Origin: Vicugna vicugna
Lineage: Eukaryota
Length of the DNA: 64,000 bases
Direction: 5' to 3'
Assembly (NCBI GenBank): GCA_013265495.1
Contig: MU061168.1
Span: forward strand, 372,001 to 436,000
Of the stretch, positions 1-64,000 are shown one piece after another. Within the stretch, counting starts at the first letter, position 1. Every line of letters starts with the position of its first letter. The notes beneath the pieces were generated by a model. That model had not been told where the DNA came from and ran no database searches. It saw only the letters and a program-made list of their open reading frames with translations. Both the position numbers and the translations under genes were made by a program.

Positions 1-1130
1 ATGTTCTACAATTGCACTGGGTTTTATCTGGTTGTGAGTTTTTGGTCATCTATTTTGCATGTCTCTCTGTGACCCTTTCTAACCTGAAAACGTGCAGGGT
101 TTTTTCAGTTCTAAGGTTTCTCCTTTCATTTCTTTATTTTCTCTCTTCCATGCACCCTAGTCTCCACTTTTTTCTTCCGTTTTTTTCTTTTTTTTTTAAA
201 CTCTAATTCATGAATTCCGTCTTTATGTGTGCCCATGCTGCTATTCGGCACATCCATTAAATCTTCAAAACTAGCTGATAATCATGGAATCCTAATGAAT
301 TCTTTTTCATATCACTCGTTCTTAATTGATGGTGTACCAGCCTCTCACATCTGAATAATAATTACACTTATTTTAAAATTATTTCTCCCTTCCCATAGAT
401 GTTAGCTATTTTATTTGTTGACTTGGGTTCTTGTTTTTAATGATGTTTGTTTTCGTTAAATGTTTGGACATTCTTAACTATTGTTTGCACTTGAATTTGA
501 AATTCCTGTTTGCCTGAGTGCATAAGTGCTGATTCCAGCTGCCTCGGGTGACTTGGGGTTGGGGGGCGGGGAGCACAGGGAGGTGGAGGGTAGGAATTGC
601 AAACTAGTAGCTGAGTAGCTTGCTTGCCTTCTGAGAAGGAGGGCTCACGCCTGCAGGAGTGTCAGTCATCCAGAGTCATTTCTCTCCATCTCTGGCCCAA
701 CCACCCATCTGAGTTTGCTGGGTCAGGACTCCTCCTGCTTCAGACAGTTGTGCTCAAAGTTTATTCTGGGGACACAGGCATGAATCAGTCCCCTTCTTTT
801 TTTTTGTTTTTTCTTTCTTCTTTCCTTGGATGTCTGGGTTTGCTTCCGGCTCTGTTCTTCCTCTCCTTGTTCTGCCTCTGTTGTTTCTCCCCTTCTGGAG
901 ATTTTATCCTTGATCTAAACATCACCCATGCACTCTGCTCAGTAGTTGTGGTGAGGGAAAGGGGTTCGGAGGGCTCAGCTGTTCCAAATATGAAGCTTTG
1001 TTAATTAACCTGATGGTTGCCCCAAAGCCCCTCCAGGTCTCTCTATTTGTTGAGTCTGTGCTTAAAATATTTCTGGAATTTCTATTCCTTCCATGGTAGT
1101 TTTCTGCTCTCTGTGTTGTGGGCTATGACT
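1..1130 (-). mobile_element. Old L1 (L1M-type) ORF1/5' region fragment, antisense
   Basis: T-rich degraded sequence resembling the antisense of ancient L1 ORF1/5'UTR; no intact ORF; boundaries approximate. Confidence 0.4.
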
Positions 1131-1277
1131 TTTTTCTGCCCTTCGGTTTCTGCAGAGTGATCCCATCTGCTTTCTGTCTTCCAGGAATTTTTCAAACTCT
1201 GGCTAAGGATAGATCCCTTGCTTGTTTCACAGCACCTTGGTGGATTCCTTTACCTCCTCCTCCTTTCATCCATTTGT

Positions 1278-1432
1278 CTTATTTAATCCTCACAATGATT
1301 CAATGAAAGAGGTATTCATCATTACCTTATTGTTCAGAAGGAACACTGAGGCTCAAGGAAGGTAACCTCCTGGAGGCATCACAGCTAGAACATGGCTGTG
1401 CTGGAACTTTAACCCCAGTTCATCTAACTCCG
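1278..1432 (-). mobile_element. MIR SINE
   Basis: ttaatcctcacaat...actgaggctca...gtaacc...cacagctag, the reverse complement of the MIR core. Confidence 0.7.
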
Positions 1433-1489
1433 GGGTGTTATTACAAATACTCTCTCCATTTGTCAGGGACCTTCTCTATGTTTGCCTCT

Positions 1490-1690
1490 TACTCCCTTCC
1501 CCCGACGGCCTGAGCTCCTTGAGGAGCCAGGGTTATCCGGGAACCCCCTTTGGATTCTCTGCAGCACCTTGCACTGTGCAGAGAACACCAAACACAGGGA
1601 GTGTGGGTTGGTGGCACCCAAAGTCACGTGACTAGGAAGTGGCAGGTCAGATTTGAACCCAGGAAGTCTGGCTCCAGACACTGTACCTAA
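1490..1690. mobile_element. L2 3' fragment followed by a MIR fragment
   Basis: tgagctccttgagg (L2 3' end) then cccaaagtcac...gatttgaacccaggaagtctggctccaga (MIR reverse). Confidence 0.55.
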
Positions 1691-3581
1691 TAACAACTTC
1701 CACTCAGATTTGAGGTGTCATTCACCAACTTCCTCCCGAGCATCCCCTCCCTGGGGGGGAGGCATATCACCAAGCCTGCTGTCAATTTATACCCAGGGAA
1801 GACTGCCCTCGGGGGACCTCTACTGCTGTGTTTCATTACAAGCATCCTGGCACTGTTTGACTCTTAAAACCAAGACCAAGTATTACTTTGATGAAACAGA
1901 AAAGAATACAGAATATGGGCTGTATGTATGTTCGAGCTGTCAACAAACTACACAGACACAACCAAGACCAGGAAAGAGATGTGTCTGAATGAGGAAGGGA
2001 GTGGGGAATGTGGACGTGGCAAGACTGACCTATGAGGACGCAAGAAGCTGTGGTTCACGATCGGCCACAAACAAACCATATCACTTTCAAAAGTGGACCT
2101 CTGTGGGCTTCGGTTTTTCTATTTTGTAACGTAAGGCCATCTCTATGGTCCCTCTAATGCTGATAGACAAGATTTAAATAAGTAGCAAATTCAACTTTAT
2201 CAGAACTAAAAACTGAACATCAGAGTGTTCCTAGCCTCTCTCCTTATGTCATTCAGAGTCTTGGGTGCTTCTCCAATCCCATTCCTCATTATTCTTTGTC
2301 TCAAACTTTTACCCTCTAGCCCACAGACCTATGCATGGCTTTCTTATATAAATGTCATTATATTTTTTGCATCCAAGTCCTTCCTTGTCTCAGGTGGCAT
2401 TATCCCTTTTCTGACCACCCGCGTACACACACACACACGCCCATTTTGGGCCAGGCTAATTATATTTGTTATTTTTAAGACTCTGTTTAGGTATAATTTC
2501 CTCCAGGAAGACCTTTCTGATACCCCTCCCCAGGCTCTGTACTTCTCTCTGCTGCCTGATGGGAGCCCATGATAGCCCAGAGCACTAATCTAATTTAAAC
2601 CTAACATCCTGGAAAGGGGACATCAGCTCTGTTTTTACAGATGTGGAAATTGACTCAGCAAGATTGAGGAGCCCACCCACCCCAACACTGCACACCATCA
2701 AATCTCAGAGACGGAAGTCAAACCCAGTGTGTGTGCTCTGGCCATCTTTGTAGCAGCTGCCTCATAAGGCTGGGGCACAATTGGGATGATGCCCCAACAC
2801 CCCAAGCTGGGGTGGTGAGGATGGCAAACTGGCAAAGGCCAGTGCACAGGTCATGGCACCTAAGAAACAAAGCCAGGCTGGGAAACTGATGCAGGGGGCA
2901 CCTGGGGCCATTGTCCAACCCTGAACGGGGAGGGAGACACAGAGGGGGCCTGCACGTGAGTCCCACTTTCTGGGCACTGAGCTCATGTGAGACTGGCTCC
3001 CAAGCCTATAAGCAGAGCTGGGCACACAGACATCTAGAGTGTTCATTGCTGCTTCTTCTAGATCCTTAGGTGCCAAGTCACCTTAGGGTGTGGATTCACA
3101 CATGGTCTTTGGAGATTAACTAATGACTGGGCTAGATGCCATGTTGTACTGTAGGCTGTCACATTTCCACTGGAGCCCACACAGGGCACCAAGTGTGAAT
3201 TAATAAAGTCAGACCAGAATTGAATTGCTTTCAGCCAAATACTACTATAAAACAACATAGAGAGCAAAAAGTAAATATAACATGATTTTTTTCCAACAAA
3301 TTATGAAGATAAAGACAGGGCAAGTTTCTAAGTACAGGATTATGCAAAAGTTTTAGAGCAATTTTCATAAATGGAAGGATTAGGACCATACATTACTATC
3401 ATTTCAACTAATGTTTAGTTTGGAATTTTGAAGAAGTGAAGCAAATGGATTTTCTAGTAAGTAACTTAACATTATCCAAGTCGTTCTAGAAAGGATTATA
3501 ATTGAAATTACTCTCAAAAATACTGAAGAAGAAGATGCTATAAGAAATAAAGACACAAGTATATTATTCAAAATTGTAAGA

Positions 3582-3800
3582 GAGTAGCTAAGACCATGGG
3601 CTCTGGAGTCAGATTGCCTGGGTATAAATCCTGACTTTAGTTGATGTGTCTATGCCAGTGTTTCTCATCTATGAAATGGAGATAAGGATATCTAGTCATA
3701 AAGTTGGGTAAACATTAAATGAGTTAATGCCATTGGAAGAAAGCTTGGCATATGGTAAATACTCAATAAATGCTAGCTCTTCGTTATTAGCTATTATTAT
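3582..3800 (+). mobile_element. MIR SINE
   Basis: gggctctggagtcagattgcctgggt...tttctcatctatgaaatggagataa...tactcaataaatgctagct. Confidence 0.75.
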
Positions 3801-3934
3801 TGGCAATTAAATATAATTAACAGAATAAATTAAATATATATATACTTATTAATATTAAATATATATATCTCTTTCCAAAATTCTTTATTTAATAAAATTG
3901 GAACATTTGTTGGCAGCCTAATACACAAACCGAA

Positions 3935-4162
3935 GTCCATGAGCAGAAATTCTTCTTCTTCAAGGAAATCTTACTTTTGCTCTTAAGGTCTTTCTACTGA
4001 TTGCAAGAGGCCCACTCAGATCATCAAAAGGATAATCTCCTTTACTTAAAGTCAACCGACTATAGATGTTAACCACATCTACAAAATACCCTCACAGCAA
4101 CACCTAGATTCATTTATTCAAATAGCAAGGTACTACAGTTGACACATAAACTGACCATCACA
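3935..4162 (-). mobile_element. MLT2 (ERVL) LTR, 5' part
   Basis: Ends gttgacacataaactgaccatcaca, the reverse complement of the MLT2 start TGTGATGGT...ATGTGTCAAC; also cacagcaacacctaga. Confidence 0.7.
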
Positions 4163-4246
4163 GTTGGGTTAGAGGAAATGAAGTATGTCCCGAGCAAAGG
4201 GACAGTGGGTGCAAAGGCACAGAAGGGAGCTACAGAGCTATGTTGG

Positions 4247-4357
4247 GATGTGTGTGTGTGTATGTCTGAGTGTATCTGAGTGTGTGTGTGTGTGTGTGAG
4301 TGGGTCTGTGTGTGTATCTTTTTCCGTGTGTGTGAATGTGTGTGTCTGTGTGTGTGT
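4247..4357. repeat. Interrupted (TG)n microsatellite
   Basis: About 110 nt of mostly alternating TG; source of the spurious CV/HT-rich ORFs. Confidence 0.95.
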
Positions 4358-5637
4358 TGGTGGAAGGGCAGAGGAATGCACAGAAGCAAAAGTGTGTGCC
4401 AAGAGGCAGCAGAAGCTGAGTCTACAGAGGTGGGCAAGGTCTTATCCTCCACGCTGAGGAGCTTTACTTTACACTGAGGCCTAAAGCAGGTCAGAATCAT
4501 CTCGAATCCCCTAGGCACGTACCATATTTGAAAACGCAAATTCTTTGGCCCCCTCCCAGATCCAATTAATCAGATGAAACCAGAAACCTGTACTATTAAA
4601 AAGCCCCATTTTTCCTCCTATCTGATGACTAGGTTAAGAATCCCTTCTTTAGACAAAGGAAGCCATTGAAGTATTAAATGACAACGTCTAAATTTTGTTG
4701 TCATATAATGATCTTCCTGGTTTAAGTGTTTGTGATTTTGACATGAATAGGATAACTCTTCTGTAGTGGTTCCAAACATCAATGCAGGTGGAACGTGCCT
4801 GGGAAAGACTTGGCTGAGATCCTCCTCAAGATGCTTATCTTTGTAGACACAACCTAATTGGGATCAGAAGGGCTGGGGAGCTGGGAGGCAGAAGGATGGA
4901 GTTCTCTGTCTCTGTGAACTTCATTTCCATGGAGATCCAATAACTCATCAAGCATTTATTTGAGGCTTACAGAGTACCCAGTCCATGCCAGTCTCACTGG
5001 GGGACAGGAAGACAGCAGATGCCAGCTTACAATTTCATAGACACGTGTCTCTGAAATACACGGTTTTGAAAAGAGCAGAACACAGAGCTCTTTTAAGGCA
5101 ATATTTAAGACAAGCATGAGGCAAGATGGTACAGATGCAAAGCATACATGTCACAGACCTTGTCTTGTTTAACAAGGCAACTCACGCAAAGTGCCTAAAA
5201 CACACCCAGCACATAGGCAGCATTAAAAAAAAATGTTGGTGCCTTGCCTTCCTGAGTTACTAATGCCACCACTCTCTTTTCAGGAGTGATAGTCTTTGGG
5301 ATCCTGGAATAAATTTTTAAAAGGAAATAGCATGTTTAGCTTCTAGAATTGTAGGAGATTTTATTAATATAATGATGTTCATCTGGTTGACATAGGAGAC
5401 AGAGCAATGGATGTGCATAGTTGAGCTCCAAACTAGACATTCCAGACAAGGCTTCCATGGGAAATAGAAGTACCCTTTACTCAGGACATTTGTCAGTCCT
5501 CTCTCAATTTAGACCCCTTGAAGCAGACCCTAGGAAATGCTCAGGATCATCACCACCACCTCCAACCCCAGAGAACAGTGTTTTTTTCTGGGGAAGTCCT
5601 CGTTGTTTGAGAGCCTTGCAACATTCAGTACTAAAGG

Positions 5638-5835
5638 GTTTTTTTTTTTTGAACAGTTTACAACCATTTCTGGTGTACAGCATAATGTTTCAGTCATACA
5701 TGAACATACGTATATTCATTTTCATATTCTTTTTCATCATAAGTTACTATAAGATATTGAATACAGTTCCCTGTGCTATACAATTTGAACTTGTTGTTTA
5801 TCTATTTTCTATGTAGTAGTTAGTATCTGCAAATC
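5638..5835 (-). mobile_element. Young artiodactyl/camelid L1 3' end, 5'-truncated
   Basis: polyT then cagtttacaaccatttctggtgtacagcataatgtttcagtcatac...aagatattgaatacagttccctgtgctatac; same family as the copies at 12.7, 32.2, 34.8 and 61.5 kb. Confidence 0.85.
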
Positions 5836-6759
5836 TCTTTAATCATCTCTCACGTCCAGTCTCAACAGTTCAAACTCAGATTCACATGTATCTTGCATGT
5901 CAACAAAGGAAGTGAACCTTCCTCAGAGAGTAGGCTACAGGTTAGCCAAGGATGGTTTTTAAGATGATAGTAAAGTGCCAGAGCTAAGGATGGAAAATAT
6001 CTCCAACCTGCAGCACCTCTGACCTCAGACACACCCAGGCCCAGGGTTGCTTTCCCAACTCTAGATGAAACCATTCTCAAAACAAGGTCCTAAGCTGTGA
6101 AGTGACTCTATGGTATATCCCTGAATTTCCCCATCTTGTAAAGAGTGTGTGGATTCACCCCCCTCATCTCTTACCCTTAGTTCTTACCACCTCATACTAG
6201 GAGAGACTTCCCTCTTTGATTACTGGGTAAACCAAGCATCACCTTCTCCACCAACTGGTTGTTCAGGCCCACGACCTGTGCTGGCCCTCCTCTGGTCATG
6301 TTCACACTCACCTGCATCTCCACATAGCTGTGATTCTTTGAGGGCCCAACATAGTGAGACTGAATTAACAGAAAGGATCTAAGAGTCCAAGGACTGAATT
6401 AAATGACTGTAATTCAGGAAAGGATGTCAGCTAAAATCTGAAGCTCAAGAAAAAAAGAGAATAAAATATTGATAAAGTTTAAATCTTGATAAATAAATTC
6501 TTGACTGTGGCTCCCAGAAAGATACACAGTGAAACACAAGAGAACTCCCCCAATATAATATGCAGACTTTTTGCTAAGATGTTTGCCCTGAAAAGTGGAC
6601 AAAAGGAGGATTCAGACTCTAGCACAAAACTCAGATACAAACACTTGAGGATCACCTTCGCTTCTCAGAGAAGCAGCTCGCTCCATGGATTGAGCCAAGT
6701 CCCAGTTTCTGAGAAAGGCCTAGACACACTCTGAAAAGAACTCAACTGGCTGACAATAC

Positions 6760-7905
6760 CATGGGATACAGGTGGGTCCAATATTCTAAGGAGACTATCC
6801 CTGAGCTGATCCTCACTCAGAATTCCAGGCTCTATCTTAAAATGACATTAGATAGATACTGAAAGAGACATGCTTTTGTTGTAACACAGCGGCCCTCCTG
6901 CCAAGAGCAACTAAAAATAATAAGGGGAAAATTCCATTTTAAGACACCAGAGACCCATCAGGCCCTAGGACTTAGAGGCTCAAGAACCTGGAGAAAAGAG
7001 AAATTCACTGAGGTGAGTTCTAACGTTCTATGTCACTTTTTCCTTCAAGGCACTTGCCACTTCTTAAGTGATGTAGCAAGTCAAGCAGAAAGCAGCTGGT
7101 AAGTACCTGAGAACCTGACAGACCTTTAGGCAGTGTCATAGATACATATGGGAAAAAAACTGGAGTTCAGGACTATAAGGTAACCAAGACACATGATTCC
7201 AGAAACCCAGAGAGAAAAGAAAGGCAGAGAGTGAAGTCAACATCTCGCACAACTTTTCCACTCAAGGTTTTACTAATTCCTAAAAAAGGCATGTTGGGTA
7301 GAAAGGGGAATCGAAGATGCTCAGCAGACAAATAGAGCTTTGGGCAGGCTCATTAGGCAGGGAGAGGACGGGAGATTAAACATCGGGATCCCTCCACAGA
7401 AGATGCTCCTCTCACTTGAGATGCATGAAGGTCTAAATCCTGGGGGCCAATGCAGTCAGGGATTAGGCTGTTTGGAGGTTGGGTTTCAGTCCTCCACCTT
7501 GACAAAAGAAGAATTTATAATCTAAAAGATGGATCTATTGAAAATATTCAGACAGAAGTACAGAAAGAGATTTAAAAAATAGAAAATACAGAAAAGAGTG
7601 AAATAAATATTATTCTTCACCACACTAACAGAACAAAGAGGAAACCCATAGGATCATCTCAACAGATACAGAACATCTGTCACTAATTCATGAGCAAATA
7701 AAGAAACAGACCTCTCACCACCACATCTCCCCACAAAAAACCTTTCCTCTAAGACTGAGAACAAAACAAGAATGTCTGCTCTCACTTCTGTTAACATCAA
7801 ACTGGATGTCCCAGCCAGTGCAATAAGGCAAGATAAAGAAATAAATGACATACAAATTGAAAAGGAAGGAAATCTTTATTCATAGATGACATGATTATTT
7901 ACATA
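6760..7905 (+). mobile_element. Old L1 5'UTR/ORF1 plus ORF2 reverse-transcriptase fragment
   Basis: 7876-7905 reads LFIDDMIIYI (L1 RT LFADDMIxY motif), preceded by gcaataaggcaagataaagaaataaatgacatacaaattg typical of ORF2. Confidence 0.75.
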
Positions 7906-8599
7906 GGAATTTTTCCACCAGTGTTCACACTGCAGAACCTGCATGACACCCCTTTCCTCCACAACCCCAACACCTCTCCTTTTTAAGGACCAGCTCAAAT
8001 ACATCTGCCTTATTAAAGCCTGCCCTGGAACTTCCAGCCTCAAATACTCTTCCCTTTGTCTAAGTTCAATTCAATAAATAATTTAACTCCTACTATATAC
8101 TGGACACTGGGGATTCCCATTGAATTTTATTTACCCATTTCTATGACATTTACCACTTCACAAAAGGAAAGACACCATACATAATTACTTGCCGCTTAAT
8201 TTGAAATTGTATCCTACAGATCTGTGCTAGACCTTCCTCCTTCTTCTTAACATTTGTGTAATTTTCACTGTATGATTTCAATCTCCATTTACTTAGATAC
8301 TTCCCTATTGGACATTTAGGTTGTTTGCAGTATTATATTATAAACAATACTGTCATTACTGTCATTGTATATGCCCTTTCTGTGGACATGAATGAATGTC
8401 CATCTGGGGTACAAACCAAGAAATGAAAATTCTGGATCAGAGTATGTCCACTTTTTTTCTTTACTAGATATTGCCAGATTGCCTTCTAAAACCCCCCTGA
8501 AGGCAGAATCTTGATCAAGTTCATCTCAGTATTCTGCCCCTAGCTCTGAGCTGTTCACAGAGTAAGTACTAAGTTGATGAATGCAAGAATGCATGGTTA

Positions 8600-9228
8600 T
8601 GTTACCGAACCAAACTTGGGTCCACTCGCTCACACACAGTAAAGCCAATCTACTGATACTAGGTTGTGGTGAAGGAAGGTGCAGCATTTACTGCAGGGTG
8701 TCAAGCAAGTAGTCCAGGTGGCTAGTGCTCAAAAGACCCGAACTCCATGATGGCTTTCAGGGAAAGGTTTTTAAAGATAGGGTGAGGGAGGGGTTTTGGG
8801 GTGCATGATCAAGTCGTGGACATTCTTCTGATCAGTTGGTGGTGAGGTAACCAGGAGTCAACATCATCAACCTTCTGGTTCCATGTGGTTTGGGGTTTAT
8901 GTGCTTGTGGGCAACACATAGTTAACTTCTTCCACATGATAAGGGTTTCAGTATCTGCAAAACAGCTTGAAGGATATGGTTTGGAATATTATCTATAGCC
9001 CTGGAGGAGGAACTAAAGGTCCTTGACTTTGTTTCGTGGCTAAACTATTGTCTTGCTTGACTGTTTTCCTTTCTTTCTGCATTTTCTTGCTTCTCTGATT
9101 AAATTGACTCTTTTGGAACTCAGGGAAGGCCTAGGAGGCTAAAATTTTTCTACAGACAAGAGGCAGGTGGAGGACATGGTTGGAGGGTTCATTCCAGGGT
9201 AGGCCCCATGAGGGCCTGCTCCCTTACA
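8600..9228 (-). mobile_element. Complete solo ERV1-class LTR (629 bp)
   Basis: TG...CA termini (tgttaccg...cttaca) flanked by a perfect 4-bp TSD GTTA at 8596-8599 and 9229-9232. Confidence 0.85.
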
Positions 9229-10508
9229 GTTATACTGAAAATATTCTGAAACATTTCTCTGACCCACCACTTAAGGACTTGCAGTATTGAACTTTTCATG
9301 AATGCCTTGTCTAGGTTTCAACTCCTAAACCATATTCACCATGTCTTCTACTTTTCTGCATCACACAGCAACTAGCACCTATCCGGTGTTTAAAATATAC
9401 GTGTTTGTTGAATCATTGAGTAGATTTGTTTTATGTTAATAGTAAACTAACTTGGGGAAATAATCATTGTGATTATAGCAACACACAGTAAACATCAAAT
9501 AAGAATGACACTGCCCAGGCCAATTACTATGGGAAGAGCTCTAGGCAGTGGACATGTTTCTCTAGACCAAATGACACTGTAATGGTGGTCATTAACTGGG
9601 AGCACAAAACGACTGGCTAAGGGCCATTCCTCTTCAGTAGCAATATGTCACCAGTGAGAGATGGTGGAATTGCACTAGGGAGGGGAAGGTGGTTCCATTC
9701 CACATTAACGGAGCTCTCAATGTTCTGATGATGTGCAAATGGGCCACATAAAGCATTTCAAGGCAAGGGCGGCAGTGGTGAGAAAGAGACTTGAGCTCGT
9801 CCTGCCTCAGTGATGTTAAGAAGCAGTGTATCAGAGCTTGTTTATGAGTCTGACTCGTTTCATGCCCAGATGAGTAGGGCTTAGGGCCATCACACATCTC
9901 CAAAGCAGCCTCCAAAAAACCCCACCATCTGAACACACCTCATTCTAAGAGCATCGATTCTTAGAAGCCTCAGTCTCGGAGACGAAATGAATCTGAATCA
10001 TCACAGCAAGAGAAATGCTACCCTCTCATTTCCACAAGTGTCCGTTTCTTCCAAGTTTTTCTAATCATTTTCTCATTAGCCTCATTCTCAATCTCACCGT
10101 CATTATTATTCTGTTTATGTAACGTCACTCACTGAGCACCTTCCAGACTCCTTCCCGCCAGCATGCACAATACATTCCAATTATGTAATTATGCCATCGT
10201 AATCAAATCATTAAGATTCACATTAAACATGTATAAAGGTTCCTAAGGAAAAAAAAATGAGCACTAGACACAGACGCTAAGAGGGAGGGATGCAGACAAG
10301 CATGCTTGTAATTGTAACTTGCTTTTAATAAGCCCATGACTACAGATTTAGGGTCTTGAAAGGATTTTATAACTGAGAAGAAGTGGTTGATTTCTAAAAA
10401 ATGAAAAGCAACTCTCCCCTCTCTACCCCTGTGATTCCACTGAGTTAATCCTTTGATTATAAAATGAATTCTAGGAAACAGTTCAAGACAAGGTCACTGA
10501 ATTTAGGG

Positions 10509-10533
10509 CACACACACACACACACACACACAC
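10509..10533. repeat. (CA)n microsatellite
   Basis: About 12 CA units. Confidence 0.95.
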
Positions 10534-11289
10534 AGGGAATGAAACTAAAAGGACTGTCCAGGAGACTTGCCAGTACTTACAGACCTGGGAGAAATAATAT
10601 TGCACCTGTGACGAATCTCAATTTACCAACTGATTTGAGTGGTGTGTGATATGTACATAATCAATTAAGAAATACAAGACCAGACTTCCTGATGTTGGTT
10701 CTTTCCTATTGGAGATGGTTCCTACAGTGTTGCCTGCTGACAACAGGCAGATGGTCCAGGTGCCCTGAGCTGGGTTGCGTAAGTCCAGTAAGGCCAGTGA
10801 TTTACATCTCCTATTAGAGACCCTTGGTGAAAGAGGGCTTTAAAATAATACTGAATACCACTGTGCAGGTCCCACCCAGCCCTACTGAGTCAGGAACCTG
10901 ATGTGGGGCTACCAATCTGCTTCAACAAGCCCAACAGGAAATTCTTAATGACACTAAAGTTTGAGGACCAAGCCTGGATGATGGAGAGAAGGAAAAAGAC
11001 ACATTTAAGAGGTACTCACCGTGCTGTAGCCACTGGGCTAGACACTTGAGATCTATCATTGCATTTAATTTTCCGGTAATTTATTTATTCACTCAATAGA
11101 CATATCCTGCCTAAGCCAAGACCTCATTAGGTGCTGGAAATATAAAGATGCCTAAAACACAATGCCTACCTGCAAGGAGACTCAATTAAGTACACACACA
11201 CACACACATATATAAAATTTTATGTAAGTTTTAGACAATTATAATTCAGATTATAATTATCTATAAGTAAATAGATAACTATAAAGTGG

Positions 11290-11490
11290 AAACTATAATT
11301 GTCACACATATTGAGGGCTGATCGTGTGTCTAAGTCTCTGCCGAGTGCTTTACTGTGTTATCTCTACTCCTCACAGCAACCTTAGGGGACAGGGGATGTT
11401 ACTGCCAGTTCCCATTTGAGGAAGCTGGAGATTTAAACACCCAAAGTTACATAACTCACAAGTGGCAAAGGTGGGATTGAACCATATTCT
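11290..11490 (-). mobile_element. MIR SINE
   Basis: ctcctcacagcaaccttaggg...gaggaagctggagatttaaacacccaaagttacataactcacaagtggc. Confidence 0.65.
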
Positions 11491-12432
11491 TAATTACTCA
11501 CTATTGCAGCACTAGTCCCTAACCTACGGGCCCAATTCTAGCAAGTGCTATCTCGGAGGAGTCAAAAAAAAAAAAAAAAAAAAGCCCTAAGCATCTTCTG
11601 CAGCCTGATTACATGGCAGGCCCAGTTCCTACATACACTGTTATTTTTCAAGTGTTACCAGTGCTATCGCGCTTAATAAAATACTGACTACACAGTCATT
11701 GTTCTCATTTGTATTTTTCTTAAGATACTATACGTACTGTTACTATTTTGTGGGAGACTGCAAAATGTGGGGCTGTCAAAAAGAAATCTTATTTGGAAAC
11801 GTTGGGAACCATATGTTTCCATATGGCACTCTACCATACAACATTGAGAGGGTATGAAGTCTTTTTCAAATGTGAATAATGTATGACTTAATCTCTGTTA
11901 AAATAAACAAAAGTGTATGCGCACTCCCCAAATCCATGGATGCTCTCAAAATCTAGTTTGAGAGCCACAGCATTAAAAATTAAGCACTTTCACTTAATGA
12001 GACCACTCAGTGACAATTTGATTTTAAACATAAATACCAATGCATTTGGACTTAAAGTACACTAAAAAAAATTACCCATGGCAAATACAAAGAGAGCTTC
12101 CAAAGTGTTTGACAAAAAGACCATGTAAATAATTCAGAATGCTCCTGTTGTAAGACCCTTGTTTTTGCCTGGGACCTCTTCGAGGAACCATCCTTTATTT
12201 ATTGTGCTTGTGGTCCAGGTGGTGCTGACGCTACCCTAATTTTCCAGTTTGAGTTCACAGTCCCCACCTGTCAATCAGAGTACCTGAACCCCAGACCCTG
12301 GTCACAGTGGTTCGTGCAGGAATGGGCATATGGCCAAGCTAAGCCAGGGCAGTCAGAGCCTTGCCCAAGGCTTCTAGTGGAATTGTCAGAAGGATACATT
12401 CTACAGTTGCTGCAATACCAACTATAAGGACA

Positions 12433-12464
12433 GCATCAGCCAAGAACTGCATCAGCCAAGAACT
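12433..12464. repeat. Perfect 16-bp tandem duplication
   Basis: gcatcagccaagaact x2. Confidence 0.9.
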
Positions 12465-12672
12465 GCAGACGACCACCTCGCCACCACATGGAGAGCCTGT
12501 TTGAGAACGAAGCCAATCCTGAGGACAAATAAGCCAAGAGATAGAGAAAAATCTGCAGACTCCTAGTGATGCTGCTTGAACTTCCTGATCTAAGGTCATC
12601 TAAGGACACCGACACTCCTTTTACTTACTGAACATAGGCCAATATCTTTTCTGGGTTGTTTTTTTTTTTAAG

Positions 12673-13170
12673 AAAACTCTTTTGATTTGTTTTTTTATTT
12701 GACGTATAGTTGTGTTAATTTCTAGGGTACAGCATAGTGGTTCAGTTATATATTTATATACATATATATATCCATTTTCATATTCTTTTTCATTATAAGC
12801 CATTACAAGGTATTGAATATAATTCCCTGTGCTGTATAGTAGGACCTTGTTGTTTATCTATTTTGTATATGGTAGTTAGTATCTACAAATCCCGAGCTCC
12901 CAATTTAACCCTCCCCGCCCCCTTTCCCCTCTGTTAAGCATAAGTTTGTTTTCTATGTCTGTGAGTCTGTCTCTGTTTTATAAATAAGTTCATTTGTGTC
13001 CTTTTTTTCCCCTAAGATTTCCACATATAAGTGATATCATATGATATTTTTCTTTTTCTTTCTGGCTTGCTTTACCTATTATGATGATCTCCAGATCCAT
13101 CCATGTTGATACAAATGGCATTATTTTATTCTTTTTTATGGCTGAGTAGTATTCCATTATACCTAGATCC
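12673..13170 (-). mobile_element. Young L1 3' end (~500 bp)
   Basis: L1 3'UTR consensus (ggtattgaatataattccctgtgctgtatagtagg; tccagatccatccatgttg); degenerate TSD ctggg..t(n)aag at 12651-12672 and 13171-13188. Confidence 0.9.
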
Positions 13171-13229
13171 CTGGGGGTTTTTTTTAAGCTGGTTTGAATT
13201 GGTTTTCTTTCTCTTACTAGGGTCCTAAC

Positions 13230-14230
13230 CAGTATGTAAGTCAGTACTAGGTTGGGATGTTATAAGTGACAGACCTACATGGAAGTGGCTAAATTTAGGT
13301 GAACTTAGATACAGTGAGGTTCTCCCTCCCCATATATAAGCTGGTAATCCTTTTTACAGGCTTGCATAAGAGCTGGTTAAAGGGCCACATGCTATACTTC
13401 AGGATTTTAATTGAAAGAAAAAAAGATCATGATGTTAGAGTTTCTATTTCAATACAAGCTGGCTAATCTGAAAGCAGAAAGGGACAGCTACAGAGTCTTG
13501 CTAAGAGACAATGGCCAGCAATCTAAGAGGGCAAAGAGTTAGATATTATCTCCCCAGAGCTAAAGCTACTGTAAGTAAAGGTAATTCGATGGGAAGCACA
13601 GAGGCAATTAAGATTGAGACCTAGAAGAAACCAGGAATGTGAAGTGAGCCTGGGGCTCAGGCCCCTTCCAACACCTCCAAGGTTTCACTTGCTGCTCAAA
13701 AAAATACAATCACCCCTATTGTAAAGAGCCCCAGTGAAGGGCACGTAGGCCTTGCCTCAATCCATTGCCTCAGAGGACAAAATGGAAGCAGGTAAGCCCA
13801 GGGCGAGGAGCACGCACAGAGCTCTTGTACCCGTTGCTAAGAGACAGACACGATAAAAACAGGGTCAAAATCCATAGACCATGACTCCATAAGATCTTTG
13901 GCTTTGGTTAATATCCCTTGAAGCTTCTGGAAAGCCAGCTGACTGGCTGATTGATCCAACTTCAAGTCCTGAATATAAAGATCTGTGATTGCTCGGTCCC
14001 TAAGATCAGCTCCGATGTCCTAGACTCCCTATGACAGGAAGTGAACTATGAAAATTAATATAGCTCCTAGAAAAGAAATACATCCCCCTGTCTATCTTAC
14101 ACATGGTTGTGGAGAACAATAGACAAGGGAAGTGTTTTCAAAGCAGATGAAGGACAGCCATTTAGACCCAGCTGGGAACTCCTTCCATGATCACTTTGGG
14201 GTGTCCTTGGAGTGTTTCACCCGGGAGGGT
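13230..14230. mobile_element. Possible MaLR internal or LTR-derived sequence
   Basis: Adjacent to the MLT1 LTR and compositionally MaLR-like; no diagnostic motif verified. Confidence 0.3.
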
Positions 14231-14659
14231 ATTATACATGATATTCACTAGTGCCCACAGCATTAGTTCCCCGTTGCTTAGTCTTTTCCCCAAAGAGGTA
14301 TCTTATTATGACTATATTCTTTTGCCCCCACCACTTCCTTTCTGGTACGCTGGGAGTGATTAAAGGTATGATTTGATCTTGGTTTGCGTTTGAAGAGGCA
14401 ACAGACAACAGAGGCAATGAGGTGGAGGGTGGACAGGACTGATATGTAAATGGAGCATCAATGGACTCCGTAATGCACTATTTGTTTAAAAAAAAAAAAG
14501 TCTGTAGGAAAAAACATTTAGGGACAGTTTTTGTTTTCATTGTAAAAAAAAATGTATTGGGTTGCAGGGAGTGTGTATGGTATACTTTTAGTTTGCTACT
14601 GGTTTAAGAGTCAGACCTAGATTTGAATCAAGTCTTTTGCCTTCCCTACCACACAAAGG

Positions 14660-15860
14660 AAACTACTTCTCTTAGATTGATACGTTTTTTCTGTTTATAT
14701 ACTTCTACTTCCTTTGCACAAGTTCATATATAACATATAACATTTATTGACATTTTTAAACTTACATAAATAGTATGCTACATGGATCCTTGAGAAAGCG
14801 TGACTTGCTCACTCATTATCACATTTTAAAAATTTATGCATTTGAGACAGGAGGGAAGGGGGCAGGGCACAACCATTCACGGAATGACAGCAATTAACAC
14901 CAAAAGGGTAGAGATTCAACCCCCAGTAGGCCTTGAGGTTCAAGATGGCAGTAGGTTTGACTTCTAGTAGATCTTGAGTTTCATTATGCATTCATTGTAA
15001 TATATTAGCATGGTGAATAACATGCCCACAGGCACCATGACAGCTCCAAGGCTAATCATAAAGGGTCAAAGAGTGGGCTGTGACCCAATTCCTGGGAATC
15101 CCACCCCCTTCCCCAGGGTAGTTGGTATGGTCTTCCTGCTTGTTGGCATGTGAAGCTAGTGAGCTCATAAAAACTAGTAACACCGCACCTCATGGCCTCC
15201 TCTCACTCTCTCGTCTTCAGAGAAGCCCTGCACTATGGCGTGTGTATCCACTTTTACTTTAACCAACCCTTACACTCATGACCTTTCTCCTGCCTTCTGA
15301 AACAGCTTGCACTCTATGTAGTATGTATCTCTCTAAATAATTCTATCTTTACTCCACTGTGGCTCGCTCTTGAACTCTTTCCTATGCAAAGTCGAAGACC
15401 ACACCTGGCGGGGCACGTCCCAGGGACTCAATGGAGACCTGGGACATGGCCCACCTCTCATCCCACATTCATTTTTCCTGCATCAGATTTAGATACGTTC
15501 ATTCATTTTAATGTCTTGATAGTATTTTAATATATGGATAAATCAGATCACCCTTTACTTATTCATCTCCATTCTGACTTACCATTTGGAGGTTTTCTAT
15601 TATGATTATAATTTGTTTTTACAAACAATAGGGCAGTGAACATCTCTGGGCATATCTTCTTATATACATGTAAGAGAATTTTCTAGAGCTTGCTGGGTGT
15701 AGTGTTTGCCCATCTTCAAATGTACTGGGTCTTGCTAAATTGCTCCGGTGTAGTTTTACCATTTGTCACTCCTGCCAGTAGCGGATAGGAATTCCTGCTT
15801 GTGGTGTCTCCTGACCCTGATGTGTGGTGGTTTGATTCATGAGGTTTGTCTGTTTTTTAT
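14660..15860 (-). mobile_element. L1ME-type 3' fragment interrupted by an LTR
   Basis: aaacaatagggcagtgaacatctctgggcatatc...gagaattttctagag...cactcctgccagtagcgg, antisense of old L1 3' region on both sides of the LTR. Confidence 0.6.
14843..15485 (+). mobile_element. Complete solo ERV1-like LTR (643 bp)
   Basis: tgagacagg...cctgcatca termini, near-TSD CATT/GATT, TATA-like cataaaaa near 15168, U5-like ctcgctcttgaactctttcct. Confidence 0.75.
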
Positions 15861-16729
15861 TGTGAGCCTCTCTTCATCAGGGGGGTTAGGTCTATGGAAT
15901 TCTGTGTGCCCTGGATTGTGAAAGGATTCCTGCTGAGAAGTTTTATATTTGCTTTTACTGTAGCCTGTAGGGTTTCAATGGTCCTTGACCAGGTTTATGA
16001 TAAATTCTCAGCTTGGGCGTCCCACGTCAGACAGGTCGTGTAAATTTGGATTGCAAACCTCTATGTAGTTCAGGCTTAGGGATTAGGTTTCTCAAATTTT
16101 TTTCTTTCTTTCTGGATAAGTCTCTGGACAAATGACAGGCTTCCATGTGCTTCCCTTTGTCAAAAGGTCCAATTTTCCAGTCCAAATTTTATAAGCAGGG
16201 GAGCTCTTTGATTTTTCAGGCTTTACACAGGGTTTCTCCTCCCTCCATTACCTGTGGTCTGCAAGCCACATGACTGATTCTCATGTAGACACTCCAGGGC
16301 CAAGTCCAGTTTTCATGTGAAACCCAAATCCCCATGAGACCCCAGGCATGGACTCCTCTTACCCCCCACTCACAAAAGCTTTCATTTCCTTTCCTCTCCT
16401 CCTACATCTGAGACAGTTTTCTTCCTTTCAACTTCAGCAATGCGATTTCACCAAAATTTTGTTGTTTTTTTTTTTTCAATCCAGCATTTCTATGAATTTG
16501 AATTGTTAAAGTGGGGTGGTCAACTGCATTTCCATATTCTGTCCTGTTACTGAGAGTCCTCTGAAGGGATGAAGGTCACTTCCTATTTTAAAACTCTACA
16601 ATTTTCATTAATCACTTTATAAGAGATGAGAAAAAAAAGCGAGAGAGGTTACGTAGCAAGAGCTAAAGAACCATACGTACCTAGGTATACATGGTGTCTA
16701 GCTCCCATTAATATTCCACCCCCATCGTC

Positions 16730-17090
16730 TGCTGCTTAATCTGACTCTTGGTGTTCAGTCCTTCACTGTAAACCTCCTCTTAGATCAGAAGTTTTCCCAG
16801 GGTAGGCACTTCTTGATTCTTCAGTCTTTGGAACCATAGAGGTGTTGCAGAGGGAAAGCTAAATCTTGGGTTCCGGGCATCCATACCCCCATCAATACAT
16901 AGGCACACTCTGTCAGGAATGGTGAATAGTGAAATGCTTTACTCAGATTCCTCCCCACGGGATCCTACCTTTTCCTGCAACCAGAATTCATCCTATTTCA
17001 GTGAAGCTGCCACAGTTGACTTCCTACTCTGTCCTTGATCATATCAAAATGAAACTCAAAAGCATGGAGTCTGACGTACAGAGATTCTTC
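16730..17090 (-). mobile_element. Degenerate CR1/L3-like LINE endonuclease relic
   Basis: Ordered motifs ESLYVRL (17087-17067), VLMG (16898-16887, same frame), DAR, EVPTLGKLL (from 16812), compared with CR1 ESLWVRI...VLMGDFN...EEPTRG..LL. Confidence 0.4.
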
Positions 17091-17829
17091 TGTGAGGGTT
17101 GAGACTGCTTTCATATCCTGACCCCTTCTTGACCCTCGTTCTGTCTTTGTAACACTTATTCAAAGGCCTGTCATTTCCCATCAAGCTATAAGCCCTTTTA
17201 TGGTAGCATTTACTTCTGTATAACCCATCATACCCATCAGAGCGGCAAATACACGTAAGTACTCAATAAATTACTCTTGGAGATATTATAGTCATTCAGA
17301 CACCACTGGTTGTGGGAATCCACTTCCCAAATCCCCCTCCTATCACCCTGGTTGGCCCACAACCCTTCCTCTCATCATTACCCTCCTATCTTCAGCATCG
17401 CCTGAACTTGAGCTGGGGTAGAGGAGCAAAGATGTTTTAAAGACACCTGCAACAACATGGAGACCACTTGCAAGGTAAGTGAAGCTTATCTTGGCTTCAG
17501 ACTGGAGGAAAGTGGTAAGAAATCTGTGAAGAGATGCTGTTCTCCACCTTTGTGGGAGGAGGAAAAATGAGGGGAGAATTACAGTGAGGATGTGCAGTGG
17601 ACGCACAAATGTGTCTGGTGAGGAATACATGGGCACAGGTGCTTTTAGAATCCAACTTCAAAAAAAAAAAGAACCAACTTCAAACTGTGAATCAGGCACC
17701 TTGAAACATCCATAGATTTTGTTTTGTCTGGTCATCTGACATCGGCAAATAGAACCTCATAAAATAATGCAAAAGTAGAGGTAAGGAGGAGCATATGCTT
17801 GAACAGTATCATTTCAATGATGCAGTAAA

Positions 17830-18175
17830 ATTTTTCCAATTGCAAACAACCTAAATATCAAAACAATCAAGAAATGGTTATGTAAACTGGCACATTTTTT
17901 ACTAGAGGAAACATTATACATTCCTTAAAAACTATGGTTTTAAAGGCCACACAGCACCGTGAAAAATGCTCATCACTGAATGTGAAGTGAAAAAAAGAAA
18001 CTTTGTATGTGCAGTAGGACTGCAACTAGATTTTTTAAGTGGTGTTAAGCAGAAAGACTAGCAGAAAATATACCAACCTGTTAACAGCAACTCTGTTATG
18101 TTATTCGCATTATGGGTGTTTTTATTTTCCTTTTTCCAATTTTTCCAGATTGTGGTTCTATTACCTTTATAATAA
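17830..18175 (+). mobile_element. L1ME-type 3' end fragment
   Basis: aaacaacctaaatatc...gaaaaatgctcat...gaaaatataccaacctgttaacagc...attatgggtgtttttatttt. Confidence 0.65.
18121..18126 (-). terminator. Candidate polyadenylation signal AATAAA
   Basis: First AATAAA I found on the minus strand downstream of the candidate exons; lies inside an old L1 fragment. Confidence 0.3.
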
Positions 18176-18341
18176 GCTACATCACACACAAAAGTTCAAT
18201 TTTTTTTAGTTGGGGAAAGATTCAATCCTAGTGAAGAACAGAAATTTGTTTTTCTGCCCTCATTCACTTCCTTCTTTGTCTCCTTCCTTCCTTTTTTCTT
18301 TCTTTCATGGGACAAGGGGGAACAATTCGAGTTTTAAGAAA

Positions 18342-19525
18342 TCAGAAAGAAGAATATTCTGTTTTACCAATAGTCTGAATTCTTGGAATAACTCTTTTTC
18401 CCTTTTCTGTTACCAAAGGTGGGAAAGGAACCTAGAGAGAAATAGGCACTGAGAGGACCAGAGGCAAGATTGTTCCGGGAGGTGGCCAGTGGGCACAACG
18501 AGTGCAGTGAGGGAGCTGCGGGGAAATGCAGTGACCGAGAGTCCATTTCATGGGTATGCAAGATTTGGGGAAATGAGGGACAAGCATGGGCTAATCAGCT
18601 CTGACCAACTGGGCAAAATACTATTTACAAAACACTAAGGATGCCTTCCTGCTCTATGTAACTCGAATACAAAAAAAGCCCCCACTGAATTTTGCTGGAT
18701 TGTCGTTAAGCAACGCATGCGGATTAAAGGATGAAGCAGGGATTGACTGTTGTCTCTTGTGAGTCTCAGACTTGTGCACACGAACTGTTCCCAGACACTT
18801 GGTTCACTCTTTGGTCATCAGCCGGGTCCTCCACACACCTGGAAACTGATGTCTGCTTAAACACTCCCTGGTGGCGCTTCCCGAACTCAGCCTGGATGCT
18901 TGACAGGCCCACAACTAGCCCATGGTTGGTTTAGAGATTAACTCTTTCCTGTCCTCCTCCTATCAGCCATCCCAACAGCTGTCCTGAACAGCTCCCTGTC
19001 CATGCAGGTTTCCTGGAAGCTCTGCCAGAGAAGAGGCCACATGACCAAGGAAGCCCGTCTATGGCATTCGGGGCTGTGTCTGAGATAGTCAGCCAGAGGT
19101 CACTGCCTGGTCGCAAGATGGTAGAACCTTTGGGACTGGCCAGAGCAGGGGGATCATCACAGTGAAGTCTGGCAGTCCTTGTCCGGGGTGGTGACCAGGA
19201 AGTGCAGAGCCGGAGACTGGCATGGAAGGGGTTACCATGGCAGAGCTCTTGATGCTTGGGGTTATAGGTGCCTAGAAAAGCCTGGAGCAGAAGCTTCTCT
19301 GACAGCAGTCAGGGGCCTCTGCTACCTCTAAATTAATGCTTTCCAGCCCTCAACTCTCAGTCTCATTCATCTGATTTTGGTTTGGAGTTTTGGTTTTTGC
19401 ATTTAAACAGTATGTATAAACACATATACAATGGCTTTGTAATGGAGCCACTTTTCTTGGGTGAATAAGATAAACTTGACAGAAAGCTTAACTCTCCAAC
19501 TCTTGGCACTCACCATCTTTGCCAT
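18342..19525 (-). CDS. Hypothetical spliced 45-aa micropeptide MAKM|APITPSIKSSAM|VPFPPLVTEKGKRVIPRIQTIGKTEYSSF
   Basis: Join of 19525-19514, 19271-19236 and 18431-18342, all phase 0; strong Kozak aggATGG; two upstream ORFs precede it; no homolog recognised. Confidence 0.15.
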
Positions 19526-19886
19526 CCTTGCCTCCTCTTCACAATGCTGGTTGATCTGTGCTCCCAATCAGCATGGACACCTCTAGGTGGAGCACGATCA
19601 CGTACGGGGTATCTACCAAGATAGCTCCCATGAGGGCTGGTTCTTTCTGGGGTAGTCCATACTGTGAGCCAGCATAGAAAAGGCAAGAAGAACCCTCATC
19701 CCAGAGTCATGAGTGACAAAAACTACAGGTGTCTGAACGTGTGTTGTGATTCAGGATCTCACTGAGGGCCCAGTGATCCTCCATCCTAGATCCCACCCCG
19801 AAGGGTCAAGAGATCTCTGGCTCCATTTTACTCACCTCCGTCTGATCAGGACGAGATGATGCCTTAGGACTGCTCTTTACTTTCTT

Positions 19887-19967
19887 TAACGTCTCCTTTC
19901 TGAACCCTTTTTATATCCGTAGATTTTCCTCCCTCCCCTTTCCAGGTATGGGATCGTCCATCAAAGG
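19887..19967 (-). promoter_or_regulatory. Candidate core promoter: TATA box, purine-rich GGAAA/GGGAGG box and TCF/LEF site
   Basis: Minus strand reads CCTTTGATG(19967-19959)...TGGAAAGGGGAGGGAGGAAAATCTACGGATATAAAAAGG; pyrimidine-A start candidate 28 nt after the TATA. Confidence 0.55.
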
Positions 19968-20076
19968 CAGCCACCAAGAAACCATGTACACTGGCAGTGT
20001 ATACTTTGGTGGGAACTATTCTAGTGGTGTTTCTCAAACAGGACATTTAAAAAATATCCATAAGTATCCCTCGGAA

Positions 20077-21034
20077 TTATCTCAGATGGAGCACAGAAAA
20101 CAACAATAGTTACCTGCTTTTTAATATCAGGTAGACATACTAAAATAAAATACAATAAATAAAATACATACTAAATAAATAAAATAAAGCAACATAAACT
20201 AGTGATTTTATCACTAAGATAGGTAGTTAAAATAATTCAAAGAAAATTCTTATTAAGTCATAATATGGTAGTACTCTAGTATTAACAAAAATCATATAAA
20301 AAGCAGGACTTGATAACTGAAATTTGGGAAACCCTCTGTGGATTACCTCCTTTAAGTAACCACACGTTAAGCCTAAACCTGGCTGGGAATGAAAGGATTT
20401 GTCCCTATTTAATTCCCATCAAGCAGGCTGGGGAGGCGATCTTAGGGGAGAGTGGCCTTCTGGCCCTGCTGATTCGTGCCCACGGACCGAATCCCTCGCT
20501 GCTGAGATGTTAAGTCTAGCCTTATTTCAGCAGCACAATGATTGGGAGCGCTGCCAAGAACACAACAGACTATCCTGCAGCTGTTATCTCGTTTGTATGA
20601 GTGATATGAAGAACGCAGCACAATTTAATATGCCATCTAATACTTTTATTCTTATCTCATCAGTAGGGCAGGTAGTAGCATACATGTTTGAAAGCCATTG
20701 CAGATGGGTATGGGGGAGGACCCCAAGAAATGATGTTAGCTGCTATCTGAGCTGAGTGAAACGATCTGAGCACAGATATAATTTTATAAAGGCAATCTCA
20801 CTTGTATCTTCACCAGTAAGATCTTAATCACACCAGGTAACGGGGGTGGATATCGCCTCTCCTGGTTATCTGGGGGTGGGATGACAGTATTGTCATCCCT
20901 GGGAGAATGGTTATCTGTTATTTCATTTGTAAGAGACCAACAAGAACGTTATCAGGGCATTTGTAACCAAATGGGTGCCGCTCAGAGTGATAAAAGAGGG
21001 AGGAGGCGGCTCATCTCCAAGGAGGTGGAGATAA
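20077..21034. promoter_or_regulatory. Homotypic GATA (WGATAR) motif cluster, candidate enhancer
   Basis: 12 sites at 20077, 20208, 20217, 20311, 20584, 20652, 20743, 20866, 20911, 20949, 20988, 21029, in sequence I could not assign to a repeat. Confidence 0.55.
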
Positions 21035-22619
21035 TGCCAACTTGCACAGGGCGGAGATGGATGGTATTGTAGAATTGGTTTCAAATATTGGGAACCGACT
21101 AAGAATCTCTTGCAGAAGCTCAAATTTTGGCTCAGGAGGAGAGAGAAATAAATAAGAGGACCTGGGTGAAGAAAGGGAGCCTGGATGAGAGAGTGATCAT
21201 CTCAATTCCTTCGACCTTAAGAGAAATCTGGATAAACAAATCTTTCACGACTCTCTGTATTTGAAGATGAACCACAGGAACCTTCAAACCACTGAGGGAC
21301 ACAGATAATATTTTTTTCTTTCTTACATTCTCAGTCTTATTTATCTTTTCTGATTTTCTGTCTTTTTTAAACAACAAAGATCTCAAATACGCTTTCAACA
21401 AATGAAACTGTTAAGGTGTTAACAACAACAACTACAAAAATAAGGGCACAAATTCTTCAAAGTAAAAGCGAGAGAGGAGAAAGAGCCTCACTGCTGTAAT
21501 GCTGAACATTAGCCCCCAAATAGTCCATATCTATAATTTATAAGAACATCAAAGTCAGGTTAAAGAGCCGAAACTCTCTAGTGGCGTTTCTGTTAGCTCT
21601 AACTGCCTTTGACTTCTGACCACTTTTTCCTGTGGTTGGGAAAATCTTTTTAATTTTTAACCCCCATGAAGACTGCAGTCTAACATGTTAATGCTCTAGT
21701 CCACTTTCTCTTTCCCTCTCTCTCTCTCTGTTGGAGGACAGAAGGAACAAAAACTGCCCACCGAACTGAGAAGGCATCTTGAGATGGAAGAAAAAGCATG
21801 CAACCCCATCTGATCAATGTATCAATTTATTATAGGGCAACATACTCACAGGGTGGGATGGGATTGGGTGGACAGCAACCCAGAAGCATTCACAGCTGCA
21901 CTCCATACTGCCGAGGGGCCACTGGCACAATTTCATAGTTAACCTAGGGCATGAGATCAGGTGCTTGGAAACAGAATGCGCTCTCTTAAGTCAAGATTCA
22001 TGAATGGGTAACTAGCCTTGTGGGTGCCAGAAATACATCAGGGAAGGTTTTCATCTTTGTTTGGGGACCAACAGAGCAGAGGGGCTCCCTGGTCCTAATG
22101 ATTATTAAACATCTTTTAACTACAAAGCCCTTGATGATGGAGGAATGATTCACTGTACAGCACTGTTACAGGGAGGATCAGAGGAAGAGCAGGAGAAACT
22201 CTAAGGGCCCAACATGGTGTCAGTTATGCTAAGGGCTGTTCATTCTCTATCTCTCTCTCTCTTTTTGTTTTTGTTTTTTGAACCTCACTTCAACTCGGTG
22301 ACATTATTCATCTTGAAGGTATTGCTTGTAATGCTTTCAAACAAAACAGAAATGTGTGACAATGACAATTATTAGTCTCCCGTCTTCAGATTCACCCCTT
22401 GAAGTCATCAAGCTCAGTAGTTTGAGATGTTTGTTTCCACAGCTTTAACTGAGCCTTAACAATATGCACACATTTCTGTCAAACAGCTATATGGGGATCC
22501 TCTCACGGCAATAAATATAAATCCAAGTCAAGCTTTTGAATGGCTTTAAAACATTTCACATGATAGGGATAGTAAGTTACCCACTTATCCCTGAACTGAT
22601 GAACATTCACATTCCCCAA

Positions 22620-23260
22620 GCCCCCTGCCCCTATTTTTTTTATAATCACTGCTTCAGTAGCTACATTTATATATTTCTCCTTATGTATTAGCACTTTGTC
22701 TGCAACAGTGGGATTATTGTATCAAAAAAAGTCTAGTTTTTGTTTTTAAAAATATGTTTAAATTACTTCCCTCATATGTAATAGCTACTCACAGTCCCAC
22801 ACACAGCAGATGAAGAGCTCACTTCCTCACACCTCCCCCCACAAGATTCGGCAATCCTCAGTCGCTTCACGTTTTGCTGATCGGCTGAGTAAAGATGCTC
22901 TCCCGTTCCTTTCATTTGCATTCTCTTAATTTCCTGTGAGGCTGTCCAGCTTCTCAAATGTTTACTTGTCACTTTTTGCTTCCTCAGGGATGACTTGCTT
23001 TGTGCTTCCTTCTAATGGCTGTAAAGCCTTTTTCTTAACATTCTGTAGAGCTCTTGACACTTACCTTTTGTCCATCATATGGGTTGTGGATATTTCCCCC
23101 AATGCTATGTCTTCAGACTTGGTTTATGATATCATTTGGCATAAAAGTTTGAAATTTTTATCTCATCAAACATGTCAATGTTTTCGTCTTTGGATTGTAG
23201 GCTTCCTGGTTTATTTTAGAAGATCTTCCCCACCCCAAGGGTACATACTCTTCTAACATT
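22620..23260 (-). mobile_element. Old L1 ORF2 3'/3'UTR fragment
   Basis: ttcatttgcattctcttaatttcctgtgagg...aaaagtttgaaatttttat...gatcttccccaccccaagg. Confidence 0.65.
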
Positions 23261-23468
23261 TTGTTGGGTTTTTTTTAATTCTTAATTTTACTTTCGTAAA
23301 TCTATAAAACAGAAAAACAAGATATACCTTAACATGATCAACTACTTGACTCTTGGAGACAGGACTTCTTGATATCATACTACCATAATCTGGTCTTTTT
23401 CAGCCCAAATGATCCACCCCTTAAAAAAAATCAGGAATTACCAATAAAAGAATTGAACTAAATAAAGT

Positions 23469-23495
23469 ATGCAATCTTTAATGCAATCTTTAATG
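23469..23495. repeat. 12-bp tandem duplication
   Basis: atgcaatcttta x2 plus atg. Confidence 0.85.
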
Positions 23496-24034
23496 AAGAT
23501 GTAAGAAGTAGCATCAAGAATAGAAAAAGCAACCAGTCAAGAGTCCAGGAGGCTGACACTCAGCCTCCAAAATAATGCTATACCTGACTCATGGCTGCAT
23601 CCCCGCAGGACTTCTCCCAGGCACTTGTACAAATTAAACACTTCAACGAAGATGCTTTTACTGGTTGGATGGATGCATGCGTGCACAGATGCATGGGTTT
23701 CAAACAAGTCTTTAACAAATGCACCTCCAACTCAAAACCTAGCCAAAGGCCAACGTAAAAGCACTAGTGATCAAAACTGAACTCCTACTGAAACAGTCCC
23801 TGTGCAGTTAGTAGTTAATATTTCACTCATGTGCATAATGAAATACATCTTTCCGTAGCTAGACTGCTTTCAAAGAAATCTTTTCGGCTTCAAGTGCCAA
23901 TCAAAGAACCCTTAAATAATAATCATCTGAGGCAGAAACTGTTGAGCCCAGAGGAAATCTCCTTACCCCTATCTGGTCACTGGATGGCAAAAATTAGCAG
24001 CTCTGGATGTGATTTTCATGACAATAATTAACCA

Positions 24035-24200
24035 CAACTTTATGGATGACAAGGAGCTCTCTGTACATTATCACATCTGAGTCTTACACCCATTCTACAG
24101 ATGAAAAAAAAAAGAGTTTCGATGAAATAGCCTGAGAAACTAAATCAAAATTCAGATCAAGAGTTGTCTCCCTCTGAATTCCATTCTGTTGTCATGAAAG
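24035..24200 (-). mobile_element. MIR fragment
   Basis: acccattctacagatgaaaaaa...tagcctgaga...aaattcagatc. Confidence 0.55.
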
Positions 24201-24984
24201 CAAATACGTCCACCACCATAATCACCTTCACTTCCAGCAAAGAGGAAAGCAAGATTATGTGGTTATTGTGCCCCTAAAGGGGCAGTGACTTCTTACCTTC
24301 CACGGATCTACACTTGAAATATTTTCTCAAAGATTCTCTGTTTAATAAAACCCACAGACTACTTTCAGACAGCACCAGAATCTTCATCTTCCTAAGAGAT
24401 GGGCAGAGTTGGATTGTAAGCAGCAGAGATTTGTTCTTGGGCAATGAATCATCGGCTGTGGTTACCCCTCCACATTAGGGGAGGTGGGAGGGAGGCTGAA
24501 CTTTGTCAAGAGAGGGATTCTTCTGAGTGTAAGTGTAGCAAGTAAGAGTGTTGGTCCACAAACTCCACGTATGGAAGAATTCCGACTCTATCACGGGACT
24601 TTGAGCAGGTGGCTGGGCTGCAGCTCCATATCCAGGCTGCCATTGGTTGAGACAGCCTCACTCCTGCTTTGGGTGGTCAGGCCATGCAGGTCACTGCTGG
24701 GCCATTCTTCCCTCCCAATATTAGGCTTTTCTGAATCTGGCTTCTCTTTGCTACCTTCCAGCCCCTCTGCCACGTCCACTTCACCATGACGTCCAGTACA
24801 CGCAGTGTGACCTTGTCACATCCCCACCTCAGCATTTGGCAGCTCCAAGGACCCTCATGAATGGACACTGCCTGTGGGCTCCCTTAGATCCTTCCCAGCA
24901 CCCCCAGCCACCCACCCACAGCTACTCCTGGTCGGGGGTCTTTCCCTTTCCCACTTCCTATTCAGGAAAGCCAACCCCTAAACT

Positions 24985-25055
24985 GATGATTCCCCACGGG
25001 GCACTTTGGAAATTTGTGGATGTATTAATTGGTTGTCACAATGACGGGAGTTATA
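24985..25055 (+). mobile_element. MER20-like hAT fragment
   Basis: ccccacggggcactttggaaatttgtgga...ttggttgtcacaatga. Confidence 0.5.
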
Positions 25056-26252
25056 TTACCCATGAATTTAATTTTATTTCAGGAGAGTAAAGAAGACTTC
25101 ACAAAATAGTCACTACATAAAGCAGTTGTTAGCTTTAATAGGACTGAGGGTAACTGCCTTCAACGTCCTCTCTTCCATTCCTCTTCTCAGGATGAGATGA
25201 AGAAGGATGGTCACAGAATGCTGTCTTTGGGACCCTTGTCTTTCCCCTCCTCCTTCCCTTCTGGATCTGCCTTCCCCCAGGCTGGGAAGGTGCTGTCCTA
25301 GGTTCAGAAAAGCTGTCTGTGACTCCCTCTGACTTCGCTCTTCCCCAGAGCCGCTCACGGTCTCGGCTTTTAACAGCCAAAGCCTGGCGAGTGCATCTGC
25401 TGTCACTTCCCTTCCCTGAGGCAAGGATGCTCCAGGGTCCAGCTGCCCAGACAGGATAAGGGTCACCAGGTAAGGGATGTAGTAGGGAAAACACATCTGC
25501 CAGTATTTCCAAATGTTATGTCACCACATTATTGAGAAAGACCTGCTAACTAGGTGGTCATTTGAACCAGCCTCCAGAATGATGTTGTCACGCCATCACA
25601 GCCACAGTGCAGGGGAATGATTCAAGTGTGTACAAAGCTGTTAGATGGCCCTCACCACTGCTCAAAGCCGCAGCGCCATCCAAACACAGCAGACACCTAA
25701 GCGAGAGCATTCTAGTCAAGCATCTGCCTTGCACCTTCCCACCCTCTCCACCGAGAGAGCTCTATCCGCTTTCAGGGCCTTGCCACAAATTTCCCTGATC
25801 CTGTGTTTGCAGAATCCGTAGCTCCTGCTTCTGCACCCCCACGGCACATTTCACAGACTTCAGTTCTGCTGTGCTCCGTGGGGTAAGATCTGTGGGTTTC
25901 CTCCACGTGTCTCACCAGACTGTGAGGTTCCTTTGGGAAGAGGCCTTGTCACATTCACTCCTATATGACCAAATTTCAGGACTGCGCTCTCAGTTCATCC
26001 AAGGGTTGAAAAAGAAAAAAAAAAAAAAAACAGTCCACCTAGTGCAGTGGGTAAGACAGCTCTGCATCCAAAAACAATACATTTCTTTGTGTTTCTGATC
26101 GTGTAAATCTGAGTCAGCCCCATCCACAGGGATTTGTGGGAAATTTTACAGAACCCCTCTCCGGACCTCCTGGGATGGCACAGGAAGCCCTGTGAAAGGT
26201 TATGCAGCCCAAAACAATTGAGACAGGTTTCTGATTGTCACTTCCCAGTGGG

Positions 26253-26398
26253 CAGAACTGGCTACATCATTTGGATGGTGCAGTCAGTGCAAAATGAAAC
26301 TGCAGGTCTCTTTGTTCAAAAATTGTTAAGTATTTCAAGACAGAGAGGGCAGTGGCATTAAACCAAGTACAACTGCACAGGTCATGATGTCAGCCCTG
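26253..26398 (+). mobile_element. MER45A-like hAT-Tip100 MITE
   Basis: cagaactggctacat...cagtgcaaaatgaaa...cttgttcaaaaattgttaag-like core...gcattaaaccaag...cagccctg; perfect 8-bp TSD CCAGTGGG at 26245-26252 and 26399-26406. Confidence 0.85.
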
Positions 26399-26970
26399 CC
26401 AGTGGGTGTCTCTCCCACTCTCCCATCCCCAGGGCACAAGTGGTATGGGGCGTCCCAGGGTCCTTGCCTAACTTTCCTGAGGCTCCCAGGCTTTGGTGCC
26501 CAGGGTCCACCCCGTGGGCATACACCTGGGACACTGCATAGATGGGGGCTGGGTGTCTGCCACACATGGTATTCATATCTCCCACCTCCCAGAAGGAAGT
26601 CTCGCCCTGCGTGGCTCACAGAAGCCTTCAACCCCCATAGATGTGGCCACTCACTCTCCTAGCATGAAGACAACTTTCCCTTTCTCCTCTTCAGAGATTT
26701 TTTTTTCTGAGCCTGTCCTTCCAAATGAAGTTCTGGGGTAGAAGATTTTCTCCATAGAGGCCCCTGGAACACAACAAAGTTATGTTAGAATATTCTAAAC
26801 TCAGGTTCTAAAACTCAGGGACAAGGTCGGCAACTCAGCGTCATTGTAGGGAGATGATGGGGTGCTGAGGCATGAAACATGCACCCCTAGCATATCCATC
26901 TGAAGGGGCGGCCTCACTGGTATGCTGGCAAATGTTTAACAAAGGGCTGTCTAAGGAAAAAAAAAAACAA

Positions 26971-27147
26971 GCAGGAGGGTACAGCTCAGTGGTAGAGCGC
27001 ATGCTCAGCATGTACAAGGTCATGGGTTCAATCCCCAGTCCCTCCATTAAATAAATAAATACATACAAACAAATAAACATACATACATACATACATACAT
27101 ACATACGTCTAATAATCTCCTCCCCTCACCCCACCCTCCAAATAAAC
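26971..27147 (+). mobile_element. Camelid tRNA-derived SINE (Vic-1 type) with (TACA)n tail
   Basis: A box cagctcagtggtagag, B box ggttcaatccc, AT-rich tail. Confidence 0.9.
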
Positions 27148-28674
27148 AGTTTTCCTGATGTAAATACTCCTACCATGGCTCCTCTCAAAGACGTCAAGCT
27201 ACCACCGTGAAGTTATGATCAGAGCTGAGAAGGTAATGTCTCTCTCACGGGCTGGTGGGAGCCTGTTCCAGCACATCCCAGAGAGGCCAGTGCTAGCTCC
27301 AGCCCAGTGTTGCCCTGGGGGCTGGGGTGGGCAGATCTTCTGAACTCTGAAGAGACCGGAAGTCAAATTTTCGTGTTTGATGTTGCCATCTTAAAGTCAT
27401 GCAGGCCCAGGAGTCTGAAATCTCAGCTTGGACCAGAGAACGCTGGTGGTGGTGAGATGTGCAGGGAAATTCTGCCAATTAGTCCTTCTTGTCTCCATAT
27501 CCCCTCAACATGAAAATAAAACAGTAACATTTCAGAAGATCACCTACCCTACTGGCCTGTCTCTCGGGCATTCACCCATGAGCCTCCCAGAACATCCTGA
27601 GGCTGGTGATCACTCAGCTAGAACCATTTCCAGTTACTACATTGAAAGAGCTTATTTAGTGGCCAGTTTTTGGTGTCTTCTCAATGATATCCCAATATTG
27701 GGAAAGTATGAAAACAGTTGATAGCATTGATCAATGGTGATGATGGATAATGATGGCGTACTTTTAAAAGCATGGGGCGCGAAGTTTGCTGGACCCTTCA
27801 GGCCTCGGTTTGACCCTTTTTCTCCCCTCCTGTTCTTCTTGATGATGCTTTATGTATATTCCATGTCACTCAGCGGCCCCAGGAGATGAATGACTATGGA
27901 AGCAAAAGAGAACAGGCGGCAGCAGTGAGAATATTCTCTTGCCTGCAGCAGGCAGTGGAATACATTTTTCAAGCCTGAAACATCATAGAAACAGAATGAT
28001 TCTTTTAAATGCCCTTCCTTTTATTTTCATTCAGTTGCTTTTTGTGTTTTTTTTTTAATTGCTCATTTTGCTTAAGGAGCCTCAAGGCATGAGCACAGCA
28101 AAGTATCATTAATTAAAATATTTAAAATGATAGCCATGGTAACAAAGCTCCTGAATCAGCCCAGGCAGCACAGACAGCAAACACAATTATTATCCATAAT
28201 AACAGCCAAATCATCACTGCTTCTCTCTACTCGGAGACAATGCATCCTTCCCGGAGTGCTAAGTGGCTGTAAAGATGAGTAAATCACGAGCACCGAAAAT
28301 GAGACTAGATGGGATTTCTGGGGTCGTTCTCAGTCTAGGCAGAAACCTTGCCCTTCCTCCTGCCCCAGCCTCCCCCTGCGTGAGGGGTTTCCAGACAGAG
28401 AGCGCTGCGTGGCAGCCACTCACGCCCCTTCCCCAGCTCTTCTCCCAGGACCCAGGGGGAGGCTCAGCGGTGAATCAGCCGGGGCCGGATGTGCCAGCTG
28501 GTACACCATAAACATGTTAGTGCTTTTCCTGCACCTGGAAGACCCCCCTGTAGGAAATCATTCCCACAACATAAGCCCAGAAGAGCAGAAATAGTAATAA
28601 TTTATGTTAAAGCTTTTAGACACAGGAACACAGAGAGCATTACCAACCCCACTCTACGTGATGAAGAGAAATTC

Positions 28675-28960
28675 TTATTCATTCATTCATTCATTCATTC
28701 AAGATGTACTGAGCACCCACTATGTGTCAAATTCTGGGCCAGGATTTTTTCTAGGCACCACAGGGATACTGAGATGGAAGACTTGGTGTGTATCTTCAGT
28801 CTGCAAGGTTTTGTGGGAAAGATGCCAACAGTTACAATCAAGTGAAGGGGAGTCGGGATGGGAGCAAAGCGGGGGGGCACTCACCCCCATCGGTGGTGGA
28901 GAAAATGAGAGGCCATGGAGAGACTCTCACAGGAGGTGGTGCCTGACTTGAATTCTAATG
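28675..28960 (-). mobile_element. L2 3' end
   Basis: (attc)n then aagatgtactgagcacccactatgtgtcaaattctgggc. Confidence 0.7.
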
Positions 28961-29864
28961 ATACTCACAGAAAATACTCTTGGTGCCCCTCCCATGTCTC
29001 CCTGCCACTTAACCCATCCCTGCAGGCCCAGCTTCCAACTTCTGACTTCCTTCTGCCAGCACCTGCAAGTCTGAGGCCAAAGGCTTCATCCAGCTGTCGG
29101 TAAGCTCTGCCGCCCGGAGTGGTAGGCAAGAGTGCCAGAGAATTAACTCCTCCTGGGAGAAGCTCTCGACCAACGACAGATGGGAGGTGGTGGGTAAGCA
29201 CTCCAGGAATCTCATGTCTCACGTAGGGTAACTCAGAGGCCAGTTCTTCACTGCTCTAGCCTCTCCCCCAGAGATTTCCAGAAGGATTAAGCCAGATGCC
29301 CATAGGACCAACTTGCTTGCTTGACTGCCTTCCCTCTCTCTTACCAAAGCAATTCACTATCAACCACCAGAACCTCATGAGATCACCTTCCAAATGAACT
29401 GCTAGCGCTAACAGTCTTTGTCTCATGGGCTGCAGCTGGGCCATCTCAAACTAAGACAGTGCTCCAGTTACAGAGAACAACATGGGAAAAGTCCAAACAG
29501 AGGCAGGATACTTATTCACTGCAAACAGTTAACCGGGTCAGGCTGCAGAACAGAGGGGGTGAGGGAAGGGCTGTTCCCTGTAGTGGTGACAATCAAGATT
29601 ACAGATCCCTCTTAAGGTCTTTTTCTATCTTCACCTCTCTGCAAGGAATACTCCTACACACACATCCGGGTTAAACTTACAGTAACTTTGGCCCTTAATA
29701 CAGCTCTAGGTCTCATCTTGGCTTTCCCCTCTCATTTTTTCCTATCTCAATTAAGTGATCTGGCTCCAAACACTTTATCCTGGCACAACTGGCCTGGAAT
29801 CCCTGCAGCAGACTTCCTGTAGTCATTGTCTCAGTTCTAAAACCATAGGCACAAGAATGGTATC

Positions 29865-30420
29865 TGTGGTCACCAATCTCCGGATGGCTCCAAATGGAGT
29901 AGGTTCATTTCCACAGTAACAGCTTCATGTAATTGGCTTCCACTTCGTGTCCAAGTTGATCTGCATGACCAAAAGAATATGGAAGAAGTGATGGCGTGTA
30001 ACTTTCAATGCTAGGTCATCAAAGACATCACAGTTTCTGTCTTGCTCTCGGATTGCTTGCTCTGGGGAAGCTAGCAGCCATATTGTGAGGATACTCAAGC
30101 AGCTCTCTGGTGAGGTCCATGTGGTGAGGACTGCAGGCCTTCTTTCAACAGACAGCGAAACCAGAGACCTCCAACCAATGACTATGTGAGTGAGCCATCT
30201 TGGGAGCAAACCCTTCATCTCCAGGCAATCTTCAGAATACTGCGATCCCAGAGAATGTCTTGACTGTTACCTCATAAGAGACTCTGATCCAGAACCACCC
30301 AGGTAATCTACTCTCACATTCCTGACTCTCAGAAGCTGTGCAAGATAACAAATGCTTGTGTTTTTTTTAAGCCACTACATTTTGGGGTAAGTTGTTACAC
30401 AGCAATAGATAACTAATACA
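29865..30420 (+). mobile_element. Complete MLT1F/G-like MaLR solo LTR
   Basis: tgtggtc...gttgttacacagcaatagataactaataca; 5-bp TSD GTATC/GTGTC. Confidence 0.85.
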
Positions 30421-30834
30421 GTGTCGCATGCTCACTTCTCACCCAGTCTAGCCCCACCTCTGAATCAAGGCAAATAAGAAAGGAGGAAGAGACTGTAGCA
30501 GATGATGAACTTCATTTTGGATATCTGAGGAACATCCTAAAGGAGATAATAGGAGGTGGGCAATTGGAAATATGAGTCTGATGTCTATGCAGAGAAAAAA
30601 CTAGGGTTGGAGTTTCAATGTATATTACTGAGTTATCAGGATACAGAGGTCGAGGAAGACACTGCTGTGAAGAGAAAGGCCCAAGAAGTGTATGTGTGGT
30701 GCAAATTGTCCAAATTCTCCCTCCGTTAATACTGGTAGAGTTAGTCAGTGCTAAGAGATGGGTTACAAGGAACAAAACTTGTGGCAAGTTTTCCTGCTTT
30801 AAAGGTGAAAACCCCAAAAGTCCCAAGGGGTCCT

Positions 30835-31630
30835 GTATGAGCTATTAATTGCTGCATAAGAAATGATCCCATTACTTACTGTCTTGAAATAACAAACATG
30901 GATTATTATCTTATACAGTTTCCACGAGTCTAGAATACAGGAGTTGCTTAGCTGGGTGATTCTGGTAACGTGTACAAGAACATTTATCATAGTGTTGTTT
31001 ATGATTGCAAAATATTAGACAATCTAAGTGTGCAATAATAGGAAATGGACAAACAGTGTATCCATTAAAACTGAGGTTTAAGAGAAACTTTTAGTAACAT
31101 AGGAAACTGATCATAATGTCACCAATAAAACATGATGTAAAATTATAAACAGAATACGATTCCAATTTCTTTAAAATGTCTAAATTATATAAAAAGACCA
31201 AAAGCACTATGCCAAAATGGTAATTGTAGTTACATAAGTTATCTATTACTAAGTAACAGATCACTCCCAAAATTAGTGGCTTAAAACAGTAATGACTTAT
31301 TTGTTCATGATTCTAGAGTCTGCATAATTCTTCCGCTGGTTTCTCCTGGAGTCACTTATACAGCTTCAATCACCGGTGACATGATTGAGACTGAAAGTCC
31401 AAGACAACTTCATTCACCTGTCTGGCCCCTCAGCTGGGATAACAGGAACAATTAGGGGTTGCCTGAACCTCTCTCTCCTTCTCCATGGTCTTCCATCAGA
31501 ACAGTCAGACCTCTTTACATAGTGGTTCCAGGCTCCAAGAGGATGTCTTCCGAAAAAATGGCCCTTAATATGCAAGTACTTATTAAGTCTGTGCTTGTGT
31601 TACATTTGCTAATGCCCCATTAGCCAAAGA
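30835..31630. mobile_element. Two MLT1 fragments flanking an L1ME 3' fragment (about 30965-31230)
   Basis: tattaattgctgcataagaaatgatccc and tattactaagtaacagatcactcccaaaattagtggcttaaaacag (MLT1 reverse); aaaatattagacaatctaagtgtgcaataataggaaatgg (L1). Confidence 0.6.
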
Positions 31631-31997
31631 TGGCAAATCTGAAATGCATAGGGCAGGACATGACAGACTGGAAATTAAGGTAAGAGTTGATGTTGCAAAC
31701 TTGAGTCTGAAATCCACAGGGCAGCAGGCTGAAAATTCAGGCAGGGCTTCTATGTTTCAATCTTGAGGAGAATTCATCTTCCTCAGAAAACCTTGGTCTT
31801 TGTTCTTATACCCTGCAATTGATCAGATGAGACCCACCCACAGTATGAAGGGCAATCTGCTTTGCTCAGAGTTGACTGATTTAAATATTAATCACATCTT
31901 TAAAAAATACCTTCACAGCCAACACCTAGACTTGTATTTGACCAAAAATCTGGGCACCATAGCCTAGCCAGGGGGGCAGATAAAATTAACCATGGCA
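31630..31997 (-). mobile_element. MLT2 (ERVL) LTR
   Basis: aataccttcacagccaacacctagacttgtatttgaccaaaaatctgggcaccatagcctagcc...aaattaaccatggca. Confidence 0.8.
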
Positions 31998-32194
31998 CAG
32001 GGCCATGCCCAGAGTGAGTGTGTGAGGAGACCACACAGGGCGTGAAGCACCAAGAGAACAGGCTACCATGGTAGATACAGCTGACAGGGCTTTTTCTTTC
32101 CTTTTTTGATCTGTATGCTTGAAATTTTCTGCAAAGAGCATGTATAACATTTTGGGGGAAAATAACAAATGTTTTATAATGGTCCATACTCCTT

Positions 32195-32378
32195 ATTTTT
32201 ATTTATTTATTTATTTTATTGAAGTATAGTCAGTTTACAATGTGTTGATTTCTGGTGTGCAGCATAATGTTTCAGTCATACATATATTCATTTTCATATT
32301 CTTTTCCATTATAGGTTACTACAAGATGTTGAATACAGTTTCCTGTGCTATACAGAAGAAACTTGTTGTTTATCTCAT
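32195..32378 (-). mobile_element. Young L1 3' end
   Basis: (ttta)n then ttgaagtatagtcagtttacaatgtg...gatgttgaatacagtttcctgtgctatac. Confidence 0.85.
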
Positions 32379-32599
32379 ATTCATCATTTTTAAAGGCAAG
32401 ATATGCAGAAAAGTACAAAGAAGAAATCAACAAGTCACTGGAAATCTCACCGATCAGAAATAATCAGTGTTCGTTTCTATGATCACCTTTGCAGCCACTC
32501 TCCGATATTTATACAGATGTCAGGAAAAAAGAGAGAAAAAGAAAGATGGGGCAATAGAGACAGGGAGACAGTTCTAAAAATGAGATGACTCTATGAATG

Positions 32600-34620
32600 C
32601 TATTTGTAAATTTAATTTTTTTTTCTTGAATTTAACAAAAGAGAAAGAAACTGCAGGAAACTTGAAAGAGTTTATAGTACATCAAATGTTTCTTCATTAA
32701 CTTAAAAATTACTCTAAGGTTAAAGAAAATTTTTAAATGTTACAAACACCATTAAGAATTTGTAGTCATTTTTTAACAAGAATTTTAAATAGTGTTGGCT
32801 AACTTGTGCTCCAAGCAGTATGCAATTGGTAACACTCTCACACTTCCTCCCACCTTCCCTCCCCCTCCCTGCCAGTGTCTACTGATTAGGTTGGTTTACT
32901 TCGCCAGAGTTTATAATAGTAGCATTCTATGATGCAATCTTAATTTGCTTAGAAAAAATTAGTTTTTAATGCAAATGAATTCATTGCTCACCACTAGTCC
33001 TTTTTTCCAGCCTTGCAAACCTGATCTCATAGCCAAAGAGTTCTGGGTTTATGTAAGCAGATAATGGGTGACCAACTCCCGCCGGGATTTCGTATTTAAG
33101 ACTGCTTGTCTATTGCCTTCACGCGTGGGCAACTCCTTGGTTGCATGTAGTTTTCTTAGATCTCATTTTCAAACCTCAGAACTTTATAAACTTTGCTCCT
33201 TATCTTTGAACTTAGGAAGGTATCATAGTGTATAGGATAGCCTACTCTTCCCCACTGCCAGGAATTACATTGTACCTAGATGCCTGAGGAATGCTTTCTT
33301 TATGCTTTATGTTCAATAACTTAACCGAGAAAAATCCTTGCTGTCAGTCATTCTCCATCTTTCTTCCTTGGCATATGGCGAACCCTTCCACACGCAGATC
33401 TGCAGGTTTAAATCTTCTCTGAATTCTTTCTTTTTGGATTCTCTATTTCAGGGACACCTATCACCTTGCTTTTGAATCATCTTTTTCTTACCTCCTCTTC
33501 CTTCTAATTGTTTAGTCTTTTTTCTTCTTCTCTGCATTCACTGTGATTATCTCTAGCTTTTCCTTCATGTCATTAATTCCGTTTTTAGCAATGTCATTTT
33601 GTTTCTTGCTTTTTTTATGTTACTTTATTTCAATTCATCTCCTTAGGTCTGCAATCTCCTTTTATAACTCATTCTATTGTTTTATCATCTCATCTTTCAG
33701 CTCTTGTTGATCGCATTTCTAATCCTTAATTTATTCTCTAAAGGAAAGCATTCATGGGGAAGCCACGTCTGTCGCCTGATTTGTGTTTCTTCCAGACTGG
33801 ATTCTTCACCTGACTTTTCCCAGGCCACACCTGACTTTTTGACTGATTGATTTTCCTATGGTATGTTTGCTTCTTTGCTCTGTGATTTCTTTTCATCTTG
33901 CTTGCGCCCAGTGTGAGCAGCTCAACCGATAACACTCTTCCCTCCTTACCAGTTTGCCGGTTTGCCAGTTTGCCTTCCCCAACTCGGTGTCATTTTGAGG
34001 ACTAGGTATTGTTGGTCTAACCATTTTTCTGTAACCTAAGAGGACAGAGCTCAGCCAGAAGTTAGTTCAGCCCTTGTTGAGGAATCTGTACTCCAAGATT
34101 TCTTCTGAGACAACACTAAATGCCCAAGACAATGGCCCACCGCCCTGCAGCAGAGATCCGCTTTTGTGGGCTATAGTTCATCCTCCAAACTAGTTCAGTA
34201 TCTCGGAAGATAGTAAGCCCTTAACCCTGCTGGTGGGAGTCCAACTGATACCACCTTTCCAGAAAGCAATTTGACAATAGGTATCAAGACTTTATATATC
34301 AAGGTCCATATTTATAACTTGATCCAATATTATCTCTTCTGAGGGTCTAGTTGGGAAAAAAAGAAAGGAAAGGGAAACGAAGATTCATTTGCAAAGAAGT
34401 TCGTTGGAGCATTATGTATAATAGCTATAAACCAGAAATATTTTAAATGTTCAACACAGAGGCATGTAGTAGTAAAGATTGTGGTGAAAAAAATTAGGTT
34501 TGTGAAGCACTTTTAATGATATGATTAGATGCTTATAATATTTAGTAAAAAACCAAAATACAGAATGAAACATACACCAATACCTCAATTATGTTTTAAA
34601 ATGATTAGGAACCACACCTA
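32600..34620. mobile_element. Old L1M fragments (antisense to about 34250, then a sense L1ME 3' piece)
   Basis: T-rich degraded ORF1/5' antisense sequence, then taatagctataaaccagaaatattttaaatgttcaac. Confidence 0.45.
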
Positions 34621-34846
34621 GGAAGAATCATAGACCCAAAGTTTCAGGAGGGCAAGAAACATGACTGTTTTGTTCACTCCTGTGTAGTCAGAACCTAACA
34701 CAGGGCTTGGCATGTAACAGATGCACAGTGAATGTTTATGAATAAATGAATAGAATAAATTCAGCAAAAGAAATTTCTCTCAGAATTCAATAAAGGAATA
34801 GCTGTGTTTCGGAATGACTGATTTTATACATCTTCAATCGTGCTTT

Positions 34847-34899
34847 TTTTAAAATTGAAGTATGGTCGGTTTACAATGTTGTGTCAATTTCTGGTGTAT
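34847..34899 (-). mobile_element. Extremely 5'-truncated young L1 (53 nt)
   Basis: aaaattgaagtatggtcggtttacaatgttgtgtcaatttctggtgta; degenerate 13-bp TSD tcaatcgtgcttt / tccatcatgcttt. Confidence 0.75.
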
Positions 34900-35024
34900 T
34901 CCATCATGCTTTGACTAATAGAAAACGACACGTTTGGTCTAACAGAGGTAGAGACTCTCAGAAATGCATTTTGCATGTATCATTATCTCATTTCCCCTAC
35001 TCTGATTTATTCTTTGACAGGGTT

Positions 35025-35335
35025 TTTTTTTAATAAAGTTTTATTGAGGAATAATTTTCATACTATGCAATTCACTCATTGTAAGTGTACAAAGCAATAT
35101 ATTTGGTAACTTTATATAGAGTTAGGCCACCATCATCACAATCCAGTTTTAGAACATTTTCATCACCCAAAATAAATCCCTTCAAGTTCCTTCACAGTCA
35201 GTCCCCGTCCCCACACCAAGCTCCAGATAACCACTGATCAGGATCAGCCTCCTGACTATATAATTTGCTTTCACTGGATATTTTGTATAATTGAAACCAT
35301 ACATGATGAAGCCCTTGGACACCAACTTCTTTCAC
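35025..35335 (-). mobile_element. L1MB/MC-type 3' end
   Basis: aattcactcattgtaagtgtac...accatcatcacaatccagttttagaacatttttcatcaccc. Confidence 0.75.
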
Positions 35336-35339
35336 TTAA

Positions 35340-35602
35340 TGTTTTGGAGGCATAAGAAGGAGGACTAAAGAAAGGACAGTATGAGAAGGTCTTGGCCCTA
35401 TATTGCTACCTGGCTTTAAAAATACAAGAAGAGGGCCATAAGCCAAGGAAGGAAGGTGGTCTCTTGAGCTGGAAAAGGCAAGGAAATGGATTCTCCCTGG
35501 AGTCTCCACAAATGAATGCCCTCTGCCAACAACTTGACATTGGCTCAACAAGATCCATGTCATACTTCTGATCTCCAGAACTGTAAGGTAACAAAATCTT
35601 TT
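35340..35602 (+). mobile_element. MLT1C/D LTR, cut by a SINE
   Basis: gagctggaaaaggcaaggaaatggattctccctggagtctcca...ttctgatctccagaactgtaagg. Confidence 0.8.
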
Positions 35603-35726
35603 GAGGGGGGAGGTAATTAGGTTGACTTACTTATGTATTTATTTTTTAATAGAGGTACTGGGGATTGAACTCAGGACCCTGTGCATGCTAAGCCAGCACT
35701 CTACCACCAAGCTATACCCTCCCCTC
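35603..35726 (-). mobile_element. Camelid Vic-1-type SINE
   Basis: ggggattgaactcaggaccctgtgcatgctaagccagcactctaccaccaagctataccctcccc. Confidence 0.9.
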
Positions 35727-35728
35727 TA

Positions 35729-35896
35729 NNNNNNNNNNNNNNNNNNNNNNNNNNNNNNNNNNNNNNNNNNNNNNNNNNNNNNNNNNNNNNNNNNNNNNNN
35801 NNNNNNNNNNNNNNNNNNNNNNNNNNNNNNNNNNNNNNNNNNNNNNNNNNNNNNNNNNNNNNNNNNNNNNNNNNNNNNNNNNNNNNNNNNNNNNNN
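35729..35896. other. N-run (168 nt)
   Basis: Unresolved bases next to a SINE head. Confidence 1.
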
Positions 35897-37480
35897 TACT
35901 CCCTTCTGTTTGCTTTGAATTTAGTTACTCTACTTTTCTCATTTCTTAATGGGGAAGCTTAGGTTATTGATTGCAGACCTTTCCTCTTTTCCAATATGCA
36001 CTTTAAAAGCTATAAATTTCTCAGTAAATGCTGCTTTATTTTCATCCCATAAACCTTGTTAAATTGTGTCTCTATTTTCATTTGTATAAAAATATTTTCT
36101 AATTTCCTCTTCTGTCACTAATTTGACCCCTAGGTTATATAGAAGGTTGTTTAATTTTCAAAAATGTACTATTTCAGAGCACTTCATTTCTTTCTGTGAA
36201 TTCAAGTTCCTGTCTGCTGCCACTTCTTTTCAGCTTTTAGTATTTCTTGTAAGGCAAGTCTGGTAGAAACCAATTCTCTCAATATTTGTTTATCTGAGAA
36301 TGTTTCTATTTCACCTTCATTTTTGAAGAATAGATTTGTTAGATTTAGACATTTTTTCCTTCTTTCAACACTTTGAAAATGTCATTCCATTGCCTTCAGA
36401 CTTTATTGTTCTGATTAAAAAGTCAGCAAACAATCATATGTTTTCTCTGTACGTGTGCTGGTTTTCTCTTTCTGCTTCCAAGAGTTTCTCTTTGTCTTTG
36501 ACTTTCAATAGTATCACAATGACATGCATTGTTTTTAATTTCTTTGAGTTTATTCTTCTTAAGATTTGCAAAGTTCCTTGAATCTGTAAATTAAGGTTTA
36601 ATCAAATTTGGGGAATTTTTGACCATTATTTCCTCTTTTTCTGAAACAACCATACATGTATACTGATAGACTCAATAGTGGCCCACAGTTCTCTGAGCCT
36701 TTGTTTGTTTTTTTTTTTCAGACGTCTTTCTCCCTGTTATTCAATGTGGCTAATTTCTACTGATTTATCTTCAAATTCACTACTTCCTTCCCCTGCCATC
36801 TAAAATCTTTTGCTACTTAGCCCTTCTGGTGAGTTTTTGTTTGTTTAAATTATTACAGTTTTCAACTCCAGAATCTCTTTTTTAAAAAAACTGCTGTTTT
36901 TCTTGATATTTGCTATTCACTGAATTGGTGTTATTCAACTTTTATTCAATTATTTGAACTTGATTTATTTTAGTTATTTTAACATATTTATAATAGCTAA
37001 TTTGGAAATATTCATCTGTTAATTCCAACATCTTAGGGAACTGAGGGACTATTTCTATTGACTTCTTTTTTTTTTCCTATTGTAAAAGTCAGATTTTCTT
37101 CTTTTCATGTCTCACAATTTTTGTTGAATCCTGGACATTTTATACCATATATTTTCACAATTCTGGATTCTAATTTCCCCTCCCCCTTGTTGCTACTTTT
37201 TTTGTTTGCTTGTTTGTTGCTTAACTTGCCTGGACCAAATCTGTGAAGTCTGTCTCCTGCATGGTTGCTGCTGTCTCTGCTCAGGTTTATTTTTAAGCCG
37301 AGCTTCCTAGAGTTCATCCTAATATCTATATACCTAACATTCAACCAGAGATTAGCCAGAGGCCATGCTCCAACACCTTGAGCCAGGAGGGATGCTTGCC
37401 CTCTCTGCTGGGGGATCAGTGTGTGAGCTAGCGAGCTCATTCAGAATTCAGGCCATTTTCAACTCTCTCCTGGAGTTTAC
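35897..37480 (-). mobile_element. Old L1 ORF2-5'/ORF1 antisense fragment
   Basis: aaaagctataaatttc; ttctctcaatatttgtttatctgagaatgtttctatttcaccttcatttttgaagaatag; gggaatttttgaccattatttc. Confidence 0.7.
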
Positions 37481-37724
37481 TTTCTGCCAGAGCCCTTTGG
37501 GATGTATCACATAGTCCTCTGTGCATGAGCACAGTCCCTATGGACCAGAGATGTGTGGTATGTTTTTGCTGTTCATATTCACAGCCTTCAGTCAACCTGG
37601 GGTATGTGGGGAACATATCAAACCTCTTATGATTGCCTCACTCCCAGAAAAATTAATGTGTATAGTCTCTCTTTCAGTCTTTCAGTCCATTCATCAATTC
37701 TTACTCCATCCTTCTACAGGTAAT

Positions 37725-37745
37725 TTATTTTATTTATTTACTTAC

Positions 37746-37808
<63 letters not shown>
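37725..37808. repeat. (TTTA)n microsatellite
   Basis: About 20 partly imperfect units. Confidence 0.95.
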
Positions 37809-38701
37809 TTGTATATACTGCCTGAGAGCCTATGTAAGTATAAATGAAAATATGTTCTTGTTTGTCTCCATTTTCCAATAGAAGTCAAAATTAATGTACA
37901 CACTGCTCTGCTCTTGCTTTTTTCACAGAATAATGGATGCTGGAACGCTTTCCATATCATTCGAGAGTTTCCTCATGATCGTATATAGCTGCATTGTATT
38001 TCATTATAGATGTAGCATGATTTATTTAACCAGTCCTTTACTGATGAATCATACACAGGAAATCTCTACCCACAATCTATGTGAAGCTAGGCAAAAGCTC
38101 TTCTGCTTCCAATATTCACCTAAGCCATTGTTCTATTAGCTGGAAAAGGGAGTGTCATTTCCTCCTATCTTTTTTCCAATAAGTTTACCCCAACCCCAAC
38201 TTAGATCACTGTTTATAATGTGATAAGAATGGGTGGATTAAGAGAAACCTGAGAACCCACCTTCTCCAACCACAGAGAGCTTCCTCCTTGGTAGCCTAGC
38301 CAAATTTGAGATTGTCCCGTTCCTGCACACACCTGTTCATATGTTTCCTGATTCCCAATTATAAAAGAATAAGACTCACATTTATTAAAAAAGAAGACAT
38401 GTGAAGATTTTTTACCTTTATAATAATAATTTTTAAATATACATTTTTTTCCCCTGAGGATGTAAGTTGAAGGTTAAGATAGTCTTATAACAAATGTATC
38501 CGGGGTAGCCTGATGCTGTATCTCTTTCTCTAAGAACTTATCCCAGTCCATAATTGTCACTGAGGGAGTGGGTCAGGGGGCTATGTTAGTACCACATATA
38601 CTTGACGACACACCACACTTTTTTGATCCAAGAATGGATAAACAACCCAAAGGAGCACCAAGATTAAACTGGCCAGGGACAAGTAAATTTTTCTCAATCA
38701 C

Positions 38702-38882
38702 NNNNNNNNNNNNNNNNNNNNNNNNNNNNNNNNNNNNNNNNNNNNNNNNNNNNNNNNNNNNNNNNNNNNNNNNNNNNNNNNNNNNNNNNNNNNNNNNNNN
38801 NNNNNNNNNNNNNNNNNNNNNNNNNNNNNNNNNNNNNNNNNNNNNNNNNNNNNNNNNNNNNNNNNNNNNNNNNNNNNNNNNN
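38702..38882. other. N-run (181 nt)
   Basis: At the 5' edge of an L1 ORF2 fragment. Confidence 1.
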
Positions 38883-39646
38883 CTTTCCAGGCCTCAGACT
38901 ATACTACAAAGCTACAGAAATCAAAACAGTATGGTATTAGCACTGAAACAGGCCATAGATCAACAGAACTGAATAGAGAGCCCAGAAATAAACCCATGCA
39001 CCTACAGTTAATTAATCTATGACTAAAGAAGCAAGAATGTACAATAGAGAAAAGACAATACCTTCAACAAATGGTGTTGGGAAAACAGGACAGCTGCATG
39101 TAAAATAATGAAATTAGAACATTCTCTCACACAGTATATGAAACAAATTCAAAATGGTTTAAAGACCTAAATGCAAGACACCATAAAACTCCTAGAAGAG
39201 AACACAGGCAAAATATTCTTTGACATAAATCACAGCAACATTTCCTTAGATCAGTCTCCCAAGGCAAAAGATATGAAAGCAAAAATAAACAAATGAGGAT
39301 TAATCAAACTTTAAAACTTTTGTACATCAAAGGGAACCATCAACAAAATGAAAATATAACTGATGGAGTAGAAGAAAATATTTGCAAACAATGCAAATGA
39401 CAAGAGGTTAATATCCAAAATGCACAAACAGTTCAAACAANNNNNNNNNNNNNNNNNNNNNNNNNNNNNNNNNNNNNNNNNNNNNNNNNNNNNNNNNNNN
39501 NNNNNNNNNNNNNNNNNNNNNNNNNNNNNNNNNNNNNNNNNNNNNNNNNNNNNNNNNNNNNNNNNNNNNNNNNNNNNNNNNNNNNNNNNNNNCAGAATGG
39601 CTATCATCAAAAAAGTCTGCAAATAATAAATGGCAGGGAGGGTGTG
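38883..39646 (+). mobile_element. L1 ORF2 C-terminal fragment with stops, containing N-run 39441-39592
   Basis: ctatactacaaagctacagaaatcaaaacagtatggtat (YYKAT.I.TVW motif); gagcccagaaataaacccatgc; cagaatggctatcatcaaaaaagtc. Confidence 0.9.
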
Positions 39647-39790
39647 NNNNNNNNNNNNNNNNNNNNNNNNNNNNNNNNNNNNNNNNNNNNNNNNNNNNNN
39701 NNNNNNNNNNNNNNNNNNNNNNNNNNNNNNNNNNNNNNNNNNNNNNNNNNNNNNNNNNNNNNNNNNNNNNNNNNNNNNNNNNNNNNNNNN
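39647..39790. other. N-run (144 nt)
   Basis: Between the L1 fragment and an A-rich tract. Confidence 1.
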
Positions 39791-40468
39791 GAAAAAAAAA
39801 AACCGGGGAAAAAAAACCCAAAAACCTATCTAATTTGAATAATTTACCCCAGAAGATACAGAAAACATAAGAGTGCAGTGGGCACTTGAACTGAAAAGGG
39901 ATATACAGCATGGCTGGGGAAGGCATCTGCCTGGGAGCAACATGTCTGAGCCCAGATTGAAAAAAAAAAATCCTTCTCCTCAATAGTAACCCAAAGGCAA
40001 CGCTCCCATCTGGATCAATTTCAAAGCTGTTCTCCATTAGCTGAGGCCACAAATGACCCCACTGCTCAAGGCAAAGGACATTTGTAGGGGCAGTAATATC
40101 ACAAGCTATCATCAAACACAGCATTTGTTCTGTGTATCAAGATCCTAGCACAGTGAGAGCTTCCTAGATGTAGCCTCTATCCCTCACCCCCAACCCCTCA
40201 AGAAAACACCCCTGACCAAACCGGTCCTCCCCTGCCCTTCAGCTGTCTCTTCTTTTTGCGCTCCTTTAATTGCACTTGTTTTTGAAGCCCATAGAATTTA
40301 TTATTCAGAAAACAACCTTCTCTGCAATATCAACCTTAATTAACTGTGTTCTTTTTCTCTCGCCTCCCACCCTCCACTTCATGCATTTGAATTAAGGCAC
40401 TCCAGAGCCCCCGGCCGGCGCCCCTCCCCCATCGCAGACCCATCAGTGTCTACCAGCCAACCATGACC

Positions 40469-40595
40469 AGATAAGGGAAAATGGAATTCCTTATCTCTGG
40501 CTGCCTATGTGAAAGGGTCAAGGTTACCAAGGAGAGACCTTCCAAACTGAAGGAGAGGGAGAAAGAAGCCAAGCCTCTCTGGTTTCCATGGAAAC
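40469..40595. promoter_or_regulatory. Candidate enhancer: inverted GATA pair, DR0-like nuclear-receptor element, two RFX X-box-like sites
   Basis: AGATAAGG/CCTTATCT 40469-40496; GGGTCAAGGTTA 40515-40526; GTTACCAAGG 40523-40532; palindrome GTTTCCATGGAAAC 40582-40595. Confidence 0.45.
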
Positions 40596-41983
40596 GGAGG
40601 GTTGAATCATGGCGCATCCCCGAGAGCCTGGCCCGCTTAGCTCTGCTGACATCTTTCCACTTCATTAGCTTCTTTATCAAGTGACTCTGCATAGGACTAA
40701 GTGTATTTTGGTGTCAGGGTGCACTGGAGATGATTCAAAAACAGTGACCTTTTCCGCAGATCCCCAGTGCCTCCTGGGACCCCAGATGTCTGCAGCCCTC
40801 CCCTCTCGCTCTTCTTTATGGCTCTGCTCAGTCCTCACTCTAATCAACGCTCCGGTACCGCGAGGCCGTGAGGTGCCCCTACTCAGCAGCCCAAGAAGCT
40901 GGGACCCTGGCTGTCAGGGATGCACAGCACCCGAGCCAGGAGGAAGATTAATGACTTTGCCCACAGAAAATGGATAAAACGGGCCCCCAAAAGACAATAA
41001 ACGCTGGGCGGATGGCGAGGAAGCCTCTGACAGTAACAAATACTGACTGACATGGCATTGTGTTCCCTTTCTAGATGACTCTGAACTGCCAGTGGAAACA
41101 CAGATTCATTTAATAAGCGCTTCAGTGAGACAAAGGGGCCTTTGGGGGTTAGAATTGATCTCCCTCGCAGGCGCATGCACGCCAACTTCTGTACGTGTGA
41201 AAAGAAATGTCCGCCTTCAGTATCCGTCCCTTTGGAAATCCAAGAGCGTGCTGTAATTTCCCAATCTTGTCTCCACGCTTCAGCAAATTTGTCACTAGCA
41301 GGGTCTCTCAGCCATGAAAATTCTGCTGCAACCAAGAGCCGGGGGCTGAAAGGAGATCAGTTAGAGGACTTAAAACATCTTTGATAAGGTTGACCTCTCT
41401 TTCAGGAACCCTTACAGGTCCCTGTCCAGGGAGGGGATGCTGGTTCTCTTGTACACAGGCTGCAGTGACCTTTCCAGGAAGCACGCATGGTCAAGAAGTG
41501 GGCAGGGCGGAGCTTGGGAGCTGCAGAAATGAGACTGACCAGGAGTTTCTGGGATGGCTGGAGGCTGCCCTATTTTTATCTTGTTTTGTTCTTTCCAAAT
41601 TCACTTACAAATGTTATGTCCTGGAGACCAGGAAGTCTGAGTCCCATGTCCCAGGGCCAGTACTGAAGTCTGTGTGATTTTGAAGGGATCCTTTTCTCTC
41701 TCAGCCCTCACACTGCCCATCAGAGGAATGAGAGACCTTGAGTGCATAACGGCTAAAATCTCTTGCAGATTTCTCGTGGCAGATCACCCTAATGTTGCCC
41801 TGCCTCGTACACCTGCACCCCAGCACTGCCTCCTAAATCTTTCCCAAATCCCATCCACTCTGCTATTTCCACCCCCAACAACTCTGGCTCTGAGCCTGGC
41901 CAGAGCCTTAGTAACTCCTGTTAGACTGGAACCATGGCCCCCTTCAGGCCCTTAGTCTTGCTCTCCTCCATTCACTCTCCAAG

Positions 41984-42110
41984 CAGCCATTCTCAAAGCT
42001 GGTCCCAGGCCAGCAGTGTCAGCATCACCTGGGAACTTGTTAGAAATACAGACTCTAGGACCCCACCCGAAATCAGAAATTCCAGGCTAAGCCCAAAGAT
42101 CTAATTCCCC
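41984..42110 (+). mobile_element. MER5A hAT-Charlie MITE
   Basis: attctcaaagctggtccc...cagcatcacctgggaacttgttagaaatacaga. Confidence 0.8.
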
Positions 42111-42466
42111 CAGATGAGAATGATAAAGTCCTCTTTGACCTGACCCCTTAGGGCCTTCCCAGGTCCTTGTCTGACCACTTCCTCCCCTGAAATTTACTCT
42201 CTAGCAACCCCAAACTTTCTGTTTCCAATTACACTCTGCTGTGTCATACCCCTGGCCCCACAGAAGTCACTCCTTCTACCTGGAATGGTCCTTATGGTTG
42301 ATCCCCACTTTGCAGGGTTAAGTCCTTCTCAACCTTTAATCCAGATGATACCCCTGCAAAAAGACTTCCCTGACTTCCTCCCCCACCTCCAAAACTAGGA
42401 TCAGTATCCCTCCCTTATCCTTCCGTCATTCCTCGTGTGTACCTCCATACTTTGCACGTCACCTTG

Positions 42467-43071
42467 TGTGGTAGACAGGATTCTAAAATGTTCCCTAAGA
42501 TCTCTCACCCCACCTCAGTCACTAGTGTGCATACCCTGCGTAATCACTGGGACAGTGATTTTACTCCCACAGTGCTATATTATATATGATGTACAGTTGG
42601 CCTTAAAATAGGGAGATTAACCAGGTAGTCCTAATCTAATCACTAGAGCCCTTCAAAAGCAGAGTATTCTTCAGTTAGTCAGACAAGAGGAACTCAGAAA
42701 GAGACTAAAGCATGAGTAGATTCAACCCAAGGAGGTTCTCCCATTGCTGAGATGGAGGGGGCCAGGAGCAAGGACCTAGGAGCAGCTCCAGCTGCCAAGA
42801 GCAGTCTCCAGTTGGCAGCCAACATGGGAATGGGGACTGTAGTCCTAAAACCTCAAGGAACTAAATTCTGCCAACAACACGATGAACTCGGAAGTGGATT
42901 TTTCCACAGAGCCTCCAGACAAGAACACATTCCAGCCAACATCTTGATTCCAGCCTTTTGATACCCTGAGCAGATACCCCATACTGGACTTCTGACCTAT
43001 GAAACTGTGAGCTAAACTTATGTCACTAAATTTGGCATCATCTGTTACACAGCAGCAAAGAAACTAACACA
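42467..43071 (+). mobile_element. Complete MLT1D/E-like solo LTR inserted in L2
   Basis: tgtggtagacagg...tgttacacagcagcaaagaaactaacaca; TSD CCTTG/TCTTG; L2 sequence on both sides. Confidence 0.85.
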
Positions 43072-43215
43072 TCTTGTACTATAATTGTCTGCTTATATAG
43101 CAGCTCCCCCACTGACTGAGCTCCTTAATGTAGAAACTGCCTTATTGGTTCATTTCTGCATCACCAGCACCTGCCTAGGGCATGCCTAGGGGAGGTGCTT
43201 AGTAAATGCTTGCTG

Positions 43216-43255
43216 GAGGATGGATGGATGGATGGATGGATGGATTGATGGATGG
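43216..43255. repeat. (GGAT)n microsatellite at an L2 tail
   Basis: About 9 imperfect units. Confidence 0.9.
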
Positions 43256-43536
43256 AGAGATAGATCTTAAAGCACCTGATCTATTGTCCCAGCAGTTGCT
43301 TTAGAATTAGGAAAAAGAAATGCAAATAAACCATGAAATTGGGATGGAAAAAAATGAATTTTCTTCCTTCATTGATTTTTGCAGCATGGAGACTTCTTCA
43401 TCTGTTAGGAGTCTGTCCCGCATTTATCTTTTGCAGCTCAACACTTCATAGCACCAAGAGCTAAGGATATGTGCCTGGATACAGACATGTATTATTGCTG
43501 CGTCTAATGCCTTTTCTCTTTGAGGTAAGGCTGCTT

Positions 43537-43936
43537 TGTGTGTAATACTGGTGCAGTACAGTGCCCAGCCTCCCATCTCAGAAGCCCAGACGGTGGGGAG
43601 ATTCAGCCTGTCTCTACTCCCTGGAAGTTCAGATAGTTAGACTCTCCCAGCCAGAAGCTTCAGTAAGTGGTGTTATGACCCTGGGACAGTCGAGCTTATT
43701 CCTGGCAGCCACAGGCATGTCTAACTTCCATTGCCTAATGGCAGGTCAGGTGGCATCCTGGGGCAGCAAAGACTGTGATAGCAGAGTTCTTGACTCAAGG
43801 TCTTGATTCTTGCCCATATTTCAAGCTGGTTCTCTAGCCTCCCATTGAATCTCTGAGCCTCCAATAGATTCCTTTTCTGCTTAAAATACCCAGAGTTGGT
43901 TTCTGTTGTTCACAGCCAAGAACCCTGACTGATACA
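43537..43936 (+). mobile_element. ERVL-type LTR (LTR33/MLT1-like)
   Basis: 3' end ttccttttctgcttaaaatacccagagttggtttctgttgttcacagccaagaaccctgactgataca. Confidence 0.65.
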
Positions 43937-44021
43937 AATTCTGATCATGCTGAACTGACAGCTGAGTGCTTTTCCTATTTCTAAAAGTCTTAAAGACTTA
44001 TAAGCTCACTCAGTTACCCGT

Positions 44022-44330
44022 TGTACCAGTCAAGGTTCTTAGTTGTGGACAAAAGAACCCTCCCTAGCTGATTCAAGTGGAAAAGAAATTTATTAAAGGG
44101 TACTTCTCAGCATCTCTAGGGGTCCTAAAGCCAGGAATGATAGTTTAATCGTGCTGCCCTCCAGATTGCTCCCATGGGGTCCCTGCCAACACCCCTACTG
44201 GCACAGAAACCACGCCTCCCAGCAACAACACTGCATACCATGTATTTCCACCAGAAACTCAACCATAGCCACCTCTGGATGCTAAACGGCTCTGCAACCC
44301 TAGACAGAGTGGACTCATCTGGACACCTGT
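44022..44330 (-). mobile_element. MLT1-like LTR fragment
   Basis: tgtaccagtcaaggttcttagttgtggacaaaagaaccctccctagctgattcaagtggaaaagaaatttatt. Confidence 0.55.
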
Positions 44331-45204
44331 TTTCTAGCATCCCTGGCTTCTTAACAGAAGCCTGACACAGGTTCCTCTGGTTGGAAGGACCTGAAGCCTG
44401 TACTCTGTTCAAGGGAAGCTGGGAAAGCTCATTTCTGGCTTCTCTCTTGGGGAGGCACAGACTCAGATGTGAGAAATTCTCCAAATTTAAGAAAGGTGTC
44501 CAAGAGTGTTGGGTGCCCAAGTGGCTTGACAGATATCCTATTGACTACAAGTAGCTGGACTATATCTGTTACAGTGTTAGAAACACCTTGCTTCCAAGAA
44601 ATCCTTTCTAGAGGCTAACCAAACTCCCACTTGCTTCAAAGCCCTAATTTAACCAGAATTCTCTGCACATTGTCTTCAGTGGAATTCTACAGGAGCTTGC
44701 CACTGCCTTCCAAATGTTTGAACACTGACATTAAGTCTCCCTGCAATTTCCTTTTATGCTAGTTGAGAAGCAACAATTATTTTCTTCCTTCCCTCTTCCT
44801 TGTGACTCCTTGGAGCTTTGGTTGCCTCTAAAGCCATCCTTTCAACTATTCAAATTCTTCTCCAATTGCTCTAAAAGTTTCATTCGTTGTATTGTGCTCC
44901 ACCAGATTACATAACTGTTCTCATTTTCTCTCTTCATGCTGTCTCTCCAGTTCAGACCCTTAGCTATCTGCTCTCATGGACAGCATCCCATGTCTCCCAG
45001 GCTCATCCACTTCCGCGAGGTCATGCTGTCCTGTGGCCAGACCACAAAGGAATTTTGCAGTGACCTGGTATTAGGGGGTGTCTAGAACTAAAAGCACAGG
45101 GGCTCCCCCACTGCCTTGTCACCGCATAGCAATAGTTCATGCCCAGCTCAGACATTACTGGAATGACTGGGGCTCAAAGAAGACGCAAGTGGGCACACTT
45201 CTGC

Positions 45205-45395
45205 TATGGAGCTAAATTGTCCCCTAAAAACTTATGCTAGCTGTGTGACCTCAGGCAAGGCACTTTGCCTCTCTGATCTTCAGAGTCCTCTTCTGAAATG
45301 TTTAGACAATACTAGTATTTGCCTCATAAAACTGTTCAGAGGATTAAATAAGGTGAAACATCTGAAGTACATACAGTATGTGTTCAATGTATGCT
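45205..45395 (+). mobile_element. MIR SINE
   Basis: ctagctgtgtgacctcaggcaaggcactttgcctctctgatcttcagagtcctcttctgaaatg. Confidence 0.75.
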
Positions 45396-45576
45396 CATGG
45401 AGATGACCTGGAGACCCAAAGTGACCATGGGTGTCAACTGGGAAAATCCCACACAATTTCAGAGTGCTATTGACATCATGGTCACTAATATTATTTTCAC
45501 AGACTAAGTTAAAGGTGTGGGTGTAGCCTTCATAAAAGGTACTTCCTGGGAGGATGCTAGTGGGTTTCCACTAAAT

Positions 45577-46054
45577 TGNNNNNNNNNNNNNNNNNNNNNN
45601 NNNNNNNNNNNNNNNNNNNNNNNNNNNNNNNNNNNNNNNNNNNNNNNNNNNNNNNNNNNNNNNNNNNNNNNNNNNNNNNNNNNNNNNNNNNNNNNNNNNN
45701 NNNNNNNNNNNNNNNNNNNNNNNNNNNNNNNNNTGGGTTCTCACCAACATGGGTGGGCATCATCCAATCCACTGGGAGCTCAAATGAAAGAAAAAGGCAG
45801 AGGAAGGGTGAATTCTCTCTTCTTGATCTGAGATGTCTTCCTGCTCTCAGACATCAGAGCTCCAGGTTTTTGGTCCTGCAGACTAAAACTGAATTATACC
45901 ATGGGCTCTACTGGTTCTCCAGCTTGTAGACAGCAGACTGTGGGACTTCCCGGCCTCCACACCTGCATGAGACAACTGCTGTAACATATACAAGGCATAT
46001 ATATAATATATTCTCCTATTGGTTCTGTTTCTCCAAGGAACCTTGACTCATACA
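45577..46054 (+). mobile_element. MLT2 LTR; its 5' 155 nt are the N-run 45579-45733
   Basis: tgggtgggcatcatccaatcc...cagcttgtagacagcagactgtgggacttc...ggttctgtttctccaaggaaccttgactcataca. Confidence 0.85.
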
Positions 46055-49000
46055 CTGAGTATACATCCAGGACAGACATTCCCATAATGATTGAGCTGCC
46101 TTTGCAATTTATAGAGGCAGGGGGACAAGACCTTGACCAAAATGGACAGTGGCAGAGACAGACCTTGAATCCAGGACTCGTAGCTCAGTCATCATCACCT
46201 TGGCAGAACAAGGCTTCATACCGACCTTCACGGACCAGACAGTGCTCCCCAGCCCCACCCACGCACCCCAGCCAGGACGCTAAGAGGTGCCTGAAATCCA
46301 AACCACCCAGGAAGTCTCACCTTTTGGTAGCCAGAATTGATGGTTCCCTAACACGTGGATGAAAGAGTCAAGGAAACGTTTGCACCCACAGTGCCTCCCA
46401 CACCCGCTTGCCTCTGGGCCTGAAGTCCCTTGCCCTTTGTGTTCAACTCTTTAGGAAATTTTTAAATGGAAACAGCAATTTGAGAGTGAACTTTGGAACT
46501 GTTATTATCATCAACACCACGCTGAGAACTAGTCCAGCGGATCCTGGGTAGGAGCAGAGATTGGGAGTTGCGATGTGGAGTGGGAACTGAGTACAGTTAA
46601 ATATAGGTTGACAACAAGGGCAGAAAAATCATGCAAAAGATACTTCCATGATAAATAGGATTCTTTCATATCAAAGGCCAGGGCAGTGGCCATTAAGGGA
46701 TGCGTGAGGCTCAGTGAAGGAAAGGGGTAAAGAGAGTTATCCCATAGCAGTCCCTCCTTCCAGGCTCAGCCATAGAGCGCCTCATCAGGAAGTCTCTGTG
46801 AGCCCCGCCACGATTGAATGAGGCACCTGCCTTCGTGGATTTCATAGCGTTCTGAGCCCCTTCATCATGGTACTTCCATCTCACTAGCTGTGAGCTCTTT
46901 GAGGGCAAAATTAGGTCCTGTAGCATCCCCGGCACTCAACAGATGGGCTGGCAAAGTCTACTGACTGCTTTTATGGAGAGCACCTCAAGTCCAACCAACC
47001 TGCCTTAATACATTCTCAAGCCAGACTTGGAGTAAGGACCTTTAAGCCAAGGCTCTCTCTCCTGAGACCTAGGACCCCTCTGGCCCTCATAACTCCTTTC
47101 AACTCAGAGACAGCGCATGGAATCCATTGGCTGGAAGATGAGAAGACCAGCAGCCCTCTCCTCTGGTCAGCCTGGGAGCCTAAAGCTCAGTAGCAGAATT
47201 CTGAAATTCTAAAGAGGATGGATAGGTAAGTGTGAAAACCTATGTGAAGAGGGGCTGGGTCACTTTTCAGGGACCTGGCTTTGCATAGCTGGCATTCAGT
47301 TTTTAATGGAATTACATGTTTCCTGTCAATTTTTGTAAACAAAATCTAATTTTAAAATTGCCTTTGTTTATACTTCATATAAGATCAAGAAAATGTCAGT
47401 GGTTCCTCTCCAAGACTCTATATGTATTTATAAATGATGCCTACTGGGAGAAGGAGGAGGTCTGAGAAGCCCCTGGGGACAAAGAGGGCTCCGTGCCCCA
47501 GTGTCTCTACTAGAGAACTGCCACGTCTGAGGACACCCAACCTGCCCCCAAGTCCTTCTCTCCCGCTCGCTGCCTTTTACTTGAGTCACAGCGAATCTTC
47601 CAGCGCCACCGTGGAAGCCCGTGGCTCTCACCAAGACCTCACAGCAAGGTCCAAACAAAGGAAAGCTGAAGCAGAAAGAAAATACAGCACAGCCGAACGT
47701 GGGCCTTTCCGTGGTGCCCACCGTCTGCAAGGCCGATTCAGGAAGCTGCTGTTGATTTTCCGTGGGGAAAGAGAATTAAAGGGAAGAGAAGGCTTGTGCG
47801 GGAGGCAGGCCAGACGGAGGCTCATAGCTCATCTCTCCGTGTTATCTTTTTTCACAGTTCAAAAATCAATTAGTGATGAATTCCTCTGGAAACTTCTTAA
47901 ACAATGTGATTTCATTAGAGATCTGTGCAAGCGCCATCAGATCTGCTTTCCAGGTGTGAATGAGAAAATTGGCCTCGTCCTTTTAATAATTTCCTCCTTG
48001 GTAACATGACATCAGTCTACACAGCGTCTGGTACCAGCTGGGCCAGAGCCAGTGGGAAGCACATAATTCCTTTTTCCCCTCCAGCAAGAGAAGTAAAAGC
48101 GGGCAGGATGGAAAATGTGGGCACCTCCTAGGACAGGAGCAGGAGATAAAATAGAGGGAAATGCTAGAAAGGGCAGGAGGAAGAGCCTCCGAAGTCAGAT
48201 CTTCATGGCTCCTGGGAATAACCTGCCAGCAAGCAGCAGAGACAAGGAGTTGGGGGGAGATGAGGAAGACGGCAGTACCTACAGGAGCCAAGAGGCAGGC
48301 TCGGGGACAGTCCGTTACCCCAGTGATGTGCTGCCCTGGCGAGGCCAGCTCGGGCGCTTTCTCATGTTGCGTAGCTCCTGTCCCCAGATCCATCCGTCTT
48401 GACGGGCAGCCGGTGCCCCAGGTGATAAGCCGGCCAGGCGTGTGCTGCTCTGCCAGTGAGGAAGGCGGTCACTGAGACTGGAACAATGCCTGGTGTGACC
48501 CCGCAGCGGGTGACTGTCAATGCCCCGCTTCCCTCGACAGAGGGAGAGGAACCCTCATTAATTCAGACACATTTGCCGGAAGGCCAACCTAATAGACAGG
48601 AGTAAGAGGCTCTTAAAGGATTCCATTTTATCACTTTCATTTACACGTAGTAAGAGGCACGAAGTCTGCCTTTGATGAATAGATAAAAATGATTCGTAGT
48701 TAGCTCATTAAGGCACAATTTAAAAATAAATTATCTAACGTTTTCTCAATTGAACAGAATTATATGTTAACACTGTGCCGGGCAGAGAAGACAAGCAAGT
48801 CACCATCCCTGTCCTCAAGGAGCGCGGGGTCTGGGTGCAAGGTCGGGACGCAGGGCAGTGAGTAAATGATGGCCACTGTGCTATTAGAGGTCAGTGATGG
48901 AGCACAGAGAGGGGCACCCTACCCAAAGGGAGCCAGCTGGGCAGTTAGGGGAGGCTTTTTGGAAGTGCTCCTGGAACAAGATCTTGAAGAACAGTTAGAA

Positions 49001-49184
49001 ATCAGCCAGGAAGCAGGGAGGTGAGGGGAGTGGGGTGGAGAAGAGAAAAGGAGGGGTCCCACATAGTCGCCTGTGGTTTGCAAACCTTATCGTTTACCTA
49101 ATTTCTCATTTCAATTTCAGAACAGGCCATTATAAAGACAGAGCCCAAAGGACTCTCCCAACCAGCTGACAGAGGAAACAAGGA

Positions 49185-49365
49185 ATGGAATCAAGTCCCC
49201 TGCACTGCGGACTCTGCACCCTGTCAGATCTGATGAAACCCACAGACCCTTTTCTCCAAAGGAAATGCACATATGCTCATACTCACACACACACACAAAT
49301 TCACATGCGATTGGGTGGTACTCAGAAACCCTCGGAAGCTGGGATCAGCCCAAGGATCCCAGCTC
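49185..49365. mobile_element. hAT-Charlie-like MITE
   Basis: atctgatgaaacccacagacccttttctccaaaggaaatgcacatatgc...cacaaattcac. Confidence 0.45.
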
Positions 49366-50420
49366 AAAGCTCCTTCTCTGAGCAGAGCTCGTCTGTTCTT
49401 ACGCTGTAATCACCCTGCTTTGTTTGTAGGTAAATGCAGACCTCTAGGCCACTCTGATGATTCTACTTTCAAGCAGGTGAAGGGTTGCTCCTCTTGTAAA
49501 TAAAGCTGTTTACCCAAGTGCTAGAGAGCCTCATGCCCACGGATCAAGCCAAGGAAACTTCAACCCTGCAACATCTGAACGATCTCAGATTCAACGAGAC
49601 TTGGACTGGGGGGTCGTATCTTATGCGGACTGTGTCTGCCCAAAATAGATTCTGTCTGCTGGGGCCCTAGGTATCCAGAGTTACAGGCTCATATTTTGAG
49701 GGGAAGATCTAGGTGGGAAGAAGTGAGCAGTCAGGGTTGACAGGGCTGGAACTCGGTGAGAGGGGAAAGACGCCTTCTAGGTCCGTCTCCCCACCTCTAG
49801 GACCTATAATATCATCAGTAGTTCCCAGGCTGATCTCCCAAGCTCTGAGACCCTGCAGGGAAAAATTCTCTTAGCAGCAACAAAGAATTCTAAGTGTAAT
49901 CTAAAAATTCTGAGTGTAACAGCCTCTCCCCACCCCCCACCAAAGGCTGGCAGCAAACCCTCCTCCTCACCCTGACGGCAGGGTCAGAGTTGGGGTACAT
50001 CTTTCTGCTCACCCTGTATGCTAAGTGTTGCTCAGTGCCTGGCCCACCATAGGTACTTACTAAATACATACTGGAGTGTTGTATAATTGATGTTCCGTAT
50101 CTCCCTGCCATGGATTCAGGATCATCTCTGGAAGTGACAAAGAAGAAAAGCAATTGAAAAAACCCTCCCTTCCCCTTGCAGGTCACACGTCACCTCAGTG
50201 CATCTTCAGACGTTCCTCTCCCTTACCTGAGTATCCACAGACACAATCCTCTAGCCGGCTTATTCGTGTACCAGCTGACTTGCTGCAGGACAGTCCTCTG
50301 CCCACAGCTAGTGAGGTCCTTGGGGGTCATGTCCAGTTTCCCAGGAGGCTAAATGTCCGTTCTTTGCAGCTCCTGGTGAACCAGCAGCCAACAGACCCCA
50401 CCTACAGCCTTTCTCCCCTC

Positions 50421-50661
50421 NNNNNNNNNNNNNNNNNNNNNNNNNNNNNNNNNNNNNNNNNNNNNNNNNNNNNNNNNNNNNNNNNNNNNNNNNNNNNNNN
50501 NNNNNNNNNNNNNNNNNNNNNNNNNNNNNNNNNNNNNNNNNNNNNNNNNNNNNNNNNNNNNNNNNNNNNNNNNNNNNNNNNNNNNNNNNNNNNNNNNNNN
50601 NNNNNNNNNNNNNNNNNNNNNNNNNNNNNNNNNNNNNNNNNNNNNNNNNNNNNNNNNNNNN
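50421..50661. other. N-run (241 nt)
   Basis: Flanks not assignable to a repeat. Confidence 1.
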
Positions 50662-51094
50662 CCTGCTCAAATCAGGGGTTTGAAATATAAGTTCCTTTGG
50701 GGATAAAAGTCGGATCTTATTTAAGTTGAAAATGAATAAAAACTTTCACGGAAAGAATAAACTCCACCAACAGAAATAGGCCATCTGATAACTGTGATAA
50801 CCACCAAAAATCGTTAGTTACAAATCAGAAGCATTTTGAACAAAAATGATGCCTGTGGGCTGGGAGACTGGCTGAGCCCTGGAAGTTCACAGTGCTTTGA
50901 AATCACCTGGGAAATCAGCCCAGACCAGGGGGACTAAGCACCCACCACCTTGCACTCTGGTATTGGCCCCACCCCAACTCTTCCTGGATGACCTCAGTCA
51001 TGCCGCCAACCCTCCTCAGCAGACCCTCCTCTAACCCTCCTTGGTCTCCTCAACAGCAAAGTAGGATTGATACTTCATTTCTCCCCATCTTCAA

Positions 51095-51345
51095 CTCAGT
51101 TTAGCTTAACAAATATTTCCTGAGCACCTGCTGTGTGCCTGGGACTGTGCTGGTTGGCGTAGATGCAAAAATGAGCAAGACATTGTTCCTGCCATGCTGG
51201 AACCCCACCAGTAACGTATAAGAGCAAGGACAGGGAGATATCCAGGGTGCTGAAGTAAAGCACCCAGCCTGAGGCTTGGACAAAGCAGCATCTAAGACAA
51301 GACTAAGGGCTTAACAGGAGTTGGGAGGTGAAGAGGAGGGAGGAC
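51095..51345 (-). mobile_element. L2 fragment
   Basis: aacaaatatttcctgagcacctgctgtgtgcctgggactgtgctgg...cattgttcctgcc. Confidence 0.7.
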
Positions 51346-53105
51346 ATTCCACTCAGAAAGAACATCAGGAGGACAGAGAGGCAGGACATAATCTAGTGCA
51401 AGTGAGGAACATAGGTAATTTGGTCCTCTTAGAACCCAAGGGCAGAGCAGCAGGGAGGGAAAGGCGGTAAGGCTCGACAGCTGGGAAGGCAGCAGACCAG
51501 GACGCTGTGAGGACAGGGCTAAGCATATGAACTTGATCCAGTGGGTGGAAGATCACCATCTTAGAATTTCCAATATGAAAGTGACTTCACCGTTGTGGCA
51601 TCTTGAAACAATCATTTTTCCACAAAAGAATGTTATGAAAGTAAAATGAAATAAATCAAGGAAATAAGGATGAATCTAAAAACAATAATTACCATAATGA
51701 AGTTTACTGCATAAGTGACCTCACTTAAGGACAATGAGCCCCGTTAATAGTGGCCCAGAGCATAACTCTGGACAGAAGAAGAAGTTGAGGCCCTCCCAGC
51801 ACCTCTATCCATCCCAACGGCCACTGCAGACCCACTGCAGACTCATGCTTAGACCTCTTTCTTAGACATCTTTTGCTGGGTCTGGATACTGTGGTCTCCT
51901 GCATGTATCTTCATACCCACTTGACCACTTGGTGATCTGTGCCTGGTGCAGTCCATAGGATGAATTCAGTGTTCTCCAAGGCTTCTTAGCCCACCTTCAT
52001 AAAGCTCAGAAAGACAACAGTTTTTGTGTCTCGTTGAAGACACCTGAACTAGAAGGTTCCAGGAGCTATGAGAGTCAAGATTCTGGCCCAGCATAGACAC
52101 ATCTTCAGATGCACACACGTGTACACAAGATCGGTCTCAAATAGGGCATGGTTTACCACGTGTTATAATGAAATTCTAAGTTCTGTGTTAGTCATTATTT
52201 CTACCCATGGAGCTTTTAGAAATTGTACATCTTTCCAGATACAACATTCAGAACTGAAAAATAGATCAGTCACACACACACACACAAAAGCTTCTGAATG
52301 CTACAAAATCTCAGTATCTTTATTTATTCCTCTTTATTTTTTTCATAACACTCATCACAATCTGAAGATACACCTGTATCATCTGTATATTTACTCATTT
52401 TCCACCTCATACCTGCATATTTGCTCACTGTCCGTCTTTTTAACTGTGTGGGAGGAATAAGATTCTTTCTGTCCATTGCAGTAGCCTCAGAGCCTAAAAT
52501 AGTGTCTGGTCACAGTAAAATCTCAATAAATATATATGGAAGAAATGAATGAATGATAATAGTACATCAATCTTTCATTAACAGCCTTGATTTTTTTTAA
52601 CTGTTCACTACTTCACAGATTGAGGAAATGAGGCAGATTGGGGGAAAGCAAGAATGACTGACAGATTCATGTATTATATTTATTTCATTAACCCCTTTCC
52701 CCCAGATTTCCTGAGAATCCAAGATATACCAGGCATTTAAAATATCTTCAAAATTTGTGCACAGTTTTAAAAAAAATACTCAGATGTTTTCAAAAAATAG
52801 AAAGAATATTTGGGAAATCTATAGTCTTCAAAATAGAAGGTCCAGAGCTCATGCATCCTGGAATGTGAAGAGATTTCACCAAAATTACTTACTCACCCAC
52901 AAAAGCAGATGTGGGTAAGAAAGATGAAAGCTATTGATTGCCGTAAATAGCTCTCCAAATCCCTTCTTTTCGTAGCATCAATCATTTCAAAATAAGCGAA
53001 AAATTAGGAGAAAGTCCCTCGTCAGGACAGAGGATACAGTGACTTTTAAAGAACTAAAATGCCAGACAGAATTGAGAGCTTTCAACCTGAATACCAAATA
53101 GAAAG

Positions 53106-53245
53106 NNNNNNNNNNNNNNNNNNNNNNNNNNNNNNNNNNNNNNNNNNNNNNNNNNNNNNNNNNNNNNNNNNNNNNNNNNNNNNNNNNNNNNNNNNNNNNN
53201 NNNNNNNNNNNNNNNNNNNNNNNNNNNNNNNNNNNNNNNNNNNNN
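53106..53245. other. N-run (140 nt)
   Basis: Preceded by A-rich aaatagaaag; SINE-sized. Confidence 1.
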
Positions 53246-53309
53246 CTGCAAACAAAGGATGATGACAAATGAAAATGTATGGAGCTAGGGGGGTTAGGGT
53301 ACATGGGGG

Positions 53310-53495
53310 TCATCTTTATTAATGATCTAAAAGAGGTAGAGTAAACAGCATGTTAATGAAACTTGCAAATGATGCTAATTTGGGAGGTGTTGCTCCGATC
53401 ACTGTGGACAGAGAGGGAATGTAAATGAACCTTAAGTGGTAATAAATATGAAGAGGAAACAACACAATGAGATTCAAGTGGGAAAATGCAAACCC
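53310..53495 (+). mobile_element. CR1/L3 LINE reverse-transcriptase relic
   Basis: IFINDL (53312-53329) then SMLMKLANDANLGGVA (53347-53394) versus CR1 FINDL...SMLIKFADDTKLGGVA; later NTMRF versus NKMKF. Confidence 0.7.
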
Positions 53496-54257
53496 GACCA
53501 TGCCCAGTGCAATGACTCACCGCCTCCCGCCCCAGAGCTCTTTGCCCCTTGCATTTGCTGGTTGGGCTAAGGAGAAAGAATATAACCCTAACTCAGAAAG
53601 GTTTCATCTAACAAGGTCTTCCTCACTTGTGCAGTTTCCTTTCGCGGGTCCTTTAAAATTCCACAAAAGGCTCTCCCTGGATTCAGAGCAAGAGTAGTGC
53701 TGGCCCCTGGATGATGGAGCTCCATAAATTACAGTGCAGGAGAGGCTGTGAAAAGAAAACAACCAAATAATGAGGGGGAAGGGGAGATTGATTTATGAGA
53801 AATGACCCAAAGGGGTAGACTTTTGTTAATTGATGGCTAAGTGGTAACACGATAATGACCTGCTGAGATCTCCCCGTGACAAATAACCCAGGGAAAGAAA
53901 TATTTAGTACCGGAGGAGGAACTTCTTCATTCTGCCTGCCAGACAGTGCCTCTCCCTCGGGGCTACCACTCCACTGAGTTTCCCCGGGCACTGTTCTCAT
54001 GGACTTCCCCTCTGAATAGCCCGCATCTGGCCCTCCTCACCCCATCCCTGCCCCCACTAGCACCTCATCGCTGGTCATGCCCTCCTCTCTTTTGTCCCTG
54101 AGCTGATCGATAGCATGCGTGCAGGGGCCAGAGGAGCACACGCTGGAGTGGACACCCACCCCAGCAGAAGGGCAGGTCAGGGAGACTAGGTCTCAAGATG
54201 CCTTCCTCTTCTCAAAGGAGCCTCCTCCCTCTGCAAGAAAATGAATGCGATGGCTCT

Positions 54258-54286
54258 ATGCAAACAGATAATGATTGTATGCAAAT
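54258..54286 (+). promoter_or_regulatory. Composite POU/GATA/compressed SOX-OCT motif
   Basis: ATGCAAAC-AGATAA-tg-ATTGTATGCAAAT. Confidence 0.35.
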
Positions 54287-54985
54287 CGGAGCGTTGACAC
54301 CGTGTTTATTTCCCCAGCAGGTTCAGCCACCCAGATTTATGACTTCCAGCCGGAGCTCTGTCTGGGGCTGCGCCAGTGGCAGCTTGTGGGTGGAAACCAT
54401 AACAGAGGGTGTCTCAAGCTTAAGTTCAACCCAGAATCCTAGGATGTCAAGGTGGAAGGAAGCTTCGAGATGTTTATCCACTTCTTTATTTTACACATGA
54501 AAACCTAGAACTTAATAAAATTTGCTGAACATGTTTGCATGAGGAGAGGCTGCCCAAAGCCACATCACATTGTTTCAGCGGTCACTGTACTAGCTGAACT
54601 TATCAGCTCTCAGTCCACATTTTGGAGAAGAGAAACAGGCCAGGCAGGTGCAATGCTTGCTCAGGGCCACAGAGCTGGATGCTCTGCCTTGGGTCTGGCC
54701 CCCACTGGGTTCTCTCAGCACACCCAGGTCCCATCTCATCAGGTCAGAAAAGAGCCAGACACCTGGGCTGTTGACACGGCTTAGGTGATCAGACACCGTG
54801 GGGTTTCTCACAGTTCAGGGTCTCACAGATCTCTTTGGGGTCTGAATTCAAATAAGAATCTGAGGCTGCAGGGCCAGAACCCTGGTGTCACTCTAAACTT
54901 CCAGATTTGTACCGACTTTATACTTTCAGACAGCAGCCTTGTGAGTCGATGTTGAATCTCATGGCTCTTTAAAAATCTGTCCCAG

Positions 54986-55147
54986 AGGAGAGTGCATAGC
55001 GCAGTGGTTAGAGTACATGCTTAGCATGCACGAGGTCCTGGCTTCAATCCCCAGTGCCTCCATTAAAATAACTAACTAAATAAATAAACCTAATTATCTC
55101 CCTCTACAAAAAAATTCCACAAACGAAATAAATAAAATACTTTTTTT
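54986..55147 (+). mobile_element. Camelid Vic-1-type SINE
   Basis: catagcgcagtggttagag...ggcttcaatccccagt; perfect 13-bp TSD aaatctgtcccag at 54973-54985 and 55148-55160. Confidence 0.92.
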
Positions 55148-55200
55148 AAATCTGTCCCAGGATTTGCACTGGATTTGTAAGAAAGGAGAGAAGAAGCCTG

Positions 55201-55250
55201 AATTTTTTTTTTGTTTTGTTTGCTTGGTTGGGGGGAGCAGTTAATTAGGT

Positions 55251-55285
<35 letters not shown>

Positions 55286-55342
55286 TTGGCAGTACCAGGG
55301 ATTGAACCCAAGACCTCGTGCTTGCTAAGCATGCACTTCACC
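55201..55342 (-). mobile_element. Camelid Vic-1-type SINE
   Basis: gggattgaacccaagacctcgtgcttgctaagcatgcacttcaccactgagctacaccctcccc, with a (TTTA)n tail. Confidence 0.92.
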
Positions 55343-55894
55343 ACTGAGCTACACCCTCCCCACAAAAGCCTGCGTTTGGATGGGGCATCTTGTAAAGCCA
55401 GGATGTCTCTTCATTTTGCCACTTGGAAGCTCCATAGCCACTCCAGGCAGCAGGTAGCAAACCAGGGAGAGGGTTTTACAGTTCCAGAATTTCCGATTCC
55501 AGAAAAGCTCTCCTCTGTGGTGAGCTCTGGGGCCCCAGAAAATCCACTGTGGTCCTTAACAATGGTCCCTTGAAGCCAGCCGTGCAGCAGAATCAGTTGG
55601 GGTTATAAATAAGAGCCCAGAATCACACTGATCCCACAGGGATGTCTGCACCCAGGTCAGAAGGTAGCCTCTGATGGTGCTGCCCCAAGCCAAGCCAGTG
55701 AAGGCAGCAGAGACAGAAGGCCTGGAGCAGCACGCACCAGCCCTCCCTGGGTACGGAGGGAAAGCTACTTTGAGCCCTGGGTGCTCCGAGAGATGGTCAA
55801 AGGTTAACAGTATCTTCCATGGAAGTAAGCATGGGTTTGAAAATGGCCACCTCACAGCGGAGCCCCCAGCCTCATCTGCCTCGCTTCCCCCACA

Positions 55895-55995
55895 TTAGGC
55901 CCCTGGTTAGGCCCCTGCTTAGGCCATTTCAAGGTCCCTCCTATGAGGCATTTCATATATTTCATCATATTTCATATATTCATATATTTCATCAG
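55895..55995. repeat. 12-bp tandem repeat followed by a catat/tttcat low-complexity repeat
   Basis: ttaggcccctg(g/c) x2.6 at 55895-55925; catttcatatatttcatcatatttcatatattcatatatttcatca. Confidence 0.85.
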
Positions 55996-56324
55996 AAGCC
56001 ATCCATCATCCATCGAGTTCAGGGCCCCTTCTGCAATGTGCCTGTAGTCACCTCTCCAGCAGAAGCTACAAGATCCAGCCAATTCCTGGCAATAGCTTCA
56101 GATCTTGGCACAGGGATCAGTACCTACGGAATCTAAATAAATGCCCAGTGAGTGAATGGGTAGTGAAATAGCCATTTGTCCACCGTCTCTTCTCCGAACA
56201 TCCTTATCTGCTTGGCCCTGGTAAGGACACCCCTGAGGTCAGATGCACCAATGGTCAGGGATGCACACACCACAGGGAATTTCACAAGGCTTCATGACTG
56301 GGGATCACTGGCTGGGGTTTGGGG

Positions 56325-57110
56325 AAATTAGAGGACTTGAATTCTAATCTTGATGCTGCCACTTATCCCCTGTTTGAGCCTGAGCAAGTCACCTCCATTT
56401 TGAGCCTCAGGCTTCCCATCTACAAATTGGCAAAGGCACTGGAGTGAGATGCTGTTTCTACCATTCATGATACACTGCATGTCTGGTCCTTTCTCAGACC
56501 TCCCCATTTTGGAGACTGAACACCTTTTTCTGTGCCCCATCTCAGGGTTCCTTACTGGCTATGAGTTGACAAATAGAAACTGTCCACGGAAGCTGAGCTG
56601 AGACCCTTCTGAGGATACGGGGGCTGATGGCATTGGTGGGACCTCCAGTATGGTAGCTATGGGTTGAATTTCTCATATCTCCCTGGGCGGAATGAACAGA
56701 ACAACTCTCAGGTGGCCTCTTTCCCACCCCTTCTAACTGGACCCTGAAGAAGAAAGGACCTTGAACTCTGCGATGGCATCACTAGCACTTGCCTCACAGA
56801 ATCACTGCGAAGATTAAATGAGATACTACATGCAAAGCATCACGCCGATTGTGAATGATCAACAAAGATTATCTTGTGTCATTTCCTTCCCAACTTCATT
56901 TGCATGGCACACTTTCTCCAAATCCCTTCTCTGCTCTTTCCAGCACCCTTGGTCCTCTTCTCTTGTGTGTTGCACTACTGTTGTGACAGTGTTTATCTCC
57001 CCGTTGGAGCCCTTAGATTTAAGATCAAGGGCATTTCCTGGTTCCTCTTTGGGTCCCAGGTCCAGCACAGGGCCTGGCACTGGGTGGCACTCAGCACACG
57101 AAAGAAATGC
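56325..57110. mobile_element. MIR (minus, about 56325-56475), MIR (plus, about 56780-56855) and L2 (plus, about 56900-57110) fragments
   Basis: tgagcctcaggcttcccatctacaaa; gaagattaaatgagatactacatgcaaagc; cagcacagggcctggcactggg. Confidence 0.6.
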
Positions 57111-57434
57111 TTTGTCTTGAGCCTGTCTTGCTCCCACCTACTTCCCCATTTTTTATACCAGAGGAAGGTGCAGGTCTCAGAGGAGAAAGAGGAACTGGCA
57201 TTTTGGTTATCCAAACGGTACTTACTCGATGCGTTCACATACCTTATCTTGCTCCATGCTTGGGTGAAAGGACTTCATTACAGTCCCACACCTAGATAAA
57301 CTTAAAACCTACATCACGACCAAAGAAGATGCGCAGACAGCAAATATTCTTCTAGCAGGCACGAATCTAGTCCACAAATTTGAGGGTATTGGAAATTGCA
57401 CTCTATTTTCTGCCATTTAACTTAATTTCTAACT

Positions 57435-57730
57435 TTTCCAGGTTGGGTTTTGCTGCAAGGAACAAGTTAACCCTGAAATCTCAGTGATTTAACCCAACAT
57501 TGGTTTATTTCTCATTTATATTACACGACCAGCACACATCAGCTGCAGGGTGTGACCCTGCCATCCCAACATGCAATGGGAGAAGTAAGAAGCCGGAAGG
57601 TAACATGGGGCTTTCCGCTGCCTTTGCCCGGAAATAATTTGCATCGCTTCTACTCTCAGCTTATTGGTCAGAACCAGTCATTTGTCTGGCCTTAAGTGCA
57701 AGATGTTCTTCCTATGTGCTCAGGGGGGAA
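57435..57730 (-). mobile_element. MLT1J/K-like LTR
   Basis: gctgcaaggaacaagttaaccctgaaatctcagtgatttaacccaac...ttattggtcagaaccagtcat. Confidence 0.6.
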
Positions 57731-59949
57731 ATGAGACTTGATCTGGTCTCTCAATTACTAAGTAAACCTTAGTCCCTGGGACTATTGCCCACTCCCATAG
57801 ACTGTGATAGTTATTTCTAAGTTCTTACCCTTTGCCAAGATATTGAAGAAAGCGATCTCCACTGGCCCTTGATCATCTGTATACAACGGTCAGCAGTGAG
57901 CTGGCTATTGGCCCTGTCCGTGTGGCCCCTGCGTGACTTGCAGCTCCCTATTTCTGTCCCACGCCTGGCGCATGAGCCTCTTTCTTCAATATGGCCAGTG
58001 ATCCCATCTGTACCACACGGCTGCTTTCACTGAGACATCACTGTCTCGCCAAGGCATGGCCAAGAAGATGGGTCCAGCTCTGTGCTATTCTGGGCTCTCT
58101 CAGCCTCTTTTTCCTCCCACTCCCCAGCCTGGGGAAGCAAATTCTAGAATAAGGTTGGGGGTGAGAAGCTGCCCTCCTTGTATTTTTTCAAAAGACTTTT
58201 AAATCTATCCTCTCCCTTTAAGAATTAGGTTTCTAGAACAACGTCCTAGAAGAGTTGTTTTGCTGCCATCTGCCTTTTACTCTGTCCTAAACATTCCTTG
58301 AGGCAATAAGCAGAGCCAATATGAATAGGGAGAAGAGACAGGGGAAAATGCAAGAAGAAAAAAACCATAAATTAGAGGCTCGAAATCTTATCTGGACACA
58401 CACAAATAGCACCTTCCTGGGCTTGAAAAGGAGAGGCACTGCCCCTCAGGTCAGCCTTGGCTCTAGGAGAGGATAAGCACGTGCCGTCTGCCCCTGTGCC
58501 TGCCCGGGCCTGCAGGAGCCAGAGGCACGGTTCAGCATGGTGATTCCAGGGCAGTCTTAGACCCACAAATAATGGGAGGCCCAGAGCTCTCCATTGTCAC
58601 CGAACAGAACAGAAGACACACAACACTGACCCCATAAGCCTGGAGCTGGAAATACACAGTCAGGGTCTCCCGGAAACAACACCAGCAGCAGAAATCGTCA
58701 CACAGAGATCTCAGGTGTGTGAGCTCAGTTCCTCTGCTCAGAGAGGGTGAGGTTTTAGCTGAGACACACAGCATTAGATGCCCAAAGGAGGGAACTAAGC
58801 CGAAAAAGCTAGTACACAGGAGGCAAGGCACAAAGTCAGGGGGAGGGAGCCCCAGAAAACCTTATATCCCTTTGGTCCCTGAGAGCACTCTTTCTAGAAG
58901 AGAAAGTGGTCCCCTGCCCTCAGTGGCCTGTGACTGTCCATCAGAGGGCCCTGGGACACTGAATTCTTTCTACATGCCTGGGAAAGGGATGACCAAATGC
59001 ATAGCCACTGAGGTATTTCAGCTAAATCTGGTCTGTTATCCTCAAAGGAATTCGATTTCTTTCAAATTCACCTTGGATGGCTTAAATTCCCATATCTGTT
59101 TTATTGTTGACATGGGGTTCTGGGTGTGGCGATGGCTTTTAATGTTGCTTTGTTTACCTTAAACTCACAACTGGCTTTCATGCGGATTTAAATCGAATCA
59201 CTCTGCCCAGCAGTGCTCCTCTTTATTGTTTAAAAGCTGATCACATCTCTTTCTGAAAAGCACAGCGTACTTGTTACCCTTGCTATGAAGCAGCCACAAT
59301 TTACTGGGCTGAAAAAAAAATCAATATCTGATTGAATCCAACTCGTGTTCTTCACTGGAATTCTTACTGCTCTCAACTGACAGCCTCACATCACTGTCCC
59401 ACCCAGGCATTTACCTTCCAAATCTAGAGGGAAAAGAATCCATTTTCCAATGAATGAAAAGAACACCAAAGGAATGATTTTAAACACCAAAGAGAAATTC
59501 AGCATTACTTGAGCTGAGCAGACGATCCTTGGGTAAGAAAATAAATGACAAGTTTCAAACTAAACCAGAGGTCTATTCTATAATGCTCAGCTAGCTGGAA
59601 GAAGTCGCTGTCTGGAACCTACTACAAATTTGCTCTAAAGATGTCTTATCTCCTCTATATGTTTTTAAACACATGATCTAGAAGAACTAGCATCCCTTCT
59701 ATGGAGACATCCTTCCAGAACTCACCTGTTATAGAAAGTGGAGCTGTTGCGAACTGCTGCTGTCTCCTTTGGCCATGAATTTCAGAAAACAGAAAGAAGT
59801 TAGATTGTCATCATCTGGGTGTCTGGGTTGTGCCAGCATTGGGAGACAACCCCGAAGTCAGGCAAATTCATCTGTCCTCAGTCCCAGTTTCACTGAATCG
59901 GCAGAGGGTGGGGTGCAACAGAAAAGCAGGACTGGAGAGCTGACAAATT

Positions 59950-59953
<4 letters not shown>

Positions 59954-59993
<40 letters not shown>
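59954..59993. repeat. (GT)20 microsatellite
   Basis: Perfect dinucleotide run. Confidence 0.97.
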
Positions 59994-59995
<2 letters not shown>

Positions 59996-61089
59996 GTGGG
60001 TTGCTGAATGTGGGAAAGGTCTGAAGGAAAAGGTTTTGCTCCATCTCCCTCTGTATGTACGGAAGTATTCCCCTGAGAGCTCAGATAGGCTGAGTAGAGA
60101 GTGGAGCTAAAGGACATTGAACCAATGTGCTTCATTTCTGGCCAATCAAAGAGTCAAAAAAAGAAGACAAAAATGCATGAGGAGAGTTCCTGAAGACTCC
60201 TGACTTTTGAATGTGTATGTTAAGGCTGGGGGCAGGCAGAGGAAGAAGAATTTAACTCAGGTTGGCAAACATGGTTAAAGGCCAAATAGAGAGCCAGTGT
60301 GCTCAGGAGGTAATGTGACAGAAGTGCAGAAACTGATGGTTTCTAATTCCTGCATGGTATTTTATGCCAAGTATGCCTCATATAACTGTTGCTTAATTTA
60401 TAGTTTTTCACTCTTCTTTTTTTCTTTTCTTTTTTCTTTTCTTTTTTTTTTTTTTATCATATAAAGCCAAAGAGTAGCTCTCACCAGAGTTATATCTGAA
60501 ATGTGGTAGCCAGGACTTGAAGAGCACATTAAGACCTTCGCCACCTAGGAAGGGATCACCTATGGAGATGACTAATTCAAATTGCCTATAGATCGCTCCA
60601 GTTGGATAGATGGAGCAGGGAAAAATAATGGTAGACATTGCAAGAGAACACAGACAGAGTCTGCCAGACTACTTAAGCTGAGGTCACAGACTTGAAAGTT
60701 CAGGAGACCAAGGCAGTGAGAGTTTACAGTATCAGAGAGGAGACTGCAGCAAGAAAACACTGGAGATATGCAGAAATGCCCCTGTGAGTGTTCACCAGGT
60801 ACTAATCAGCAAATGCATGTGAAAAAATACTCTCTGAGGCTAAGAAATGAGCTTTTCAAAAAGATTAGAAGGGGCAGTATTTGGTGGTCACACGGAATGA
60901 GGAACAGTGCTTGCTCCCACCAACCAGACTGGAAAACATCATTCATGAAATAGTGGGTTGAGTACTCAGAAAGATCTTGCCTCAGTAGGGGGGAAATTAG
61001 CCCTAGGTTAAATGATGCTCTGATTTTTGTCTGATAAATCTTAAAAGCACGAATGATCAAACTGTTTCCAAATAATTTAACTGCATCTC

Positions 61090-62775
61090 AGGTAAAGCTA
61101 AGAATATTCACAGAAGCATAAAAATGCCAACACCTTAACAAGTTAAAATTTACAATGTCTAAAAATCCAATAAAAAATAAGCAAGCATTTGAAGAAGCAG
61201 GAAAATATGACTTATAATAATGAGGAAAAACAGTTAGTTGAAATGGCCTAGAACTAAAACAGAATTGAATTAGCTTAGAGAGTCATTAAAACAATTGTTA
61301 TAATAGTATTCCATATATTTGAAAAGATTAAGTACAGAAAATATTTTAAAAGACCCAAATAAAACTTCTAGAGATAAAAACAGCAGTGTCTGGTATTTTT
61401 AAAAATAATAATGCTGGATGGGGTTAACGGCAGATTAGGTGTAGTCAACTTAAAGATGTANNNNNNNNNNNNNNNNNNNNNNNNNNNNNNNNNNNNNNNN
61501 NNNNNNNNNNNNNNNNNNNNNNNNNNNNNNNNNNNNNNNNNNNNNNNNNNNNNNNNNNNNNNNNNNNNNNNNNNNNNNNNNNNNNNNNNNNNNNNNNNNN
61601 NNNNNNNNNNNNNNNNNNNNNNNNNNNNNNNNNNNNNNNNNNNNNNCATTCTAAGTGAAGTAAGCCAGAAAGAGAAAGAAAAATACCATATGAGATCGCT
61701 CATATGTGGAATCTAAAAAAAAACAAACAAACAAACAAAGCATAAATACAAAACAGAAACAGAATCATAGACAAAGAATACAAACTTGTGGTTGCCAAGG
61801 GAGTGGGGGGTGGGAAGGGATAGACTGGGATTTCAAAATGCAGAATAGATAAACAAGATTACACTGTATAGCACAGGGAAATATATATAAGATCTTATGG
61901 TAGCTCACAGAGAAAAAGATGTGACAATGAATATATATATGTTCATGTATAACTGAAAAATTATGCTCTACACTGGAATTTGACACAACATTGTAAAATG
62001 ATTATAAATCAATAAAAAATGTTTTAAAAAAAAGATGTAGACATAGAAGCTATCCAAAATGAAACAAACCCAGAAAGAAAACCTATTTCACTAATCATAA
62101 TAAATATGAATGGGCTGAAAATCCCAAACAGGAGGCAAAGATTGTCAGATCAGATAAAAATATCAAGACTGACCCATAAGTGCCTATAAGAAACCTACTT
62201 TAAATACAAGAACACAAATAGATTTTAAATTTTTTTGAAGAAAGGAAAAGGATGTACCATACTAAAATTCATTTTAAAAAAAAGAAAGCTGGAGTAACAA
62301 TATCCATAAAAATATTCTAAAGCAAATAATATAACCAGAGGTGAACATAGTCATTTCATAATGGCAGAGGGGTCAATTCATCAAGAAGAATTAACAAGCC
62401 TAAACATTTACACACCTGACAACATAGCTTCAAAATACATAAAGCAAAAAAGTGATAGAAAAGCAAAGAGAAATAGACAAATTCACAATAAGAGCCAAAG
62501 ATTTTTGACAGCTCTCTCTCTCTCTCTCAATAATTGACAGAAGTAGAAAAAAAAAAAGGAAAGAGATATGAGACTTGAACAACATTATGAACAAACTTGA
62601 CCTGACAGAAATTCATTGAACTCTCCAAGCAATAGCAGAGTACATACTTTTTCAGTGCATACAAAACAACTACCAAGGCAGAGTATAGTATAGGCCATAA
62701 ACAAACCTCAAAACATTTTAAAGGATTAAACTTATACAAAGTATGTTATCTGAACACACTAGAATTATATTAGAA
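61090..62775 (+). mobile_element. Old L1 ORF1 and ORF2 endonuclease fragment, interrupted by a young L1
   Basis: taaatatgaatgggctgaaaatccc...caaagattgtcagatcagataaaaa...aagaaacctactttaaatacaag (LNVNGL.SP...ETH region). Confidence 0.75.
61461..62030 (+). mobile_element. Young L1 3' end; its 5' 186 nt are the N-run 61461-61646
   Basis: ctaagtgaagtaagccagaaagagaaagaaaaataccatatg...ctgtatagcacagggaa...aataaaaaa; TSD aaagatgta at 61452-61460 and 62031-62039. Confidence 0.9.
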
Positions 62776-63039
62776 ATCTTTGTGTCATTATTCAGTATGC
62801 CTGCCAAGAAAAATAGTGCAGCCTGAGGTCAAGGGCTGGAGTGGGAGAGCTGAAAAGGAAATGCTCACCAGAGATCATTGTAGTGACTGGCAACTGTAAA
62901 CCTATAAATACGGCTTTATCCAGAGGGGCAGGAGAATTATGAGAGGAGTTTGAGAACAGATAACTTCCATTTCTGCCAGGTTGGTCTGACTAAACATGCA
63001 ATCTCTGGAAGGAAGTATAACAGAGCGCCAGAGGTACGT

Positions 63040-63500
63040 AACTGGAGGCTCAGAGGCGAGGTCCAGAATGTTAGATAATGTAAGTTACTAATGTGGTTTA
63101 AACTCTGGGAACAAGGGATGGCCCAAAGGAAAACCAAAAGTGAAAAAAGAGAAGTGGGCCAAGGATAAAGGTGTCCAACCATAGCTGTGATTAAAAAAGA
63201 AGCTGCAGGGAGGCAGAAGACATGCAGATGGTATTATTGTGAAGGCCAAGGAGGAAGACAAGAATTTCAAGAAAAAAAAACTGAACATTGTGTGGGTCAA
63301 TGTCAAACAACACAGATCAAGAAAACGAGGGTAGAGAAAACTGTTGGTTTGGCGACCAAAGAGTTTTTTCATGTCCTTTCAGGAGATTAGTCTCAATAGA
63401 ATGGTAAGACGAACTCTACAATGCAGAGGGTTAGTTCAAAAGAATTGGAGCCACCAGTATGAGGCATCCTTTCTGGAAGTTTGACAATGCAAGGAAGAAT
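63040..63500 (-). mobile_element. L2 fragment
   Basis: Purine-rich antisense L2 signature gaaggccaaggagg...caagaaaacgagggtagagaaaactgttggtttggcgaccaaagag. Confidence 0.55.
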
Positions 63501-63559
63501 CCTCCGTGCCACACACACCAAGCATCTCCACATTCCTTAAGCTCGTCAGGTCCTTTCAC

Positions 63560-64000
63560 TTCTCACTCTCTTCCCACTGCCTGTAATCTTGTGAGAAAAT
63601 GATGTTCTTTCCCTGCTTAGTAAATCTTTCCTCTTCTGAAAATAGAGTCTTTTCTTTTAATTAGCACACATACATCCTCCTGCAGTAGGTGTCCACGGGT
63701 AGGCACATGACTACATATGGAATCAATCGGCAGATGGATTTAAAAGCATCTCACCTTGTGTGACTGGAAGTAGAGCTGAGATAGAGAAGACGGAGAGGAA
63801 GAGAGATGAGAAGAGATGACAGAGGTGGAGAGAGAGCCAGCAGCACTTTGAAGAAAAGATAGAGATTCTCAATAACATTGGTTGAACCCCTTGTTCCAGC
63901 CATGCCTGCAAGTACCCCATCTTCCTTATGACAGAGCTAATGCAATCCTTTTCACCCTCTTAAATTAGTTTGAATTAAGTTTATATCATTTACAACTGAA
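63560..64000 (+). mobile_element. MLT1-type LTR, truncated by the window end
   Basis: gcacatgactac...aatcaatc; ccccttgttccagccatgcctgcaagtacccc...gctaatgcaatcctttt. Confidence 0.6.

Follow-up and report, generated by a model that had tools for sequence, protein, structure and literature searches.

The locus lies within positions 18100–19967 of the analysed window, which is the whole 64-kb stretch of DNA, and its candidate signals are on the minus strand. The candidate TATA box, TATAAAA at 19915–19909, is located ~25–30 nt upstream of a proposed start at ~19887. The proposed exon 1 (19887–19836) consists of 52 nt without an ATG and ends in GAG/GTGAGT (donor D1; the slash marks the proposed exon border). 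D1 scored 7.87, which placed it in the top 0.1% of the GT sites in the window. This score and those below are approximate, as they come from a rough position-weight matrix for donors and acceptors, applied to 6320 GT and 9229 AG sites on both strands of the 64-kb window. The proposed intron 1 (19835–19662; 174 nt) ends in ...ctcacag; its CAG acceptor at 19661 is weak (score −0.66, the 82nd percentile of AG sites), and a pyrimidine tract lies 15–30 nt before this acceptor. The intron is followed by the proposed exon 2 (19661–19514; 148 nt), which ends in ATG/GTGAGT at donor D2, scoring 6.28 and belonging to the top 0.3% of GT sites in the window. The proposed intron 2 (19513–19272; 242 nt) contains cctgac, places CTGAC ~38 nt upstream of the terminal ttttctag, and leads to an acceptor at 19271 with a score of 2.72 (the 95th percentile of AG sites). 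A competing acceptor located 10 nt further upstream scored 4.35 and would start the exon at 19281.

Several arrangements are conceivable at the 3′ side of the locus. The proposed short form of exon 3 (19271–19236) is 36 nt long and ends at the weak donor ATG/GTAACC, which scored 0.75 and reached the 91st percentile of GT sites. Between the start of exon 3 and the acceptor at 18431, we found an alternative internal exon candidate that the original prediction had not listed (19021–18839; 183 nt), bounded by the acceptor ctcttctctggcag with a score of 6.34 and the donor CAG/GTGTGT with a score of 6.09. The candidate terminal exon (18431–18100) follows the strong acceptor cctatttctctctag, whose score of 6.32 fell in the top 0.6% of AG sites, and it includes an AATAAA at 18126–18121 with a GT/T-rich stretch downstream. 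Direct reading of the minus strand recovered every one of the motifs that the original prediction had placed here, namely the TATAAAA, the ATG-free 52-nt stretch ending in GAG/GTGAGT, the 174-nt interval with its CAG end, the 148-nt stretch ending in ATG/GTGAGT, the 242-nt interval with CTGAC and ttttctag, the ATG ending at 19236 in front of GTAACC, cctatttctctctag directly before 18431, and the AATAAA.

TATAAAA occurred 20 times in the 64-kb window when both strands were counted, and 19900–20300 showed neither a CpG island nor any further promoter feature. On the plus strand, the region's highest-scoring acceptor, TCCCTCCCCTTTCCAG/GT at 19946 (score 9.85), corresponds to the reverse complement of a G-rich box that immediately precedes the TATA motif; this acceptor did not pair with any plus-strand donor into a plausible exon. 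The role of a snoRNA or miRNA host gene was considered and rejected, as no Rfam family was detected and the introns folded like their shuffled counterparts. The Rfam E-value search of 17500–20500 returned only matches far below threshold, the best being SNORA61, whose 23 bits compare with a gathering score of 74, and the folding z-scores of introns 1 and 2 were −0.58, which is not unusual, and −1.80, respectively, neither intron folding better than shuffles.

The original prediction had cautioned that isolated splice signals arise by chance, and the signals of this locus exceed chance only in part. We defined a core chain as TATAAA followed by a donor with a score of 6 or more within 40–200 nt and by a second such donor within 100–600 nt. 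The real window contained this chain once, at the present locus, and 9% of first-order Markov shuffles of the window contained it at least once. With this chance rate, similar chains are expected across the many windows scanned, and the sequence alone is therefore too weak to carry the claim. More generally, neat chains of TATA box, donor, acceptor, and AATAAA need junction-level RNA evidence before a gene is called.

The RNA evidence is indirect and came from two k-mer searches of assembled RNA-seq contigs from tissues of this animal, which count the held words without resolving their positions. One search covered the whole stretch 18100–19967 with 186 sampled 31-mer words, and the other was confined to 19272–19835 (intron 1, exon 2, and intron 2; 564 nt) with 53 sampled words. 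Logan discards k-mers that occur a single time in a run (PMC12424806), so every word counted here had been sequenced two or more times in the run concerned. At least 12 RNA-type runs from several studies held parts of 18100–19967 when both searches were taken together. Over the whole stretch, eleven RNA-type runs held 0.05–0.21 of the words, none exceeding 21%, and the DNA-like (whole-genome-looking) runs of organism B held 0.85–0.98. The best holders, X1, X2, and X4, carry the label reproductive system and belong to study P1; study P2 contributed X3, X5, X6, and X8. Within 19272–19835, nine of the twelve RNA runs held words, at 13–32% and never above 32%, and the DNA-like runs held 0.89–1.00. 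The counts in this interval were 17 words for X1, 16 for X6, 11 for X2, and 10 for X11, followed by 9 each for X5, X8, and X24 and 7 each for X7 and X9.

Subtraction of the interval search from the whole-stretch search showed how the held words were distributed. X6 had 16 of its 16–17 words inside 19272–19835 (hypergeometric probability 4e-9), and all 9–10 words of X11 fell inside the same interval (7e-6). X3 and X4 had the opposite pattern, with at most 2 of their 22–23 words inside, and X10 held 13 words overall with fewer than 3 inside. The counts outside the interval were 22–23 for X1 and X2 and 20–23 for X3 and X4, these four runs coming from two studies, and the inside count peaked at 16–17 in two runs from different studies. 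Thus, the RNA holds at least two discrete blocks rather than covering the whole stretch. The inside block comprises at most 16–17 sampled words, or ~150–200 nt within 19272–19835, and the outside block, seen in X1–X4, comprises ~22 sampled words, or ~250 nt. This clustering of the held words looks exon-like rather than typical of unspliced RNA, and recurring count plateaus are what would be expected from defined exons. Some runs held one block only, as illustrated by X6 versus X3 in P2 and by X11 versus X4 in P1, and the two blocks may therefore be separate RNAs. Exact scans of JGI metagenome contigs, an uninformative source here, matched neither the 26-mer spanning the spliced exons 2 and 3 nor the genomic sequence at D2.

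Exon 2 is a plausible and the best candidate for the block held within 19272–19835. No plus-strand acceptor–donor pair making an exon fitted this interval, and the minus-strand reading is supported by the fact that only this strand offers a splice-bounded exon there. Exon 2 alone predicts ~12 inside words; a count of 16 or more would arise with a probability of ~0.1 and one of 16–17 with ~0.05–0.1, which implies that the observed 16–17 words reflect lucky sampling, a longer exon, or some intron sequence held in the RNA. For exon 1, only ~2 sampled words are expected, and the k-mer data are consequently silent on it. The long form of exon 3 claimed by the original prediction, running from 19271 down to the poly(A) site, did not withstand the word counts and is disfavoured: such an exon (19271 to ~18105) predicts ~114 sampled words, and the RNA runs held at most ~23 outside 19272–19835. 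Most economically, the second block would lie within the candidate terminal exon 18431–18100, and the internal candidate 19021–18839, judged by its splice signals, may form part of this block.

The coding potential of the locus was examined in the spliced model of the original prediction, which contains ORFs of 15, 30, and 64 aa. The 64-aa ORF (MAKM...) spans the exon 2/3 junction, and its ATG carries an A at −3 and a G at +4; two upstream ATGs precede it, the first likewise in a strong context. Use of the donor at 19236 with the acceptor at 18431 would convert it into a 45-aa variant. Word-based searches of 5.8 billion protein clusters returned no homologue for any of three queries, namely the portion of the 64-aa ORF encoded by exon 3, the reading frame that stays open through exon 2, and the longest local ORF, an 80-aa plus-strand frame at 18210–18449. 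At E≤0.1, none of ten local ORFs from both strands fell into a Pfam family, the 30-aa exon 2 ORF had no exact match on record, and the N-terminus of the 64-aa ORF did not resemble a signal peptide by eye. The original prediction had offered a lncRNA, a micropeptide gene, and a unitary pseudogene as possible identities, and the last two found no support in these homologue and Pfam results. The lncRNA option held up in part: the presence of parts of the locus in RNA, the clustering into blocks, and the failure to detect coding homology all fit a lncRNA, with the long exon 3 disfavoured.

Taken together, these data tentatively favor a low-abundance, tissue-restricted, spliced non-coding Pol II transcript from the minus strand, to which we assign a probability of about 0.42. 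The strand, exon borders, junctions, start site, and poly(A) site of this putative RNA are those predicted from the motifs described above. Transcription could possibly start at the TATA box and yield exon 1, and exon 2 (~19661–19514), closed by the strong donor ATG/GTGAGT, would constitute one expressed block. A second block of ~250 nt would lie elsewhere in 18100–19271. In the preferred chain, the donor at 19514 would be joined to the acceptor at 18431, with or without the exon 19021–18839 in between, and the transcript would end at the AATAAA at 18126–18121; a long exon 3 starting at 19271 would not be the preferred form. This reading is favored by the ranks of D1, D2, and the acceptor at 18431, which are in the top 0.1–0.6% of their kind in the window, by the clustered RNA k-mers, and by the window-wide GC and TA skews, which lean towards transcription from the minus strand. 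It is weakened by the low scores of the acceptors at 19661 and 19271 and of the donor at 19236, by the 9% rate in shuffles, and by the excess of the inside block (16–17 words) over the ~12 words expected from exon 2.

The strongest rival explanation, which we regard as somewhat unlikely, is that the motifs are fortuitous and that the RNA signal is background or nascent RNA, for example transcriptional noise or patches of pre-mRNA from a long host transcript on the minus strand, with the blocks representing a few read pairs. The frequency of the core chain in shuffles and the very large number of windows scanned speak for this explanation, as does the weakness of two of the three acceptor/donor pairs. 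The RNA shares were low (0.05–0.21), and the inside counts formed a graded series (17, 16, 11, 10, 9, 9, 9, 7, and 7 words). Blocks of 150–250 nt have the size of one sequenced fragment and could be produced by a few overlapping or duplicated pre-mRNA reads. The occurrence of different blocks in runs of one study and the GC and TA skews, which hint at a minus-strand unit spanning the window, point in the same direction. However, the counts recurred, at ~22 words outside in four runs and 16–17 inside in two, and words from the 564-nt interval around exon 2 were found in nine of twelve RNA runs; plateaus and recurrence of this kind are not expected of random fragments.

A second alternative, which appears improbable, assigns the blocks, as internal or alternative exons, to a longer gene or lncRNA on the minus strand and places its promoter upstream of 19967; in this case, the TATA box and exon 1 would be fortuitous. 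The motif GGTGAGT was found 8 times on the minus strand of the window (59726, 53521, 52897, 28885, 19836, 19514, 11020, and 6312) and twice on the opposite strand. Over the whole window, the skews of the plus strand were −0.039 for GC and −0.011 for TA, with GC skew negative over most of 1–56 kb. The skews and the strand bias of GGTGAGT hint weakly that the window may lie within a long minus-strand transcription unit. The failure to find a CpG island or a further promoter feature at 19900–20300 and the lack of k-mer information on exon 1 agree with a promoter located elsewhere. On the other hand, the window yielded no recognisable coding exon or known gene, the acceptor at 19661, which any upstream exon would need, is weak, and the AATAAA at 18126–18121 following a strong acceptor suggests that the transcript would end at the locus.

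The possibility that an LTR or another transposable element supplied the TATA box, a donor, or the poly(A) signal was considered as well, as a TATA box followed by a donor is an arrangement typical downstream of retroviral LTRs. We regard this origin as quite unlikely. Self-comparison of the 64-kb window revealed no further copy of any part of 17000–21000, one short low-complexity match excepted, and the local ORFs carried no retroviral or transposase Pfam domain. Moreover, the distance of 1.8 kb from the TATA box to the AATAAA is too large for one solo LTR, and no primer-binding-site-like sequence was seen by eye after exon 1. The low-complexity match, (TTTA/TATTT)n at 20130–20190 and 37724–37814, was the sole internal similarity of the 17–21-kb region.

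It is highly improbable that the 64-aa ORF or its 45-aa variant marks a small protein-coding gene or unitary pseudogene, despite the favorable context of the ATG, given three ORF pieces without homologues among the 5.8 billion clusters, ten local ORFs without a Pfam family, two upstream ATGs, an N-terminus unlike a signal peptide by eye, and word counts disfavouring the exon 3 that holds most of the ORF. An equally slim chance is left for a lineage-restricted, TATA-started gene of the reproductive tract encoding a new micropeptide, whether of 64 aa or of 45 aa via the acceptor at 18431.

The favored non-coding transcript would have close counterparts among known systems. Mammalian lncRNAs are intergenic or intronic Pol II products with few short exons and low, tissue-restricted expression, often in testis or the reproductive tract, and those of low abundance and restricted expression are an abundant kind. 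The locus resembles them in its few short candidate exons, canonical GT–AG signals, and AATAAA, in having no conserved ORF, and in its low RNA-seq representation, which was best in reproductive-system runs. With TATAAAA ~28 nt ahead of the proposed start and no CpG island, the locus also recalls the TATA-box core promoters that small, tissue-restricted genes use, except that its motif is one of 20 in the window. The locus also shares features with cryptic or "poison" exons in long transcription units, being an isolated block with one strong donor, a weak acceptor, low abundance, and a skew suggestive of a surrounding minus-strand unit; unlike such exons, it has no host gene found in the window. 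Nothing pointed to an unusual mechanism, and the RNA, if real, would be an ordinary lncRNA. A camelid-type genome would thereby gain a further unannotated lncRNA of low abundance and tissue-restricted expression, which would aid annotation and leave concepts unchanged.

Elsewhere in the 64-kb window, we found no clear CpG island and no convincing coding ORF of at least 90 aa. The only Rfam matches at the gathering score were two tRNA-like matches far from the locus, at 35650–35721 on the minus strand (31.2 bits) and 54990–55062 on the plus strand (30.3 bits), both just over this score. The former adjoins an N-masked stretch at 35729–35896, and both look like the heads of tRNA-derived SINEs rather than tRNA genes. 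The TG/CA dinucleotide microsatellites at 4114–4539 and ~59950–60000 gave rise to spurious long ORFs (HTHT... or CVCV...).
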